This document shows, one piece after another, positions 1 through 64,000 of a stretch of DNA of 64,000 nt. The stretch is from Endomicrobiia bacterium. GTDB taxonomy: Bacteria > Elusimicrobiota > Endomicrobiia > DTEH01. The notes under the pieces are model-generated. The model made no database searches, was not told where the DNA came from, and saw only the letters and a program-made list of their open reading frames with translations. The DNA is taken from positions 95,994 through 159,993 of the forward strand of contig JBCNUU010000002.1 of the NCBI GenBank assembly GCA_039630545.1, read 5' to 3'. The stretch's first letter is position 1. Each line of letters begins with the position of its first letter. The translations under genes were made by a program, and so were the position numbers.

Positions 1-2
1 AT

Positions 3-800
3 TTAAACAAGGTAGATCTTATGGATGACAAGGAGTTATTAGATTTAGTTGAGTTAGAGGTTAGGGATTTATTAAGCAAGTATGGGTTTGAAGGGGACAA
101 AGTACCTGTTATTAGGGGTTCAGCTTTGAAGGCGTTAGCTGCTTCTGAAGGCAAGGAAGATGCTAAGTGGTTAGACAGCATATATGAGTTATTAAAGGCT
201 TTAGATGAGCATATACCTTTACCCAAGAGGGATATAGACAAGCCGTTTTTGATGAGTGTTGAGGATGTATTTAGTATAACTGGTCGTGGGACTGTAGCGA
301 CAGGTAGGGTAGAGAGGGGTAAGATAAAGGTAGGAGATGCTTGTGAGATAGTTGGCATACAGGAGACGCGCAGAAGTGTTATAACATCGATAGAGATGTT
401 TAGGAAGATATTAGATGAAGCTGTAGCTGGGGACAATGTAGGTGTATTGTTGAGGGGTATAGAGAAGGATCAGGTTGAGCGAGGTATGGTGATAGCGTAT
501 CCTGGAAGTATTACACCGCATAAGAGGTTTAAGTCGCAGGTGTATATATTGACTAAGGAGGAAGGTGGTAGGCACACACCATTTTTTAATGGTTACAGGC
601 CACAGTTTTATTTTAGGACATGCGATGTGACTGGTACTGTTAAGTTGCCACAGGGTGTTGAGATGGTGATGCCTGGAGACAATGTTGAGATGGAAGTTGA
701 ACTTATTACACCTATAGCTTTAGAAAAACAATTAAGGTTTGCTATAAGAGAAGGTGGAAAAACAGTAGGAGCAGGTGTAGTAACAGAAATTTTAGAGTAG
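3..800 (+). CDS. tuf: Elongation factor Tu, 5'-truncated by the window edge
   Basis: Frame is open from position 3 (LNKVDLMDD, NKxD motif); [16 protein letters not shown] and [19 protein letters not shown] motifs. The ATG at 21 is internal. Confidence 0.99.
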
Positions 801-827
801 TATATAATTAAATGGGGTGTTAAAAAA

Positions 828-1154
828 ATGCCAGATTTAAATCAGCAATATCAAAAGATAAGAATAAAGTTAAAAAGTTATGACCATAAAATTTTGGATA
901 ATTCTGTAAAAGAAATAATAGAAACGGTAAAACGCACTGGGGTTAAAATTTCTGGACCTGTGCTTTTACCTGTAAAAGTAAGAAGATACACAGTATTAAG
1001 GTCTCCTCATGTGGATAAGAAGTCGCGAGAACAGTTTGAAGTAAGGATACACAAAAGATTAATAGATATTATGGATCCTACACCTGCAACTATTGAGGAA
1101 CTAATGAAGCTTCAACTTCCTTCTGGTATTGAAGTAGAAATTAAAATGGCGTAG
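828..1154 (+). CDS. rpsJ: 30S ribosomal protein S10
   Basis: [25 protein letters not shown]. Confidence 0.99.
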
Positions 1155-1184
1155 GTTAAATTAAAGCTCTATCAGGAGAAAAAT

Positions 1185-1880
1185 ATGATAAATGCTATTT
1201 TAGGAAGGAAACTTGGAATGACAAGAATTTTTAACGAAAAAAACGAAGTTGTCCCTGTCACAGTTGTAGATGTAAGTTCATGTAGAATTGGACAAGTAAA
1301 AACTGTAGAGACTGATGGATACAATGCTGTTCAGTTATGTTTTGGAAGAAAAAAAATTAAAAATATTACAAAACCACTTTTAGGACATCTTTTAAAATGG
1401 GGCATTACAGAACCTCCAGAAGTAATTAAAGAAGTAAGAGTTGATAGCGTTGAAAATATTAAACCTTCCATGCCTGTAGAAATATCAATTTTTAATGTGA
1501 ATGAATTAGTAGATGTTCAAGGTTATACGAAAGGTAAAGGATTTGCTGGTGTTGTTAAACGGTGGGGTTTTGGAGGTGGTCCTAGAACACATGGACAGTC
1601 TGACAGACTTCGTGCACCAGGTTCTATTGGGTCTCAAAGGCCTCAAAGAGTAATAAAAGGCAAAAAAATGCCAGGTCATTTAGGAAATGAGTTGGTTACT
1701 GTGAAAAATTTGAAAATAGTAAAGATAGATAAAGAAAAAAACTTGTTGTTTATAAAAGGTGCTATTCCTGGAAATAAAAATTCTGTAGTATTGATTAAAA
1801 AAACAGGAAAGATAGAAGAAGAAAAACCTGTACAAGTATCTACTGGAAAAAAAGAAGTTAAAACTAAAATTAAAAAATGA
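1185..1880 (+). CDS. rplC: 50S ribosomal protein L3
   Basis: GRKLGMT, DGYNAVQ, KGKGFAGVVKRWGF; operon order. Confidence 0.99.
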   Translation: MINAILGRKLGMTRIFNEKNEVVPVTVVDVSSCRIGQVKTVETDGYNAVQLCFGRKKIKNITKPLLGHLLKWGITEPPEVIKEVRVDSVENIKPSMPVEISIFNVNELVDVQGYTKGKGFAGVVKRWGFGGGPRTHGQSDRLRAPGSIGSQRPQRVIKGKKMPGHLGNELVTVKNLKIVKIDKEKNLLFIKGAIPGNKNSVVLIKKTGKIEEEKPVQVSTGKKEVKTKIKK

Positions 1881-1904
1881 TTTTACTTATAGAAGGGAAA
1901 ATAA

Positions 1905-2528
1905 ATGGAAAAGCTTGATGTTATAGACATAAACACAAATAAAGTTACCTCTCAAGTTGAAATACCTAATAAAATAAAAGAATATTTTGATTATAAAAAT
2001 GCTAAATATGTATTACATGAATATGTTACTGTGTATTTAAACAACCAGCGCCAAGGGACTCATAGTACAAAGACAAGAGCAGAAGTAAGAGGTGGGGGTA
2101 GAAAACCGTGGGTTCAAAAACATACAGGAAGAGCAAGACATGGTAGTATAAGGTCTCCTTTGTGGAGAAAAGGGGGAGTGGTATTTGGACCTAAACCAAG
2201 AGATTATTATATTAAACTACCAAAAAAGAAAAAAACTTTAGCTAAGTATTTAGCTTTAGTACAAAAGATTAAGTCAAACAGTGTAATAGTTGTAGAAAAT
2301 TTTAAGATAGATTCTCATAAAACAAAAGTAGCTAAAGAAATTTTAAATAAATTAGGTGTTGATTCAGAAAAAATTTTAATAATAGATAAAAGTTTTGATG
2401 CTAATACTAAATTAGCCACAAGAAATTTGAAAAATGTAGAGATTTCTCAAGTTAAAGATATTAACGCTTATATTTTGTTAAATAATAATAAAATAATAAT
2501 AACAAAAGAGGCCTGGTTATGTCTATAA
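1905..2528 (+). CDS. rplD: 50S ribosomal protein L4
   Basis: RQGTHSTKTRAEVRGGGRKPW..QK.TGRARHGS. Confidence 0.99.
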   Translation: MEKLDVIDINTNKVTSQVEIPNKIKEYFDYKNAKYVLHEYVTVYLNNQRQGTHSTKTRAEVRGGGRKPWVQKHTGRARHGSIRSPLWRKGGVVFGPKPRDYYIKLPKKKKTLAKYLALVQKIKSNSVIVVENFKIDSHKTKVAKEILNKLGVDSEKILIIDKSFDANTKLATRNLKNVEISQVKDINAYILLNNNKIIITKEAWLCL

Positions 2529-2812
2529 ATATATATCAAATTTTAAAAAGACCAATTATTACAGAAAAAACTACAAAACTAAGACAAAATGGTATTTATG
2601 TATTTGAAGTTGACATAAATGCTTCGAAATCTGCAATAAAAGAAGCTGTTGAGAAAATTTTTAATGTGGATGTTTTAAAAGTTAGGACTATAAAAATGAA
2701 GGGTAAATTAAGAAGATTTGGAAGATATGAAGGATATAAACCTGATTGGAAAAAAGCGATAGTAAAAATAAAGCCAGGTCAAAGTATAAAAATGGTTGAT
2801 GAATTACAATAA
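2519..2812 (+). CDS. rplW: 50S ribosomal protein L23
   Basis: PIITEK, WKKAIV; operon order. Confidence 0.98.
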   Translation: MSINIYQILKRPIITEKTTKLRQNGIYVFEVDINASKSAIKEAVEKIFNVDVLKVRTIKMKGKLRRFGRYEGYKPDWKKAIVKIKPGQSIKMVDELQ

Positions 2813-2833
2813 GTTTTTAATAAGGAGATAGTT

Positions 2834-3661
2834 ATGCCTATAAAAACTTTTAAACCTTATACCCCGGTAAGAAGATTTATTACAGTTGAAGATTTTTCTG
2901 ATATTACTAAGAAAGATCCAGAAAAGAGTTTAATAGTTCCTATTAAAAAAACAGGTGGAAGAAACAATTTAGGTGAAGTTACTGTTAGGCATAGGGGTGG
3001 GGGGCATAAAAGATTTTATCGAATAATTGATTTTAAAAGAGATAAATATGATATGCCAGCGACTCTAATAGCTATTGAATATGATCCTAATAGATCTGCT
3101 AGGATAGGATTGGTAGAATATGAAGATGGTGAAAGGAGATATATTATATTGCCTTTAGGTTTGAAAATTGGCGATAAAATATTAAGTAGTAAAAATCCTA
3201 TTGACCATTCTATAGGGAACTGCATGCCGTTAAGATATATTCCGGTTGGTAGTATTGTTCATAACATAGAATTATATCCTGGAAGTGGTGGAAAATTTTG
3301 TCGTGCGGCTGGTGCTTATGCTCAAATTTTAGCAAAAGAAGGAGATTATGCTCATCTAAAAATGGTATCCGGAGAGATAAGGAAAATTAGCCTGGAATGT
3401 ATGGCAACTATTGGGCAGGTTGGAAATTTGGATCATATAAATGTTACTTTAGGGAAAGCAGGAAGAAGTAGGCATCTTGGTATTCGTCCTACAGTAAGAG
3501 GAGTAAAAATGAATGCTGTGGATCATCCTCATGGAGGTGGTCGTGGAAGATCTAAAGGTGGTAATATTCCACAGTCACCTACTGGTGTCCCGGCTAAAGG
3601 TTTTAAAACTCGCAGAAAGAGAAATCCATGGGATAAATTTATTATTCAAAGAAGAAAATGA
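2834..3661 (+). CDS. rplB: 50S ribosomal protein L2
   Basis: [35 protein letters not shown]. Confidence 0.99.
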
Positions 3662-3679
3662 TTTGGAGGTTGTTATAAA

Positions 3680-3955
3680 ATGCCAAGATTACCTTATGTT
3701 GATCCAAAACTTTACAAAAAAGTTCAAAAAATTTTAGAAAAAGGTGAAAAAAAAGTTATAAAAACATGGGCCAGAGATTGTACTATAATTCCTGAATTTG
3801 TTGGATTTACCTTTTTAGTCCACAATGGAAAAAAGTTTATTCCTGTGCGTGTGACTGAGCAGATGGTAGGTCATAAGTTAGGTGAATTTGCGCCTACCAG
3901 AATATTTCGTGGACATGGAGAAGCTCATACGAAAGAACCAACTGAATTAACATAA
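3680..3955 (+). CDS. rpsS: 30S ribosomal protein S19
   Basis: [24 protein letters not shown]. Confidence 0.98.
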
Positions 3956-3974
3956 AAATAACAGGAGAGATATT

Positions 3975-4352
3975 ATGGAAGGAATTGCTCATGCTAGATA
4001 TATAAGATATTCACCTAGAAAAATAGCTCAAGTTTTAAAATTAGTTCGTGGGAAAAAAGTTTCCGACGCTTTTAGAATATTAGATAATGTAAAAAAATCT
4101 TGCAGTTTAGAGATCAAAAAAACTATAAAAAGTGCTCTGAGTAATGCAGGAGCTCTAAAAAGTCCGGAAAAATTCTATGTAAAAACATGTTATGTTACTA
4201 AGGGACCATTTTTAAAACGTATAATGCCAAAAGCATTTGGAAGAGCAGCTTTATTTACAAGAAAAACATCTCATTTAACAATTATAGTTAGTGATCAGAA
4301 AAATTTTAAAAGGGAGACAAATTATGGGTCAGAAAGTTCCACCAAAAGCTAA
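3975..4352 (+). CDS. rplV: 50S ribosomal protein L22
   Basis: ARYIRYSPRK, TSHLTI; the 3' end overlaps the rpsC start. Confidence 0.98.
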   Translation: MEGIAHARYIRYSPRKIAQVLKLVRGKKVSDAFRILDNVKKSCSLEIKKTIKSALSNAGALKSPEKFYVKTCYVTKGPFLKRIMPKAFGRAALFTRKTSHLTIIVSDQKNFKRETNYGSESSTKS

Positions 4353-5037
4353 CAGACTTGGATTTATAGAAAATTGGGATTCAAGGTGGTTTGTAGATTT
4401 TAAAACTACACCAGATTATGTGGAACAAGATCATTTTATTAGAACATACATAAAAACAAATTATAGACAAGCAATAATTCCCAAAATCATAATAGAACGT
4501 ACAGGAGATCAACTTTTTATAGATATTCATGCAGTAAGACCTGGACTTATAATAGGAAGAGGAGGAGAAAATATAAGTGCTATTACTAAAGAAATTAAAG
4601 ATTATGTTGGAATAGATAAAGTTTCTATAAAAGTAACAGAAATAGAATATCCTTCATTGAAAGCTCAATGTGTATCGGAATTTATAGCTTTAGCAATAGA
4701 AAAGAATATGAACTATAAACGAGTGATAAAAAATGCGATCGACAGGACATTAGAAGCAGGAGCTTTAGGAATTAAAGTTCGTATTAGTGGAAGATTAGCA
4801 GGTGTGGAGATAGCTCGTAGTGAATGGTTTCGTGAGGGTAGAATTCCCACAAATACTTTTAGAGCACTGATAGATTATGGTTTCTCAGAAGCAATAATTA
4901 AAAAAGGTAAAATAGGGATAAAAGTTTGGATATTTTTAAAGGAGTTATTAACAAAAGAAGAACAACAACTAGCTAAAATGGGCAGAATAGACGAATTGAT
5001 TTTAAACAAATCTGGATTTGAGAATTTAACGAAATAA
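4324..5037 (+). CDS. rpsC: 30S ribosomal protein S3
   Basis: MGQKV start at 4324 with upstream [28 protein letters not shown]. Confidence 0.98.
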
Positions 5038-5059
5038 TAAAAAGGAGGAAATAAGATTC

Positions 5060-5473
5060 ATGTTGATGCCCAGTAGAGTAAAATACAGGAAACATCATTT
5101 ATTAAAATTAAAAGGTATTTCTAAAGGAGCTAAAGAATTAAACTTTGGAGACTATGGTTTGAAAACTATAGAGAATGGATATATTACTCAAAGACAGATA
5201 GAAGCTTGCAGGTTGACATTATCCAGATTTTTAAAACACGGTGGTAAAATGTGGATAAGAATATTCCCTGATTTATCTGTAACTAAAAAACCTGCTGAAA
5301 CTAGAATGGGTAAAGGTAAAGGAGACCCGGCATACTGGTGTGCAAGAGTAAAAAAGGGTAGAATTCTTTTTGAACTTGAAGGTTTATCTAAATCAGATGC
5401 TTTAGAAGCTTTAAGACAAGCATCTTTTAAACTTCCTGTTAAAACAAAAATTGTAACGAGAGAAGCCATATGA
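5060..5473 (+). CDS. rplP: 50S ribosomal protein L16
   Basis: MLMP.RVKYRK, RIFPD, RMGKGKG. Confidence 0.99.
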
Positions 5474-5676
5474 AGAAAAAAGAGTGGGAAGCTATAAAAA
5501 ATTTCACTAAAGAAGAACTATTAATTAAACTTAACGATTTAAGAAAGAAATATTTTGAATTAAAAATGAAACATAGCGTAGTAAAGCTAAAAAATCCTTT
5601 AGAATTAAGAAATATAAGAAAAGATATTGCTAGAATTATGACTTTATTAAGGCAGAAATATAATTTTAAAGCATAA
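5470..5676 (+). CDS. rpmC: 50S ribosomal protein L29
   Basis: RKDIARIMT; position between rplP and rpsQ. Confidence 0.96.
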
Positions 5677-5698
5677 TTTATGGAGGATTTTTGAAGTC

Positions 5699-5935
5699 AT
5701 GAGTATGATAACTAAAGTTGGAGTTGTTATTTCTGATAAAATGAATAAAACAAGAGTTGTAAAAGTAGAGCGTCTAGTTAGAATACCAAAATATGAAAAG
5801 ACAATTAGGAAATTTAAAAAATACTATGCACATGATGAAAATAATGTTACTAAAATAGGTGATAAAGTCAAGATAAAATTGACAAGACCTATTTCAAAAT
5901 TAAAAAGATGGGAGATAATTGAAGTGCTTAAATAA
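5699..5935 (+). CDS. rpsQ: 30S ribosomal protein S17
   Basis: [25 protein letters not shown]. Confidence 0.98.
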
Positions 5936-5960
5936 ATTTTCTAACTGATGGAGTAAAAAA

Positions 5961-6326
5961 ATGATACAAAAACGTTCAATGTTATCTGTAGCAGATAATA
6001 CAGGTGTAAAAAAAGTAATGTGTATTCAATCTTTAGGTAAAAATAAACTTTATGCAAGTATAGGAGAAGTTATAGTTGTTTCTGTAAAAGAGGCTACTCC
6101 TGATGCTGTTATAAAGAAAGGAGAAGTTGTGAAGGCAGTAATTGTAAGAACAGTTAATCAGATTAAACGTAAAGATGGTTCGTATTTAAGGTTTGATGAA
6201 AATGCTTGTGTGATAATTGATAACAATAACGAACCCAAAGGTACTCGTATTTTCGGACCTGTTGCGAGAGAATTAAGAGATAACAAATTCTTAAAAATAA
6301 TTTCTTTAGCTCCAGAAGTGGTTTAG
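5961..6326 (+). CDS. rplN: 50S ribosomal protein L14
   Basis: [27 protein letters not shown]. Confidence 0.99.
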
Positions 6327-6347
6327 ATAAAAGGAGATAACTTTGCT

Positions 6348-6656
6348 ATGAGAAAGATAAAAAAGAAAGACATAGTAATGGTGATAGCTGGCAAAGATAA
6401 AGGTAAGAAGGGAGAAGTTATAAAAGTGATAAATGACGAAAAAATTATTGTGTCAAAAGTTAACATAGCTAAAAAACACGTTAGACCGACTCAAAAAAGT
6501 CCTGGTGGAATTATAGAAATAGAGATGCCAATACATATTTCAAACGTTAAATTGATATGTCCTAAATGTAGTCAACCTACAAGAGTTGGATTTAAGTTTT
6601 TGCAAACAAATGAAAAAGTAAGATATTGTAAAAAATGTAAAGAAATAATAATGTGA
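6348..6656 (+). CDS. rplX: 50S ribosomal protein L24
   Basis: KOW motif VIAGKDKGKKG, PIHISNV; CPKC..CKKC. Confidence 0.98.
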   Translation: MRKIKKKDIVMVIAGKDKGKKGEVIKVINDEKIIVSKVNIAKKHVRPTQKSPGGIIEIEMPIHISNVKLICPKCSQPTRVGFKFLQTNEKVRYCKKCKEIIM

Positions 6657-6676
6657 AATAATTTTAGAGGGATTTT

Positions 6677-7243
6677 ATGAAAGAAAAAAAAGACACATAT
6701 ATTCCTAGACTTAAAAAATTATATCAGGAAAAAATAATACCTGAATTGATGAAAAAATTAAATTATAAAAATGTTCACCAGGTACCAAAAGTAGAAAAAG
6801 TTGTAGTAAGTATGAGTGTAAATGAGGCAAAAGATAACATAAAAGCATTAGATATAGCTACTGAAGAATTAGCTATGATTACTGGACAAAAACCAAAGAT
6901 ATGCAGAGCTAAAAAATCAATTTCTAACTTCAAAATTAAAAAAGGAATGCCTATAGGACTTAAAGTTACTCTTAGAGGTAAAAGAATGTATGAGTTTATT
7001 GATCGTCTTATTTATATAGCTTTACCTAAAATAAAAGATTTTAATGGATTGTCACCCAATAGTTTTGACAAAAGGGGAAATTATAATTTAGGTATTAACG
7101 AGCAATATATTTTCCCGGAAGTAAATGTTGAAAAATCAGATCGTGCACGTGGTATGAACATAACAATTGTTACATCTGCAAACACAGATGCCGAAGCCAA
7201 GGAGTTGCTTTCACTTTTAGGGTTTCCTTTTAGAAAGAATTAA
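6677..7243 (+). CDS. rplE: 50S ribosomal protein L5
   Basis: [27 protein letters not shown]. Confidence 0.99.
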
Positions 7244-7267
7244 GAAATTTTAAAAGGAGTAAAATTT

Positions 7268-7453
7268 ATGGCAACACATGCTGATTTAGCAAAGATGCGA
7301 AAAGTTCCTAAATATCCTGTAAGATATAGAAACAGGTGTAGAATTTGTGGTAGACCGAGGGGTTATATCAGGGATTTTGGAATATGTAGAATATGTTTTC
7401 GTACCTTAGCACATAAGGGAGAATTGCCAGGTGTAAGAAAAGCAAGCTGGTAA
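7268..7453 (+). CDS. rpsN: 30S ribosomal protein S14, short zinc-binding (type Z) form
   Basis: 61 aa, [27 protein letters not shown]. Confidence 0.98.
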
Positions 7454-7483
7454 TTATTTTTAATCTAAAGGAGGTTTTTTTAA

Positions 7484-7876
7484 ATGAGCAGTGATGTGAT
7501 AGCTGATATGTTTACTGCTATAAGGAATGCTAGTCTTGCTAAGAAAGATAAGGTAGATGTTATATTCTCAAAGTTAAAATTTGAAATAGTGCGAATTCTT
7601 AAAGAAGAAGGTTTCATTGCAAACTACAAAAAAGTAGATTCTATAAATAATAAAAGTTATATAAGGATATTTTTAAAATATACTCCTAATAATGAACCCG
7701 TAATCAGGGAAATTGTAAGAGTCTCTAAACCAGGCAGAAGAATATACAGAAGTTACAAAGATCTAAAAAGTGACAATATGACTGTTTACATACTTACTAC
7801 TCCAAAAGGAGTGATTACAGATAAACAGGCCAGAGAACTAAAAGTTGGGGGAGAAGTTATAGGATATGTTAGGTAA
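7484..7876 (+). CDS. rpsH: 30S ribosomal protein S8
   Basis: D.IADMFTAIRNA, RVSKPGRRIY, GGEVI. Confidence 0.98.
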   Translation: MSSDVIADMFTAIRNASLAKKDKVDVIFSKLKFEIVRILKEEGFIANYKKVDSINNKSYIRIFLKYTPNNEPVIREIVRVSKPGRRIYRSYKDLKSDNMTVYILTTPKGVITDKQARELKVGGEVIGYVR

Positions 7877-7892
7877 GAAAGGAGAGTGAATT

Positions 7893-8459
7893 ATGAGTAA
7901 GTTGTGTAGAAAACCAATAGTAATTCCAGATAATGTAAAGTTTACATATATAGACAATATCGTAAAAGTAGATGGTCCTTTAGGAAGTTTAAGTTTAGAA
8001 ATAAAGATGTCTAAGTACGTAGATATTTTTAAAGAAAACAATAATATATATGTAAAGAAAAAAGATGATAGTAAAGAATCTAAAATGTATTGCGGCTTAT
8101 ATTTTGCTCTCATTCGTAATATGGTAAAAGGAGTTACAGAAGGATATAAAAAAATTTTAGAAATAGTAGGTGTAGGCTATCAAGCTCAGCTACAAGGCGA
8201 TAAACTTGTTTTAAAGTTAGGATTTTCTCATCCTGTAGTATATCAGATTCCTTCTGGTATAAAAATTACCGTAGATCAAAAAGGACAAGAGATTACGGTA
8301 AGTGGAATAGATAAGTATTTAGTTGGTCAAACAGCAGCTGAAATAAGAAGTTTAAAACCTCCAGAGCCATATAAAGGTACAGGAATTAAATATAAAAATG
8401 AGCATATAATTAGAAAACTTGGTAAAGCAGCTATAGCGTCTGCGGGAGGTAAGAAATAA
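7893..8459 (+). CDS. rplF: 50S ribosomal protein L6
   Basis: GVGYQA, LGFSHP, PEPYKGTGI. Confidence 0.98.
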   Translation: MSKLCRKPIVIPDNVKFTYIDNIVKVDGPLGSLSLEIKMSKYVDIFKENNNIYVKKKDDSKESKMYCGLYFALIRNMVKGVTEGYKKILEIVGVGYQAQLQGDKLVLKLGFSHPVVYQIPSGIKITVDQKGQEITVSGIDKYLVGQTAAEIRSLKPPEPYKGTGIKYKNEHIIRKLGKAAIASAGGKK

Positions 8460-8462
8460 ACA

Positions 8463-8837
8463 ATGAATATTAACGAAGCAATAATTCCCAAAATAAGACT
8501 TCAAAGAAGAAAGTTTATTATTCGTAAAAAAATTTTTGGCACAAAAGAAAGGCCACGTCTAAGTGTATATAGAAGTTTAAAACACATTTACGCTCAAGCG
8601 ATAGATGATGAAAATGGACATACTCTTTGTAGTTGTTCTACTTTATGTCCAGAAATAAGAGAAAATTTGAAAGATAAAACTAAAACAGAAAAAGCAGAAA
8701 TTGTAGGTTTACATTTAGCAGAGAAGTTGATTAAGTTGGGTATAAAAAAAATTGTTTTTGACAGGAATGGTAGAAAATATATAGGCAGGATAAAAGCTTT
8801 AGCAGATGGGTTAAGAAAAAAAGGATTAGAATTTTAA
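8463..8837 (+). CDS. rplR: 50S ribosomal protein L18
   Basis: [22 protein letters not shown]. Confidence 0.98.
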
Positions 8838-8868
8838 ATTTTTTAAGAAGGAGAGAAGTTTTAACTTT

Positions 8869-9426
8869 ATGGAAAAGAAAAATGTTTTAGAAGACATAAA
8901 TAGCGAAAACGAGGTTCAACAGGAAGTTTATTCTTCAGAAGAAGAGATTCCAACTGCTATTGAAAAAGAGAAAGAATTTGAAAAATTTGTTGTTTCTGTA
9001 AGACGAGTGGCAAAAGTATTGAAAGGAGGAAAGAAGCTTTCTTTTTCAGCTGTAGTAGTTGTTGGTAATAAAGATGGATTGGTTGGTTATTCAATAGGAA
9101 AAGCAAGAGAAGTCCCTGCTGCTATAGACAAAGCAGCAAGAAGAGCAATGAAGAATCTAATAGAAGTAAAGATAGTTAATGAAACTATTCCTCATCAGAT
9201 AATAGGAAAGTTTGGTTCAACAAAAGTTCTACTTAAACCTGCTAAAAAAGGAACTGGTGTTATAGCAGGACTTACTTTAAGAGCTGTAATGGATGCTGCT
9301 GGTGTGAAAAATGTTGTAACTAAGATAATTGGTTCTACAAATCCTGTTAATGTGATTCCAGCTGCGTTTAACGCTTTAAAACAATTAAGAACTTTAGAAG
9401 AAATCAAACTTCTAAGACAGCAATAG
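8869..9426 (+). CDS. rpsE: 30S ribosomal protein S5 with acidic N-terminal extension
   Basis: RVAKVLKGGK, VVVG, GKAREVP, GTGVIAG. Confidence 0.98.
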   Translation: MEKKNVLEDINSENEVQQEVYSSEEEIPTAIEKEKEFEKFVVSVRRVAKVLKGGKKLSFSAVVVVGNKDGLVGYSIGKAREVPAAIDKAARRAMKNLIEVKIVNETIPHQIIGKFGSTKVLLKPAKKGTGVIAGLTLRAVMDAAGVKNVVTKIIGSTNPVNVIPAAFNALKQLRTLEEIKLLRQQ

Positions 9427-9452
9427 ATTATTTTAGTGAGGGGTTCTATAAA

Positions 9453-9932
9453 ATGGAAACAATTACTTTATCTAATTTATCACCAAAACAAGGAAGCAAA
9501 CATAGAAAAAAAAGATTAGGCTGTGGAGAAGGAAGTGGACATGGAGGTAGTGGTTCTACCAGAGGGATGAAAGGGCAAAGATCACGTTCTGGTGAAGGTA
9601 AGAATCCTGGATTTGAAGGTGGTCAAATGCCCTTATTACGAAGAATTCCTAAATATGGTTTTTCAAACAAAAAGTTTGCTTTAGATTATCAAGAAGTGTT
9701 TTTAGACGATATAATTTCAAAAATTCCTGAAGAAATTTCAGAAATAACTGTAGATGTGCTAAAGAAATATAACCTTTTAAAATCATTAAATAGACCGTTT
9801 AAAATTTTGATAAGAGATAAAGAAAAAATTTCTATAAATAAAAAACTCAAAATATATGCTCACAAGTTTACAAAAAGCGTAATGGAATTAATTAAAAAAA
9901 CAGGTGGAGATTATGTTCAGCTCAATTATTGA
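9453..9932 (+). CDS. rplO: 50S ribosomal protein L15
   Basis: RGMKGQRSRSG, FEGGQMPL.RRIPK.GF. Confidence 0.98.
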   Translation: METITLSNLSPKQGSKHRKKRLGCGEGSGHGGSGSTRGMKGQRSRSGEGKNPGFEGGQMPLLRRIPKYGFSNKKFALDYQEVFLDDIISKIPEEISEITVDVLKKYNLLKSLNRPFKILIRDKEKISINKKLKIYAHKFTKSVMELIKKTGGDYVQLNY

Positions 9933-11241
9933 TATATTTAAAATAACAGAACTCAGAAGAAGAATATTTTTTACATTAGGAGCACTGGCAATTTTTAGGT
10001 TAGGTGCTGCTATACCACTTCCTGGAGTAAATCCAGAAGCTCTAAAAACATTATTTGATCCTGCTCGTGGAGGTATTTTAGGATTTTTGAATATCTTTTC
10101 AGGTGGAGCGATGAGCAGGTTGTCAATTTTTGCATTAGGAATAATGCCATATATTAATGCTTCTATTATAATGTCTTTACTGCAGGGTGGTCATATGATA
10201 CCATATTTAGATCAGCTTGCTAAAGAAGGAGAAATGGGTAGAAGGAAAATAACACAACTTACCAGATATGCCACACTTCTTATCGGAACAATTCAAGCAA
10301 TAGGTTTGACTACTATGATTATTCACACTCCGATAAGAGGTCAAGAACTGGCAGTAACTGATACATCATTTAGATTTATTTTTCTAACAGTTATTACTTT
10401 AGTTACAGGGACAATGTTTATAATGTGGTTAGGAGAACAGATTACAGAAATGGGTATAGGCAATGGTATTTCCCTATTAATTTTTGCTGGAATAGTTGAC
10501 AGATTACCCGCTTCAATAGGAAATTTTTTTCAATTATTATATGCTGACGAGATTAGTTTTATTAATGCTTTAGTTTTAGTTTTAGTTATAACTGCTACTG
10601 TAATTGGTGTTGTTTGGTTAGAAACTGCTCAGAGGCGAATAACAGTTCAATATGCTAAACGAGTAATAGGACGCAGAGTGTATGGGGGAGCTTCTAATTT
10701 TTTGCCTTTAAAGGTTGATACAGCTGGTGTAATAGCTGTAATTTTTGCGGTATCACTTTTAACATTACCTCATACCTTTTTACAGTTTTTCCCGAATGCA
10801 GAATGGGCAAATAAAATTTCTTCATACTGGAGGCCTGGTTTATTATTATATGAAATTTTATTTGCTGGACTGATAATATTTTTCTGTTATTTTTATAATA
10901 CTATAATTTTGAATCCTCAAGATTTAGCAGAAAATATGAAAAAATGGGGAGGATTTATTCCTGGAATTCGTCCAGGAGAACCTACAGCAAAGTATATACA
11001 GTATGTATTAGAAAGAATTACCTTAGGTGGAGCGTTAGCAGTAGTAATAATTGCTATTTTGCCTGATCTTTTGCGAGAATGGTTTAATGCACCTTTTTAT
11101 TTTGGTGGAACAACGATACTTATAGCAATAGGGGTGGCTTTAGATACAGTTGGTCAGATAGAATCACATCTGCTTATGCGACATTACGAAGGTATAGCAA
11201 AAGAAGTAAAAATTAAAGGCAGATGGTTCAATATAAGATGA
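9913..11241 (+). CDS. secY: Preprotein translocase subunit SecY
   Basis: SIFALGIMPYI, WLGEQIT..GIGNG.S, FIPGIRPG; ATG at 9913 preceded by GGAG. Confidence 0.99.
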   Translation: MFSSIIDIFKITELRRRIFFTLGALAIFRLGAAIPLPGVNPEALKTLFDPARGGILGFLNIFSGGAMSRLSIFALGIMPYINASIIMSLLQGGHMIPYLDQLAKEGEMGRRKITQLTRYATLLIGTIQAIGLTTMIIHTPIRGQELAVTDTSFRFIFLTVITLVTGTMFIMWLGEQITEMGIGNGISLLIFAGIVDRLPASIGNFFQLLYADEISFINALVLVLVITATVIGVVWLETAQRRITVQYAKRVIGRRVYGGASNFLPLKVDTAGVIAVIFAVSLLTLPHTFLQFFPNAEWANKISSYWRPGLLLYEILFAGLIIFFCYFYNTIILNPQDLAENMKKWGGFIPGIRPGEPTAKYIQYVLERITLGGALAVVIIAILPDLLREWFNAPFYFGGTTILIAIGVALDTVGQIESHLLMRHYEGIAKEVKIKGRWFNIR

Positions 11242-11882
11242 CCATGAAGAAAAAAATAATTTTTTTAGGACCTCCTGGTTGTGGAAAAGGAACACAAGCT
11301 CAAATGGTTTCGAAGGAATTTAATATTAACCATCTTTCAACTGGTGAGATTTTTAGACGGATTATAAAAGAAAATTATCCTAGCGAAATTTCAAAAAAAA
11401 TAAAAGAATATGTTAACAAAGGTCTTTTAGTACCAGATGAGATAGTTTTTGAAGCAATAAAATTAGTATTAAATAAAGAAAATTTTTTACTTGATGGTTT
11501 CCCAAGAAACATTAATCAGGCAAAATTATTAGAAAATTATTTGGATGGTGTTCCTTTAGATGTGGTAATTTATTTTGAAATTTCAGATGAAGAAATAATC
11601 AAGAGATTAACCTCTAGAAGGATTTGCAGTAAATGTGGTAAAGTTTATAATATTTACACACTTAAACCAAAAAATGACAACTTATGTGATAACTGTAACA
11701 TAGAACTTATTACCAGAGAAGACGACAAGCTTGAAGTGGTGAAAGAAAGAATATTAGTTTATAGAAATGAGACAATGCCTTTAATAGAGTTTTACAATAA
11801 CAAAAATATTCTTATAAGTTTGAAAGCTGAAGATACTATAGAAAACATTTATTCTCAAATAAAGAAAATAATATCAAGTTAA
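11238..11882 (+). CDS. adk: Adenylate kinase with zinc-lid cysteines
   Basis: GPPGCGKGTQA, LDGFPR, CSKC..CDNC; ATGA overlap with the secY stop. Confidence 0.98.
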   Translation: MTMKKKIIFLGPPGCGKGTQAQMVSKEFNINHLSTGEIFRRIIKENYPSEISKKIKEYVNKGLLVPDEIVFEAIKLVLNKENFLLDGFPRNINQAKLLENYLDGVPLDVVIYFEISDEEIIKRLTSRRICSKCGKVYNIYTLKPKNDNLCDNCNIELITREDDKLEVVKERILVYRNETMPLIEFYNNKNILISLKAEDTIENIYSQIKKIISS

Positions 11883-12674
11883 ATGTGTCCCATTGACATA
11901 AAAACTGAAAAAGAAATACAGATTATTAAAAAAGCAGCAAAAATTGTAAGTGAAATTTTAAAAATAGTTAAAAAAAATATAAAACCTGGAATTTCTACAC
12001 TAGATTTGGAAAATATAGTTTGTGATACTATTGAAAAGTTTAACTGTAAATCAGCTTTGAAAGGATACAGAGGTTATCCAGCGTGTAGTTGCATTTCTAT
12101 TGATAAAGAACTTGTTCACGGCGTACCATCTAAAAAGAAAGTTATAAAAAAAGGGCAGCTTGTATCTATAGATGTTGGTATTGAGTATGAGGGATTTTTT
12201 GCAGATGCTGCAACTACTGTTTTTTTGGATGGTGGTAGTAGGAATTTTAACAAACAAGATGTACTTAATCTGTTAAATACTACATATAATTCAATTATAG
12301 AAGTTTTGCCTTATGTTAAAGATGGAGTAAAGGTCAGTCAGATTGGAGCAATTATTCAGAGGTATGTTGAGTCCAAAGGATTTAGCGTTATTCGCGAGTA
12401 TGTGGGACATGCCATAGGAAGAAATTTACATGAAAAACCAGATATTCCTAATTTCGAGACCCAACAGCCGGATATATTATATGAAGGTATGGTGATATGT
12501 ATTGAACCGATGGTGAGTATGGGTGGTTGGAAAACTTCTGTATTAGAAGATGGTTGGACGGTAGTAATGGAAGATGGTTCTTTGTGTGCTCATTTTGAAC
12601 ACATGGTATTAGTAAAAAAAGATACTTCTGAATTACTTACTGATGAAGGTGTAATAAGACCTTTAATAATTTAA
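11883..12674 (+). CDS. map: Type I methionine aminopeptidase
   Basis: VHGVP, SIDVG, GHAIGR.LHE.P, IEPM, AHFEH. Confidence 0.97.
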   Translation: MCPIDIKTEKEIQIIKKAAKIVSEILKIVKKNIKPGISTLDLENIVCDTIEKFNCKSALKGYRGYPACSCISIDKELVHGVPSKKKVIKKGQLVSIDVGIEYEGFFADAATTVFLDGGSRNFNKQDVLNLLNTTYNSIIEVLPYVKDGVKVSQIGAIIQRYVESKGFSVIREYVGHAIGRNLHEKPDIPNFETQQPDILYEGMVICIEPMVSMGGWKTSVLEDGWTVVMEDGSLCAHFEHMVLVKKDTSELLTDEGVIRPLII

Positions 12675-12677
12675 AAT

Positions 12678-12947
12678 ATGACAAAACAAAGAGACGATAA
12701 AATAATAGCGGAAGGTACCATAGTTGAGGTACTACCTGCGACTATGTTTAGAGTAAGAATAGACAATACTAATCACATAGTCTTAGCACATCTTTCTGGT
12801 AAAATGAGGTTAAATTTTATTAAACTGGTAGTAGGAGACAGAGTAAAATTAGAGATGTCTCCTTACGATTTAACGAAAGCAAGAATAGTTTATAGAATTT
12901 CGGAGAAAAAAAATGAGAGTTCACAGTTCAGTAAAGAGAATATGTAA
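12678..12947 (+). CDS. infA: Translation initiation factor IF-1 (C-terminal tail overlaps rpmJ)
   Basis: [28 protein letters not shown]. Confidence 0.97.
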
Positions 12948-13026
12948 AAATTGTAAAATTATAAAAAGAAAAGGGAAAATATTAGTAATTTGTTCAGATC
13001 CAAGACATAAACAAAGACAAGGGTAG
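12913..13026 (+). CDS. rpmJ: 50S ribosomal protein L36 (not in the ORF track)
   Basis: Hand translation [41 protein letters not shown] upstream; canonical position between infA and rpsM. Confidence 0.98.
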
Positions 13027-13058
13027 TTTTTTTATACTATTTGTTAAGGAGGATTGTA

Positions 13059-13472
13059 ATGGTAAGAATTGCAGGTGTAAATTTACCTTCTAATAAAAAA
13101 ATAGAAATTTCATTATCATATATTTATGGAATAGGACGGAGTCTGGCAAAAAAAATACTGCAACAGACAGGTATAGATGGTTCTATAAGGACAAAAGATC
13201 TTAATGAAGCACAAATAGCGAAACTTAACAGATATATAGAAGAAAACTTAAAGGTGGAAGGTGAGCTTCGAAGAGAAGTTCAACAAAATATTAAAAGATA
13301 TATTGATATAGGCAGTTATAGAGGACTTAGACACAGAAGGAATCTTCCAGTTCATGGCCAACGAACAAGAACAAATGCTCGTACAAGAAGAGGCAAAAGA
13401 AAAACAGTAGGTTCTGTAAGTGCAGCAACCAAAAAGTTAAAAGCTAAACAGGAGAGTAAAAATAAAACTTAA
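13059..13472 (+). CDS. rpsM: 30S ribosomal protein S13
   Basis: [28 protein letters not shown] at 13059 after AGGAGG. Confidence 0.99.
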
Positions 13473-13492
13473 ACTTTTAAAGGATATGCATT

Positions 13493-13861
13493 ATGAAAAA
13501 GAAAAAAGTTATAACAGATACAACTGCCAGAATATATATAAAAGCTACTTTTAATAACACGATAGTTACAGTTACAGATTCTAAAGGTAATGTATTACTT
13601 ACCAGTTCTGCAGGAAGTTGTGGATTTAAAGGGACAAAAAAAGGGACTCCATTTGCTGCACAAGTTGCAGCTCAAACAGCAGCTAAAAAAGCTGCTGAGT
13701 TGGGGGTGAAGTATGTTTCTGTATATGTAAAGGGTCCTGGGCCGGGTCGTGATTTAGCTATTCGTGCATTACAGACAGCAGGTTTAGTTGTTACAGCAAT
13801 TTATGACATTACGCCGATACCACATAATGGATGCAGACCGAGAAAATTAAGAAGAGTATAA
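13493..13861 (+). CDS. rpsK: 30S ribosomal protein S11
   Basis: [26 protein letters not shown]. Confidence 0.99.
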
Positions 13862-13890
13862 TTTTTCTTTAATTAGTATAGGAGGTAGTA

Positions 13891-14520
13891 ATGGGACGAT
13901 ATATTTCAGCTGATTGTAGAGTTTGTAGAAGACTACAACAGAAACTCATGCTTAAAGGAGAAAAGTGTACTTCTCAAAAATGTCCTATAGAAAAAGGCAG
14001 AAAATATCCTCCAGGCCAACATGGCAGAAGGCAGAGTAAAATTTCAGAATATGGTAAAAGATTACGAGAAAAACAAAAATTAAAGTATATGGCAGGTATT
14101 AACGAAGAGCAACTTAAAAGATATTTCAACTTAGCCAGAAGACAGAAAGGTTTAGTAGGAGAAAATCTTTTGAAGTTGATAGAAAGAAGGTTAGATAATG
14201 TTGTTTATAGGTTAGGATGGGCATCTTCTAGAGCTGCAGCAAGACAGCTTGTTTCACATAGGCATATAAAGGTAAATGAAAAGAAAGTTAATATTCCTTC
14301 TTATCTTGTTAAGATAGGTGATAAAATAGAATTAGAAGAATCTATGAGAGACAATATACATATAAAGAAATCCCTACAGATGTTTGGTGGAAGGTTACCA
14401 TCTTGGATAAAATATACAGATGAAAATAACTTCTCTGCGGAGATAGTTTCTATGCCAAATTTAGAAGAAATTTCTTTCCCTGTTAATGAAACTCTTATAG
14501 TAGAATTTTATTCTAAATAA
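13891..14520 (+). CDS. rpsD: 30S ribosomal protein S4 (Cys-containing N-terminus)
   Basis: PPGQHG, LREKQK, ERRLDNVVYRLG, IVEFYSK. Confidence 0.99.
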   Translation: MGRYISADCRVCRRLQQKLMLKGEKCTSQKCPIEKGRKYPPGQHGRRQSKISEYGKRLREKQKLKYMAGINEEQLKRYFNLARRQKGLVGENLLKLIERRLDNVVYRLGWASSRAAARQLVSHRHIKVNEKKVNIPSYLVKIGDKIELEESMRDNIHIKKSLQMFGGRLPSWIKYTDENNFSAEIVSMPNLEEISFPVNETLIVEFYSK

Positions 14521-14541
14521 AAATATTAAAAAAGAGGTAAA

Positions 14542-15537
14542 ATGGTTATGGAGAAATTACTTTTACCACAAAATTTTGAAGATATAAAAGTAGAAAAAAA
14601 TAAGTATGGTTATGAGAATTATGGAAAGTTTGCTATATATCCTTTTGAGAGAGGTTTTGGTCATACCATAGGTAACTCTTTAAGAAGAATCTTACTTTCA
14701 AGCTTAGAAGGAGCTGCTATTACTAACTGTAGGATTAACAACGTGCTCCATGAATTTACCAGCATTCCAGGGGTAAAAGAGGATATTATTTATATTCTTA
14801 TGAATTTAAAAAAGATAAGATTTAAAGTTTATTCTGAAGGTCCTGAAATAATAAGATTGCATGTTAAAGGTTCAAAAGAAAAAACAATAGTTACTGCTGG
14901 AGATTTTGAAACGAACCACAATGTAGAAATAATTAACAAAGACGAATACATAGCAGAGATAGATTCTAGAGCTGAATTAAAAATAGAAGCAGAGGTGGAG
15001 AAAGGAAGAGGTTATGTATTATCTGAAGTAAACAAAGCTAAAAAGGCCAATAAACCAGTAGGAACATTGTTTATTGATAGTATTTTTTCTCCTATCATAA
15101 AAGTTAATTATGAAGTAGAGGATGTTAGAGTTGGAGAAAAAACAAATTATGATAAATTGATTATAGAAATATGGAGCGACGGTTCAATTTTTCCTAAAGA
15201 TGCTTTAATATTTGCAGCAAAGATATTGAAGGATAATCTTGATATTTTCTTTAAAGCTTCTACAAAATCCATAATAGATAAAATAGCCCAGGAAAGTGAC
15301 TTTGATATTTCTAAACAAGAAAGATTGAAAGACTTGCTTTCTCAATCTATAGATATTTTAGAGTTATCTAACAGACCCAGAAATTGTCTTAAAAATGCAA
15401 AAATAGAAACAATACAACAGCTTGTAAGTATGACAGAAGAAGAACTTAAAGCACTTCAAAATTTAGGAGAAAAATCTTTAGAAGAAATAAAGCAAAAACT
15501 TAAAGAAAAAGATTTATATTTGGGGATGAAACTATGA
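14542..15537 (+). CDS. rpoA: RNA polymerase alpha subunit
   Basis: ERGFGHTIGNSLRRILLSS, LHEF, alpha-CTD LS.R..NCL..NLGEKS. Confidence 0.99.
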   Translation: MVMEKLLLPQNFEDIKVEKNKYGYENYGKFAIYPFERGFGHTIGNSLRRILLSSLEGAAITNCRINNVLHEFTSIPGVKEDIIYILMNLKKIRFKVYSEGPEIIRLHVKGSKEKTIVTAGDFETNHNVEIINKDEYIAEIDSRAELKIEAEVEKGRGYVLSEVNKAKKANKPVGTLFIDSIFSPIIKVNYEVEDVRVGEKTNYDKLIIEIWSDGSIFPKDALIFAAKILKDNLDIFFKASTKSIIDKIAQESDFDISKQERLKDLLSQSIDILELSNRPRNCLKNAKIETIQQLVSMTEEELKALQNLGEKSLEEIKQKLKEKDLYLGMKL

Positions 15538-15890
15538 TAAAAAATATATCTAGACGTAAACTTAATAGAGCCTCTTCTCATAGAATGGCAACTTTAAGGA
15601 ATCTTGCAGGCAATCTTATTAGACATGAAAGTATAAAAACCACAAAAGCCAAAGCAAAAGAACTCAAAAGGTTCATAGAGCACTTAATAACTAAAATAAA
15701 AAGAACAAAAGAGCCATTTAATAAGTACAGAATAGCAAATAGATATCTCTACACTAAATCTTTAGCAGAAAAATTAATAAAAGTTATAATCCCTAGATAT
15801 GAGAATTTAAACTCAGGATATGTAAAAACAGCAATTTTAGGCAATCGAAAAGGTGACAATGCTGAGATGTGGATGATAAGATTTAAATAA
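15534..15890 (+). CDS. rplQ: 50S ribosomal protein L17
   Basis: RKLNRASSHR, IKTTKAKAKE, RKGDNAEM. Confidence 0.98.
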   Translation: MIKNISRRKLNRASSHRMATLRNLAGNLIRHESIKTTKAKAKELKRFIEHLITKIKRTKEPFNKYRIANRYLYTKSLAEKLIKVIIPRYENLNSGYVKTAILGNRKGDNAEMWMIRFK

Positions 15891-15905
15891 AGAGGGAGAA
15901 ATAAT

Positions 15906-16928
15906 ATGTTTAATTTCTTGTTTAAACTATTTTCAAATGACATGGGAATGGATTTAGGTACAGCAACTGTTCTTGTTTATGTTCAGGGGCAGGGAATAGT
16001 TTTATGTGAACCATCAGTGGTAGCTGTTGATAAAGAAACCCAAGAGATATTAGCCATAGGTCTTGAGGCTAAAAGAATGTTAGGAAAGACTCCCTCTAAT
16101 ATAGTAGCAGTAAGACCTTTACGCAACGGAGTAATAGCTAATTTTGATATTACAGAAAAAATGATAAGATATTTTATTCAGAAAGTACATAATAAAAAAA
16201 CTCTTCTTCATCCAAGAATAGTGATAGGTATACCTTCAGGTATTACAGAAGTAGAACGGCGAGCAGTAAGGGAGTCTGCCACACAGGCTGGTGCGAGAGA
16301 GGTTTATTTAATAGAAGAACCCATGGCAGCAGCAATTGGTGCAGGTATAGAGATAGACCAACCAAGAGGTAACATGATAGTAGATATTGGAGGAGGAACT
16401 ACTGAAGTTGGGGTAATTTCTTTAGGGGGTATGGTAATAAGTAAATCAATAGACATAGCAGGTGATGAGATGGATCAGGCAATAATTCAATATTTCAGAA
16501 GAAGATACAATCTTTTTATTGGTGAAAACACAGCAGAAGAGATTAAAATTAGAATAGGTTCTGTATATCCATTGGAAGAAGAATTATCAATGGAGGTTAA
16601 AGGTAGAGACCAAGTTACTGGTTTACCAAAGACAATTTCAGTAACTTCAGAAGAAATAAGATCTGCTTTAATGGAACCAATATCATCTATTATAGGAATA
16701 ATCAAAAATGCCCTGGAGGAAACACCAGCTGAGATTTCAGCAGATCTTGTAGAAACTGGAATTACACTGGCTGGAGGTGGTGCTTTACTTAGGGGTATAG
16801 ATAAACTTATTTCTAAAGAGACTGGCTTGCCAGTAAGAATTGCAGATGATCCTATTACATGTGTGGTAAGAGGTACAGGTAAGTATCTTGAGGAGATAGA
16901 TAAGATAAAAAAGAAAAAGTTTTTCTAA
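15906..16928 (+). CDS. mreB: Rod shape-determining protein MreB
   Basis: [39 protein letters not shown]. Confidence 0.99.
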
Positions 16929-17762
16929 ATGAGTTTTAGAGAATTCTTATATAAGAATCGTCCCACCGTATTGTTTTTTCTTTTTTTTATTTTAAATCTT
17001 GTTTTCTTTGCCACTTCTAAATTGACTACTTCTTATTTAAATAATATAAGATCTTTCTTAATTTATTTTTTTTGGTTTAGTTATAAACCAATTTATCAAA
17101 TTATAGATTATCCTTTGGAAGTGGTTGATAAATTTGTAACTATTCCATATTTATATGAAGAAAATATTAAGTTAAAAGAGAAGTTAAAAAAAAGTTTTCT
17201 TGAAAACTTATACTACAAACAATTTATTGAAGAATTGAATAATACAAAAAAATTTAATGAGTTAAAATCTTTGTTAACCATAGATATTACAAATGCAAAA
17301 GTCATAATGAGAGAATATAAAAATTGGTATAATGAGTGTATCATATATATATCAGAGCCTCAAAATGTAAAAAAAGATGCGCCTGTAGTTATTTTTTCTG
17401 AAGACAAAAAGTTTTATTTTGTTGGAAGAATATGGGAAATAGAAAAAAATATCGCTAAGGTTTTACTTATCACTAATCCTTTAAGTAACATTCCGGTAAA
17501 AGTTAAAAATAAACAGGTTTACGGAGTGTTAGTGGGAAATTCTTCTTCTGAATTGACAATGGAATATATTCTTTTAGATGAAGATATTAAAATAGGAGAC
17601 ATAATAGAAACTGTAGAACTAAATAACTTAATAGGAGGAATTGAAATAGGTAGAGTTGTTTCTGTAGAGACTTTATCCACTTTAGGATTTAAAAAAGCAA
17701 AAGTAAAAGTTAATTTTAATATAAATAAATTAAAAGAGGTGATAATTATAACTTATTTATAA
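16929..17762 (+). CDS. mreC: Rod shape-determining protein MreC
   Basis: N-terminal TM helix, short coiled coil (LYEENIKLKEKL), beta-rich C-terminus; follows mreB. Confidence 0.9.
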   Translation: MSFREFLYKNRPTVLFFLFFILNLVFFATSKLTTSYLNNIRSFLIYFFWFSYKPIYQIIDYPLEVVDKFVTIPYLYEENIKLKEKLKKSFLENLYYKQFIEELNNTKKFNELKSLLTIDITNAKVIMREYKNWYNECIIYISEPQNVKKDAPVVIFSEDKKFYFVGRIWEIEKNIAKVLLITNPLSNIPVKVKNKQVYGVLVGNSSSELTMEYILLDEDIKIGDIIETVELNNLIGGIEIGRVVSVETLSTLGFKKAKVKVNFNINKLKEVIIITYL

Positions 17763-17766
17763 ATTA

Positions 17767-18246
17767 ATGAAGAAATTTTTAATACATACAATAGTAATAA
17801 TTGGTTTGTTAGTATTTGAGGTATTATTGTTTAAACTATTGCCTTTTTTTTTAAGGCCAAATTTGTTTTTAAGTTATATAGTATTTCTAGGACTTTTTGT
17901 AAGTCATACAGAATCTGTGATTTATGGGTTTATAAATGGTATTGTTTTAGATTTTATATATTTAAAAATCTTTGGTATTAATTCTTTTTTATTAACAACT
18001 ATTGGTTACTTGGTTGGGTGGTTAAATAAAAGGGTTAATGAAACATTTAAAAAGGTTCAAATAATTGTGCTATTTTTGTTTTCTGTAATATATTTTTTTC
18101 TTTATATAGTATTTTCTCTTATTTTTTATTTTCCTGTTAAAATACTTCCCATTTTTGTTTTTAATCTTATATCTACTGTATTATTTGGCTATTTAATAAT
18201 ACAAATTTTGTTTTTTATCTATAAAAAAAATAATTTAATTATTTAA
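17767..18246 (+). CDS. mreD: Rod shape-determining protein MreD
   Basis: 159-aa polytopic membrane protein, PNL..GF.NG..LD..FG motif; synteny. Confidence 0.88.
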   Translation: MKKFLIHTIVIIGLLVFEVLLFKLLPFFLRPNLFLSYIVFLGLFVSHTESVIYGFINGIVLDFIYLKIFGINSFLLTTIGYLVGWLNKRVNETFKKVQIIVLFLFSVIYFFLYIVFSLIFYFPVKILPIFVFNLISTVLFGYLIIQILFFIYKKNNLII

Positions 18247-18249
18247 AAC

Positions 18250-20058
18250 ATGGATTGGGAAAATGTTCCTTACATAATAAAAAACGAGTTTAAAATCACA
18301 TTCAATATAATAAAATATTTCTTGTTTTCATTTTTTATTATAATTTTTATTTTTTTGATTAATATACAAATTTTTAAAGGAAATTATTATTACAACATTG
18401 CTGAACAAAATCGTTTAAGGATATATGTTATTAATGCTCCAAGAGGTAATATATATGATAGAAATTACGAAATTTTAGCAGATAATATACCATCTTTGAA
18501 TGTATTTTATTATCCTCAATCAACTTTCAATAGAGACGAGATTAGCACACTATTATCAATTTTGCCACAATATAAAGATAGTATATTTTATGCCTTAAAA
18601 TCAAACAGAATTACATTAATAGCAGAAAACATTAGTAGGTTTGATATATTCAGATTACTTTATTTTAAACATAGGATTAGTAACATTTTTGTTACTGTTG
18701 GCTACAAAAGAAGATACTTATACAATGAAAATTTTTTTCATCTACTAGGATATGTAGGAGAAATTACACAGACTGAGTATATTCAATATAAATCTAAAGG
18801 ATATCATTACTGTGACATAATAGGAAAATCAGGTATTGAAAAAACATATGAAGATTATCTTAAAGGTACAAATGGTGCTCTGATTATGGAAGTAGATGCT
18901 AAAGGCAATCCGATTAAAGTGTTTAAAAATTTGTCTCCTCAGCCAGGATGTAATATATATTTAACAATTGATAAAAATTTGCAACTTATAGCCAGAGAAG
19001 CATTAAAAAGAACAGGAAAAAACGGAGCTATAGTTGGTATAGACCCACGTAGTGGAGCAATAAGAATTTTAGTTTCTTATAAAGATTTAAATCCAAATAT
19101 GTTTATTAAAGAAATTTTAAAAGATAAAAACTTGCCTATGTTTAACAGAGCAATCCAGGGACAGTTTTCTCCAGGTTCAACGTTTAAAATTTTAACTGCT
19201 TTAGCTGCTTTAAACGAAAATAGAATTTCTCCGCAAACAAAATTTTTTTGTTCTGGAAGTTTTAAATTTGGAGACAAAATATTTAAATGTTGGGAGAAAA
19301 ATGGTCACGGGTATGTGGATTTATTTGATGCTATTAGACTTTCTTGTAATGTTTATTTTATAAACCTTGGTTTAAAACTAGGAGTTGATAACATAGAAAA
19401 ATATGCTAAAAAATTTTATTTTGGACAGATAACAGATATAGATTTGCCATTTGAGGCTCAAGGTGTGATCCCTTCCAAAAAATGGAAAAAAGAAAAACTG
19501 CACGAAGAATGGTTTGAAGGAGATACTGTATCTGTAAGTATAGGTCAGGGATATATTACTGTTACTCCACTTCAGTTGGCTTTGTTTGCTGCAACTATAG
19601 CTAATAAAGGTAAAATTTATAAACCTTATGTAGTTGAAAGGATAACTGATGCTTCAGGAAATGAAGTATACAGATACACCCCAATTTTAAAATCAGAAAT
19701 AATTATCCCTGCTCATATATGGGATTTTATCCACAGAAGTATGCAATCTGTTGTAAAGAATGGTACAGGTTATGCAGCATATTTTAAAGATTGTTGTCTG
19801 GCAGGTAAAACAGGGACAGCACAAAACCCACATGGTGAAGACCATGCTTGGTTTATATGTTTTGGACCTTGTGAAACTTCAGAGCCTCCACAGTTGGCGT
19901 TAGCTATATTAGTAGAACACGGAGGCAAAGGTGGTGCTGTTGCTGCTCCGATTGCAAAAGAAATATTTTTAGCTTATTGTAAAAATAAAACAAACATTTC
20001 ATATGTAGAAGACCATATTTCTTTGTCTTCTGGGAAAATTAAAGAATATGGGGATTGA
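18250..20058 (+). CDS. mrdA: Penicillin-binding protein 2 (class B)
   Basis: APRG.IYDRN, SxxK (STFK), SxN (SCN), KTGTAQ. Confidence 0.96.
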   Translation: MDWENVPYIIKNEFKITFNIIKYFLFSFFIIIFIFLINIQIFKGNYYYNIAEQNRLRIYVINAPRGNIYDRNYEILADNIPSLNVFYYPQSTFNRDEISTLLSILPQYKDSIFYALKSNRITLIAENISRFDIFRLLYFKHRISNIFVTVGYKRRYLYNENFFHLLGYVGEITQTEYIQYKSKGYHYCDIIGKSGIEKTYEDYLKGTNGALIMEVDAKGNPIKVFKNLSPQPGCNIYLTIDKNLQLIAREALKRTGKNGAIVGIDPRSGAIRILVSYKDLNPNMFIKEILKDKNLPMFNRAIQGQFSPGSTFKILTALAALNENRISPQTKFFCSGSFKFGDKIFKCWEKNGHGYVDLFDAIRLSCNVYFINLGLKLGVDNIEKYAKKFYFGQITDIDLPFEAQGVIPSKKWKKEKLHEEWFEGDTVSVSIGQGYITVTPLQLALFAATIANKGKIYKPYVVERITDASGNEVYRYTPILKSEIIIPAHIWDFIHRSMQSVVKNGTGYAAYFKDCCLAGKTGTAQNPHGEDHAWFICFGPCETSEPPQLALAILVEHGGKGGAVAAPIAKEIFLAYCKNKTNISYVEDHISLSSGKIKEYGD

Positions 20059-21415
20059 TAGAAAATATTTGTCTATAAAAAAAGAAACTAATATTATAAA
20101 AAAAGTAATTGATAACTCTAATTGGAGATTAATTGCTAGTGTATTTTTGTTAACACTTACAGGAATAGTTATGATATATTCGGCAACGTTTTTTTCAGGC
20201 AATTTAAATTTTGTAGCAAAACAAATTATAGCTTTTCTTATCGGAGTGATTTTGTTAGTTTTTTTGAGTATAATAAGCTATCAAACTTTTCAGCCGTATT
20301 ATTTTTATATTTATCTATTCTGTATTTTTCTGCTTATACTAGTTCTTTTTGTAGGCAGTACTTATAGAAATACAAAAGCCTGGATTGATTTAAAATTATT
20401 TTTATTTCAGCCGTCTGAGATAGTAAGGATTCTTTTTATATTAGCAATAGCAGGATATATGGATATTGACTATATAAAAATAACAAAAAAAATTGCGAAA
20501 TTTTTTGTTTCTATAATTGCTTTTAGTGTGATTGTGATTTTACTTATTTTAGAAAACGATTTTTCTGCAGTGGTAGTGTATTTTCCTATTTTGATAACAG
20601 TTTTTTATTTATCTGGTATCAATAAAAAATTTTTGAATTATATATTGTCCTTTTTTGTGATTACAGTTATACTATTTTTGACAAAGTCATATTTAGTATT
20701 AAAAGAAGGAAATCTATTTAAATTATTTAGATGGTTTTTGCTTTCTTTAACAGGTTTGAATAAATATTACTTTTTTTCTTTGGGTATTATTACTGCAATA
20801 TCAATTTTGATATGGTGGATATTAAAGAGGTTGTTATTTAGAGTATCTATTTATTCACTTTTGCTTACAATTTTTATAATTTATGTTAGTTATTCTCTTG
20901 TGGCTTTCAGTCACAAATTTATAAAATCCTACCAGAACAAAAGAATAATAGGATTTTTAAATCCTTATATAGATCCTGCTGGATGTGGTTATCAGGTTAT
21001 TCAGACAAAAGTAGCCATAGGAAGTGGGAGAATTTTTGGTAAAGGTATATTTCAGAGTACACAGGCAAAGTTAGGTTTTGTTCCTGAGAAGCATACTGAT
21101 TTTATATTTTCTTTAATTGGTGAAGAATTGGGTTTTTTAGGCACAAGTATAGTTATATTTTTATATTTAATAATAATTCTTGAAGGAATAAAAATTACCT
21201 TTACATCAATTGACACCTATGGTAGTTTAGTAGCAGGAAGTATCACTGCAATGTTTGGTTTTTATTTTTTTGTTAACACAGGAATGTGTCTTGGGATTCT
21301 TCCTGTAGTTGGATTACCTTTACCATTTGTCTCTTATGGAGGGTCTAATTTAGTAGCTTCTTATATGGCGGTTGGAATCCTTAACTCTATTAATATAAGA
21401 AAATTTTTGTATTAA
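20048..21415 (+). CDS. rodA: SEDS glycosyltransferase RodA
   Basis: FQPSE, AIGSG..GKG, PEKHTDFIFS..GEELG, G.PLPFVSYGGS. Confidence 0.96.
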   Translation: MGIDRKYLSIKKETNIIKKVIDNSNWRLIASVFLLTLTGIVMIYSATFFSGNLNFVAKQIIAFLIGVILLVFLSIISYQTFQPYYFYIYLFCIFLLILVLFVGSTYRNTKAWIDLKLFLFQPSEIVRILFILAIAGYMDIDYIKITKKIAKFFVSIIAFSVIVILLILENDFSAVVVYFPILITVFYLSGINKKFLNYILSFFVITVILFLTKSYLVLKEGNLFKLFRWFLLSLTGLNKYYFFSLGIITAISILIWWILKRLLFRVSIYSLLLTIFIIYVSYSLVAFSHKFIKSYQNKRIIGFLNPYIDPAGCGYQVIQTKVAIGSGRIFGKGIFQSTQAKLGFVPEKHTDFIFSLIGEELGFLGTSIVIFLYLIIILEGIKITFTSIDTYGSLVAGSITAMFGFYFFVNTGMCLGILPVVGLPLPFVSYGGSNLVASYMAVGILNSINIRKFLY

Positions 21416-21425
21416 GCTATTTACT

Positions 21426-23897
21426 ATGCAGTACCTCTTTAAAATTCTTAAAAAAGTTTCAAATCCAGCTCAATATATAAACTCAGAGTGGAATATACCC
21501 AAAATAGATATATTATCTAAATGGAACAAAAAAGAAACTTTAAAGATATGTTTATGTTTACCTGAAAAATACACTATAAGTATGTCAAATTTAGGTATTA
21601 TTATACTTTATAAATTATTAAACTCATTAGAAAATGTTTTATGTGAAAGAGCTTTTGTAGTAGATACAGATATGGAGAAAATTTTAATTTCTGAAAAGAT
21701 ATTTATGTTTTCTTTAGAAACACAGCATCCACTTAAAGATTTTGATATAATTGGATTTTCTTTACAGGACGAACTTAATTATGTAAATATCTTTACCGTC
21801 CTATATTTGTCAGGAATTCCTTTTGAAAGAGAAAAAAGAAAAGAAATTTTCCCGTTGATAGTTGCAGGAGGGCCATGTGCTAGCAATCCATATGTTTTAG
21901 AAAATTTTATAGATTTTTTTATACTAGGTGAAGCTGAAGAAAGCATAATTAATGTAGTAAATATAATACTTGAATGCAAAAAAGAAAAACTAAACAAACT
22001 AGAGATTCTTAAAAGAATAGATATTTTAAAAGAAACTTATGTCCCTGGAATTTCTTCAAAAACAAAACAGATTTACCCTGCAGTTGTAGATATAAACAAA
22101 AGTTTTTATCCCAAAGATCCAGTAGTACCACTTATAAGAGTAGCACATTCTCGTCTGAATATAGAATTAACTAGGGGTTGTAGTCACAGTTGTAATTTTT
22201 GTAGAGCCTCCTATACAAGTAAGCCATTAAGATTTAGAAATAAAGAATATGTTTTTTCTCTCATAGAAGAGTCAATTAAAACAACTGGATATGATGAAAT
22301 AGCATTTACAGGTTTTACTGTTACAGATTATCCTTATCTTTTAGATGTGATTGAATTTGTCCATAAGAGATTTTCGAATAAATGCATTTCTATTTCTCTG
22401 CCATCTTTAAAAGTAGAAGATGTTAATGAAAAACTTATTAAAGGACTTTCATTAGTTAGAAAGCCAACAATAACTTTAGCAATAGAAGCAGCTACAGAGA
22501 GATTAAGAAAAATTCTAAATAAGAAAGTATCAAATGAAGAAATTTTTAATAAGATAAAACTTTTATATAGATATGGTTTTAAAAAAATTAAACTTTACTT
22601 TATTATAGGGTTGCCTACTGAAACAGAAAAAGAAGTAGAAGAAATTCCTGCTTTTGTCAAAAAATTAAAAAAATACTTTCCAGGGCTAAGAATAAATCTT
22701 ACCATTTCCATATTTATGCCTAAACCTCATACTCCTTTTCAATTTGCTAAAATGGATGATTATGAAAGTTTATATAAAAAAATTTTATTTCTAAAAAAGA
22801 ATTTAAAAGGAATAGTAAATTTTGGAAATATTGAAAAATATATATGGTCTTCATATATAGAAGCATTAATCTCTCAAGGAGACAGTACAATTGGGAAATT
22901 TTTAAAAACTGTATGGGAAAAAGGAGCACGTTTTCCTAACTGGGAAGAAAATTTTGATTTGAATATCTGGAAAGAGAATCTGAAGGATGTCGATATGGAA
23001 AAACTTATATTCAAAGAAAAAGATTTTAGTTGTAACTTTGTATGGGATAACATAAAATATAATTTTTCAAAAGAATCACTTTATAAAAAATACACAGAAG
23101 CAATTAATTATAAAGAAACAAGTGATAGTTTTGTTGTGGATAAAGAAGAGATTAATATTACATCAAATTTTGAATCTGATAGCAATGAAGCAAAAGAAAC
23201 TTCAAGAAATTTATTTAGATATTCAAGCTTATACACTTTAAGGTTAAAATTTGGCCGAAGAGGGAAGTTAAAATTTATTTCTTACCTTGATGAAGTAGAA
23301 ATATTTAAAAAAATACTAAGGTTATCTCAAATTCCCGTATGTTTTACTTGTGGATACAATCCACAGATAAAGTTTTCATTAGGATTAGCAACTCCAGTAG
23401 GATATGAAAGTAATTCTGAATATTTAGATGTGGAAATATATGAAATTTTGGATAAAAAAGAAATTTTCAAAAGGATAACTAACTTTTTACCAGAAGGCTT
23501 ATTTTTGATAGATTGTAAAATTTTTGATCTTCCATTAAATAAAATTCCTTCTTTAAATAATAATGTGAATCTGATTGAGTACATAGTAGAATATCCTTTA
23601 AAATTTTCAAAAGAAAAATTAGAAAATTTTTATAATTCAGATAAATTTATTGTTGAGAAAAAAAAGAACAACACAATTCAGATTTTAAACCTACATGAAA
23701 TTGTTAAAGAGATAAAACTTATAAATGATACGATGTTATTACTAATTTTAAAATTTTCACCAGAAAAAAACTTAAGACCCGAAGTTGTGGTTGGTAATAT
23801 TTTTGGAATTAACACTAACGGCTATTATGAACTTGAGATATTAAGAAATGAACTATATAAAGAGACAGATAATGGTAATTTTATAGGATTCTTATGA
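21426..23897 (+). CDS. Radical SAM protein (TIGR03960-like) fused to a C-terminal radical SAM-linked (TIGR03936/DUF2344-like) domain
   Basis: MSNLG, CERAF, AGGPC..NP, RGCSHSCNFC (CxxxCxxC), PKPHTPFQ; C-terminal KFISYLD..G.NP..S..EY.D; usual position after rodA. Confidence 0.85.
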   Translation: MQYLFKILKKVSNPAQYINSEWNIPKIDILSKWNKKETLKICLCLPEKYTISMSNLGIIILYKLLNSLENVLCERAFVVDTDMEKILISEKIFMFSLETQHPLKDFDIIGFSLQDELNYVNIFTVLYLSGIPFEREKRKEIFPLIVAGGPCASNPYVLENFIDFFILGEAEESIINVVNIILECKKEKLNKLEILKRIDILKETYVPGISSKTKQIYPAVVDINKSFYPKDPVVPLIRVAHSRLNIELTRGCSHSCNFCRASYTSKPLRFRNKEYVFSLIEESIKTTGYDEIAFTGFTVTDYPYLLDVIEFVHKRFSNKCISISLPSLKVEDVNEKLIKGLSLVRKPTITLAIEAATERLRKILNKKVSNEEIFNKIKLLYRYGFKKIKLYFIIGLPTETEKEVEEIPAFVKKLKKYFPGLRINLTISIFMPKPHTPFQFAKMDDYESLYKKILFLKKNLKGIVNFGNIEKYIWSSYIEALISQGDSTIGKFLKTVWEKGARFPNWEENFDLNIWKENLKDVDMEKLIFKEKDFSCNFVWDNIKYNFSKESLYKKYTEAINYKETSDSFVVDKEEINITSNFESDSNEAKETSRNLFRYSSLYTLRLKFGRRGKLKFISYLDEVEIFKKILRLSQIPVCFTCGYNPQIKFSLGLATPVGYESNSEYLDVEIYEILDKKEIFKRITNFLPEGLFLIDCKIFDLPLNKIPSLNNNVNLIEYIVEYPLKFSKEKLENFYNSDKFIVEKKKNNTIQILNLHEIVKEIKLINDTMLLLILKFSPEKNLRPEVVVGNIFGINTNGYYELEILRNELYKETDNGNFIGFL

Positions 23898-25705
23898 AGT
23901 TAATAATGAAAGTCATAATTTTAGATATTTTTTTAATTACTTTTTGTTTTAGCCAAGATATATTAGAGATGCGGAAAAAATATCTAGAAAAAAAAATAAC
24001 AGATTATAATCTTCTTGAGACATATCAATTTGAATCCGAAAGAGAAAAAGTTTTAAGAGATTTAATTTTATTTGAATACTATCTTGACAAAAAAGAAACA
24101 GATAAGGCAGAAAAATATGCGATAAATTTAGCTTCTTTTTATCCTATAAATCAGCTTATAAATTTTAGGTTAGGAGAATATTTTTTTAAAAACAATTTAG
24201 AGGAAAAAGCTATAAACTATCTTGAAAACTGTGTAAAAAAAGATTCAAGGTTTCATGAAGCAAGAAAATATTTAGCACAGAGTCATTACAATTTAAAAAA
24301 TTACTCTGAAGCATATAGACATTTTAATGTTCTTTCATGGTTTAATCCTGAAAAGGAAATTTTAAGAAAAATAGATTATCTTTCAAATCATATTGAGTAT
24401 AACTTATCAGAAGTTTCCAAAGAGAAGAAATTTACACAAATAAAATCTTTAAAAGCTCTTATTCAAACAGAAATTCCTTATATAAATGTAGGTATTTCAA
24501 CTAAAGACAATGGGAAATTAATGGAAATAGATTGCGTAAAATTTTATGTAAGTGGTAAATTTGTTATTTATAATGATTCAGGTAAAGAAATAATAAAATC
24601 AGAAGGCGGTTTTGATAAAGAATGGATGGTTGTTTACAGAACTTCACTTAGGATGTTTGGAATAATTTCTCCATCTATGAATAAAGAATACAGAGTTAAA
24701 TCAAAATACATTTTTGTAATACCGGAAACTTTAGATTCTACATTTTATATTTCCGAATATAGATGGTTTAAAAAAATCTTAAATCAAAACAAAGAATTTA
24801 GAGGAAGATTATTAATAAAACGTTTAAAGAACCAGATTGTTGTAATAAACAGTCTTCCTTTAGATGAATATCTCTATAGTGTTGTACCCAAAGAGATAGG
24901 AGCTAATGCTCCACTAGAAGCTTTAAAAACTCAAGCAGTTATAGCAAGAACAACAGCGTTATATAGAAAAAAGAAAAAGTTTCATAAATATTTTGATGTT
25001 TGCTGGGGTCAGCATTGTCAAGTTTATGAAGGAATTTCTGGTGAACAAGATTCTGCCAGTTACGCTGTAAATCACACAATAGGTGAAGTAATAACTGACA
25101 GAACAGGTAATTTAGTCAATACTTTTTTTCATGCAAACTGTGGGGGAATTTCTGTTGTTTCTTGTTGCTTTTATAATGATGAAGAGATAGTGTATGATTA
25201 CAAAAATAAGACTTTACCAAAGCCTGAAGAAAATAAAGATATTTATTTCTGGTATATTCTGCCAGAAATTTTTGACTGTAATTGTAAGGCTTCATACTAC
25301 GTTCATGATGGAACTTTTAGGTGGCTAAGAACAATAAAAGAGGATTTATTTTCTAAACATCTGAATTCAAAATACAAAATCGGTAAACTAAAAAATATTT
25401 TAGTCGTTTCAAGAAGAAAAAATTTATATATAAATAAGTTAAAAATTATAGGAACAGAAAGAATAAAAACTTTAACATTAGAACACGAAATAAGGAATAT
25501 ATTGCCAAATGGTTCTTTAAGGTCAGCATCGTTTTTTGTAGAGTATAACAAAAACACTCAAACTTATTACTTTTGGGGTGCTGGTTGGGGACATGGGATT
25601 GGAATGTGTCAGGGTGGAAGTTGTAATCTTTCTGTAGAGGGGAAAAATTACATTGAGATAATAAAACATTACTATAAAGAGGTTAATATTAAGAAAATTT
25701 ATTAA
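23894..25705 (+). CDS. Exported TPR plus SpoIID/LytB-domain peptidoglycan lytic transglycosylase-like protein
   Basis: Signal-peptide-like N-terminus, TPR-like helices, YLYSVVPKE..EALKTQAVIART, CQVY.G, GAGWGHGIGMCQ. Confidence 0.88.
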   Translation: MKLIMKVIILDIFLITFCFSQDILEMRKKYLEKKITDYNLLETYQFESEREKVLRDLILFEYYLDKKETDKAEKYAINLASFYPINQLINFRLGEYFFKNNLEEKAINYLENCVKKDSRFHEARKYLAQSHYNLKNYSEAYRHFNVLSWFNPEKEILRKIDYLSNHIEYNLSEVSKEKKFTQIKSLKALIQTEIPYINVGISTKDNGKLMEIDCVKFYVSGKFVIYNDSGKEIIKSEGGFDKEWMVVYRTSLRMFGIISPSMNKEYRVKSKYIFVIPETLDSTFYISEYRWFKKILNQNKEFRGRLLIKRLKNQIVVINSLPLDEYLYSVVPKEIGANAPLEALKTQAVIARTTALYRKKKKFHKYFDVCWGQHCQVYEGISGEQDSASYAVNHTIGEVITDRTGNLVNTFFHANCGGISVVSCCFYNDEEIVYDYKNKTLPKPEENKDIYFWYILPEIFDCNCKASYYVHDGTFRWLRTIKEDLFSKHLNSKYKIGKLKNILVVSRRKNLYINKLKIIGTERIKTLTLEHEIRNILPNGSLRSASFFVEYNKNTQTYYFWGAGWGHGIGMCQGGSCNLSVEGKNYIEIIKHYYKEVNIKKIY

Positions 25706-25707
25706 AA

Positions 25708-25796
25708 GGAGGGGTGCGTGAGTGGTTGAAACGGCTCCGCTCGAAACGGAGTTCTCCGCTTTTGCGGAGACGGGGGTTCGAATCCCTCCCCCTCCG
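25708..25796 (+). tRNA. tRNA-Ser(CGA)
   Basis: Acceptor stem GGAGGGG/CCCCTCC, anticodon arm CTCCG-CT-CGA-AA-CGGAG, long variable arm TCTCCGC-TTTT-GCGGAGA, TTCGAAT T-loop, G73; followed by CAA, not CCA. Confidence 0.96.
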
Positions 25797-25883
25797 CAAG
25801 CAAAAAACTTAAAAATTAAATTTTCAAACTATTGAAATTAAATTACAGTTTTTTATAAAATTTTAAAAATCGGAGGAAAATTA

Positions 25884-26159
25884 ATGAAAGTATTTATAAT
25901 TTTTTCTATATTGATTTTTTTAGCTGGATTTATAATATTAGTAGTATATTCTGTATATACGCTTATACAAATTAAAAAAACAGCTAAAGAAGCAGAATTC
26001 GTTTTACAGAAAATAAATAAAAACTTAGAGAATGTTACAAATATAAGTAATGAATTTAAAAAAGTTGTTTCTTCATTTGTTCCTATTATACTTTCTTTTA
26101 CTGCAGCGCTGAGTAGTGGTTTGATTAAGTTTTTGAAAGGTTTATTTTTCAGGAGGTAA
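25884..26159 (+). CDS. Small membrane-anchored protein, DUF948/YtxG-like
   Basis: N-terminal TM helix then a helical stretch; GGAGG RBS; paired with the YtxH-like gene. Confidence 0.6.
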   Translation: MKVFIIFSILIFLAGFIILVVYSVYTLIQIKKTAKEAEFVLQKINKNLENVTNISNEFKKVVSSFVPIILSFTAALSSGLIKFLKGLFFRR

Positions 26160-26166
26160 AAATTTA

Positions 26167-26436
26167 ATGAGTGAAAAAAATTCAAATTCTACATTAGCAT
26201 TTTTGTTAGGTTTGACGGTTGGAGCGTTGTTAGGAATACTTTTTGCACCAGCAGAAGGTAGAGAGACAAGAAAAAAAATTGCCAAATATCTTGAAGAACT
26301 TGAAGAAAAAGGTGAAGAGTATCTTGAAAAAGGCAAAGAATTTATAGAAGAAGAAGCTGGTAAAATAAGAAAGTTTGTTGACGAAACTAAAGATAAAATA
26401 GCTAAGAAGTTTTCAAAAGAAACGCAAGAAGACTAA
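26167..26436 (+). CDS. YtxH domain-containing protein
   Basis: FLLGLTVGALLGILFAPAEGRETRKKI is the YtxH signature; AGGAGG RBS. Confidence 0.9.
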   Translation: MSEKNSNSTLAFLLGLTVGALLGILFAPAEGRETRKKIAKYLEELEEKGEEYLEKGKEFIEEEAGKIRKFVDETKDKIAKKFSKETQED

Positions 26437-26482
26437 ATTTCCACATTTCTATTTACTCCAGAAAATAAAGAATTTTTAAACT

Positions 26483-26554
26483 GCCGGGGTAGCTCAGTGG
26501 TAGAGCGTCGGTCTGAAAAACCGAGCGTCGGGAGTTCGATTCTCTCCCCCGGCA
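26483..26554 (+). tRNA. tRNA-Phe(GAA)
   Basis: Acceptor stem GCCGGGG/CCCCGGC, AGCTCAGTGGTAGAGC D-arm, TCGGT-CT-GAA-AA-ACCGA, TTCGATT T-loop, A73; no CCA. Confidence 0.97.
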
Positions 26555-26563
26555 GTTAATTAT

Positions 26564-26612
26564 AAGTTTGTTGAGTTATTTGAGTTCATAGAGTTTGTTG
26601 AGTTGTTGAGTT
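26564..26612 (+). repeat. Left arm: tandem array of GAGTT cores with 9-bp period, abutting the ATG of the four-helix-bundle gene
   Basis: AAGTT 26564; GAGTT 26573, 26582, 26591, 26600, 26608; ATG at 26613. Confidence 0.93.
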
Positions 26613-26978
26613 ATGAAAATTACTAGGTTTGAAGAGATAAAAGCATGGCAAAATGCTAAAGAACTAACTTTGAAAATTTACAGAACTTGTACAAAAGAAA
26701 AATTCAAAAATGATGGTTTTCTTCTGGAACAGATAAAAAGAAGTAGTGTTTCAATAATGGCAAACATAGCAGAAGGTTTTGCAAGACAAACAAATAGAGA
26801 GTTTATTCAGTTTTTATTTATTGCAAAAGCATCATCTGCTGAATTATAAAGTCATCTTCATCTTGCATTTGATTTAAAATACATTTCAAATAATGAATTT
26901 GCCTCACTTTATGATTTATGTGAAGTTGTACAAAAACAAATGTCAAGTTTAATAAAATATCTAAAATCAAATCTGTAA
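26613..26978 (+). pseudogene. Four-helix-bundle protein (23S rRNA intervening-sequence protein/TIGR02436-like, Avd-related) interrupted by one in-frame TAA
   Basis: FEEIKAWQ.A, QIKRSSVSIMANIAEGF.R, EFIQFL.IAK.S.AE. The TAA at 26847-49 is followed in frame by SHLHLAFDLKYISNNEFASLYDLCEVVQKQMSSLIKYLKSNL*, the family C-terminus; 121 codons in total. Confidence 0.9.
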
Positions 26979-27017
26979 ACTCAATTAACTCTATAACTCA
27001 ATGAACTCAATGAACCA
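26978..27017 (-). repeat. Right arm: tandem AACTC array, the inverted counterpart of the left arm, starting in the stop codon
   Basis: AACTC 26978, 26987, 26995, 27004; AACCA 27013. Reverse complement reads GGTTCATTGAGTTCATTGAGTTATAGAGTTAATTGAGTT. Confidence 0.93.
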
Positions 27018-27022
27018 TTTTT

Positions 27023-27094
27023 GCCGAAGTAGCTCAGTGGTAGAGCATCCCGCTCGTAACGGGAAGGTCGTGGGTTCAAACCCCACCTTCGGCT
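27023..27094 (+). tRNA. tRNA-Thr(CGT)
   Basis: Acceptor stem GCCGAAG/CTTCGGC, TCCCG-CT-CGT-AA-CGGGA, GTGGG-TTCAAAC-CCCAC; no CCA. Confidence 0.96.
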
Positions 27095-27202
27095 AACTCT
27101 TCTAATCTAATAATAACTTTTATGTATAAATACCTTAACACTCAAATTTAAGCCTATTGTTTCGTAGGATTTTTGTAGATGAGTTACAGGTATGTGCTGA
27201 AT

Positions 27203-27679
27203 TTAATAATTTATTGAGGTACTTTCAGGATCTATGTGTTTAACGTCACCATTTTCTTCTACTAAGAAACAATGTAGTCTAAATATGCTTCTAAAATAAG
27301 AAATTTGGTTTATAAGATCTAAATATTTTTTTTTATTTGGTAGTACTACTCCAATCTCATAGCTGGGATTGTTAGACTTAGCAATTATAAGTGAAAATAA
27401 TGCGTCTGCAAACCAGTGCCGTGCTTGTAAGTTAGATGGGGTTGGTTTTTTAAGTCCTTTTTTTGTTCCACTTACGTATTTTTCTGAAGGGAAACCTTTA
27501 ACTTCAAAGATGAAATATGCTTGTCCTTTTTCAGCTTCTATATCATACCCTTTTTGTCTTTTATTTTTTATGTTAGACCTTATAACATTATATCCATTTT
27601 TTGTTAACCAGTCTACCATCTTTTTAGCAACATTTGTTTCTTCAAACCATTCTTTTTCGTAATCCCAATTTTGTGTCAT
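27203..27679 (-). CDS. Orphan PD-(D/E)XK nuclease-fold protein (restriction endonuclease-like)
   Basis: E..(WL.KNGYNV)..GYDIEAEK..FIFEVKG matches the E..D..ExK catalytic pattern. Confidence 0.65.
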   Translation of the reverse strand: MTQNWDYEKEWFEETNVAKKMVDWLTKNGYNVIRSNIKNKRQKGYDIEAEKGQAYFIFEVKGFPSEKYVSGTKKGLKKPTPSNLQARHWFADALFSLIIAKSNNPSYEIGVVLPNKKKYLDLINQISYFRSIFRLHCFLVEENGDVKHIDPESTSINY

Positions 27680-27691
27680 TTTTTTATTTTA

Positions 27692-27763
27692 CTCCGGGGC
27701 CTGGACTCGAACCAGGATCAGATGGTCCAGAGCCACCTGTGTTACCAATTACACCACCCCGGA
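27692..27763 (-). tRNA. tRNA-Gln(CTG)
   Basis: Reverse complement TCCGGGGTGGTGTAATTGGTAACACAGGTGG-CT-CTG-GA-CCATCTGATCCTGGTTCGAGTCCAGGCCCCGGAG; U1-A72 pair; no CCA. Confidence 0.96.
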
Positions 27764-27769
27764 ATTGTT

Positions 27770-28051
27770 TTAATTCTGTGAGTTTAGACTACTTTCTTTT
27801 TTAATTTCTTCTGCATAATTTAGCTCTAAATCTGTGATTACTGAAATTAAAATTTGTTCTTCTTCTTGTGTTAAGTTTCCTTTTGTTTTCTCTTTTATTG
27901 TTCGTAAAATATCTATTGTAAATTTTGCATTTTCAAGTTCTTTTTCTATTTTGTTTGTTACAGGATTAGGAACTTTTCCAAGTTGCATCCAGCAGGTAGA
28001 AGCTAACGATGTGATTAAAGCTATAAATAAATTTATTTTTTCTTCCTGCAT
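27770..28051 (-). CDS. DUF1844-like protein
   Basis: SLA....QLG..PNP.T......LE.AK.TIDIL..IKEKTKGNL..EE pattern. Confidence 0.8.
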   Translation of the reverse strand: MQEEKINLFIALITSLASTCWMQLGKVPNPVTNKIEKELENAKFTIDILRTIKEKTKGNLTQEEEQILISVITDLELNYAEEIKKESSLNSQN

Positions 28052-28078
28052 GGGCTTTTCTCCTTTTAAAAGCTCAAA

Positions 28079-29554
28079 TTAAGCAAAAAATTTATTTAAA
28101 ACTAAGTTTATTCTTCTTATAACTTTTTGTTTACCTAAAAGTTCTAAAAGATCAAAAAGCCCTATACCTTCAGTTCTTCCAGATACAGCAACTCGCAGTG
28201 GATGAAAAACTTCCTGAGTTTTATAGTTTTTTTGTGCACAAAAGTTTCGTATTTCTTTTTCTAAAGTTATTTTATCAAAATTATTAATTTTAATCAATAT
28301 TTCAAGAAGTTGTTGTAGAATTTGTTTCTGTTGAGTTGTTTTAAGATATTTGTTTACAGCATTTTCGTTATATACAACTTCCTCATCTGGTTTTAAAAAG
28401 TATTCTATTAAATACGGGATATCTTTTAGAAGTTTTATTCTTTCTTTTTCGGCTTCTATTAGTTTTATGATGTAATCTTTGTTGGAGTTGTTAATTTCAA
28501 AACCTGCTTGTTCAAGAAAAAATTTTCCATAAAAAAAGAGTGTTTCTGAATTTGTTTTTCTTATGTATTCCGAGTTCATCCATAACATTTTTTGTCTATC
28601 AAAAATTGCAGGTGATTTTGAACATCCATCAAGGGTGAATTTTTCTATAAGTTCCTGTTTGGTAAAAAACTGCTGTGAATCTTCAGTGGACCAGCCAAGA
28701 AGTGCGACATAGTTTATAAGAGCTTCGGGTAGATATCCTTCTTTTTTAAAATCTTCTACTGACACATCACCGCTTCTTTTGCTAAGTTTTGATCTGTCTG
28801 GATTAAGTAATAAAGGTAAATGTGCAAATTCAGGAGCTTCCCATTCAAAATATCTGTATAAAATTATGTGTTTGGGAGTTGAAGATAACCATTCCTCTCC
28901 ACGGATTACATGTGTAATTTTCATTAAATGATCATCTACTACATTTGCAAGATGATAAGTAGGAAAACCATCAGATTTAATAAGTATTTGATCATCAATT
29001 AAGCTTCCGTTGAACTTTACTTCACCTCGTATGATATCTTTAAAAATAATATCTTCATCTGGGATTTTTAGTCTGATAGTATATGGTTCAGATTTAGCAC
29101 GTTCTTCTGATTCTTTTTGTGAAATATTTCTGCAGAATCTATCATACATTGGTGGTTGTTTATTAAGAAGTTGAGTTTTTCTTATTTCTTCAAGCCGTTG
29201 AGGTGTACAGAAGCATCTATAAGCGACACCTTTTTTTACAAGTTCTTCTGCATATTTTTTATATATATCAATTCGTTTAGATTGTATATAAGGTCCATAA
29301 TCACCTTTTTCCAAAATTTTTCCTTCTTTATCTAAAAATGGACCTTCATCGTACTCTAACCCGCACCATATAAGTGTATTGATTAAATTTTCTGTTGCTC
29401 CTTCTACATATCTGGTTCTGTCTGTGTCTTCTATTCTCAATATAAAAATACCATTGTTGTGTCTTGCAAAAAGATAATTAAAGAGAGCTGTTCTGAGACC
29501 TCCTATATGTAAGAACCCTGTGGGAGAAGGCGCAAATCTAACTCTAACTGTCAT
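28079..29554 (-). CDS. gltX: Glutamate--tRNA ligase
   Basis: RFAPSPTG.LHIGG, LRIEDTD, HVIRGEEWL, KLSKR. Confidence 0.98.
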   Translation of the reverse strand: MTVRVRFAPSPTGFLHIGGLRTALFNYLFARHNNGIFILRIEDTDRTRYVEGATENLINTLIWCGLEYDEGPFLDKEGKILEKGDYGPYIQSKRIDIYKKYAEELVKKGVAYRCFCTPQRLEEIRKTQLLNKQPPMYDRFCRNISQKESEERAKSEPYTIRLKIPDEDIIFKDIIRGEVKFNGSLIDDQILIKSDGFPTYHLANVVDDHLMKITHVIRGEEWLSSTPKHIILYRYFEWEAPEFAHLPLLLNPDRSKLSKRSGDVSVEDFKKEGYLPEALINYVALLGWSTEDSQQFFTKQELIEKFTLDGCSKSPAIFDRQKMLWMNSEYIRKTNSETLFFYGKFFLEQAGFEINNSNKDYIIKLIEAEKERIKLLKDIPYLIEYFLKPDEEVVYNENAVNKYLKTTQQKQILQQLLEILIKINNFDKITLEKEIRNFCAQKNYKTQEVFHPLRVAVSGRTEGIGLFDLLELLGKQKVIRRINLVLNKFFA

Positions 29555-29555
29555 T

Positions 29556-30428
29556 TTAATATACCACCTTGTTCAAAGGATATTCAATAATTCCTTGTGC
29601 TCCTGACTTTTTAAGAAGTGGTATAATTTTTTTTACTTCATGTTCTTTTATAATAACTTCCACAGCTACCCAGTTTGGATCTGAAAGTTGAGAAATTGTG
29701 GGATTTTTTAATGAAGGTAGAATTTTTTCTATTTTGTCTAAATTTTTCTTTTCTATATTCATTTTAAGTCCCACCATTCCCTCTGCTTCAAGAGCACCTT
29801 TAAGAAGAACTGCAATGTTTTCAATTTTTTCTTTTTTCCAGGTATCCTTTATTGATTTAAAGTTTGCTATAAATCGTGTTGTAGAGGTTAATACTTCATC
29901 AATAATTTTTAATTTATTAGCCCGTAATGATGAACCGGTTTCAGTAAGTTCAACTATAGCATCTACAAGTTCTGGAACTTTTATTTCAGTTGCACCCCAT
30001 GAAAATTCAACTTTTACTGGAATATTTTTTTTCTTAAAGTATTTTTTAACATAATTTACCAGTTCAGTAGCAATTCTTTTGTTTTTTAGTTGTTTTATTG
30101 AATTAATTTTTGAGTTTTCTGGAACAGCTACAACCCACTTTACAGGTCTAAAACCAGATTTTGCATATAAAAGTTCACATATTTGTTTTACTTTTGCGTT
30201 TGTTTCAACGATCCAGTCGTATCCAGTAATTCCACAATCAAAAGCTCCAGATTCTACATATTTTGGAATTTCTTGTGCTCTTACTAGAGTGATGTCTATT
30301 TCTTCATCATCGCAATAAGGTTTATATTGTCTTGGTTCAGCAAAAATTTTAAAACCAGCTTTTTTGAACAGTTCAAAAGTATTTTCTTGCAGAGACCCTT
30401 TAGGTAGTCCTAATTTTAGTTTTTTCAT
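29556..30428 (-). CDS. hisG: ATP phosphoribosyltransferase, long form
   Basis: LPKGSL, RAQEIP.YV, DCGITG.D, SWGATE, TGSSL.AN.L; C-terminal regulatory domain PTIS.L. Confidence 0.97.
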   Translation of the reverse strand: MKKLKLGLPKGSLQENTFELFKKAGFKIFAEPRQYKPYCDDEEIDITLVRAQEIPKYVESGAFDCGITGYDWIVETNAKVKQICELLYAKSGFRPVKWVVAVPENSKINSIKQLKNKRIATELVNYVKKYFKKKNIPVKVEFSWGATEIKVPELVDAIVELTETGSSLRANKLKIIDEVLTSTTRFIANFKSIKDTWKKEKIENIAVLLKGALEAEGMVGLKMNIEKKNLDKIEKILPSLKNPTISQLSDPNWVAVEVIIKEHEVKKIIPLLKKSGAQGIIEYPLNKVVY

Positions 30429-30533
30429 TTTGCCTCCTTTTTAAAATTTTTTGGTTTGATTTTTACCAAAAAAAAATTAAATTTTCAACAATATGTTGAG
30501 ATTTGATTAAATATTTTGTAAAAATTTAAAATT
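30429..30533. promoter_or_regulatory. Divergent hisG/gatA intergenic region with back-to-back -35-like hexamers and two short inverted repeats
   Basis: Minus strand TTGAAA-17 nt-TAAAAA; plus strand TTGAGA-17 nt-TAAAAA; inverted repeats TTTTTTGGT/ACCAAAAAA (30447-30473) and TCAACA/TGTTGA (30485-30499). Confidence 0.4.
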
Positions 30534-32003
30534 ATGAATTTTTATCAACTTACTTTAAAAGAACTTCAAGAAATAGTTAAAAATAAACAAGCTACAAAAA
30601 CCCAAATAATAGAATCTTTGTTTTGTAGAATTGAAGAAATAAATAAAGAACTAAATGCTTTTATTAGTGTTTTTAATGAATTTAAAAATAAAGACGACTT
30701 TTCTAATACAGAATCTTTGGAAGAATTTATTCCGATTGCTATAAAGGATAATATATGTATAAAAGGAACAAAAACAACTTGTGGTTCTAAAATTTTAGAA
30801 AATTATATAGCGCCTTATGATGCCTCTGTTATAGAATTTCTTAAGCAGAAAGGTGGAATTTTTGTGGGCAAAACAAACATGGATGAATTTGCTATGGGGT
30901 CTTCTACCGAGACCTCTTATTTTGGGCCTACCAAAAATCCTTATGATTTAGAAAGGATACCTGGTGGTTCATCAGGAGGATCTGCTGTAGCTGTTGCTTG
31001 TGGTGCTGTTCCTGTTGCATTAGGTTCTGATACAGGTGGTTCCATAAGACAGCCAGCGGCCTTGTGTGGAGTTGTAGGAATAAAACCGACATATGGGAGA
31101 GTTTCAAGATACGGCCTTGTAGCTTTTGCTTCTTCTTTGGATCAAATTGGAGTTTTTGCAAGAAATGTATATGATGCTGTTTTGGTGTTGGAAATAATTA
31201 GCAGATATGATCCTAAAGATTCCACCTGTGTGAATTATCCCCAACAAAACTACTGCGTGGAATTGCTAAAAGTGGATGAAAACTTCATTAAGAATTTAAA
31301 AATTGGAATACCAAAGGAATATTTTATAGAAGGAATTCAAACTGAAATTAAACAAAAAATACATGAGGTAATTAATTTTTTATCAAAAGAAGGTGCAGAA
31401 ATAAAGGAGATATCTTTGCCCCATACAGAGTATGCAGTTGCTGTATATTATATTTTAGCACCTGCAGAAGCTTCTTCTAACTTAGCAAGATATGATGGAG
31501 TAAAATACGGATTTAAATTTTTTGATTCTAAAATTTCTGAATATTCAGCGATGATAGACAGCTACAGGTTTACAAGAAACAGAGGTTTTAGTTCGGAAGT
31601 TAAAAGAAGAATAATGTTAGGAACTTACTCGTTATCTTCAGGGTATTATGATGCTTACTATGCAAAAGCGCAAAAAGTAAGAAGATTAATTTATGAAGAT
31701 TTCGTTAAAGCTTTTAAAGAAGTAGATTTAATAATTACACCTACCACACCTACCACAGCATTTAAACTGGGAGAAAAGCTCAATGATCCGCTTCAGATGT
31801 ATTTATCAGATATTTTTACTATACCATGTAATTTAGCAGGTCTTCCGGGGATGTCAATTCCTGTTGGATATGACAATAGTAATCTTCCTATTGGTTTGCA
31901 GATTCTAGCATCTCATTTTAGGGAAGATATTATGGTGAAATTAGCTTATTTTATTGAAAATAATTTTAAGTTTAACAAAATCACTAATAAGTATGTGATA
32001 TGA
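30534..32003 (+). CDS. gatA: Glu-tRNA(Gln) amidotransferase subunit A
   Basis: KDN, GKTNMDEFAMGSSTE, PGGSSGGS, GSDTGGSIRQPA, SNLARYDG, EVKRRIMLG. Confidence 0.97.
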   Translation: MNFYQLTLKELQEIVKNKQATKTQIIESLFCRIEEINKELNAFISVFNEFKNKDDFSNTESLEEFIPIAIKDNICIKGTKTTCGSKILENYIAPYDASVIEFLKQKGGIFVGKTNMDEFAMGSSTETSYFGPTKNPYDLERIPGGSSGGSAVAVACGAVPVALGSDTGGSIRQPAALCGVVGIKPTYGRVSRYGLVAFASSLDQIGVFARNVYDAVLVLEIISRYDPKDSTCVNYPQQNYCVELLKVDENFIKNLKIGIPKEYFIEGIQTEIKQKIHEVINFLSKEGAEIKEISLPHTEYAVAVYYILAPAEASSNLARYDGVKYGFKFFDSKISEYSAMIDSYRFTRNRGFSSEVKRRIMLGTYSLSSGYYDAYYAKAQKVRRLIYEDFVKAFKEVDLIITPTTPTTAFKLGEKLNDPLQMYLSDIFTIPCNLAGLPGMSIPVGYDNSNLPIGLQILASHFREDIMVKLAYFIENNFKFNKITNKYVI

Positions 32004-33016
32004 AAAATTTGTATTTTTACATAAAAAGTAAAAGTAATTTAGTTGCTCTTTCCTTTATTAATTTTATTTTGCTTTTGTTAGTAAGTATTTTTGTGTTGAG
32101 AATCAATTCTTATTATGAAAAATTTATTTTGGAAATAAATAAACTGGAAGAATTAAAAAAAGAATTAATGGAATATATAAAAACTTATAATCTTTCTGAT
32201 AACCAAAAAATTTCGTTATATATAAAAGATCTATCCACAGATTATACTATAAGAATTAATTCTGAAGAACTAATTCCGTCTGCTAGCTTAGTGAAAATTC
32301 CTATAATGGCTGCAGTTTATTATCTTACTGAAAAGGGGAAAATTTTTTTAGATAATGAATTAATTTATCAAAGAAAACACCTTTGCGGAGGCTCTGGAAT
32401 TATTAAGAATTATAAATTTGGTAAGAAATTTAAAATTAGAGAGTTGGTAGAACTTATGATTACTATTTCAGACAATATTGCTACACATATGTTGATTGAG
32501 TATATCGGGATAAAAAATCTTAATGAAATTTTTAAAGAGTTGGGTTTAAAAAATACCAATATCAGTAGATATGTAATGGATTTACGAGCTAGAGATAAAG
32601 GTATAGAAAATTATACTACTGCAGAAGATATTGGATTGTTGTTAGAAAAAATATACAAGAAAGAACTTGTTTCCAAAAATTCTTCAAATGAGATGTTATT
32701 GTTTTTAATGAAACAAAAGATATCTGACAGAATTCCTAAAAAACTTCCCCGTGAAGTTGCTGTAGCCCACAAGACAGGTCTTATGCGAAATGTATGTCAT
32801 GATGCAGGAATTGTCTACACAAGAAATGGTGATTTTATAATTTGTATTTTGACAAAAAATTTAGATTCAAATTTAGCCAAGGAAATTATAGCAGAAGTTG
32901 CTTATAAAACATACTCTCTTTACGATAATATGTTTGATAAATTTAAATCTTCAACATCTAACGACTATGCCACATCTACAAATAATGATTTTGGGGATGA
33001 TACAGGGGATAACTGA
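32000..33016 (+). CDS. Membrane-anchored serine hydrolase of the class A beta-lactamase-like (PBP-A/Beta-lactamase2) family
   Basis: SxxK (SLVK), SDN, HKTG, HDAGIV; N-terminal TM helix. Confidence 0.88.
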   Translation: MKNLYFYIKSKSNLVALSFINFILLLLVSIFVLRINSYYEKFILEINKLEELKKELMEYIKTYNLSDNQKISLYIKDLSTDYTIRINSEELIPSASLVKIPIMAAVYYLTEKGKIFLDNELIYQRKHLCGGSGIIKNYKFGKKFKIRELVELMITISDNIATHMLIEYIGIKNLNEIFKELGLKNTNISRYVMDLRARDKGIENYTTAEDIGLLLEKIYKKELVSKNSSNEMLLFLMKQKISDRIPKKLPREVAVAHKTGLMRNVCHDAGIVYTRNGDFIICILTKNLDSNLAKEIIAEVAYKTYSLYDNMFDKFKSSTSNDYATSTNNDFGDDTGDN

Positions 33017-33740
33017 GTTTTTACCTGTATCGAGTTCCGGTCATTTGGTACTTCTTCAAACAATTTTTGGTTTTAAAAATATGTTATTTTATGATGTGAT
33101 TTTACACTTTGCAACTATTTTGGCTGTTTTTGTTTTGTTTTTCAAAGAGATTCTTGAATATGTTAAAGATCTCAAGATATTTACAAAAATAATAATTTTG
33201 ACAATTCCTACGGGAATAATAGGTTTGTTTATAAAAAGATATTTTTACTTTGTATATGATAATGTTTTATTTACTGGTGTGTTTTTATTTGTTACAGGGA
33301 TATGGTTATTGATAGCAGAAAAAGTTTATTTAAGAAACATTCATAAAAAACTAAATATTAATCAGATGAGTTTTACTAAATCTATAATTATAGGAATTTT
33401 GCAAGGGGTGGCAGTTTTACCAGGAATATCTCGTTCAGCGGCTACTTTGGGAGGGATGTTGGTTTTTAATTTTTTAAAAGAACAATCTGTTAAGTTTATC
33501 TTTGTTGCTTCAATTCCTGCTGTAATAGGAGCTACTTTAATAGAGTTTATGGATTTAACTAAAGAAGAAATTATGCTTTTTAGACCAGTCTATATAATGG
33601 GAGCTTTTATAGCATTTGTTTTTGGATTGTTATCTTTAAAACTTCTGATTAAAGTTGTAAAAAAACAAAAATTAATGTACTTTAGCATCTATTGTTTTAT
33701 TATAAGTGTTATCTGTATATCCATTTATTTTTTAACATAG
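32967..33740 (+). CDS. uppP: Undecaprenyl-diphosphate phosphatase (BacA/UppP)
   Basis: QGITEFLPVSSSGHL, PGISRS; probable ATG at 32967. Confidence 0.95.
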   Translation: MPHLQIMILGMIQGITEFLPVSSSGHLVLLQTIFGFKNMLFYDVILHFATILAVFVLFFKEILEYVKDLKIFTKIIILTIPTGIIGLFIKRYFYFVYDNVLFTGVFLFVTGIWLLIAEKVYLRNIHKKLNINQMSFTKSIIIGILQGVAVLPGISRSAATLGGMLVFNFLKEQSVKFIFVASIPAVIGATLIEFMDLTKEEIMLFRPVYIMGAFIAFVFGLLSLKLLIKVVKKQKLMYFSIYCFIISVICISIYFLT

Positions 33741-33762
33741 AAAGAAGGGGATTAAGTAGAAA

Positions 33763-34398
33763 TTGAACTTATTAACAAAGATATTTATTCAGTATCCAAT
33801 ATTACTTTTTGCAATCACTCTACACGAGTATGCACATGGAAAAATAGCAGAGTATTTTGGTGATGATACTGCAAGGATTATGGGAAGATTAAGTCTAAAC
33901 CCTCTAGTTCATGTAGACTTAATAGGAACAGTGTTGTTACCTTTTTTAGCGATGCTTACTGGTATACCTTTTTTTGGTTGGGCAAAACCTGTACCTGTAA
34001 ATATGTTTATAATGAAAAGATTTCAAGTGATGTTGATAGGTCTGGCTGGTCCTTTATCTAATTTTTTATGTGCTGGAATTTTTAGTTTAATCTATCATCT
34101 TTTAAATATAGCAAATATACAGACATATCAAGGAAGTCTAATTTTTTTATACGCAGTAGCAATTAACATAACATTGGCAGTATTTAATTTGGTCCCTGTG
34201 CCTCCATTAGATGGAAGCAAAGTTTTAGTAAGTTTACTTCCTTATGAGTTGGCTAATTACTATGAAAATTTTTTAGGTAGGTATGGATTTTTTATAATAA
34301 TATTTCTTTTATATTCTGGTGGATTATGGTTTATTATTTCTCCAGTTGTAAATTTTCTAATTCAATTGTTTTTACCTAACTATTATATGGGATTATAA
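33763..34398 (+). CDS. Site-2 protease (M50) family membrane metalloprotease
   Basis: HEYAH, GWAKPVPVN, AGPLSN, FNLVPVPPLDG; typical upstream of trpS. Confidence 0.94.
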   Translation: MNLLTKIFIQYPILLFAITLHEYAHGKIAEYFGDDTARIMGRLSLNPLVHVDLIGTVLLPFLAMLTGIPFFGWAKPVPVNMFIMKRFQVMLIGLAGPLSNFLCAGIFSLIYHLLNIANIQTYQGSLIFLYAVAINITLAVFNLVPVPPLDGSKVLVSLLPYELANYYENFLGRYGFFIIIFLLYSGGLWFIISPVVNFLIQLFLPNYYMGL

Positions 34399-34405
34399 AT
34401 AAATT

Positions 34406-35380
34406 ATGAAAAAAACAATTTTATCAGGTATGAGACCTACAGGAAAGCTTCACATAGGGCATTATGCTGGTGTGTTGGCTAATTGGATAAAGCTACAGCA
34501 AGAATATGAATGTTTTTTTATGATAGCAGATCTTCACGCTTTAACTACTGAATATGAAAATACAAAAGAAATAAAACAAAACACATACGAGATAATTAAA
34601 GATTGGCTTTCCTGTGGGGTTGATCCTGAAAAATCAGTAATTTTTTGTCAATCAGATGTTCCTGAACATTCTGAACTACATTTAATTTTTTCGATGCTTA
34701 CACCGCTTGGGTGGCTTTATAGCTGTCCTACATATAAAGAACAATTAAAAGAACAATCTACTAAAGAATTAAAAACTTATGGATTTTTAGGTTATCCTGT
34801 GTTGCAAGCAGCAGATATTTTGTTATATAAAGCAAACTATGTTCCAGTTGGTAAAGATCAGATTCCCCATATAGAACTTACTCGTCAAATAGCAAGGAGA
34901 TTCAATAATTTTTATGGAGATTTTTTCCCTGAACCCCAAGAATTATTAACTGAGATACCCTATATCCCAGGTATAGATGGTAGAAAAATGTCAAAATCGT
35001 ATAATAACTGCATATATTTAACAGATGAAGACAAGCAGATAGAACAAAAAGTTTTGAAAATGTTTACAGATCCAAATAAAATAAGAAAAAATGATCCAGG
35101 TAATCCTCAAAATTGTGTTGTTTTAGCATTTCATAAAGTTTTTAATTCACAAAACGCTTCTCAAATAGAAAATTTATGCAAAGAAGGTAAAATTGGATGT
35201 GTTGAAGATAAAAAAAATTTAGCTAAAATTTTAAATGAAGTCCTACTACCTATAAGAGAAAAAAGAAAAAATTATTCACAAAAGAAAATAGAAGAAATAC
35301 TTTTAGAAGGTAAACAAAAAGCTCAAAAAGTTGCAAGTCAAACTATAAATGAAGTCAAAAAATTGATAGGATTAATATAA
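34406..35380 (+). CDS. trpS: Tryptophan--tRNA ligase
   Basis: SGMRPTG.LHIGH, YPVLQAADIL, VPVG.DQ, KMSKS. Confidence 0.98.
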   Translation: MKKTILSGMRPTGKLHIGHYAGVLANWIKLQQEYECFFMIADLHALTTEYENTKEIKQNTYEIIKDWLSCGVDPEKSVIFCQSDVPEHSELHLIFSMLTPLGWLYSCPTYKEQLKEQSTKELKTYGFLGYPVLQAADILLYKANYVPVGKDQIPHIELTRQIARRFNNFYGDFFPEPQELLTEIPYIPGIDGRKMSKSYNNCIYLTDEDKQIEQKVLKMFTDPNKIRKNDPGNPQNCVVLAFHKVFNSQNASQIENLCKEGKIGCVEDKKNLAKILNEVLLPIREKRKNYSQKKIEEILLEGKQKAQKVASQTINEVKKLIGLI

Positions 35381-35415
35381 GTTAAATTCTTTTTTAAACA
35401 AGGAATAAAATAATA

Positions 35416-36132
35416 ATGGAAAGTAGTTATGAGGTAAAGTTGGATATTTTTGAAGGCCCTTTAGATTTGCTTCTTTATCTTGTAAAAAAGAATAACTTTG
35501 ATATTTATAATATTCCAATTTCAGAGATAACTCACCAGTATTTAGAATATTTAGACTTAATGAAGGAGTTAAATTTAGAAATAGCAGGTGAATTTTTGGT
35601 GATGGCTGCTACTTTGATGGAAATAAAATCAAAGAGTTTGCTTCCAAAATCACAAGAAGAATTAGAAGACGAAATAGAAGAAATAAGAAAACAGTTAGTC
35701 GATAGACTTTTAGAATACCAAAAATACAAAAATGTAGCATTGAATTTTTTCCGGCCAAGAGAAGCGGTTGAGCGAAATGTGTTTTACAGAAAACTTCCTA
35801 TATTTACAGAAGATGACTATTATATTGAAGCTACAATTTTTGACTTACTTACAGCGTTAAATGAGGTTTTAAAACGTGTACCGAAAGAATATAAAGAGAT
35901 AGTTGTTGATGAAATTCGTGTAGAGGAGAAAATGCATCAGATATTAGAATATTTGAAAAATAAAAAATACGCACTTTTTGATGAACTAATGCAACTTGAA
36001 AAGACACGAAAAGGAATAATTGTTTTGTTTTTGGCTCTTTTAGAACTTATCCGTTTAAGACAGGTTTTTGCACGTCAGAAAGAATTTTTTGGAGAAATAA
36101 GAATATATCCATTAAATATAGATAACACATGA
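35416..36132 (+). CDS. scpA: Segregation and condensation protein A (kleisin)
   Basis: FEGPLDLLL.L, EFLVMAATL.EIKSK.LLP, FLALLEL. Confidence 0.96.
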   Translation: MESSYEVKLDIFEGPLDLLLYLVKKNNFDIYNIPISEITHQYLEYLDLMKELNLEIAGEFLVMAATLMEIKSKSLLPKSQEELEDEIEEIRKQLVDRLLEYQKYKNVALNFFRPREAVERNVFYRKLPIFTEDDYYIEATIFDLLTALNEVLKRVPKEYKEIVVDEIRVEEKMHQILEYLKNKKYALFDELMQLEKTRKGIIVLFLALLELIRLRQVFARQKEFFGEIRIYPLNIDNT

Positions 36133-37265
36133 ATTATTGGTTCTATCATTATCTGGATAGATATTTAGGAATACCTTTGATTTTTTCCCTTCTACTTGTC
36201 AATAAAATTAAAAAACTTTTCATTGAACAAAATGTTCAAATAAAAAAAATTTTAGCTATAAAACTTACAATGATGGGTGACACAATACTTTTGTATCCTG
36301 CAATAAAAGCCTTAAAAGAAAAATTTTCTTACTCAGAACTTACAGTTTTATGTTCAAAAGTAAACCTTGAGATTGTAAAGATGTGGGATTTTGTTGACGA
36401 AATAATAGTATTTGAATTTGATAAATTTTACAAAAAACCATGGAGCTTGTTGTTACAGATTTTTAAGCTTTATAGAAAAAATTTTGATTTAGCAATAGAT
36501 TTTGAGCAATGGTTTAGAATAACTTCTATTATAGCTTTCATTTCTTCAAAATATAAAATAGGTTTTAAAACGCCAAAACAATATAGACACTATTTATTTG
36601 ACATAAAAGTGTCGCATATTAAAAACAAACACGAAGTAGAAAGTTTTTGTGATGTTGTTAAAACTCTGGGTGTAGATGTAGAGGACAAAAGATTATTTTT
36701 AAAAATAAATGAGAATATAAGAGAAAAAATAAAAAATTTACTTAAAAATTATGATATAGAAGAAAAAAAGTTTGTTATTATACATCCAGGTTGTGGAATA
36801 CATGGTTTTTATCGGCAGTGGGATATAGATAGATATGCAAAGATAGCAGAATATATTGCTACTAAATATGGTTGTAAAATTGTGATTACTGGTAATAAAG
36901 ATGACATAGTTCAATCTGTATTATTTAAAAAATTCTATAAATTAAATAATTACTTAGATATGATAGGAAAAACTAATTTAGAAGAACTTATAGCTTTGGT
37001 TTCAATGGCTAAATTTTTAATCTGTGGTAATACCGGTGTTCTTCATATAGCAGCAGCACTAAACACTCCAACTATTGCTATTCATGGACCCACAGATCCA
37101 GACAAATGGGGACCATGGGGTGAGGGACACGTAGTTGTAAAAAGTGATTTAGACTGTGTACCTTGCTCATACCTGGGATTTGAGTATAAGTGTAAGGATA
37201 GAAAATGTTTAAAAGCTATTCAACATGAAGAAATAAAATTATTTGTGGATGAATTTTTTAAATAA
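36129..37265 (+). CDS. Glycosyltransferase family 9 (LPS heptosyltransferase-like)
   Basis: MGD..L..P, IHPG, NTGVLHIAAAL..PTIAIHGPT, C-terminal C.PC...C. Confidence 0.9.
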   Translation: MNYWFYHYLDRYLGIPLIFSLLLVNKIKKLFIEQNVQIKKILAIKLTMMGDTILLYPAIKALKEKFSYSELTVLCSKVNLEIVKMWDFVDEIIVFEFDKFYKKPWSLLLQIFKLYRKNFDLAIDFEQWFRITSIIAFISSKYKIGFKTPKQYRHYLFDIKVSHIKNKHEVESFCDVVKTLGVDVEDKRLFLKINENIREKIKNLLKNYDIEEKKFVIIHPGCGIHGFYRQWDIDRYAKIAEYIATKYGCKIVITGNKDDIVQSVLFKKFYKLNNYLDMIGKTNLEELIALVSMAKFLICGNTGVLHIAAALNTPTIAIHGPTDPDKWGPWGEGHVVVKSDLDCVPCSYLGFEYKCKDRKCLKAIQHEEIKLFVDEFFK

Positions 37266-37288
37266 GTTTTTATTTATTTTTGAATTTT

Positions 37289-38701
37289 ATGAAAATTTTA
37301 TTTATTTTCCCACCGAAAAAAAATTGGGCTTTAAGAGAAATAAAATTACACAAAAAAATAGATGAAGAAGCAGGTTTTTATCCGCCGTTAGGTATCCTGT
37401 ATGTGGCAAGTTATTTACAGAAATTTAATCTATCCTATGAAATTAAGATAATAGATGCTCCTTTAGAAAAATTTGATTTTAAAGAAATAAAAAGTTTTAT
37501 AGAAAAATTTCAACCGGATGTTGTTGGAATATATTTCTGTACAGAATACCTTTTGGATTCATTACAAACAGCAAAAATAGTCAAAGAAGTAAACAAAAAT
37601 ATAATAACTGTAGCAGGAGGACCTCATCTTCATATTTATCCTTTTCAGACAATAAATAACCCATATATAGATTTTGGAATTTATGGAGAAGGTGAGATAT
37701 GCTTTAGTGTATTAATAGACAGTTTATTTCACAATAAGGATCCGCATAAGATAGATGGGGTGATTTCTAAAAAAAACATTAATAAAGAACACAAATTACA
37801 ATTTATTGGACACCTTGATGAACTTGCAATACCTAACAGGAGACTTTTAGATTATAAAAAGTATAGAAGTTTTATAACTTATAAAAATCCTATCACTACA
37901 ATGATAACATCTCGAGGTTGTGCTTATAACTGCTATTATTGCAATAGTATAGAAAGAGCTAAAAAGGTTAGATTTCACTCTCCAGAATATGTGGTAAAAG
38001 AAATAGAAGATATTGTTAGTTTAGGGATAAGAGATATTATATTTTTTGATGAAAATTTTACTTTTAATATAGAAAGAGTTGAAGCTATATGTGATTTATT
38101 AATTCAAAAGAAAATAAAAGTAAGATGGCATTGTAGAAGTCGAGCTGATATGAAGTTAGATAAAAGAATTCTTAAAAAAATGAAAGACGCAGGCTGTAGA
38201 TTAATACAGTTTGGTATAGAAACAGCAACCCCAAGATTACAAAAAATTATAAATAAACATCTTGATTTAGAAAAAGTTAAGCGAATAATTAAGCTATGTA
38301 AAGATGTTGGAATTTTAACCTATGGTAATTTTATGTTAGGTTTACCTACTCAAACTGAGCAAGAAATGTTACAGACAATAAAGTTTGCTATAGAGTTAGA
38401 TTTAGACTATGCTCCTTTTGGAGTTTTTAATCCTTTACCTCAAAGTGTTTTTTATGAACAAGCTCTTAAGGAAGGAATAATAATAAAAGATTATTGGTAT
38501 GATTATGTTATTCATCCTGAAAAGCCAGTTGCGGACTACTGGTGGCCACTGCACGATAAAAAGATGTTGGCTAAATTGAATCTTTTATCTTTTAGAAAAT
38601 TTTATTTTAGACCTCTTTATATCTTGAAAGCAATTTTTAGAAAACAATCATTTCAACAAAAATTATGGCAAATTAAATCAGCAATAAAATTATTTATTTA
38701 A
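37289..38701 (+). CDS. Cobalamin-binding (class B-type) radical SAM protein
   Basis: PPLGILYVASYL, AGGPH, GEGE, TSRGCAYNCYYC, DENFT, G.E, FMLGLP. Confidence 0.92.
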   Translation: MKILFIFPPKKNWALREIKLHKKIDEEAGFYPPLGILYVASYLQKFNLSYEIKIIDAPLEKFDFKEIKSFIEKFQPDVVGIYFCTEYLLDSLQTAKIVKEVNKNIITVAGGPHLHIYPFQTINNPYIDFGIYGEGEICFSVLIDSLFHNKDPHKIDGVISKKNINKEHKLQFIGHLDELAIPNRRLLDYKKYRSFITYKNPITTMITSRGCAYNCYYCNSIERAKKVRFHSPEYVVKEIEDIVSLGIRDIIFFDENFTFNIERVEAICDLLIQKKIKVRWHCRSRADMKLDKRILKKMKDAGCRLIQFGIETATPRLQKIINKHLDLEKVKRIIKLCKDVGILTYGNFMLGLPTQTEQEMLQTIKFAIELDLDYAPFGVFNPLPQSVFYEQALKEGIIIKDYWYDYVIHPEKPVADYWWPLHDKKMLAKLNLLSFRKFYFRPLYILKAIFRKQSFQQKLWQIKSAIKLFI

Positions 38702-38703
38702 CA

Positions 38704-39813
38704 ATGAACATATTTATAGATGTTAGACTTTGTTCTTATAATTATCAAGGTGTAAAAACTTATATAGAAGGTATTCTTCCGTATTTGCTTAAAACAGATC
38801 ATATTTTTTATCTTGCCGGATTTAGAGATTTTTTAGAAAAGTATAAAGGTTATAAAAATATAAAAACAATTTTCTTTGAAGCTCCTATTAATTCAATAAA
38901 AGAGCATATCTTAGCGTTAAATATAATAAGGAAAATAAATAATATAGTGGATGTTTGTTTTTTCCCTTATCCTTCAGTTCCTTTACCGTTTATTTTCAAA
39001 AAATTTGTAGTAAAGTTTCATGATATAAATCCTTACAGGTTTTGGTATTTTTTTAATCCTTATATGGTGATTGCAGGGTATTTATTTACAAATTTAATTT
39101 CTTTGTTTTCAAAAAAAATAGTGGTTGTTTCTTTTAGCAGTAAAAATGACTTTCAAAGATATTTCTTAATAAATGATAAAAAACTAAAAGTTATTTATGA
39201 TGGTATTTCAGAAAGTTATAAAGTCTTAGATTTAGAAGAAATTGAGAAGTTTAAAAAAGAAAAGAAATTAGGTGATTATGTTCTTTTTGTAGGCAATCGT
39301 GAATGGACCAAAAATCTATTTAGGCTATTAGAAGCCATAAAGATTCTAAAAAGAGATGGGATAAATTTAGATGTTGTAATAATAGGAAGAAAGTTTGAAA
39401 AATATAAAAAAATAGATCAAGAAATTTTATTAAAATATAAAGATTTTGTTAGATTGTTGTATGATATTCCAGAGGAGGAAAAGATAAAATACTACAACGC
39501 ATGCAAATTTTATATCCAACCATCTTTAAATGAAGGTTTTGGATTAACAGTTTTAGAAGCGATGAGATGTGGGTGTGTGTGTATAGTTTCAAACATAAAA
39601 GTATTTAAAGAAATATTTAAAGATGCATGCTTTTATTTTGATCCTTATTCAGTAAAAGACATTGCTTGTAGTATAAAAACGGTTTTTAAAAATCGTACAT
39701 TGCAGGAAGAATTTAGAAAAAAAAGTTTGGAGATCTCAAAAAAATATGCATGGAGTATAACAGCCACACAGCTGCTAAGAACTTTAGAAAAAGTAGGATC
39801 TACCGGAGGATAA
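38704..39813 (+). CDS. Glycosyltransferase family 4 (GT-B)
   Basis: HD, PSLNEGFGLTVLEAM (E-x7-E). Confidence 0.92.
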   Translation: MNIFIDVRLCSYNYQGVKTYIEGILPYLLKTDHIFYLAGFRDFLEKYKGYKNIKTIFFEAPINSIKEHILALNIIRKINNIVDVCFFPYPSVPLPFIFKKFVVKFHDINPYRFWYFFNPYMVIAGYLFTNLISLFSKKIVVVSFSSKNDFQRYFLINDKKLKVIYDGISESYKVLDLEEIEKFKKEKKLGDYVLFVGNREWTKNLFRLLEAIKILKRDGINLDVVIIGRKFEKYKKIDQEILLKYKDFVRLLYDIPEEEKIKYYNACKFYIQPSLNEGFGLTVLEAMRCGCVCIVSNIKVFKEIFKDACFYFDPYSVKDIACSIKTVFKNRTLQEEFRKKSLEISKKYAWSITATQLLRTLEKVGSTGG

Positions 39814-39816
39814 AAA

Positions 39817-40401
39817 ATGAATGAAAATTTTAAAATTTTGGATATAGGAGCTGGACCATTTAAATATCCTGGTGCGATTAGTATAGATTTTAATCCTGAA
39901 TCTAATCCTGACATATTATGGGATCTCAATAATTATCCATGGCCATTTAATGATAATGAATTTGACATGGTTTACTCTTCACACTGTTTAGAACATTTAA
40001 ACAATACAAAAAAAGCATTAGAAGAAATATGGCGAATATCTAAACCAAATGCTCTTGTAATAGTGAAACTTCCTCATTTTAGTAGTCGTCTTGCCTGGTG
40101 GGATTGTGAACATACGAGGGCTTTTTCTTCAGGTTTGTTTCATAGTTTTAGTGATGAATATAAAAAACTTTTTAAAACACCTGCTAAGTTTGAAGTGAAA
40201 AAAATAAGGTTTTGTTGGTCTCCACCTATAAGGAATGGTTTAGCAACTAAAACTACCAAAAAGTTGAATTTAATTATTCGTTTTTTAGATAGTGTGATTT
40301 CAGGTCTTGCAAACTTAAATATAGACATATGTGAAAGATTTTGGTGCTATTGGGTGGGAGGAATTGGTGAGATACAATTTTATGTGAGAGTTATAAAATG
40401 A
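39817..40401 (+). CDS. SAM-dependent methyltransferase (type 11-like)
   Basis: LDIGAG, DL...PWPF.DNEFD, SH.LEH, EIWRI.KP. Confidence 0.88.
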   Translation: MNENFKILDIGAGPFKYPGAISIDFNPESNPDILWDLNNYPWPFNDNEFDMVYSSHCLEHLNNTKKALEEIWRISKPNALVIVKLPHFSSRLAWWDCEHTRAFSSGLFHSFSDEYKKLFKTPAKFEVKKIRFCWSPPIRNGLATKTTKKLNLIIRFLDSVISGLANLNIDICERFWCYWVGGIGEIQFYVRVIK

Positions 40402-40598
40402 AGAAAGTAATGTTGATATCACCACAATATAACTACCTTTAATATGAAAAAATGTATTCTTTGGGTAGCTTATTGCTTTTAGGAACATTATTACTTAATA
40501 AAAGTTATGATGTAAAATGTATGCTATAATATATGGGAGCTGATATAATTAAATAAAAAAATCAAAGCATTTCATGTCTGTTAGTGCTGGCATTGTAG
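40398..40598 (+). pseudogene. Decayed 5' remnant of a probable B12-binding radical SAM gene
   Basis: ATGA-coupled to the methyltransferase stop; MKKVMLISPQYNYL*YEKMYSLGSLLLLGTLLLNKSYDVKC resembles the N-terminus of the 37289 protein; three internal TAA codons. Confidence 0.6.
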
Positions 40599-40633
40599 TA
40601 AATTCTTTTTAAATAAATATATCAAGGGTTTAA

Positions 40634-42883
40634 ATGAAAGCCAAACAGAAAAATAATAATTTGAAAAGCAGGGTTAGTTTTTGGGTAATATTTTTAGGAT
40701 TTATGATATGGGTGTATTTAATATTTATAAAAAGCAGATATTTTAATTATATGCCTTTACCTTTTACTACAACTGGATTATTAAAAAATTTTATTTTTTT
40801 ATTTGATTTTAATAAATTCAAATTATTATTTGGAAGCTTATTGGTGGCATTTTTAATAATTTTGTCCTGTCTTGGTTATGGTATTTTTGTTTGTAAATTG
40901 TTTAGGTTGTTGAATAAAAAATTAATTTTAAATTTAATTTTAGGTTGTGGTGTTTTTGCACTAATTATATTTATGTGTGGTTTAGTTGGGTTAATATATA
41001 AATTTACATTTTTGTTGCTGGTAATTATAGGTCTTATTATAGCAATTATCCATACACATAAAATTTTTATTAAAGAGAAAATTTTTTTTCCTAAATTTAA
41101 TTTTTTTGAAATAATTTTGTTTTTTATTTTTTTATGCGCAGTATTTATAAATCTTCTTGGTGCTTTGACTCCAGAAACATTTTTTGATTCACAATTTTAT
41201 CTTTTAGGTTTACTTAATCAATGGAAGTTACAACATAAAATAACGTTTAATCCTTATATTTTCTCATCACTTTATCCTTTTAATATAAATATGCTTTATT
41301 TAGTTGGTTTAGAATTAAATAATGATATAACTGCAAAACTTATGCATTGGAGTTTTGGTATCATTAGTTGTTTACTTCTTTATGCCTTTTTAAAACAATA
41401 TTTTTCAAATACAACAGTACTATTATCAATCATAATTTTTTATACAGTTCCAACAGTAATGGCTGTTTCCTGGAAAACAGCTATTGAACTTGGTATTACA
41501 ATGTTTGATACAGCAATGGTTTTATGTATGCTTGAGTATTTTATAAAGAAAGAAAAATTCTGGTTAGTACTTTCCGGGGTGTTTGGAGGATTTGCTTTAG
41601 GAAGTAAATATTTATCTTTATTAGAGTGTTTTTCTATATGTATAGTTTTTTTTATATTTAAGCTAATATTAGAGAAAGACAGGTTTTTTATTACATTAAA
41701 AACTTTTCTTTATTTTCTGTTTCCTTTAGTATTAATTGCTTCTCCATGGTATCTAAGAAATTTGATTTTGACAGGAAATCCGATATTTCCTTTTTTTGCG
41801 CATAAAATTGGATTAATTAAACCTAGAATTATAGGTAATATATTTGCAGATCCTCCTCATCCTGAGTTTTCTTTTAAAAATTACTTTCTATTCTTATGGC
41901 CGTTAACTTTAGGTCAACTTCAACAAGAAAGTTATCCAGGAGGAGTATTTTTGACTTTTTTTCCACTGCTTTTTATATTTAAAAATATTGATAAGAAAAT
42001 AAAATTTTTAAGCATGTATGTGCTGATGTGTCTTTTATTGTGGATCCCTTTAGGTAGATTTTATTTGCGATATTTTATACCTGTTTTGCCAGTAGTTGGT
42101 ATTTTATATGGATATTTTATTTCAGAAAATAATTTTCCCAAAATGCTAAAAAATATTATTTATTTATCTTTATTATTTATCGTTATATCAAACATGAATT
42201 TCGCAATGCGTATTTTACATGTGACACAAACACCTTCACAATTTGTTTTTACTGATATGAGCATTAAAGAATATTTGTCTACACAACGACCATCATATCC
42301 ATGTCCTTATTATCAAGTTGCCGATTGGATTAACAAAAATCTTTCAAAAGATTCTACTATTTTACTTTTAGGTGAAACAAGAGGATTATTTTTTAAAAGA
42401 AAATTTTTTACCCATGGTGTTTTGGAATATTCTCCATTGTTAGAAATGTTAAAAAAAATAAAAACTCCAGAGGAGTTATATGAGGAATTTAAAAAGAAAA
42501 ATATTACTCATATCTTACTTAATGTACCAGAAGCAAAACGATTAGCTGGTTATGATAATTTTTATTTTGAACAAGAAGAATTCAAAATATGGTGTAAGTT
42601 TTGGAATAAGTATATAAAAGAAATCTATCGTGATATCGCAGACATTGCGTTGCCAGAGCGAGGGATTTATTCTATGAAAAAACAGCTTCCTCAGTGGTGG
42701 CAACAATACTCTTCAGATCCAGCAAACTATGTTTATTTGTATGAGATAATTCCAAAGGATCAAGCCGAGAACAAAAAACACAAACCACCTTACAATTTTT
42801 TCTTACATAAAGAGTTATATTCCCAGGAAAGATGGGAAAAAATTAAAAATGTAGTTGAAGAAATTATAAAAGATAATAATTAA
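40634..42883 (+). CDS. Polytopic GT-C-like (ArnT/PMT-like) membrane glycosyltransferase
   Basis: More than 10 TM helices, P..FD...Y.L loop, G.ALGSKY, PWYLRN...GNP.FPF, RYFIP. Confidence 0.7.
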   Translation: MKAKQKNNNLKSRVSFWVIFLGFMIWVYLIFIKSRYFNYMPLPFTTTGLLKNFIFLFDFNKFKLLFGSLLVAFLIILSCLGYGIFVCKLFRLLNKKLILNLILGCGVFALIIFMCGLVGLIYKFTFLLLVIIGLIIAIIHTHKIFIKEKIFFPKFNFFEIILFFIFLCAVFINLLGALTPETFFDSQFYLLGLLNQWKLQHKITFNPYIFSSLYPFNINMLYLVGLELNNDITAKLMHWSFGIISCLLLYAFLKQYFSNTTVLLSIIIFYTVPTVMAVSWKTAIELGITMFDTAMVLCMLEYFIKKEKFWLVLSGVFGGFALGSKYLSLLECFSICIVFFIFKLILEKDRFFITLKTFLYFLFPLVLIASPWYLRNLILTGNPIFPFFAHKIGLIKPRIIGNIFADPPHPEFSFKNYFLFLWPLTLGQLQQESYPGGVFLTFFPLLFIFKNIDKKIKFLSMYVLMCLLLWIPLGRFYLRYFIPVLPVVGILYGYFISENNFPKMLKNIIYLSLLFIVISNMNFAMRILHVTQTPSQFVFTDMSIKEYLSTQRPSYPCPYYQVADWINKNLSKDSTILLLGETRGLFFKRKFFTHGVLEYSPLLEMLKKIKTPEELYEEFKKKNITHILLNVPEAKRLAGYDNFYFEQEEFKIWCKFWNKYIKEIYRDIADIALPERGIYSMKKQLPQWWQQYSSDPANYVYLYEIIPKDQAENKKHKPPYNFFLHKELYSQERWEKIKNVVEEIIKDNN

Positions 42884-42900
42884 GCAATTCTGAAATTGTG

Positions 42901-43605
42901 TTAAATAATTAAAAGTTCATTCTGTTTTAAAAGTTTCCAGTGTAAATTAACATCAATAATTTCTGAGCAAATTATCGTTGAATTACCAAATTTTGCTGTA
43001 TATAGAGTATAATATCTTGGTTCTTTTGTATAATCTCTATAAATAAATACTCTTTTTCCATCAGCGATCACACAGTTTAAAGAAGAGTAGTTACAGTGTT
43101 GTTTTATAGTATTGACTGCTTTTAGAATTGAAGTTTCTAACTTTTTTGTTTCTATGAAGTAGCTTATTATAAGATAAAAAAAAATTTCTGAATCTAACTT
43201 CTTTCTAAGAGAGGTTTTGTTTATATTTATATAATGCGTAAGATCTCTATAGTTAAAAATTGTACCATTGTGGGCAAAAATTAAATTTTTATATAGAAAT
43301 GGGTGAGAGTTATCAATATAGTTAGTATTTTCCCAGGCAGATTTTCTTAAATGAATTAATAGAATTTTAGTAATGTTTATTTTATCAATTATTTTGTTAA
43401 ATATATCTAACTCATCTAATATAGAGTTTGCACTCTTATAAAGTTCTGGATGAGTATTTTTATAATAACCTACCCCCCAGCCGTCTAAATGACCAGGTGG
43501 ATTGTTTTTAGGAACTTTTCCTGTTAAAGCGAGCTTGATAAAATTATTTACGATATTATTATGTTTTTTTTTAGAAAAATTTTTTATTGCTAATATTCTA
43601 CACAT
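42901..43605 (-). CDS. Class II glutamine amidotransferase/Ntn hydrolase (YafJ/EgtC-like)
   Basis: N-terminal MCR (Cys nucleophile), H.DGWG..YY, H.RK, N.HPF, FAHNGTI, DSE. Confidence 0.9.
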   Translation of the reverse strand: MCRILAIKNFSKKKHNNIVNNFIKLALTGKVPKNNPPGHLDGWGVGYYKNTHPELYKSANSILDELDIFNKIIDKINITKILLIHLRKSAWENTNYIDNSHPFLYKNLIFAHNGTIFNYRDLTHYININKTSLRKKLDSEIFFYLIISYFIETKKLETSILKAVNTIKQHCNYSSLNCVIADGKRVFIYRDYTKEPRYYTLYTAKFGNSTIICSEIIDVNLHWKLLKQNELLII

Positions 43606-43606
43606 T

Positions 43607-44137
43607 TTAAAACATAAATAGTCTTACAATAATAATTGCTATAATTATTCCTACAAAGTCAGCTAAAAGACATACAGGTATTAGGTATTTAGTCTTTTTT
43701 ATACCTGCAGCGCCTAAATATACTGCTAATACATAAAAAGTTGTTTCTGCAGAACCCATAATTACAGCGGAAATTTTTGACGCTAATGAATCAGGTCCTG
43801 TTGTTTTTACAATGTCAGTAAATACAGTTAAAGAAGCACTTCCTGAGAGAGGTTTTATTACAGCCATAGCAAACACTTCTGCAGGTATACCTAAAAAATT
43901 AAATACAGGACTAAAAATCATTTTTATATAATCAAACAGTCCTGATGCCTGGAAGATTTTTATTGCAGTAAATATGGTTAATATATAAGGAAAAATTCTA
44001 AATATCACTTCAAAACTTTGTTTAGCTCCAAGAACAAAAGACTCGTATACTTTAACTTTTTTTATGTAGCCATAAACTATAGCAAAAATTAAAAATACAG
44101 GTATAATAAGCTGCGATACCAAATGGATAACTTTCAT
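43607..44137 (-). CDS. spmB: SpmB-like nucleoside-recognition (Gate) membrane protein
   Basis: KV.VYE.FV.GAK, KPLSGS.S, GPDS, GSAETTFYVLAVY.G. Confidence 0.9.
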   Translation of the reverse strand: MKVIHLVSQLIIPVFLIFAIVYGYIKKVKVYESFVLGAKQSFEVIFRIFPYILTIFTAIKIFQASGLFDYIKMIFSPVFNFLGIPAEVFAMAVIKPLSGSASLTVFTDIVKTTGPDSLASKISAVIMGSAETTFYVLAVYLGAAGIKKTKYLIPVCLLADFVGIIIAIIIVRLFMF

Positions 44138-44142
44138 ATGAA

Positions 44143-44730
44143 TTAATTTCTTTTATTTTCGTAGAATTTTTTAAATATAAATAAAATCAACACAGCAAAA
44201 ATTGCTGAAATAAATGTTGAAAGAATTGTAGGTAATACAACAGCTGTAGGAGAATTTGAACCATATTCTGATAAAATTCCAACTACGCTAAAGGGTATTA
44301 ATTGGATACTAGCAGTATTTATTACTATAAACAACATCATTTCGAAAGTAATTGTGTCCTTTTCTTCATTAAGAGTTTGTAGATCATTCATAGCTTTTAT
44401 TCCCAAAGGAGTTGCAGCGTTACCTAAACCAAAAAAATTTGCTAAAAGATTTAAAGTAATTGAAGTAATAGATGGATGTTCTTTTGGTATTTTTTTGAAA
44501 AGTTTAGATATAAAAGGAGTAAAAAATTTTGATATGTGTTTTATTAAGCCAGAATCTTCCAAAATTTTTGTTATTCCTAACCATACTGCAACTATACCTA
44601 AAAGGTAAAGTGATACTTCCGTTGCAAGTTTTGCTGCCTCAAAGATAGCTTTTGTAGTCATTTCTGCTTTGTTTGTAAGAATTGCAAAAATTAGACTAAG
44701 GGTTGTTATTATAAACCATATTGTATTCAT
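44143..44730 (-). CDS. spmA: SpmA-like nucleoside-recognition (Gate) membrane protein
   Basis: MN.IW, WLG..KI.E.SGL, ANFFGLGNAATPLGIKAM..LQ.LN, INTASIQLIP. Confidence 0.92.
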   Translation of the reverse strand: MNTIWFIITTLSLIFAILTNKAEMTTKAIFEAAKLATEVSLYLLGIVAVWLGITKILEDSGLIKHISKFFTPFISKLFKKIPKEHPSITSITLNLLANFFGLGNAATPLGIKAMNDLQTLNEEKDTITFEMMLFIVINTASIQLIPFSVVGILSEYGSNSPTAVVLPTILSTFISAIFAVLILFIFKKFYENKRN

Positions 44731-45584
44731 GTTTGTGGGAGATTTAATTCTTTTATAACTAAAGATTTTTTATAAGTATTGAGTTCAACTTTTGCTCCTA
44801 TAGGCAAAGTTAATTTATCATCTGTATGCCCAATGTTATTACAAAATACAACTGGATATTTTGGTTTTATTTGAGTTGTAATTATTTTATATACATCCTC
44901 TACATTTAATCCTCTAAAATTACCTAAAATTAGTCCTTTAATATCATTCAATTTTCTGGTTAAAATTAATTGAGTAATGGCTCTGTCTACTTTATAGAGA
45001 GGTTCATCCACTTCTTCTAAAAATAAAATACTATTTTTAAATGTAATCTCCCATGGTGTGCCAATTAGAGAGACAACTGTAATAAGGTTTCCGCCTTTTA
45101 AAAATCCTTCTGTTATGCCGTGATTGTATACTTTAATTCTTGTTGAGGAGAATAGGTTTTTGTTGGGAAAGTGATTTATAGCATTTATAAAAGAATTCTT
45201 TGTGAATTCTGTAAGGTTGGAAAAATTGATAACCATAGGGGAATGTAGAGTTGTAATTTTTGTTTTTTCATAAATTACATTCAAAAGCACAGATAAATCA
45301 CTAAAACCAGCAAAAATTTTAGGGTTCTTTTTTATTATATTAAAATCTATATGAGGCAGCAACTTTAAACAACCATATCCACCTCTTTGTGCAAGAATTA
45401 TATTTGCCTTTTTATTTAAAAAAGCCTGATGTAGCTGATTTACTTTTTGTTTGAGTGTAAGTGGACTGAAAAAAGAGTTTTCATTTATTATTTCAAATCC
45501 CAGTTTTTTTAATGTATTTATACCTTTATATAGAAGTTTTTTTTTCTCTGTTCTCCAGGCCGGTGTTATTACAAAAATTTTCAT
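44727..45584 (-). CDS. ldcA: LD-carboxypeptidase (peptidase S66)
   Basis: RGGYG, GFSD, GGNL, LFLEEV.E, GH..LTLPIG; Ser-Glu-His triad motifs. Confidence 0.9.
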   Translation of the reverse strand: MKIFVITPAWRTEKKKLLYKGINTLKKLGFEIINENSFFSPLTLKQKVNQLHQAFLNKKANIILAQRGGYGCLKLLPHIDFNIIKKNPKIFAGFSDLSVLLNVIYEKTKITTLHSPMVINFSNLTEFTKNSFINAINHFPNKNLFSSTRIKVYNHGITEGFLKGGNLITVVSLIGTPWEITFKNSILFLEEVDEPLYKVDRAITQLILTRKLNDIKGLILGNFRGLNVEDVYKIITTQIKPKYPVVFCNNIGHTDDKLTLPIGAKVELNTYKKSLVIKELNLPQT

Positions 45585-45607
45585 TCCAGGCGATTTTTAT
45601 TTATAGA

Positions 45608-46747
45608 TTACTTATATTTTATTTGTACAATGCTTGATAAAAAAGCGCCAAAAATAGTTTGAATTCCCATTGCAGAAATCATTAAAGAAAAAATACCTAA
45701 TCTTAACTCTTCTAAAGGACCAAAGTTTGTTTTGGCCCAGATATATACTATGTATCCCAATCCAGAAATACCAAATAAAAACAAGATTATTCCAAAAGTT
45801 AATGCTTTTTCAAGGGTTAAAAATTCTAAAAGTTTTTTTATGATTTTATTTTCTTCAAGACCGATACTGTGAGTAAATGCTTTTGCAGAAAACCAGATAT
45901 TGAAAATTTGCCATCCTATAAGAGCAACAGTGGATGAAAAGAATAATACATGTACACCCCATGTTCTTCCTAATAATGAGAGATAACCTTTTAATAAGAT
46001 TGAAATAGAAACAAAAAGTCCACTTATTAACAATATACTCGCGGGAAGCAAAAATAAATAATCAGGACTATAAAGAAGCATGAATCTTATGTGTCTCCAT
46101 GCATCTCGAAAAGATGAAAGTTTTGATTTACCTAATCTTGGATAGTAAGTTATAGGGATTTCTGTGATTTTTAATTTCTTTTTTAATGCATGTATTACCA
46201 TTTCGGAGGCAAACTCCATTCCAGTAGTTTTTAAATTCATTTTTATATAAGCTTCTTTTTTAAAAGCTCTTAAACCGCAATGAGCATCTGAAATGTTGCC
46301 ACCAAATAATATCCTTAACATACCAGAAAGAACAGGATTGCCTATATACTTATGCGACCAACTCATTGCCCCTTTAAGTATTTTTCCTTTAAATCTTGAA
46401 CCTATTACTAAATCATAAGTTTCTTTGAGTTTTTCTAAAAATTTAGGAATTTCGTAAAAATCATAAGTGTTGTCGGCGTCACCCATGACGATATACTCAC
46501 CTTCTGCGTTTTCTATGCCTTTTCTTAAAGCTGCACCATAACCTTTTTGTGATTCGAATAACAGTTTCACATCTTTATGTTTTTTTACAATTTCTATGCT
46601 TTTATCTGTTGAACCGTTGTCTACTACAATGATTTCGCCCTGTATATTTTCTTTTTCAAAAACATCTTTTATTTTTTTAATGCATGTTTCTATAGATTCT
46701 TCTTCATTTAAACATGGTAATACTACAGAAACTTCTATTTTTTTCAT
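45608..46747 (-). CDS. GT2 polyprenol-phosphate glycosyltransferase with C-terminal TM helices
   Basis: PCLNEE, DNGSTD, GYG.A, DAD.TY, SDAHCG.RAF, GMEFASEM. Confidence 0.9.
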   Translation of the reverse strand: MKKIEVSVVLPCLNEEESIETCIKKIKDVFEKENIQGEIIVVDNGSTDKSIEIVKKHKDVKLLFESQKGYGAALRKGIENAEGEYIVMGDADNTYDFYEIPKFLEKLKETYDLVIGSRFKGKILKGAMSWSHKYIGNPVLSGMLRILFGGNISDAHCGLRAFKKEAYIKMNLKTTGMEFASEMVIHALKKKLKITEIPITYYPRLGKSKLSSFRDAWRHIRFMLLYSPDYLFLLPASILLISGLFVSISILLKGYLSLLGRTWGVHVLFFSSTVALIGWQIFNIWFSAKAFTHSIGLEENKIIKKLLEFLTLEKALTFGIILFLFGISGLGYIVYIWAKTNFGPLEELRLGIFSLMISAMGIQTIFGAFLSSIVQIKYK

Positions 46748-46900
46748 TTCTTTTCAGGTTTTGTAAAAAATATGTTAAAAATAATTATAAAATAACTTGA
46801 AATAAATTCAATGGTTAAAAGCATTTTTTCTAAAATATTGATTTTACAATACTAATTAGTTATTTTTATTAAGAATTATTTTTAAAAAGGAGGAAAAATC

Positions 46901-47218
46901 ATGTACGGCGTAGTAGAAGTTGGAGGAAAACAATATATAGTAGGTGTTGGTGATACTATAATCATTGAAAAAATAAATGCAGATAAAAATACTGAATACG
47001 TTATTGATAAAGTATTACTTGTAAAAACAGATGATGGAGAAATAAAATTGGGCACCCCTTATTTAGAAAATGCAAAAGTTGTTACAGAAGTTATAGATCA
47101 AGTTAAAAGCAAAAAAATAATTGTATTGCGTAAGGGTAATCCTAAAAAAAATTGGAAAAGAAAGTATGGACACAGACAACAGCTTACTTTACTTAAAATA
47201 AAACAGATAATTTGTTGA
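46901..47218 (+). CDS. rplU: 50S ribosomal protein L21
   Basis: MY.VVE.GGKQY.V, G.PY, GHRQ..T; AGGAGG RBS. Confidence 0.97.
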   Translation: MYGVVEVGGKQYIVGVGDTIIIEKINADKNTEYVIDKVLLVKTDDGEIKLGTPYLENAKVVTEVIDQVKSKKIIVLRKGNPKKNWKRKYGHRQQLTLLKIKQIIC

Positions 47219-47238
47219 ATAAAAGGTTTAATACTTAT

Positions 47239-48921
47239 ATGAAAGATGATATAAAAGAAGAATATACAGAATCTCTTGTTTCTGACAAAGTTTATGAATT
47301 TGCAAAAAATATAAAGGCAGGAGACATAGTTGAAGGTAAGATTATTGATATCGCTTCTAATGGGGTATATGTAGATATTGGTACAAAAACAGATGGGTTA
47401 ATACCAATAAATGAATTTGAAGGAGCAAAAGAAGTATATAGACAATTAAGACCTCACCAGACAATAAAAGTATTAATAGTCAAATTAGATTATAATAATC
47501 TTCATATCTTATCTTATAAAAAAGCAAAAGAAGTAGATATGTTTGAATATTTACAGAAGCAATATAAAGAAAAACTGCCGATAGATAGTCAGATATTATC
47601 AAAGGTCAAAAATGGATACTTGGTAGATATAGGAGGAATAGAAGCTTTATTACCTTATAAAGAAATTGGTGAGAATTTAAAAGAAAAAGTATCTTTAGAA
47701 AAATTTAAAGATTCAAGTTTTAAAGTTATTATAAAAGAAATTACAGGAGAACCTGGTAAAAATTTAAAAGTTGTAGTGTCAAATAAAATTTATGAAGAAA
47801 TTTTAAAAGAAGAAAAAAGACAGAAAATGTTGTCTACTCTAAAAGAAGGTGATGAAGTGATAGCAGAAGTAAAATCTTTAACTTCTTTTGGAGCATTTGT
47901 TGATATAGATGGTTTGGAAGCATTATTGCATATAAGTAATATAGCCTGGTATAAATTAAAACATCCTCAAGAAATTTTAAGATGTGGTGATAAAATAAAG
48001 GTAAAAGTTTTAAAGATAGAAAAAGAAACAGGAAAGGTATCTGTTGGATTAAAACAACTTTTTCCTTATCCATGGGATGAAGTAGATAGTAAATATTTTG
48101 TAGGAAAAATAGTTAAATGTAAGGTTACAAATATTACAGATTTTGGCCTATTTGTGGAAGTTGAACCTGGTATAGAGGGATTAATTCATATTTCAGAGGT
48201 TAGCTGGACACAAAAAAATCCAGATCTTAAAAAGATGTTTAAGATAGATCAACAACTTCAAGCAAAAATTTTAGAAATAAATAAAGAAAAAGAAAGGATG
48301 TCTCTTTCATTAAAAAAAGTATCCTATAATCCATGGGAAGAAATAAAAAATCAGTATCCAGCCGGTAGTATTCACAAGGGAAAGATTGTAAAAATTACAC
48401 CTAATGGAATTTTTGTTACTATAAAAGATGAATTTTGTGGTTTTGTACACATTTCAGATATTTCATGGACATCTAGAATTACAGACTTACATCGGCTTTA
48501 TAAAGTTGGTCAGAATATAGAATATAAAGTTTTAGATATTATACCGGAACAAGAAAAAGCAATGTTATCTATTAAACATCTAAAAGAAAATCCTTATGAA
48601 AAATACATTGTAGATAATATAGTGAGATGTAAAGTCAAAAAAGTGTTAAGTAGTGCGTTAATAGTGGAATTAGAAAAAGAAATTGAAGGTATAATTTCAA
48701 AAAAAGAAGCCTTACCTAATGAAAAAGACCTTTCTAAAGATTTAAAGCTATTCTATAAACCAGGTCAGGAGATTGAAGCTGTGGTTATACTTTCTGATGA
48801 AAAAAAGCGTAGAATAGAATTGTCAGTAAAAAAATTAGAAAAAATTATTCAAAAACAACTTATTAAAAAATATTCCCAGGTTCAACTTCCTACATTAAAA
48901 GATATACTCGCTGAAGAATAG
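47239..48921 (+). CDS. rpsA: 30S ribosomal protein S1 (tandem S1 domains)
   Basis: Repeats FGAFVDI..LLHIS.I.W, FG.FVE...IEGLIHISEVSW; probable ATG at 47239. Confidence 0.93.
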   Translation: MKDDIKEEYTESLVSDKVYEFAKNIKAGDIVEGKIIDIASNGVYVDIGTKTDGLIPINEFEGAKEVYRQLRPHQTIKVLIVKLDYNNLHILSYKKAKEVDMFEYLQKQYKEKLPIDSQILSKVKNGYLVDIGGIEALLPYKEIGENLKEKVSLEKFKDSSFKVIIKEITGEPGKNLKVVVSNKIYEEILKEEKRQKMLSTLKEGDEVIAEVKSLTSFGAFVDIDGLEALLHISNIAWYKLKHPQEILRCGDKIKVKVLKIEKETGKVSVGLKQLFPYPWDEVDSKYFVGKIVKCKVTNITDFGLFVEVEPGIEGLIHISEVSWTQKNPDLKKMFKIDQQLQAKILEINKEKERMSLSLKKVSYNPWEEIKNQYPAGSIHKGKIVKITPNGIFVTIKDEFCGFVHISDISWTSRITDLHRLYKVGQNIEYKVLDIIPEQEKAMLSIKHLKENPYEKYIVDNIVRCKVKKVLSSALIVELEKEIEGIISKKEALPNEKDLSKDLKLFYKPGQEIEAVVILSDEKKRRIELSVKKLEKIIQKQLIKKYSQVQLPTLKDILAEE

Positions 48922-48945
48922 TTTTATGTGTTATATGAATAGTAT

Positions 48946-49809
48946 ATGAAGAGATTTTTTTTATTTTGTTCTTTTTTTATATTGTTTATAGGAGCTATAT
49001 TGTTAATTATCTTTAATAACAAGTCAAAAAAAGTTTTTTTTCCAAGAGAAAATGAAATTAAAATGTTAAGTGAAACTAAAATTGAACAGGAGATTGAAAG
49101 ATTATCTCAGCAGCTAAAAAAAAATAATAATATCCAAGATATGGTGGAATTAGGAATATATTATTTTATTAAAGGGCCTCAGTATTATGATAAGTCAATA
49201 AATCTTCTTCATGATGCTTGGAAGTTAGGATCCACTGATACTAGAATTTTTTATTATCTTGGATGTATGTATGAATTTCTTAAACTCTATGAATTAGCTG
49301 CTATAGAATATATTAGATTTTTAAATAATTATCCAGAAGACATAGAAGTTCTTTTAAGATTGGCTAATGTTTATTATAAAAACGACAAAATAGAAGAAGC
49401 AAAAAATATTTATGCCAAAGTTATACAGATAGATAAAGAAAATATTGTGGCACTTGCTAATTTAGGATACATCTTTTTTAATCAGAGTGAGTACTTATTG
49501 TCACAGAATTATTTCGATAAAGTACTTAAAATAGTTAAGAAAAAAAATTTAGAAGTTCCAAGAAATATAAATTTTTATTTAGGTAAAATATTTTACTTTA
49601 ACAAAAATTTTGAAACAGCTAAAATTTATTTTGAACAAGAAAAAGAAAAATATCCTGATAATGTTGAGAATTCTATATACTTAGCTAAAACATATTATGA
49701 ATTAAAGGATTTCAAAGAATCTTATTTGTTATTAAAAGAATTAATAGAAATTTATCCTAATGATAAAGATATAAAACGACTGAAATACAAATTAGAAAAA
49801 ATGTTGTAG
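48946..49809 (+). CDS. Membrane-anchored TPR protein
   Basis: N-terminal TM helix; repeated YYLG/LA.VY/NLG/YLG/YLA TPR motifs. Confidence 0.8.
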   Translation: MKRFFLFCSFFILFIGAILLIIFNNKSKKVFFPRENEIKMLSETKIEQEIERLSQQLKKNNNIQDMVELGIYYFIKGPQYYDKSINLLHDAWKLGSTDTRIFYYLGCMYEFLKLYELAAIEYIRFLNNYPEDIEVLLRLANVYYKNDKIEEAKNIYAKVIQIDKENIVALANLGYIFFNQSEYLLSQNYFDKVLKIVKKKNLEVPRNINFYLGKIFYFNKNFETAKIYFEQEKEKYPDNVENSIYLAKTYYELKDFKESYLLLKELIEIYPNDKDIKRLKYKLEKML

Positions 49810-49811
49810 TT

Positions 49812-51341
49812 ATGTTCTCAAAAGTTTATTCAGGCACAGTATACGGGATAGATGGATTTATTGTAGAAGTAGAGATAGATATTTCAAGTGGATTACCTTC
49901 TTTTAACATAGTAGGACTACCTGATGCAGCAGTAAAAGAATCTAAAGAAAGAGTAGTATCTGCTATAAGAAATTCAGGTTTTGATTTACCTTCTAAAAAG
50001 ATTACAGTAAATCTTGCACCAGCGGACTTGAAAAAAGAAGGAGCTGGTTTTGATCTTCCTATAGCCTTAGGGATATTAGCTGCTGTAGGTAAAGTGAATT
50101 CTGCAGAATTAGAAAACTACTATATAGTAGGAGAATTATCCTTAGATGGCAATGTTCGTTCTGTGAAAGGGGTATTACCTTTGGCTATTGAATTTTCAAA
50201 AAATAGTAAAAGAAGATTAATCATTCCATATTTTAATGCAAAAGAAACAGTTCTTACAGATATTGAAGTATATCCAGTTAAAACCTTAAATGAGGCAGTT
50301 TCTTTTATAAACAAGGAGTTAGAAATATTGCCTTATAAAGAAGACCTGGATAAAATATACAAAGAAAATTATATATATGAGGTAGACTTTTCCGAAGTAA
50401 AAGGGCAACAATATGCAAAACGAGCCATAGAGGTAGCTGCAAGTGGTGGTCATAATATTATTATGATAGGTCCACCGGGAGCTGGCAAAACAATGTTAGC
50501 TTCAAGAATTCCCACGATTTTGCCTGAACTCACACTAGAAGAAGCTATAGAAACAACACGAATTTATTCTGTAGCAGGTATGCTGGATGGGAAGTTTATT
50601 TCTACAAGACCTTTTCGTGCACCACATCATACTATATCTGATATAGCACTAGTTGGAGGAGGACAGATACCTAAACCAGGTGAAGTTTCTTTAGCTCATA
50701 ATGGAGTGTTATTTTTAGATGAGTTGCCTGAATTTAGTAGAAATGTTTTAGAGGTTTTAAGACAACCATTAGAAAAAGGATACATCACTGTGTCAAGAGC
50801 TGCTTTTAAGTGTAACTTCCCTGCTAATGTAATGTTTGTTGCTGCTTGTAATCCATGTCCCTGTGGTTATTTTGGACACCCTAAAAAAGAATGTAAATGT
50901 TCTCCTTATCAAATTCATAAATATCTTTCAAAAATATCCGGTCCGCTTCTTGATAGGATTGACATACAGATAGAAGTTCCTCCTGTGGAAATAGAAGAGG
51001 TAGTTTCTGATGTTTCAGAGGAGACTTCTGAGAAAATCAGAGAAAGAGTAAAGAAGACAAGACAGTTGCAATATGAAAGATATAAAAAATATAAAAATAA
51101 AAAAATATATACTAACTCTCAACTAACAAGTAAGTTAATAAAAGAATTTTGTCCTATGACTGATGAAGCAAAAAGAATTTTAAAAATTAGTATAGAAAAA
51201 TTTAACTTTTCAGCACGAGCTTATGATAGGATTATAAAAGTTGCTCGTACTATTGCAGATATGGATAACAAAGAGGTTATTGATTCCGTACATATTTCAG
51301 AAGCTATTCATTACCGCAGTATTGATAGATTTATTATATGA
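49812..51341 (+). CDS. comM: ComM/YifB Mg-chelatase-like AAA+ ATPase
   Basis: VGLPD.AVKES.ERV, GPPGAGKTM, RPFRAPHHT, GEVSLAHNGVLFLDE, SGPLLDRID. Confidence 0.95.
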   Translation: MFSKVYSGTVYGIDGFIVEVEIDISSGLPSFNIVGLPDAAVKESKERVVSAIRNSGFDLPSKKITVNLAPADLKKEGAGFDLPIALGILAAVGKVNSAELENYYIVGELSLDGNVRSVKGVLPLAIEFSKNSKRRLIIPYFNAKETVLTDIEVYPVKTLNEAVSFINKELEILPYKEDLDKIYKENYIYEVDFSEVKGQQYAKRAIEVAASGGHNIIMIGPPGAGKTMLASRIPTILPELTLEEAIETTRIYSVAGMLDGKFISTRPFRAPHHTISDIALVGGGQIPKPGEVSLAHNGVLFLDELPEFSRNVLEVLRQPLEKGYITVSRAAFKCNFPANVMFVAACNPCPCGYFGHPKKECKCSPYQIHKYLSKISGPLLDRIDIQIEVPPVEIEEVVSDVSEETSEKIRERVKKTRQLQYERYKKYKNKKIYTNSQLTSKLIKEFCPMTDEAKRILKISIEKFNFSARAYDRIIKVARTIADMDNKEVIDSVHISEAIHYRSIDRFII

Positions 51342-54097
51342 AAAATATAGTTGTTTTCACCCCTACCTATAATGAATTAGAAAACATAGAAATTTTTATA
51401 ACACAAGTTTTTGAAGTCTTGCCTGATTGTAAGTTAATAGTAATTGATGATGACTCTCCAGATGGAACTTCTCAAAAAGTTAAAATGTTACAAAAGATTT
51501 ATAAGAATCTTTATCTAATTGTAAGAAAAGAAAAAAAGGGTAGAGGTTATGCAGGTATAGAAGGTTTTAAAAAATCATTGGAACTTGATGCTGATATAAT
51601 AGTTGAAATGGATGCTGATTTGTCTCATTCGCCTTATGATATACCAAAGTTAATTAAAATTTTTGAAATGATTCCAGAAGTAGATATAGTGGTAGGTTCA
51701 AGATATATTTTAGGAGGAGAAGATAAAGAAAGAAATTTTTTAAGAAAATTAATAAGTTTATTTGCCAGGTTTTATATAAAATTTTTCTTAGGAATTCCTA
51801 TTAGAGATGCTACTTCTGGTTTTAAAGCTTACAGAAGAAAAGTTATAGAGAAAATTCTACCATATCTTACTGCTTCAGATCCTTTTATTGTTAGTGAAGT
51901 TAATTATATTGCAAAAATGTTAGGATTTAAATTTTATGAGGTTCCTATAGAGTTTTACAAGCGACTTTATGGCGAAAGTAAACTTACTTTAGGAAAACTT
52001 TTTAAGTATTTACTTAGAGTATTAATTTTACCAATTAAGTTTTTTTTAAAGGATAAATATAACATATTATTTATAAAATTTTTACTTTTAAGCACAATTT
52101 TTAGAATATTTATTTCAGGTTTATTTGGACTTACGGATGATGAATCACACTACTGGCAGTATTCTCAATATTTAGATTTTTCTTATTATGATCATCCACC
52201 CTTAGTGGGTTATTTAATATATCTATCTACAAAAATTTTGGGAAATAATCTATACGCTGTAAGAATACCAGCAATTTTATGTTTTTTTGTTTCTTTGATT
52301 TATTTTTATAAGTTAATCAAAGAAATATGGAATGAGAAAACAGCATTTTATTCAAGCTTGTTACTTAGTTTTGTACCTGTAGTTTTTGTGGGTTCAATTA
52401 TAACATTACCTGATGCTCCTTTAGGAATGTTTTGGATGAGTTATATGTTTTATTTTTATAAATTTATTTCTACCTATAATACTTGGTTTTTATATATATG
52501 TGGAGTTATTTTTGGTTTTGCGTTACTTTCCAAGTATAATGCTATATTTTTATTTATTAGCAGTATGATTATATTCTTATCCAAAAAAGAATTGAGAAGA
52601 TATTTTTTAAAAAAGGATTTCTATTATTCTTATTTATTATCTGTTGTAATTTTTTCTCCTGTTATTTTATGGAATATCACCCATAAATTTGCCTCTTTTA
52701 ATTATCAACTATCCAGAAGTAGTGGTGTTTCAAAATTTTTTAATTTTTTAATTTTTTTAGAAAACTTAGCTACACAAAGCAGCTATCTTTCTCCAGTGGT
52801 TTTTTTGTTAATTGTATATGTTAATGTTTTATTTTTATTAAAAAAAGATTTTAAATATAAGTTTTTTACATATTTTTCCTTACCAGGCATATTATTTTTT
52901 AATTTTATAGGATTAAAAACAAGAATTCTTCCTCACTGGCCGACTATTTCATATATTAGTGCTTTACCTTTAATTTTTTTTATAGATAAGAAAAAAATTA
53001 TGTATTTTGTTTCTTTAATTTCTTCTTTTGGGATTTGTTTGTTTGTCCTATTAGTTGGATTATTTGGTATCATAAAATTACCAGAAAACTTAGCTGACAA
53101 AGATACGCCAGACAAGTTATATGGATGGGATTTAGCAGCTAAAGAATTACATAATTTAATTGAGAAATATGATTCAGGTTTTATATTAACTCATAAATAC
53201 TTCACTGCAGGACAGATAAGGTTTGCTCTCAGTAGGTACTATAAACAAATACCTGAAGTTTTTTGTTTGGATGATTATTTAAACCAGTATGATTTTTGGA
53301 GTAAAAATTTGGTAAAATATAATGGACAAAATGCCATTTTTATAACAGAAGGAAGATTTAAAGAAGATAATTTTTTAAAAGAAGCACCATTTAGCAAAGT
53401 TAAATTTATTATGAGTGTTTCCTTTAGAAAAAACAAATTCTGGCCACCGCGAATCTTTAAATTCTATTTTTGTGAAAATTTTGAGTATAATAAAATCTCT
53501 TCTAAGTTTTTGCAAGAAAAATATAATAATCATTTAAGAGTTACAGAATATCTAAGAGATTATGATAAGAAAATATTCCTTAAAATAAACAATATGCCTG
53601 TGTATAAAAATAAAATTTTTACTACTTTAAGCTATGCAATTACTTCTTTAGGAAACGGATTAGTATTAATTCCAATGGTTATTATTCTTTTATATTTTAT
53701 TGATAAAAAATCTTTTGTAAGAAATTCGGTTGTTTTTCTTTTAATAGTTTCATTTGGTGGTTTAATGATTCAGATTTTGAAAAATTTGTTTGACAAACCA
53801 AGGCCCCTTAAACTTTTTTTTGATATTTTAAACCAACCTATAAATGTAATAGGGGAACGTCTCTATGAATATGGGTTTCCTTCTGGACATACTTTTTTAG
53901 CTTTTAGTTCCTACGTTTTTATTTCAGATAGGATTAAAAAAAAGTTAGTCAGATTAATTTTATTTTTTTTAGCCTTTCTTATAGGTATAAGTAGAGTTTT
54001 AGTAGGAGCTCATTTCTTAAGTGATGTTATAGCTGGAATGATTATAGGGATAGTTTTTACTAATTTATGTATTAGATTAGAAAAGGAACTACAATGA
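51338..54097 (+). CDS. Three-domain fusion: polyprenol-phosphate glycosyltransferase (GT2), ArnT/PMT-like GT-C and PAP2 phosphatase
   Basis: GT2: PTYNE, DDDSPDG, MDADLSH, DATSGF. GT-C: DE.HYW..S...SYYDHPP, LSKY. PAP2: K......RP, FPSGH, SR...G.HF.SD. Confidence 0.88.
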   Translation: MKNIVVFTPTYNELENIEIFITQVFEVLPDCKLIVIDDDSPDGTSQKVKMLQKIYKNLYLIVRKEKKGRGYAGIEGFKKSLELDADIIVEMDADLSHSPYDIPKLIKIFEMIPEVDIVVGSRYILGGEDKERNFLRKLISLFARFYIKFFLGIPIRDATSGFKAYRRKVIEKILPYLTASDPFIVSEVNYIAKMLGFKFYEVPIEFYKRLYGESKLTLGKLFKYLLRVLILPIKFFLKDKYNILFIKFLLLSTIFRIFISGLFGLTDDESHYWQYSQYLDFSYYDHPPLVGYLIYLSTKILGNNLYAVRIPAILCFFVSLIYFYKLIKEIWNEKTAFYSSLLLSFVPVVFVGSIITLPDAPLGMFWMSYMFYFYKFISTYNTWFLYICGVIFGFALLSKYNAIFLFISSMIIFLSKKELRRYFLKKDFYYSYLLSVVIFSPVILWNITHKFASFNYQLSRSSGVSKFFNFLIFLENLATQSSYLSPVVFLLIVYVNVLFLLKKDFKYKFFTYFSLPGILFFNFIGLKTRILPHWPTISYISALPLIFFIDKKKIMYFVSLISSFGICLFVLLVGLFGIIKLPENLADKDTPDKLYGWDLAAKELHNLIEKYDSGFILTHKYFTAGQIRFALSRYYKQIPEVFCLDDYLNQYDFWSKNLVKYNGQNAIFITEGRFKEDNFLKEAPFSKVKFIMSVSFRKNKFWPPRIFKFYFCENFEYNKISSKFLQEKYNNHLRVTEYLRDYDKKIFLKINNMPVYKNKIFTTLSYAITSLGNGLVLIPMVIILLYFIDKKSFVRNSVVFLLIVSFGGLMIQILKNLFDKPRPLKLFFDILNQPINVIGERLYEYGFPSGHTFLAFSSYVFISDRIKKKLVRLILFFLAFLIGISRVLVGAHFLSDVIAGMIIGIVFTNLCIRLEKELQ

Positions 54098-54126
54098 ATA
54101 ATTTAGTTTTCAGGAGGAAAAATATC

Positions 54127-54879
54127 ATGAAAAAGGTTATAGTATTATTGTTTATTTTTTCATTTTATTGTTTTGGGAGTATAGAGTATGTTGTTGTTAA
54201 AGGAGATTGTTTATGGAATATAGCAAAAAGATTCTATCAAAATCCATTTTTATGGCCTAATATATATGAAGCTAATAAACACCAAATAAGAAATCCTGAT
54301 CTTATTTACCCAGGTCAAGTATTTATTTTACCTGATATAGAAGTTTCTGAAGAAACTGATGAAAAGAAAGCACAATTTTTATCCGAGCAGGAGATTGAAG
54401 AAGGGCAAGTTAAAGAAGTTCAACATGACTCCGAAGAGTTTCTAGAAAAAGATGTAAAAGAAGAAATGTTTGAGGAAGAGAAGATATTCCATGAAATATC
54501 TGAAAAATCCGAGGAAGAGAAAAAATATAAAGAGAAAAATCATCAAGAAATTTCTGAATTTCCACAAAAAATAAAGTTAGAAGAGTTTGAATTTCAAGGA
54601 AAAATAGTAGCAGCAAAAGAAGAAAAATTTGTATATATAGATTTTGATAAGATATATTGTGAACTAAAAGACATGACTGGTATTTATGAAGGCAAAATTT
54701 TGGGAATATATCATTTAGGTCCTTCTAAGTATGATATTAACTTGATGAAGATTCCTAAAAATCAGCTTATTCTTGTTGGTAAAGCTAAGGTATTAGAAAT
54801 ACTTGATGATAATAAAGTCTTATGTGAAATTTTAAGAGTTTACTCTCCTGTAGCAATAGGAGATTTTATTAAAAAATAA
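54127..54879 (+). CDS. Exported LysM peptidoglycan-binding protein
   Basis: Signal peptide; YVVVKGDCLWNIAKRFY...W..IYEAN...I.NPDLIYPGQ; acidic linker; ATG at 54127 after AGGAGG. Confidence 0.9.
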   Translation: MKKVIVLLFIFSFYCFGSIEYVVVKGDCLWNIAKRFYQNPFLWPNIYEANKHQIRNPDLIYPGQVFILPDIEVSEETDEKKAQFLSEQEIEEGQVKEVQHDSEEFLEKDVKEEMFEEEKIFHEISEKSEEEKKYKEKNHQEISEFPQKIKLEEFEFQGKIVAAKEEKFVYIDFDKIYCELKDMTGIYEGKILGIYHLGPSKYDINLMKIPKNQLILVGKAKVLEILDDNKVLCEILRVYSPVAIGDFIKK

Positions 54880-54894
54880 TTTACACAAACAAAT

Positions 54895-55296
54895 ATGAAA
54901 AAGTTTCTTATATTTGGTATAATAATTATTGGATGTATAAACTTTATTTATTACAAATATTACAAAACAGGTAAATTTAACTTACTTTTAGAAAGATATC
55001 CAAATTCAAAATTTACTCAAACGATAGAAATTGTCTTAGGTGTTGTATGTGATATGTTGGGCAAAAGCGATTCTGCTATATTTAGGTTTAACAGAGCAAT
55101 AAACATTTATACTTTAGAAGAATCTAAACCTTTTAGTTATTATAACATAGCAAAAATTTATGAAGAAAAAAAAGAAATTAAATTAGCATTGAAATATTAC
55201 AGATTGACTTTTGAGAAATATCCTAAATCTTATTATGGAGATCTGAGTAGAAAACGGTATGATTATTTGTTGTTATTAGGTTATAAAGAAAAATGA
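54895..55296 (+). CDS. Small membrane-anchored TPR-like protein
   Basis: N-terminal TM helix; YYNIAKIY..A..YY....EKYPKS. Confidence 0.6.
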   Translation: MKKFLIFGIIIIGCINFIYYKYYKTGKFNLLLERYPNSKFTQTIEIVLGVVCDMLGKSDSAIFRFNRAINIYTLEESKPFSYYNIAKIYEEKKEIKLALKYYRLTFEKYPKSYYGDLSRKRYDYLLLLGYKEK

Positions 55297-56081
55297 AAAA
55301 ATATATATTGCTCTTGTTATGTTTTAATGTAATAATTTTTGGATTGTGTTATGAAGAAAATTACTATTTGAAAATAGATTGCAATAGTCAAAATGAGATT
55401 AAACAATTAATTGAGATATTAAAAGATCATAGTTGGTTTAAAAAAGAAAAGTTAAAAACTCATAACACTACTATTCAGTTGGGTCCCTATAATCTTCAAG
55501 AAGCCAAAGACATACAAAGTATTTTATGTGTTGAATTGGATATTCCTGCTTATATAGAAAGTAAGGAAAACGAAATAACAGAAGAATTTCAACAACAGGA
55601 AGAATTTTGTATAGTAGAGACAAGTTATACAAAATACGTATCTGAAGATTTATTGAATTATTATCAGGATGAGAATGTAAGAAAAATAATTAGCTATGCT
55701 TTAGAACTTTACACATCGCCTTATAAATGGGGAGGTACAGATATACAGAAAGGTATAGATTGCTCATATTTTGTTAAGTATATTTTTTCTAGGATAGGAA
55801 TAAATCTACCAAGGACTTCAAAAGAACAGTTTAAAATAGGTAAAGAAGTTTCAAAAGAAGAGATTAAATGTGGAGATCTTGTGTTTTTTAAAAAGGTCAG
55901 ATACGCAAAGGTTAAAGGTAAGATCAAAAAATATGAATATATAAATCATGTGGGTATATATTTAAAAGATGGTGAATTTATTCATGCAGCTCGTGGATGT
56001 AAGAGAGTAACAATATCTTCATTGTCAGAACCTTATTATAAAAAACACTTTGCAGGAGCCAGAAGAATAGTGGTTGAATAA
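55293..56081 (+). CDS. NlpC/P60 (C40) peptidoglycan endopeptidase
   Basis: PY.WGG, GIDCS, LPRTS.EQ, GDLVFF, HVGIY, FIHA. Confidence 0.93.
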   Translation: MKKYILLLLCFNVIIFGLCYEENYYLKIDCNSQNEIKQLIEILKDHSWFKKEKLKTHNTTIQLGPYNLQEAKDIQSILCVELDIPAYIESKENEITEEFQQQEEFCIVETSYTKYVSEDLLNYYQDENVRKIISYALELYTSPYKWGGTDIQKGIDCSYFVKYIFSRIGINLPRTSKEQFKIGKEVSKEEIKCGDLVFFKKVRYAKVKGKIKKYEYINHVGIYLKDGEFIHAARGCKRVTISSLSEPYYKKHFAGARRIVVE

Positions 56082-56084
56082 ATT

Positions 56085-57212
56085 ATGAAAATAAATGATG
56101 AAATTAAGAGTTTAATAATATTAAATAGTATACCATTTTTAACACCAAGAAAAATTAAAAATTTAATAGATAAATTTGGCACTGCGAGTAATATTCTAAA
56201 TGCTTCAATAGAAGAACTAACAAGTGTTGAAAACATTACTGAAATCGTTGCTAATAGAATATTAAACTGGAAGTCCAAAGTTAATCCTGACAAAGAAATA
56301 GAACAGATATTAAAAAATGATATAAAAATTATATCTTATTTTGACGAAAACTATCCTTCTTTATTAAAAAACCTTGAAGATCCTCCAATGTTACTATATG
56401 TTAAAGGAAATCTAGAAAGTATATATGAGTTTTCTTTATCTGTAGTTGGCACTAGAAAACCTACTTCTTATGGAAAAATTGTCACAGAACATTTAATAAA
56501 AGAATTATCAAAATATAGGTTTACAATTATTAGTGGTTTAGCATATGGAATAGATAAAATAGCTCATGAATGTGCAATAAAAAATGGTTTAAAAACTATT
56601 GCAGTATTAGGAAACGGTTTGGGTATTTATTATCCATTGTCAAATAAAAAATTACAAAACGATATTCCTTTAAAGGGTGGTTGTTTAATATCTGAGTTTT
56701 CATATTTTAGGCGACCTGATAAGTTAACCTTTCCGCAAAGAAACAGAATAATAGCTGCTTTATCTTTAGCAACAATAGTAATAGAAGCTGATATTAAAAG
56801 TGGAGCGTTAATTACAGCAAAATTTGCAGCTGATATGGGTAAGGAAGTTTTTGCTGTACCTGGAAGTATATTTTCAAATCAAAGTAGAGGGACAAACTTT
56901 CTTATTAAAACAGGAGCAAAAATGGTTACTTGTGTTGAAGATATAATTGAGGAAATAAAAGAAATTTGTTATTCTTTAAAAAAAGATTTTTCTGAATATA
57001 ATAAAGGCAATACTTTAACTGATGAATCAATGATTTCAGAAGATGAAAGGAAAGTTTTAGATATCATTTCCTCTGAGCCAAATGGACTACATATAGATAA
57101 AATTCAGTATATTTCAAACATAGAAATAAATAAACTTTTAAATATACTTTTAAGACTTCAAATTTTAGGTAAAATTAAAGAAATTCATAACAAAACTTTT
57201 ATAGTTATTTAG
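56085..57212 (+). CDS. dprA: DNA-processing protein DprA
   Basis: YP.LL....DPP.LYVKG, VVGTR, ISGLA.GID, FPQRNRII, SGALITA, VFAVPG. Confidence 0.96.
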   Translation: MKINDEIKSLIILNSIPFLTPRKIKNLIDKFGTASNILNASIEELTSVENITEIVANRILNWKSKVNPDKEIEQILKNDIKIISYFDENYPSLLKNLEDPPMLLYVKGNLESIYEFSLSVVGTRKPTSYGKIVTEHLIKELSKYRFTIISGLAYGIDKIAHECAIKNGLKTIAVLGNGLGIYYPLSNKKLQNDIPLKGGCLISEFSYFRRPDKLTFPQRNRIIAALSLATIVIEADIKSGALITAKFAADMGKEVFAVPGSIFSNQSRGTNFLIKTGAKMVTCVEDIIEEIKEICYSLKKDFSEYNKGNTLTDESMISEDERKVLDIISSEPNGLHIDKIQYISNIEINKLLNILLRLQILGKIKEIHNKTFIVI

Positions 57213-57220
57213 ATAATTAT

Positions 57221-59077
57221 ATGAAGTTGATAATTGTTGAATCGCCAACGAAAGAAAAGACCATATCAAAATTTCTAAATAACTCAAAAGAATATGTAGT
57301 TAAAAGTTCATATGGACATATAAGAGACTTACCTAAAAATAGTTTAGGGGTTGATGAGAAAAATAATTTTAAGCCTTATTATGTAATTCTTCCTAAAGCT
57401 AAAAAAATTATCAAAGAACTTAAAAATCTTTCTAACCAGGCAGAAGATATATATTTAGCCACAGATTACGACCGTGAGGGAGAGTCTATAGCTTGGCATT
57501 TAGTAAAAGTTTTAGGCTTAGATGAAAATGAAGTTAAAAGAATAACTTTTCATGAAATCACTCCTAAAGCAATATTTGAAGCTTTAAAAAATCCTAAAAA
57601 AATAGATAAAAACTTAGTAAATGCCCAACAGGCAAGACGAATCATAGATAGGTTGATTGGTTATAAACTATCACCGCTTTTATGGGATAAAATAGCAAAT
57701 AAACTTTCGGCAGGGAGAGTTCAGTCTGCAGCATTAAAGTTCATATATGATAGAGAAAAAGAAATAGAAAATTTTAAACCACAGGAATATTGGACTGTAG
57801 AATGTGAATTTTATAAGGTAAAAGAGGAAAACTTTTTTAAAGCTAACCTTTCTTATATCGGCGACAAAAAATTAGATAAACTAGATATAAAAACTCAACA
57901 AGAAGCTGAGGAAATAACAAAAGAGATAAGAAATATTGGCACTGGAGAAATAATAGACATAAAAATAGAAGAAAAATTAAAATCACCGCCTGCTCCTTTT
58001 ATCACTTCTACCTTGCAACAAGAGGCTTCGTGGAAGTTGAAATTTTCTCCCTCCAAGACTATGGCTATAGCTCAAAGTCTATATGAAGGAGTAGATTTAG
58101 GAAAAACAGAACGCATAGGACTTATTACATATATGAGGACAGATTCTACTTATGTATCAGATTATGCTATAGATGAGCTGAGAAAATTCATAAAAGAAAA
58201 ATTTACAGAGAAATATCTAAACGATATACCAAGAAAATATAAAACAAAAGTGAAAAATGCCCAGGAAGCACACGAAGCTATAAGACCTACTAATGTTTAT
58301 TATACTCCGGAAGAAATAAAAAAATATCTTACAAATGATCAATATAAACTATATGACCTTATTTGGAAAAGATTTGTAGCATCTCAGATGAAAGACATGA
58401 AATATCAAATTACAACTCTGAAAATAAAAGTTTCAGAAAAATATATTTTTGAGGCGGAGATAAAAAAGATACTATTTGAAGGATATTATATTATATTACC
58501 CGAAGAACAACAAAAAAAGGAAAAGGAAGAAATTATTTTAGAAAAATTTAATTTAAATGATGAATTAAAAATTAAAGATTGTATTTCAAAACAACATTTT
58601 ACAGAACCTCCTTCTCGTTATACAGAGGCTTCATTGATTAAAGAGCTTGAAAAAAATGGTATAGGAAGACCTTCCACTTATGCTAGCATAGTTGATACAC
58701 TTAAAATAAGAGGTTATGTTAAACTTAAAGAAAGAAAATTTTATATAACAGATTTAGGTAAAAGAGTTACTGAGTTATTATCAACTTTTTTCCCTGAAGT
58801 TGTAGATAAGTTTTATACTGCAAAAATAGAAAATATGTTAGATAAAATTTCTCGTGGTAAAGAGAAGTGGCCAAATGTTGTTGCTCTATATAATGAACAA
58901 TTAATGAAAAATTTGCAAAGAGCAACAAAAGAAATTGAATCTAAAAATGATGTTTTATCAGATAAAAAATGTAAATTATGCGGAAGCAATATGATAATCA
59001 GAGAAAGTAAATATGGTAAATTTCTGTCTTGCAGTAATTTTCCAAAATGTAAATATAAGTTAAATTATGAAAATTAA
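57221..59077 (+). CDS. topA: DNA topoisomerase I
   Basis: IVESP.K, GHIRDLP, ATDYDREGE, SAGRVQS, ITYMRTDS, GIGRPSTY; one C-terminal zinc ribbon. Confidence 0.98.
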   Translation: MKLIIVESPTKEKTISKFLNNSKEYVVKSSYGHIRDLPKNSLGVDEKNNFKPYYVILPKAKKIIKELKNLSNQAEDIYLATDYDREGESIAWHLVKVLGLDENEVKRITFHEITPKAIFEALKNPKKIDKNLVNAQQARRIIDRLIGYKLSPLLWDKIANKLSAGRVQSAALKFIYDREKEIENFKPQEYWTVECEFYKVKEENFFKANLSYIGDKKLDKLDIKTQQEAEEITKEIRNIGTGEIIDIKIEEKLKSPPAPFITSTLQQEASWKLKFSPSKTMAIAQSLYEGVDLGKTERIGLITYMRTDSTYVSDYAIDELRKFIKEKFTEKYLNDIPRKYKTKVKNAQEAHEAIRPTNVYYTPEEIKKYLTNDQYKLYDLIWKRFVASQMKDMKYQITTLKIKVSEKYIFEAEIKKILFEGYYIILPEEQQKKEKEEIILEKFNLNDELKIKDCISKQHFTEPPSRYTEASLIKELEKNGIGRPSTYASIVDTLKIRGYVKLKERKFYITDLGKRVTELLSTFFPEVVDKFYTAKIENMLDKISRGKEKWPNVVALYNEQLMKNLQRATKEIESKNDVLSDKKCKLCGSNMIIRESKYGKFLSCSNFPKCKYKLNYEN

Positions 59078-59996
59078 AAATTTAAAAATAAACAGAGACA
59101 AAATTCCTGAATATTATAAGAATTTCATTACGAAATTTAAAATTTATTTAATGGCAGAGAAAAGTGTATCTAAAAATACAATTATAGCTTACATTACTGA
59201 TATAGAGGAGTTTTTCGAATATTTATATAGTGAGTTAAAAATTAAAAACATTAAAGATATCACCAGAACTGTAATAAGGAGTTTTATTTCACATCTACAG
59301 CAGTTGGAATATAAAAGATCATCTATTATAAGAAAAATAAACGCAATACGGACCTTTTTTAAATTTTTAATTCAAAAAAAATATATTATTTTTAATCCTA
59401 CGCTATATTTAAGTAGTATAAAAAAAGAAAAAAATCTTCCAACTTTTTTAACGAAGCAAGAAATAGAAAAATTGCTTAATTTAGTAGTTCCTAAAGATTT
59501 TTTCACAGCAAGAGATAGAGCACTACTTGAGTTGTTGTATTCTTCAGGTCTTAGAATTTCAGAAGTATATCAGATTGATGAAGATGATATAGATATTTAC
59601 GAAGGTATAGTGACGGTTAAAGGAAAGGGCAATAAAGAAAGGATAGTTCCTGTAGGAGATGTTGCTTTAAATTATTTGAGAGAATATCTAAAATATAAAT
59701 ATAAAGAAGGATTCAGAAGTAAAGAATTATTTGTCAACAAATTTGGTAAAAGACTTAGTGTTAGAGGGATAAGAAAAATTATTGCAAGATGGATTAAAAA
59801 AGCTTCAATTCATAAAAAAATTTCTCCACATACTTTTAGACATACTTTTGCTACACATCTTTTAGATGCAGGTTGTGATTTAAGAAGTATTCAGGAAATG
59901 TTAGGACATAAAAGTTTATCCACTACTAACATATATACTCATATAACATTGCAACGTCTTAAAAAAATATATGAAAGAATCCATCCAAGAAGATGA
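59067..59996 (+). CDS. xerC: XerC/XerD-family tyrosine recombinase (XerC by synteny)
   Basis: RD.ALLELLYSSGLRISE, GKGNKERIVP, HTFRHTFATHLL, LGH..STT.IY; follows dprA-topA. Confidence 0.9.
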   Translation: MKIKNLKINRDKIPEYYKNFITKFKIYLMAEKSVSKNTIIAYITDIEEFFEYLYSELKIKNIKDITRTVIRSFISHLQQLEYKRSSIIRKINAIRTFFKFLIQKKYIIFNPTLYLSSIKKEKNLPTFLTKQEIEKLLNLVVPKDFFTARDRALLELLYSSGLRISEVYQIDEDDIDIYEGIVTVKGKGNKERIVPVGDVALNYLREYLKYKYKEGFRSKELFVNKFGKRLSVRGIRKIIARWIKKASIHKKISPHTFRHTFATHLLDAGCDLRSIQEMLGHKSLSTTNIYTHITLQRLKKIYERIHPRR

Positions 59997-59997
59997 A

Positions 59998-60732
59998 ATG
60001 ATTAAGGTTTTAAAATATAAATTTGCATCAAAGAAGCAGCATATATACATATCCTGTGTTATATTTGCTAATATGAAAACGGAGACAATATTAAAGATTT
60101 CCTGTATAGCATCTTTTGATCCACTTATATATGAAATGGATCTTTCAGAAGAATATAAAAAAATAGAAAATATGATTAATAAATATAAATTGGAATCAAA
60201 AAGTTGTTTTGATATTACAAAAAAAGTTTATGTTCAATTATATAAAAACGAAGAAGAAGTTATAAGAAGTATATGTAAGGAAAAAATAAATGTTATTGAT
60301 GATATTCTTATTAATATATTAGACATTAAAGAAAAAGAGAATGTAAAGTCTTCTTTTAAAATAGAAAAATTAAAATTTGAAAAAAATTTTAAAAATAACA
60401 TCTCAAGTAATTCAAAATTTGAAGAGATCATAGACGGAGGAATTGATAAATTTTTTATTAAAACTAAACCTGTGATAGAGGAAAAAAAGGGTATAAGTGT
60501 AGAAAAAATTAAACCTAAAAATGAGATATTATGTGAAGTTGTTGATAAAAGGGAGATAGTAAAATATATAATGCAGACATTGTTTTCAAAAGAATTAAGG
60601 TTTTTATATAGCAAAGTCACTGAAGTTAATTTTAAAAACAAAAATTGTTGTGAAATTATATGTAATATCACTCCGGTGATATTTACGAAATTTATTGTTG
60701 ATAAAAAACAAAAATTAATTGTAAAAAAATAA
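59998..60732 (+). CDS. Hypothetical protein
   Basis: Long ORF tightly packed between xerC and the next gene; no motif recognised with confidence. Confidence 0.7.
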   Translation: MIKVLKYKFASKKQHIYISCVIFANMKTETILKISCIASFDPLIYEMDLSEEYKKIENMINKYKLESKSCFDITKKVYVQLYKNEEEVIRSICKEKINVIDDILINILDIKEKENVKSSFKIEKLKFEKNFKNNISSNSKFEEIIDGGIDKFFIKTKPVIEEKKGISVEKIKPKNEILCEVVDKREIVKYIMQTLFSKELRFLYSKVTEVNFKNKNCCEIICNITPVIFTKFIVDKKQKLIVKK

Positions 60733-60733
60733 A

Positions 60734-63184
60734 ATGGAAAACGAAGATCTAAAATTAGAATTTACAGATGATTTAGAGAAAGAGATATCTGCTGTAGATA
60801 GGGAGTTATACAGCAAAACAATATCTTTGTTAAGACAAAAGATATCCCAGCAAAAAGAACAACTTTTGAAACTTCATGAGGTGAAAGAAAAAGAAATCCA
60901 AGAGTTGAAAAATAAATTAAAAGCTACAGAGGAAACCCTAAGAAATACTCAGGCGGTTTTAGAAACTCTTCAACAAAATGAAATAGATAGGATAAAAAAA
61001 ACAGCAGAGGAACTAAAAAGACAAAAAGAAAAAGAAATTGAAAGATGGAAAAACATAGAAGAGGAGATTAAAAAATTTAAAGAAATATCTTATTCCTCTG
61101 AATTAAAATTAAAAGAAGAACTTAGAAGGTACGAAGAATTAAAACATCTTCATGAAATGCAGGTTAAAGAATGGGAAATGAGGCTTAAAGAAAAAGAGTT
61201 AGAGATAGAAAAATATAAAGAAGAAATAAGCAAGAAAGATGAGGAGATAGTAAAAATTAATTCAGAATATAAGGAAAAACTAAGAAATTTGGAATCAGAG
61301 TTAGAAAAATCTCAACAAAAAGTTGATATCATAAGAAAAGAGTATGAAGATAAAATTAAAGAACTGCAAGATTTTATATTTAATCTTCAAGAAACTTTAA
61401 ATAAAACATCCTTAGAAGTAGAAAGATATAAAATTGAGACAGAAAAATTAAAAGAAGATTTACAGCAAAAAAATATACAAAATGAACGTCTTGAAATTTC
61501 TTTAAAACATAAAGAAGAAGAGTTAGAAGAAAAAATTAAACAATATGAAGAGAAGATAAAACTATTACAGAAAGATATAGATGCCAAAAATGCTAATTTT
61601 GAAAATGAAAAAAGAATATTACAGCAAAATTATGAAACTGAAATTGAAAAACTAAGAAGTATTATTGATGAAACTAATAAAAGATATACCAATTTGTTAG
61701 ATACTTATAATTCTTTAGAAAAAAAATATCTTGAAAAAGAACAAAGTATTCAAGTATTGGAAAATAAACTTAATAGTTTTGAAACTTTAAAATCTCAAGA
61801 ATTTAAACAGTTAAATGATGAAATTACTTTACTTAACCAGAAAAACGAAAAGTTAATTCTTGAGATTAATCAAAAAATTCATCAATATGAAGAAGAGCAT
61901 AAATTAAGGACATTATTGGAACAAAGACTAGAACAGATCCAGAAAGAAAAAAATAACGAAGTTGAAAAATTAACAAACGAGGTTTTAAGTTGGAGAAATG
62001 CGTTTGAGGAAGAACAAAAGCGAAATGAGCAAAGACTTAAAAGCTTATTAGAAAGGTATGAAAATATAATTCTTTCAAGAAATCAAGAAATAGAGAAACT
62101 CCAAAAAGAATTAAATGATATAGAAAATGAATACAACGAATTAAGAAAAATTTATCAAGAAACAAAAATAGAAAATCAACATCTAAATTCTACAGTTAAT
62201 TTTTTAGAAAAAAAAATTGAAGAATTGACTCAACAACTTCAAACGCAGCATGAGAAATTTGCAGAAATTCTTACCTCTGAAAGAATAAATTGGGAAGAGA
62301 GAGTTAAAAAATATACTGAAGAAATTGAAAATGTTAAAAAAGAATATGAAGAAAAATTAAAAAATATGAAATCAACAGAAAATGAATTAATTGACAAATT
62401 ACAGCAGTTTGAATCAGAATATAAAAAAATAAAATTATCTAATGAGGATCTAATAAAAAAGATAGAAGAACTTTCGTCTGACAATTATAGATTACAAAAT
62501 GCATTACAGGATAAAGAAAATGAATTTGTAAAAAAAATAAATGAGCAGAGAGAACATTATGAAAATTTAATACTGCAAATAAAAGAGGAATTAGAAAAAA
62601 CAAGGAAAGACTACTCTGATTTACAATTTAGAAAAAGTGAAGAAATAGCTTCCTTAGTAAACGAATATAATTACAAGATAAAACAGATAGAAGAAAATTT
62701 CAAAAATCAATTAGAAAGTTTTAATAAAGAAAAAGTTGAATTAATTGAAAAAACAAAGTTATTATCTGAAGAAATTGATAAATTAAAAAGTGAAAAAAAT
62801 GTTTTAGAGATGTTAAATGAAGAATATAAAAATAAAATAGAAAGTCAAAAAAAGAAATATGAAGATGAAATAGAAAAACTTAACATTTTAATAGATGAGG
62901 AGCGCAAAAAGAAGTTAATAGAAATTGCACAGATCACCTCAAGAAATGAGCAGCAGTTAAATGAATTAAGAAAACTTCTTTTAGTAGAACGGAATAACTA
63001 TGAAGCCAGAATTAAAGAATTATTTAATCATGAAAAAGAATTAAGAGAAAAATATGAAGAAGAAATTAAAAATTTATATCGTGAAATTAACCTTTTAAAA
63101 AATACAATCACAAAACTGGAACAAATTAAAGATAACCTACAACAGAAGCTAAATAACTTACAGAAGGGAACTGACTCACATTAA
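60734..63184 (+). CDS. 816-aa all-coiled-coil protein
   Basis: E/K/L/Q/N/I-rich heptads throughout; no Pro or Cys and a single Gly near the C-terminus; no Walker motifs or TM helix. Confidence 0.85.
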   Translation: MENEDLKLEFTDDLEKEISAVDRELYSKTISLLRQKISQQKEQLLKLHEVKEKEIQELKNKLKATEETLRNTQAVLETLQQNEIDRIKKTAEELKRQKEKEIERWKNIEEEIKKFKEISYSSELKLKEELRRYEELKHLHEMQVKEWEMRLKEKELEIEKYKEEISKKDEEIVKINSEYKEKLRNLESELEKSQQKVDIIRKEYEDKIKELQDFIFNLQETLNKTSLEVERYKIETEKLKEDLQQKNIQNERLEISLKHKEEELEEKIKQYEEKIKLLQKDIDAKNANFENEKRILQQNYETEIEKLRSIIDETNKRYTNLLDTYNSLEKKYLEKEQSIQVLENKLNSFETLKSQEFKQLNDEITLLNQKNEKLILEINQKIHQYEEEHKLRTLLEQRLEQIQKEKNNEVEKLTNEVLSWRNAFEEEQKRNEQRLKSLLERYENIILSRNQEIEKLQKELNDIENEYNELRKIYQETKIENQHLNSTVNFLEKKIEELTQQLQTQHEKFAEILTSERINWEERVKKYTEEIENVKKEYEEKLKNMKSTENELIDKLQQFESEYKKIKLSNEDLIKKIEELSSDNYRLQNALQDKENEFVKKINEQREHYENLILQIKEELEKTRKDYSDLQFRKSEEIASLVNEYNYKIKQIEENFKNQLESFNKEKVELIEKTKLLSEEIDKLKSEKNVLEMLNEEYKNKIESQKKKYEDEIEKLNILIDEERKKKLIEIAQITSRNEQQLNELRKLLLVERNNYEARIKELFNHEKELREKYEEEIKNLYREINLLKNTITKLEQIKDNLQQKLNNLQKGTDSH

Positions 63185-64000
63185 ATGAATAAATCTTCTG
63201 GCAAAATTTATATAATAGACGGGAATGCATATATTCATAGAGCCTATCATGCTTTACCTAAAAATTTAACCACAACTTCTGGCTTACCTGTTAATGCTGT
63301 ATTTGGATTTATTAGAATGATTTTTAAAATTTTGAAGACATATAAACCTGAATATCTATGTATATGTCTGGACTCTGATAAACCTACATTCAGACATAAA
63401 ATCTTTAAAGAATATAAAGCTACTAGAAAAGAGTTAGAAGAAGACATAAAAGTCCAATTTCCTTTAGTGTATGAATTTGTAAAAAATAGCGGATTTCCAT
63501 ATATTGTAATAGATGGCTATGAAGCCGATGATTTGATAAGCTTTATTGTAAGAAAATTTAAAAAAGATTATGATATAGTAATTATAAGCGGAGATAAAGA
63601 CATTCTTCAGCTTGTGGATGGGAAAAATGTAGTAGTATATAACGAACACAAGAATATATTTTATGATGAAAATGAAGTTATAAAAAAATATCAAGTACCT
63701 CCAGAGTTGTTGGTTGATTATTTTTCTTTGATTGGTGATAAAACTGATAATATTGTGGGAGTAGATGGTATAGGACCTAAAACTGCTTCTTTGTTGATAA
63801 ATAAATACGGAGATCTTGAAAAAATATTTATTAATATTGACAAATTAGAACCAAAATTAAAACAAAAACTTACAGAAAAAAGAGAGCAACTTTACAGAAA
63901 TAAGGAACTATTGAAATTAACATCAAGTATAGAAGAATTAGAAAATATTCAGGTTGAAAATTTCAAAATTTCCAATATTAAAATAGATAGAATAAAGGAA
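63185..64000 (+). CDS. polA: DNA polymerase I 5'-3' exonuclease domain, 3'-truncated by the window edge (not in the ORF track)
   Basis: Hand translation MNKSSGKIYIIDGNAYIHRAYHALP..NAVFGF, YKATR, GYEADDLI, SGDKD.LQL, GDKTDNI.GV.GIGPKTA; could also be a stand-alone 5'-3' exonuclease. Confidence 0.9.
   Translation, partial: MNKSSGKIYIIDGNAYIHRAYHALPKNLTTTSGLPVNAVFGFIRMIFKILKTYKPEYLCICLDSDKPTFRHKIFKEYKATRKELEEDIKVQFPLVYEFVKNSGFPYIVIDGYEADDLISFIVRKFKKDYDIVIISGDKDILQLVDGKNVVVYNEHKNIFYDENEVIKKYQVPPELLVDYFSLIGDKTDNIVGVDGIGPKTASLLINKYGDLEKIFINIDKLEPKLKQKLTEKREQLYRNKELLKLTSSIEELENIQVENFKISNIKIDRIKE

Follow-up and report, generated by a model that had tools for sequence, protein, structure and literature searches.

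Closest Described Systems

Proteins of the PF05635 (S23p) family are encoded in intervening sequences (IVSs) of 23S rRNA, as in Coxiella burnetii and in Leptospira cited with it, and in rRNA inserts of CPR (PMC4990558 and PMC11270868). For C. burnetii, the published text describes IVS excision through RNase III, heptamer repeats, decay of the open reading frame (ORF), and horizontal transfer, and it lists as questions of some 30 years' standing where ORF-bearing rRNA IVSs come from, how they move, and what their protein does (PMC4990558). The DGR accessory protein Avd, a relative of this family, is a pentameric barrel in which five protomers contact one RNA stem-loop (10.1101/2023.10.23.563531). 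Furthermore, MITEs (NEMIS/Correia, ERIC) and TIRtrons/REPtrons are small inverted-repeat elements of gene junctions that form RNA stems and exist in gene-bearing and gene-less forms (PMC3733652).

Here we analyzed a stretch of 64,000 nt from an Endomicrobiia genome, referred to below as the window, in which a cassette consisting of a PF05635 gene between two inverted arms occupies the spacer between two tRNA genes. This cassette resembles the 23S IVSs in encoding the same protein family, in its size (461 nt vs. 428–444 nt for the IVSs), in its terminal inverted repeats with a stem of about 35 bp (vs. 28 bp), in the short tandem repeats before the ATG, in the co-oriented, decaying ORF in the loop, and in its sporadic distribution (one of 22 spacers of relatives is filled) and putative horizontal transfer. 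In contrast to the IVSs, which reside inside the rRNA gene in helix 9, 25, or 45, it lies between tRNAs and fragments no mature RNA, a 9-base word is tandemly repeated in both of its arms, and its relatives are found at mRNA junctions and as gene-less hairpins. The cassette works like an ORF-bearing 23S IVS, but it is located outside the place that defines this group and so is not one. Although it shares the general build of MITEs and TIRtrons, it differs from them in that its gene does not encode a transposase, its arms are word arrays that differ between copies, no cognate transposase was found in the genome of the window, and no target duplication was established. A literature search that covered few subscription journals retrieved no paper describing this gene, flanked by inverted tandem arms, at a place outside rRNA or between tRNAs, and the cassette type, though very common, is apparently undescribed. 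We consider it probable that the cassette is a small genetic parasite, nearly neutral in effect and dead in the copy of the window, that is tolerated between tRNAs and exchanged through recombination in the tRNA genes.

Genomic Context

The window is part of a 1.6-Mb, AT-rich (29% G+C) assembly that is 95% complete, and the sequencing runs containing this stretch are hot-spring metagenomes. On the + strand, a tRNA-Ser gene is followed by a DUF948-like gene, a ytxH-like gene (26167–26436, +; Pfam PF12732), tRNA-Phe(GAA) (26482–26555, +; CCA not encoded), a spacer of 467 nt, and tRNA-Thr(CGT) (27023–27094, +). The ytxH-like gene belongs to the host, outside the cassette, and served as the yardstick for host divergence. 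The whole insert (26556–27016, +; 461 bp), delimited by comparison with the empty site of L085 (see below), is made up of a short pad, the left arm, the gene, and the right arm. The end of the spacer (27017–27022, +) is a remnant of the original short Phe-Thr spacer, and the same A-then-T run opens the empty spacers of L085, L060, and L061. Except for the tRNAs, a search against Rfam returned nothing above threshold, and a scan for promoters and terminators gave matches at chance level.

Further downstream, between tRNA-Thr and tRNA-Gln, the − strand contains an ORF of 158 aa (27203–27679) with weak similarity to PD-(D/E)XK-type nucleases (Hjc, NOV_C; E ~0.007). These two tRNA genes are 80 nt apart on contig C44 of G003 and are separated by ~2 kb of other DNA in G002. 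Judging by the sequences compared, this interval is a second variable slot.

An Insertion Downstream of tRNA-Phe

Forty loci around tRNA-Phe were compared among relatives. tRNA-Thr(CGT) is the neighbor in 22 of them; in 17 it does not occur within 1 kb, and one lacks tRNA-Phe. The Phe-Thr(CGT) spacer is short (7–238 nt) in 21 of the 22 and filled only in L015, a contig from a sister species. Contig C44 of G003, collinear with the window to the left and to the right of this site (75–76% identity), has an empty Phe-Thr spacer of 50 nt. L085, with tRNA-Phe, a T-rich spacer of 7 nt, and tRNA-Thr, corresponds to the window minus 26556–27016, give or take one T, and contigs of the sequencing runs X3 and X5 also skip 462–464 nt at this site. 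Since L085 shares only 79% identity with the window in ytxH and is not a close sister, this exact edge of the insert is likely, but not proven. The initial annotation, made from the sequence of the window alone, had regarded the spacer as a self-delimited, inserted cassette, and the empty spacers of the relatives bear this out. No target duplication was evident in the comparison with L085; a 5-nt AT-rich direct repeat surrounds the arms in L015 only. The content of the spacer is an insertion, just 3′ of tRNA-Phe, and its arrival in a spacer that is short among relatives represents the first step in the history of the locus.

Other sequences are also found at this position. The 238-nt Phe-Thr spacer of L047 (G014) is filled by a tandemly triplicated unit of ~62 nt, which includes a palindrome and is unrelated to the 9-mer arms. 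Four loci without tRNA-Thr at this place (L063, L065, L082, and L086) have a conserved non-coding stretch between tRNA-Phe and the next gene, possibly a regulatory leader.

Inverted Arms and Their Stem

The left arm (26564–26612, +) is composed of six (A/G)AGTT units with a period of 8–9 and reaches the ATG at 26613; its part from 26566 to 26604 pairs with the right arm. The latter (26978–27016, +) is the reverse complement of the left arm and contains four AACTC units and a terminal AACC, starting on the final base of the TAA stop codon (26976–26978). The description of the spacer as one cassette, with a left array running to the ATG and a right array starting in the stop codon, is thus accurate.

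Folding of the spacer yielded the stable arm-arm stem expected by the initial annotation on both strands, with z-scores of −4.0 (+) and −4.9 (−), and none of 100 shuffled sequences was equally stable on either strand. In the full precursor, 34 pairs between the arms are expected at 37°C, as compared to 31 at 65°C, and both tRNA cloverleaves are retained in the MFE structure. The predicted stem comprises about 35 bp (26566–26604 with 26978–27015) instead of the ~40 bp originally proposed, and the final unit of the left arm, adjoining the ATG, stays unpaired. A pairing in which ATA on the left faces TAT on the right, as had been postulated, is one of two registers. The stem of the intact L015 allele is shifted by one unit and places CATA opposite TATG, so that the in-register pairing is not the sole one.

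A scan of the 1.6-Mb assembly (51 array matches) detected one inverted tandem-array pair only, in six overlapping pair rows, and this pair is located here. A profile search identified the gene between these arms as the sole PF05635 match of the genome. That a single inverted array pair surrounds a single PF05635 gene indicates that the anatomy is real and specific.

At the locus in the window, the arms form four G-U pairs and no A-C mismatch on the + strand, and the arm duplex has an energy of −43.2 kcal/mol on the + strand vs. −35.6 kcal/mol on the − strand. The + strand duplex is the stronger one in both alleles, window and L015. Together with the stable stem and the presence of rnc (RNase III) in the genome, this would fit an IVS-like RNA element that is selected to fold on the transcript and is excised by RNase III, its RNA structure being central to survival and movement; such excision has been shown for the 23S version (PMC4990558). 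However, the z-score of the − strand is equally strong, and the position of the cassette outside any mature RNA makes excision unnecessary.

Spacers between co-transcribed tRNAs are discarded during normal maturation. A nearly neutral parasite could thus be tolerated here, because it lies between two mature RNAs and inside neither, and routine tRNA end processing would remove it with no special excision required. RNase P would cleave at the 5′ end of tRNA-Thr and the 3′ end of tRNA-Phe would be trimmed, with the stem sparing both cloverleaves; a cut of the stem by RNase III may occur, but would be optional. The genome of the window contains no match to RNase Z above the cut-off, although only 11 of its 42 tRNA genes have CCA near the 3′ end according to a crude test. 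Contigs of the RNA run X18, which carry alleles of other organisms, include no long piece of the cassette.

The Four-Helix-Bundle Gene and Its Product

The gene (26613–26978, +; 121 codons) belongs to the family PF05635/TIGR02436, in agreement with the initial annotation, which had also named Avd as a relative. Two profile scores surpass the respective curated cut-offs (112.5 vs. 33.8 bits and 75 vs. 24), and the intact allele of L015 obtains a Pfam E-value of 1.4e-32. Its protein was modeled as a confident four-helix bundle (pLDDT 96.5, alignment of 76 sequences), for which Foldseek retrieved 2gsc (TM 0.83), 2rld (TM up to 0.80), and the Avd structure 4dwl (TM 0.69). The fold is that of Xcc0516 (30% identity, TM 0.83), whereas Avd, despite the fold in common, is more distant (13% identity, TM 0.69). 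The same homology of the four-helix-bundle family with Avd is stated in PMC10053308. Both solved relatives, 2gsc and 2rld, have five chains per entry. In contrast to the DGR systems of Avd, the genome of the window lacks a reverse transcriptase (its sequence, 95% complete, gave no match to PF00078), and an origin from a DGR or another reverse transcriptase element was rejected on this ground.

The ORF had been taken as intact, but an in-frame TAA at codon 79 (26847–26849) had been overlooked. L015 has CAA at this position and an intact frame. An assembly error is unlikely to be behind the nonsense codon, as a contig of run X3 has the same TAA at a depth of 56 without an alternative letter, though X3 may be a source of this DNA. 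Besides the nonsense codon, nine codons differ between the window and L015, and the amino acid is altered in five of them. The copy in the window is a pseudogene and is probably useless to the cell. A beneficial host module, for instance a regulator or defence gene that makes use of the strong transcription of a tRNA operon, would account for the finding of the intact allele in two independent studies (see below) and for the conservation of the protein core across phyla. With a nonsense codon in the window, amino acid changes in five of the nine other changed codons, broken copies of the gene in several relatives, and an empty site in 21 of 22 relatives, we regard such a benefit as very improbable.

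In three further genomes, PF05635 matches lie within open frames of 440–458 codons (G004:C4, G006:C59, and G007:C56 (L014)), which suggests, at the level of the predicted frames, in-frame fusion with a neighboring gene.

The Sister Allele: Exchange or Inheritance

L015, a stray contig of 1.2 kb within G003, represents a sister species and carries a ytxH of its own. The spacers of the window and L015 are identical in 451 of 468 positions (96%), as compared to 155 of 180 positions (86%) in ytxH, or 132 of 147 (90%) over its best-aligned part. At third codon positions, 4 of 116 differ in the cassette vs. 13 of 53 in ytxH (Fisher p 7e-5), or 11 of 46 in the best-aligned part (p 2e-4). Including its non-coding pads, the cassette is ~3–4 times less diverged than ytxH overall and ~7 times less at third positions. 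The identity extends from the first base of tRNA-Phe, which is the same in both, to the last base of tRNA-Thr, which has two differences; the intergenic DNA before tRNA-Phe and the gene after tRNA-Thr differ to the point that they do not align. These two tRNA genes, which form the edges of the common tract, are nearly invariant within the genus. Moreover, L015 is not a lone chimera, since the intact allele is accompanied by the matching ytxH variant at similar depth in runs X4 (152 and 129) and X5 (26 and 29), which stem from two other studies.

As its simplest reading, and with fair evidence, this pattern suggests that the two species recently exchanged alleles through recombination within both tRNAs, the transfer being deduced from a single yardstick gene of which 147–180 nt were compared and from two filled-site alleles. 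In such an exchange, tRNA-Phe would act as the left and tRNA-Thr as the right homology arm. If the cassette spreads at this site by host recombination alone, no transposase is needed. The initial annotation had declared its mode of movement unknown. For this site, tRNA-bounded exchange between species would partly provide the answer.

Alternatively, the cassette could have been inserted once, in a common ancestor of both sister species, and inherited vertically without any exchange, if the flanks evolved faster or were replaced. Indeed, the ytxH tree groups the hosts of the window and L015 as sisters (92% bootstrap), and no further near-identical cassette was found among the other 120 of the 122 class genomes searched. 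As the hosts are sisters and the yardstick is one partial gene, common inheritance with replaced flanks retains some probability. The pseudogene and its pads are, however, several times less diverged than the host gene, and the identity begins and ends at the tRNA ends; we consider vertical inheritance unlikely and continue to favor exchange. A search of G003 with 39 kb of the window for more contigs of the sister species found none. The tRNA-Thr of L015 resembles a mosaic with a G-U acceptor pair, a one-base hint on which we do not rely.

Family-Wide Packaging

The family set contained 108 loci, namely 30 from the genome of the window and its relatives, 77 of the best 78 among at least 562 GTDB matches, and L061. 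After removal of two loci without a tblastn match and four at contig edges, 102 remained, including the window and sister copies. At 74 of these, the flanks are inverted repeats that beat all 100 shuffles, vs. 28 of 102 in a direct-orientation control, and 38 of 102 also pass a harsher null of cross-paired flanks, which takes account of words in common. The initial annotation was thus correct in expecting inverted arrays to flank other PF05635 genes. The arrays have a period of 7, 8, or 9 and a median of five units, with each copy using its own word; in 62 of the 74 armed loci, the G-rich arm precedes the other. Only 2 of the 100 other family loci have a tRNA within 250 nt, and we accordingly rejected tRNA specificity of the gene-bearing cassettes. 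A gene with inverted arms is the usual packaging of the PF05635 family, mostly away from tRNAs.

Across the family, G-U and A-C mismatches on the sense strand amount to 69 and 80 (38 loci) or to 130 and 130 (74 loci), as counted from one best alignment per locus, although tandem arrays permit several registers. Because both types are equally frequent, the wobbles are no sign of selection on the transcript. What the initial annotation had inferred from them agrees with the arms in the window, where all four such mismatches are G-U, but selection at the RNA level receives no backing from the family as a whole, and this counts against an IVS-like RNA element.

Near-identical cassettes were found in two genera (L006 and L022), within a 2.4-kb block at 98.6% identity. 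From motifs, we take this block to be cas4, the four-helix-bundle cassette, cas1, and cas2. The cassette is a passenger in this larger shared block, and the pair was rejected as a case of independent cassette movement; the block stems either from recent transfer or from misbinning. At four loci (L008, L009, L013, and L024), the beginning of the ORF just downstream of the four-helix-bundle gene includes the right arm, which by eye would translate into a hydrophobic segment resembling a signal peptide.

Decay and Gene-Less Hairpins

At the junction of hisG and gltX, the window has an empty site (29554–29556), whereas decaying cassettes with the same type of word are found there in G002, as a frameshifted relative (54% aa identity), and in G006, as a relic (L061, 7840–8480, and L074, 1250–1720). 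The opening codons of gltX in G002 are apparently contributed by the right arm. Congeners moreover have gene-less hairpins of similar words in their Thr-Tyr, Tyr-Gly, and Ile-Ala spacers; elsewhere among congeners, the Thr-Tyr and Tyr-Gly spacers measure 4–30 nt. Nonsense and frameshift changes reduce such copies to gene-less hairpins.

Array sites lie beside a tRNA in 6 of 10 cases in G005 and in 8 of the 27 examined in six relatives together, vs. a baseline of 72 tRNA-adjacent junctions among 1334 (5.4%) in the genome of the window. Such an enrichment would be expected if RNA structure were central to the element. It comes mostly from one genome, however, and in G002 (34 pattern matches, seven sites examined) none of the seven sites is beside a tRNA. 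As the genomes are kin and the effect is mainly that of G005, tRNA enrichment of the gene-less hairpins is only a lead. Considering also the balanced mismatches, we judge an RNA element of the IVS kind to be rather unlikely and prefer a parasite that tRNA processing renders harmless. A short arm-type array is apparently situated inside a coding sequence in L179 (G005) and L203 (G001), at the same place in both species.

Machinery for Mobility

Profile searches found no Y1 transposase (PF01797) in the genome of the window or in the hairpin-rich G005. A tRNA-targeting integrative element was rejected as well, as the locus has no duplicated tRNA end and the contig encodes no tyrosine recombinase closer than ~33 kb. 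RAYT-like HUH transposase genes occur in 6 of 9 family relatives (12 loci, L226–L237). These loci are flanked by their own REP-like palindromes and not by 9-mer arrays, with 2 of the 12 frames being broken and not judgeable, and RAYT was dismissed as the dedicated mobilizer to which L195 had pointed.

The same data bear on whether the cassette is a non-autonomous DNA transposon, similar to MITEs or TIRtrons, whose arrays bind a transposase provided in trans, e.g., of the RAYT-type HUH family, and whose gene is cargo. TIRtrons are described in PMC3733652, and mismatches without strand bias, arms of fixed polarity, the G-rich one leading (62 of 74), gene-less hairpins at many junctions, and the RAYT-like genes of the relatives are all consistent with this view. 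Nevertheless, the RAYT-like loci carry palindromic flanks of their own, PF01797 has no match in the hairpin-rich G005 or in the window's genome, and no target duplication was established. We consider a transposon of this type quite improbable.

Under the parasite reading, which we favor, arrival at a new site might be mediated by the arms as putative binding arrays, probably for the element's own pentameric protein, with cutting and joining performed by an enzyme encoded elsewhere. The idea draws on the median of five units per array and on the five protomers of Avd that contact one stem-loop; it is a guess, and somewhat unlikely to be right. By analogy, one could go further and postulate an undescribed class of mobile elements lacking a nuclease or polymerase of their own, in which a pentamer reads about five units per arm and recruits an enzyme in trans that inserts the element where RNA is processed, for example at tRNA ends; from there, it would spread between species through recombination in the conserved RNA genes on either side. 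We rate this generalization as distinctly unlikely.

Implications

With empty, intact, and dead alleles as well as gene-less relics in one genus, the locus is a compact test case for this type of cassette outside rRNA. The edges of the transfer tract on two tRNA genes suggest that tRNA pairs can serve as homology arms for allelic exchange between species. In addition, the arrays provide a specific hypothesis of what a very common protein family, whose function is unknown, might bind. If the postulated class of elements were real, the classic 23S rRNA IVS would be one special case of it.
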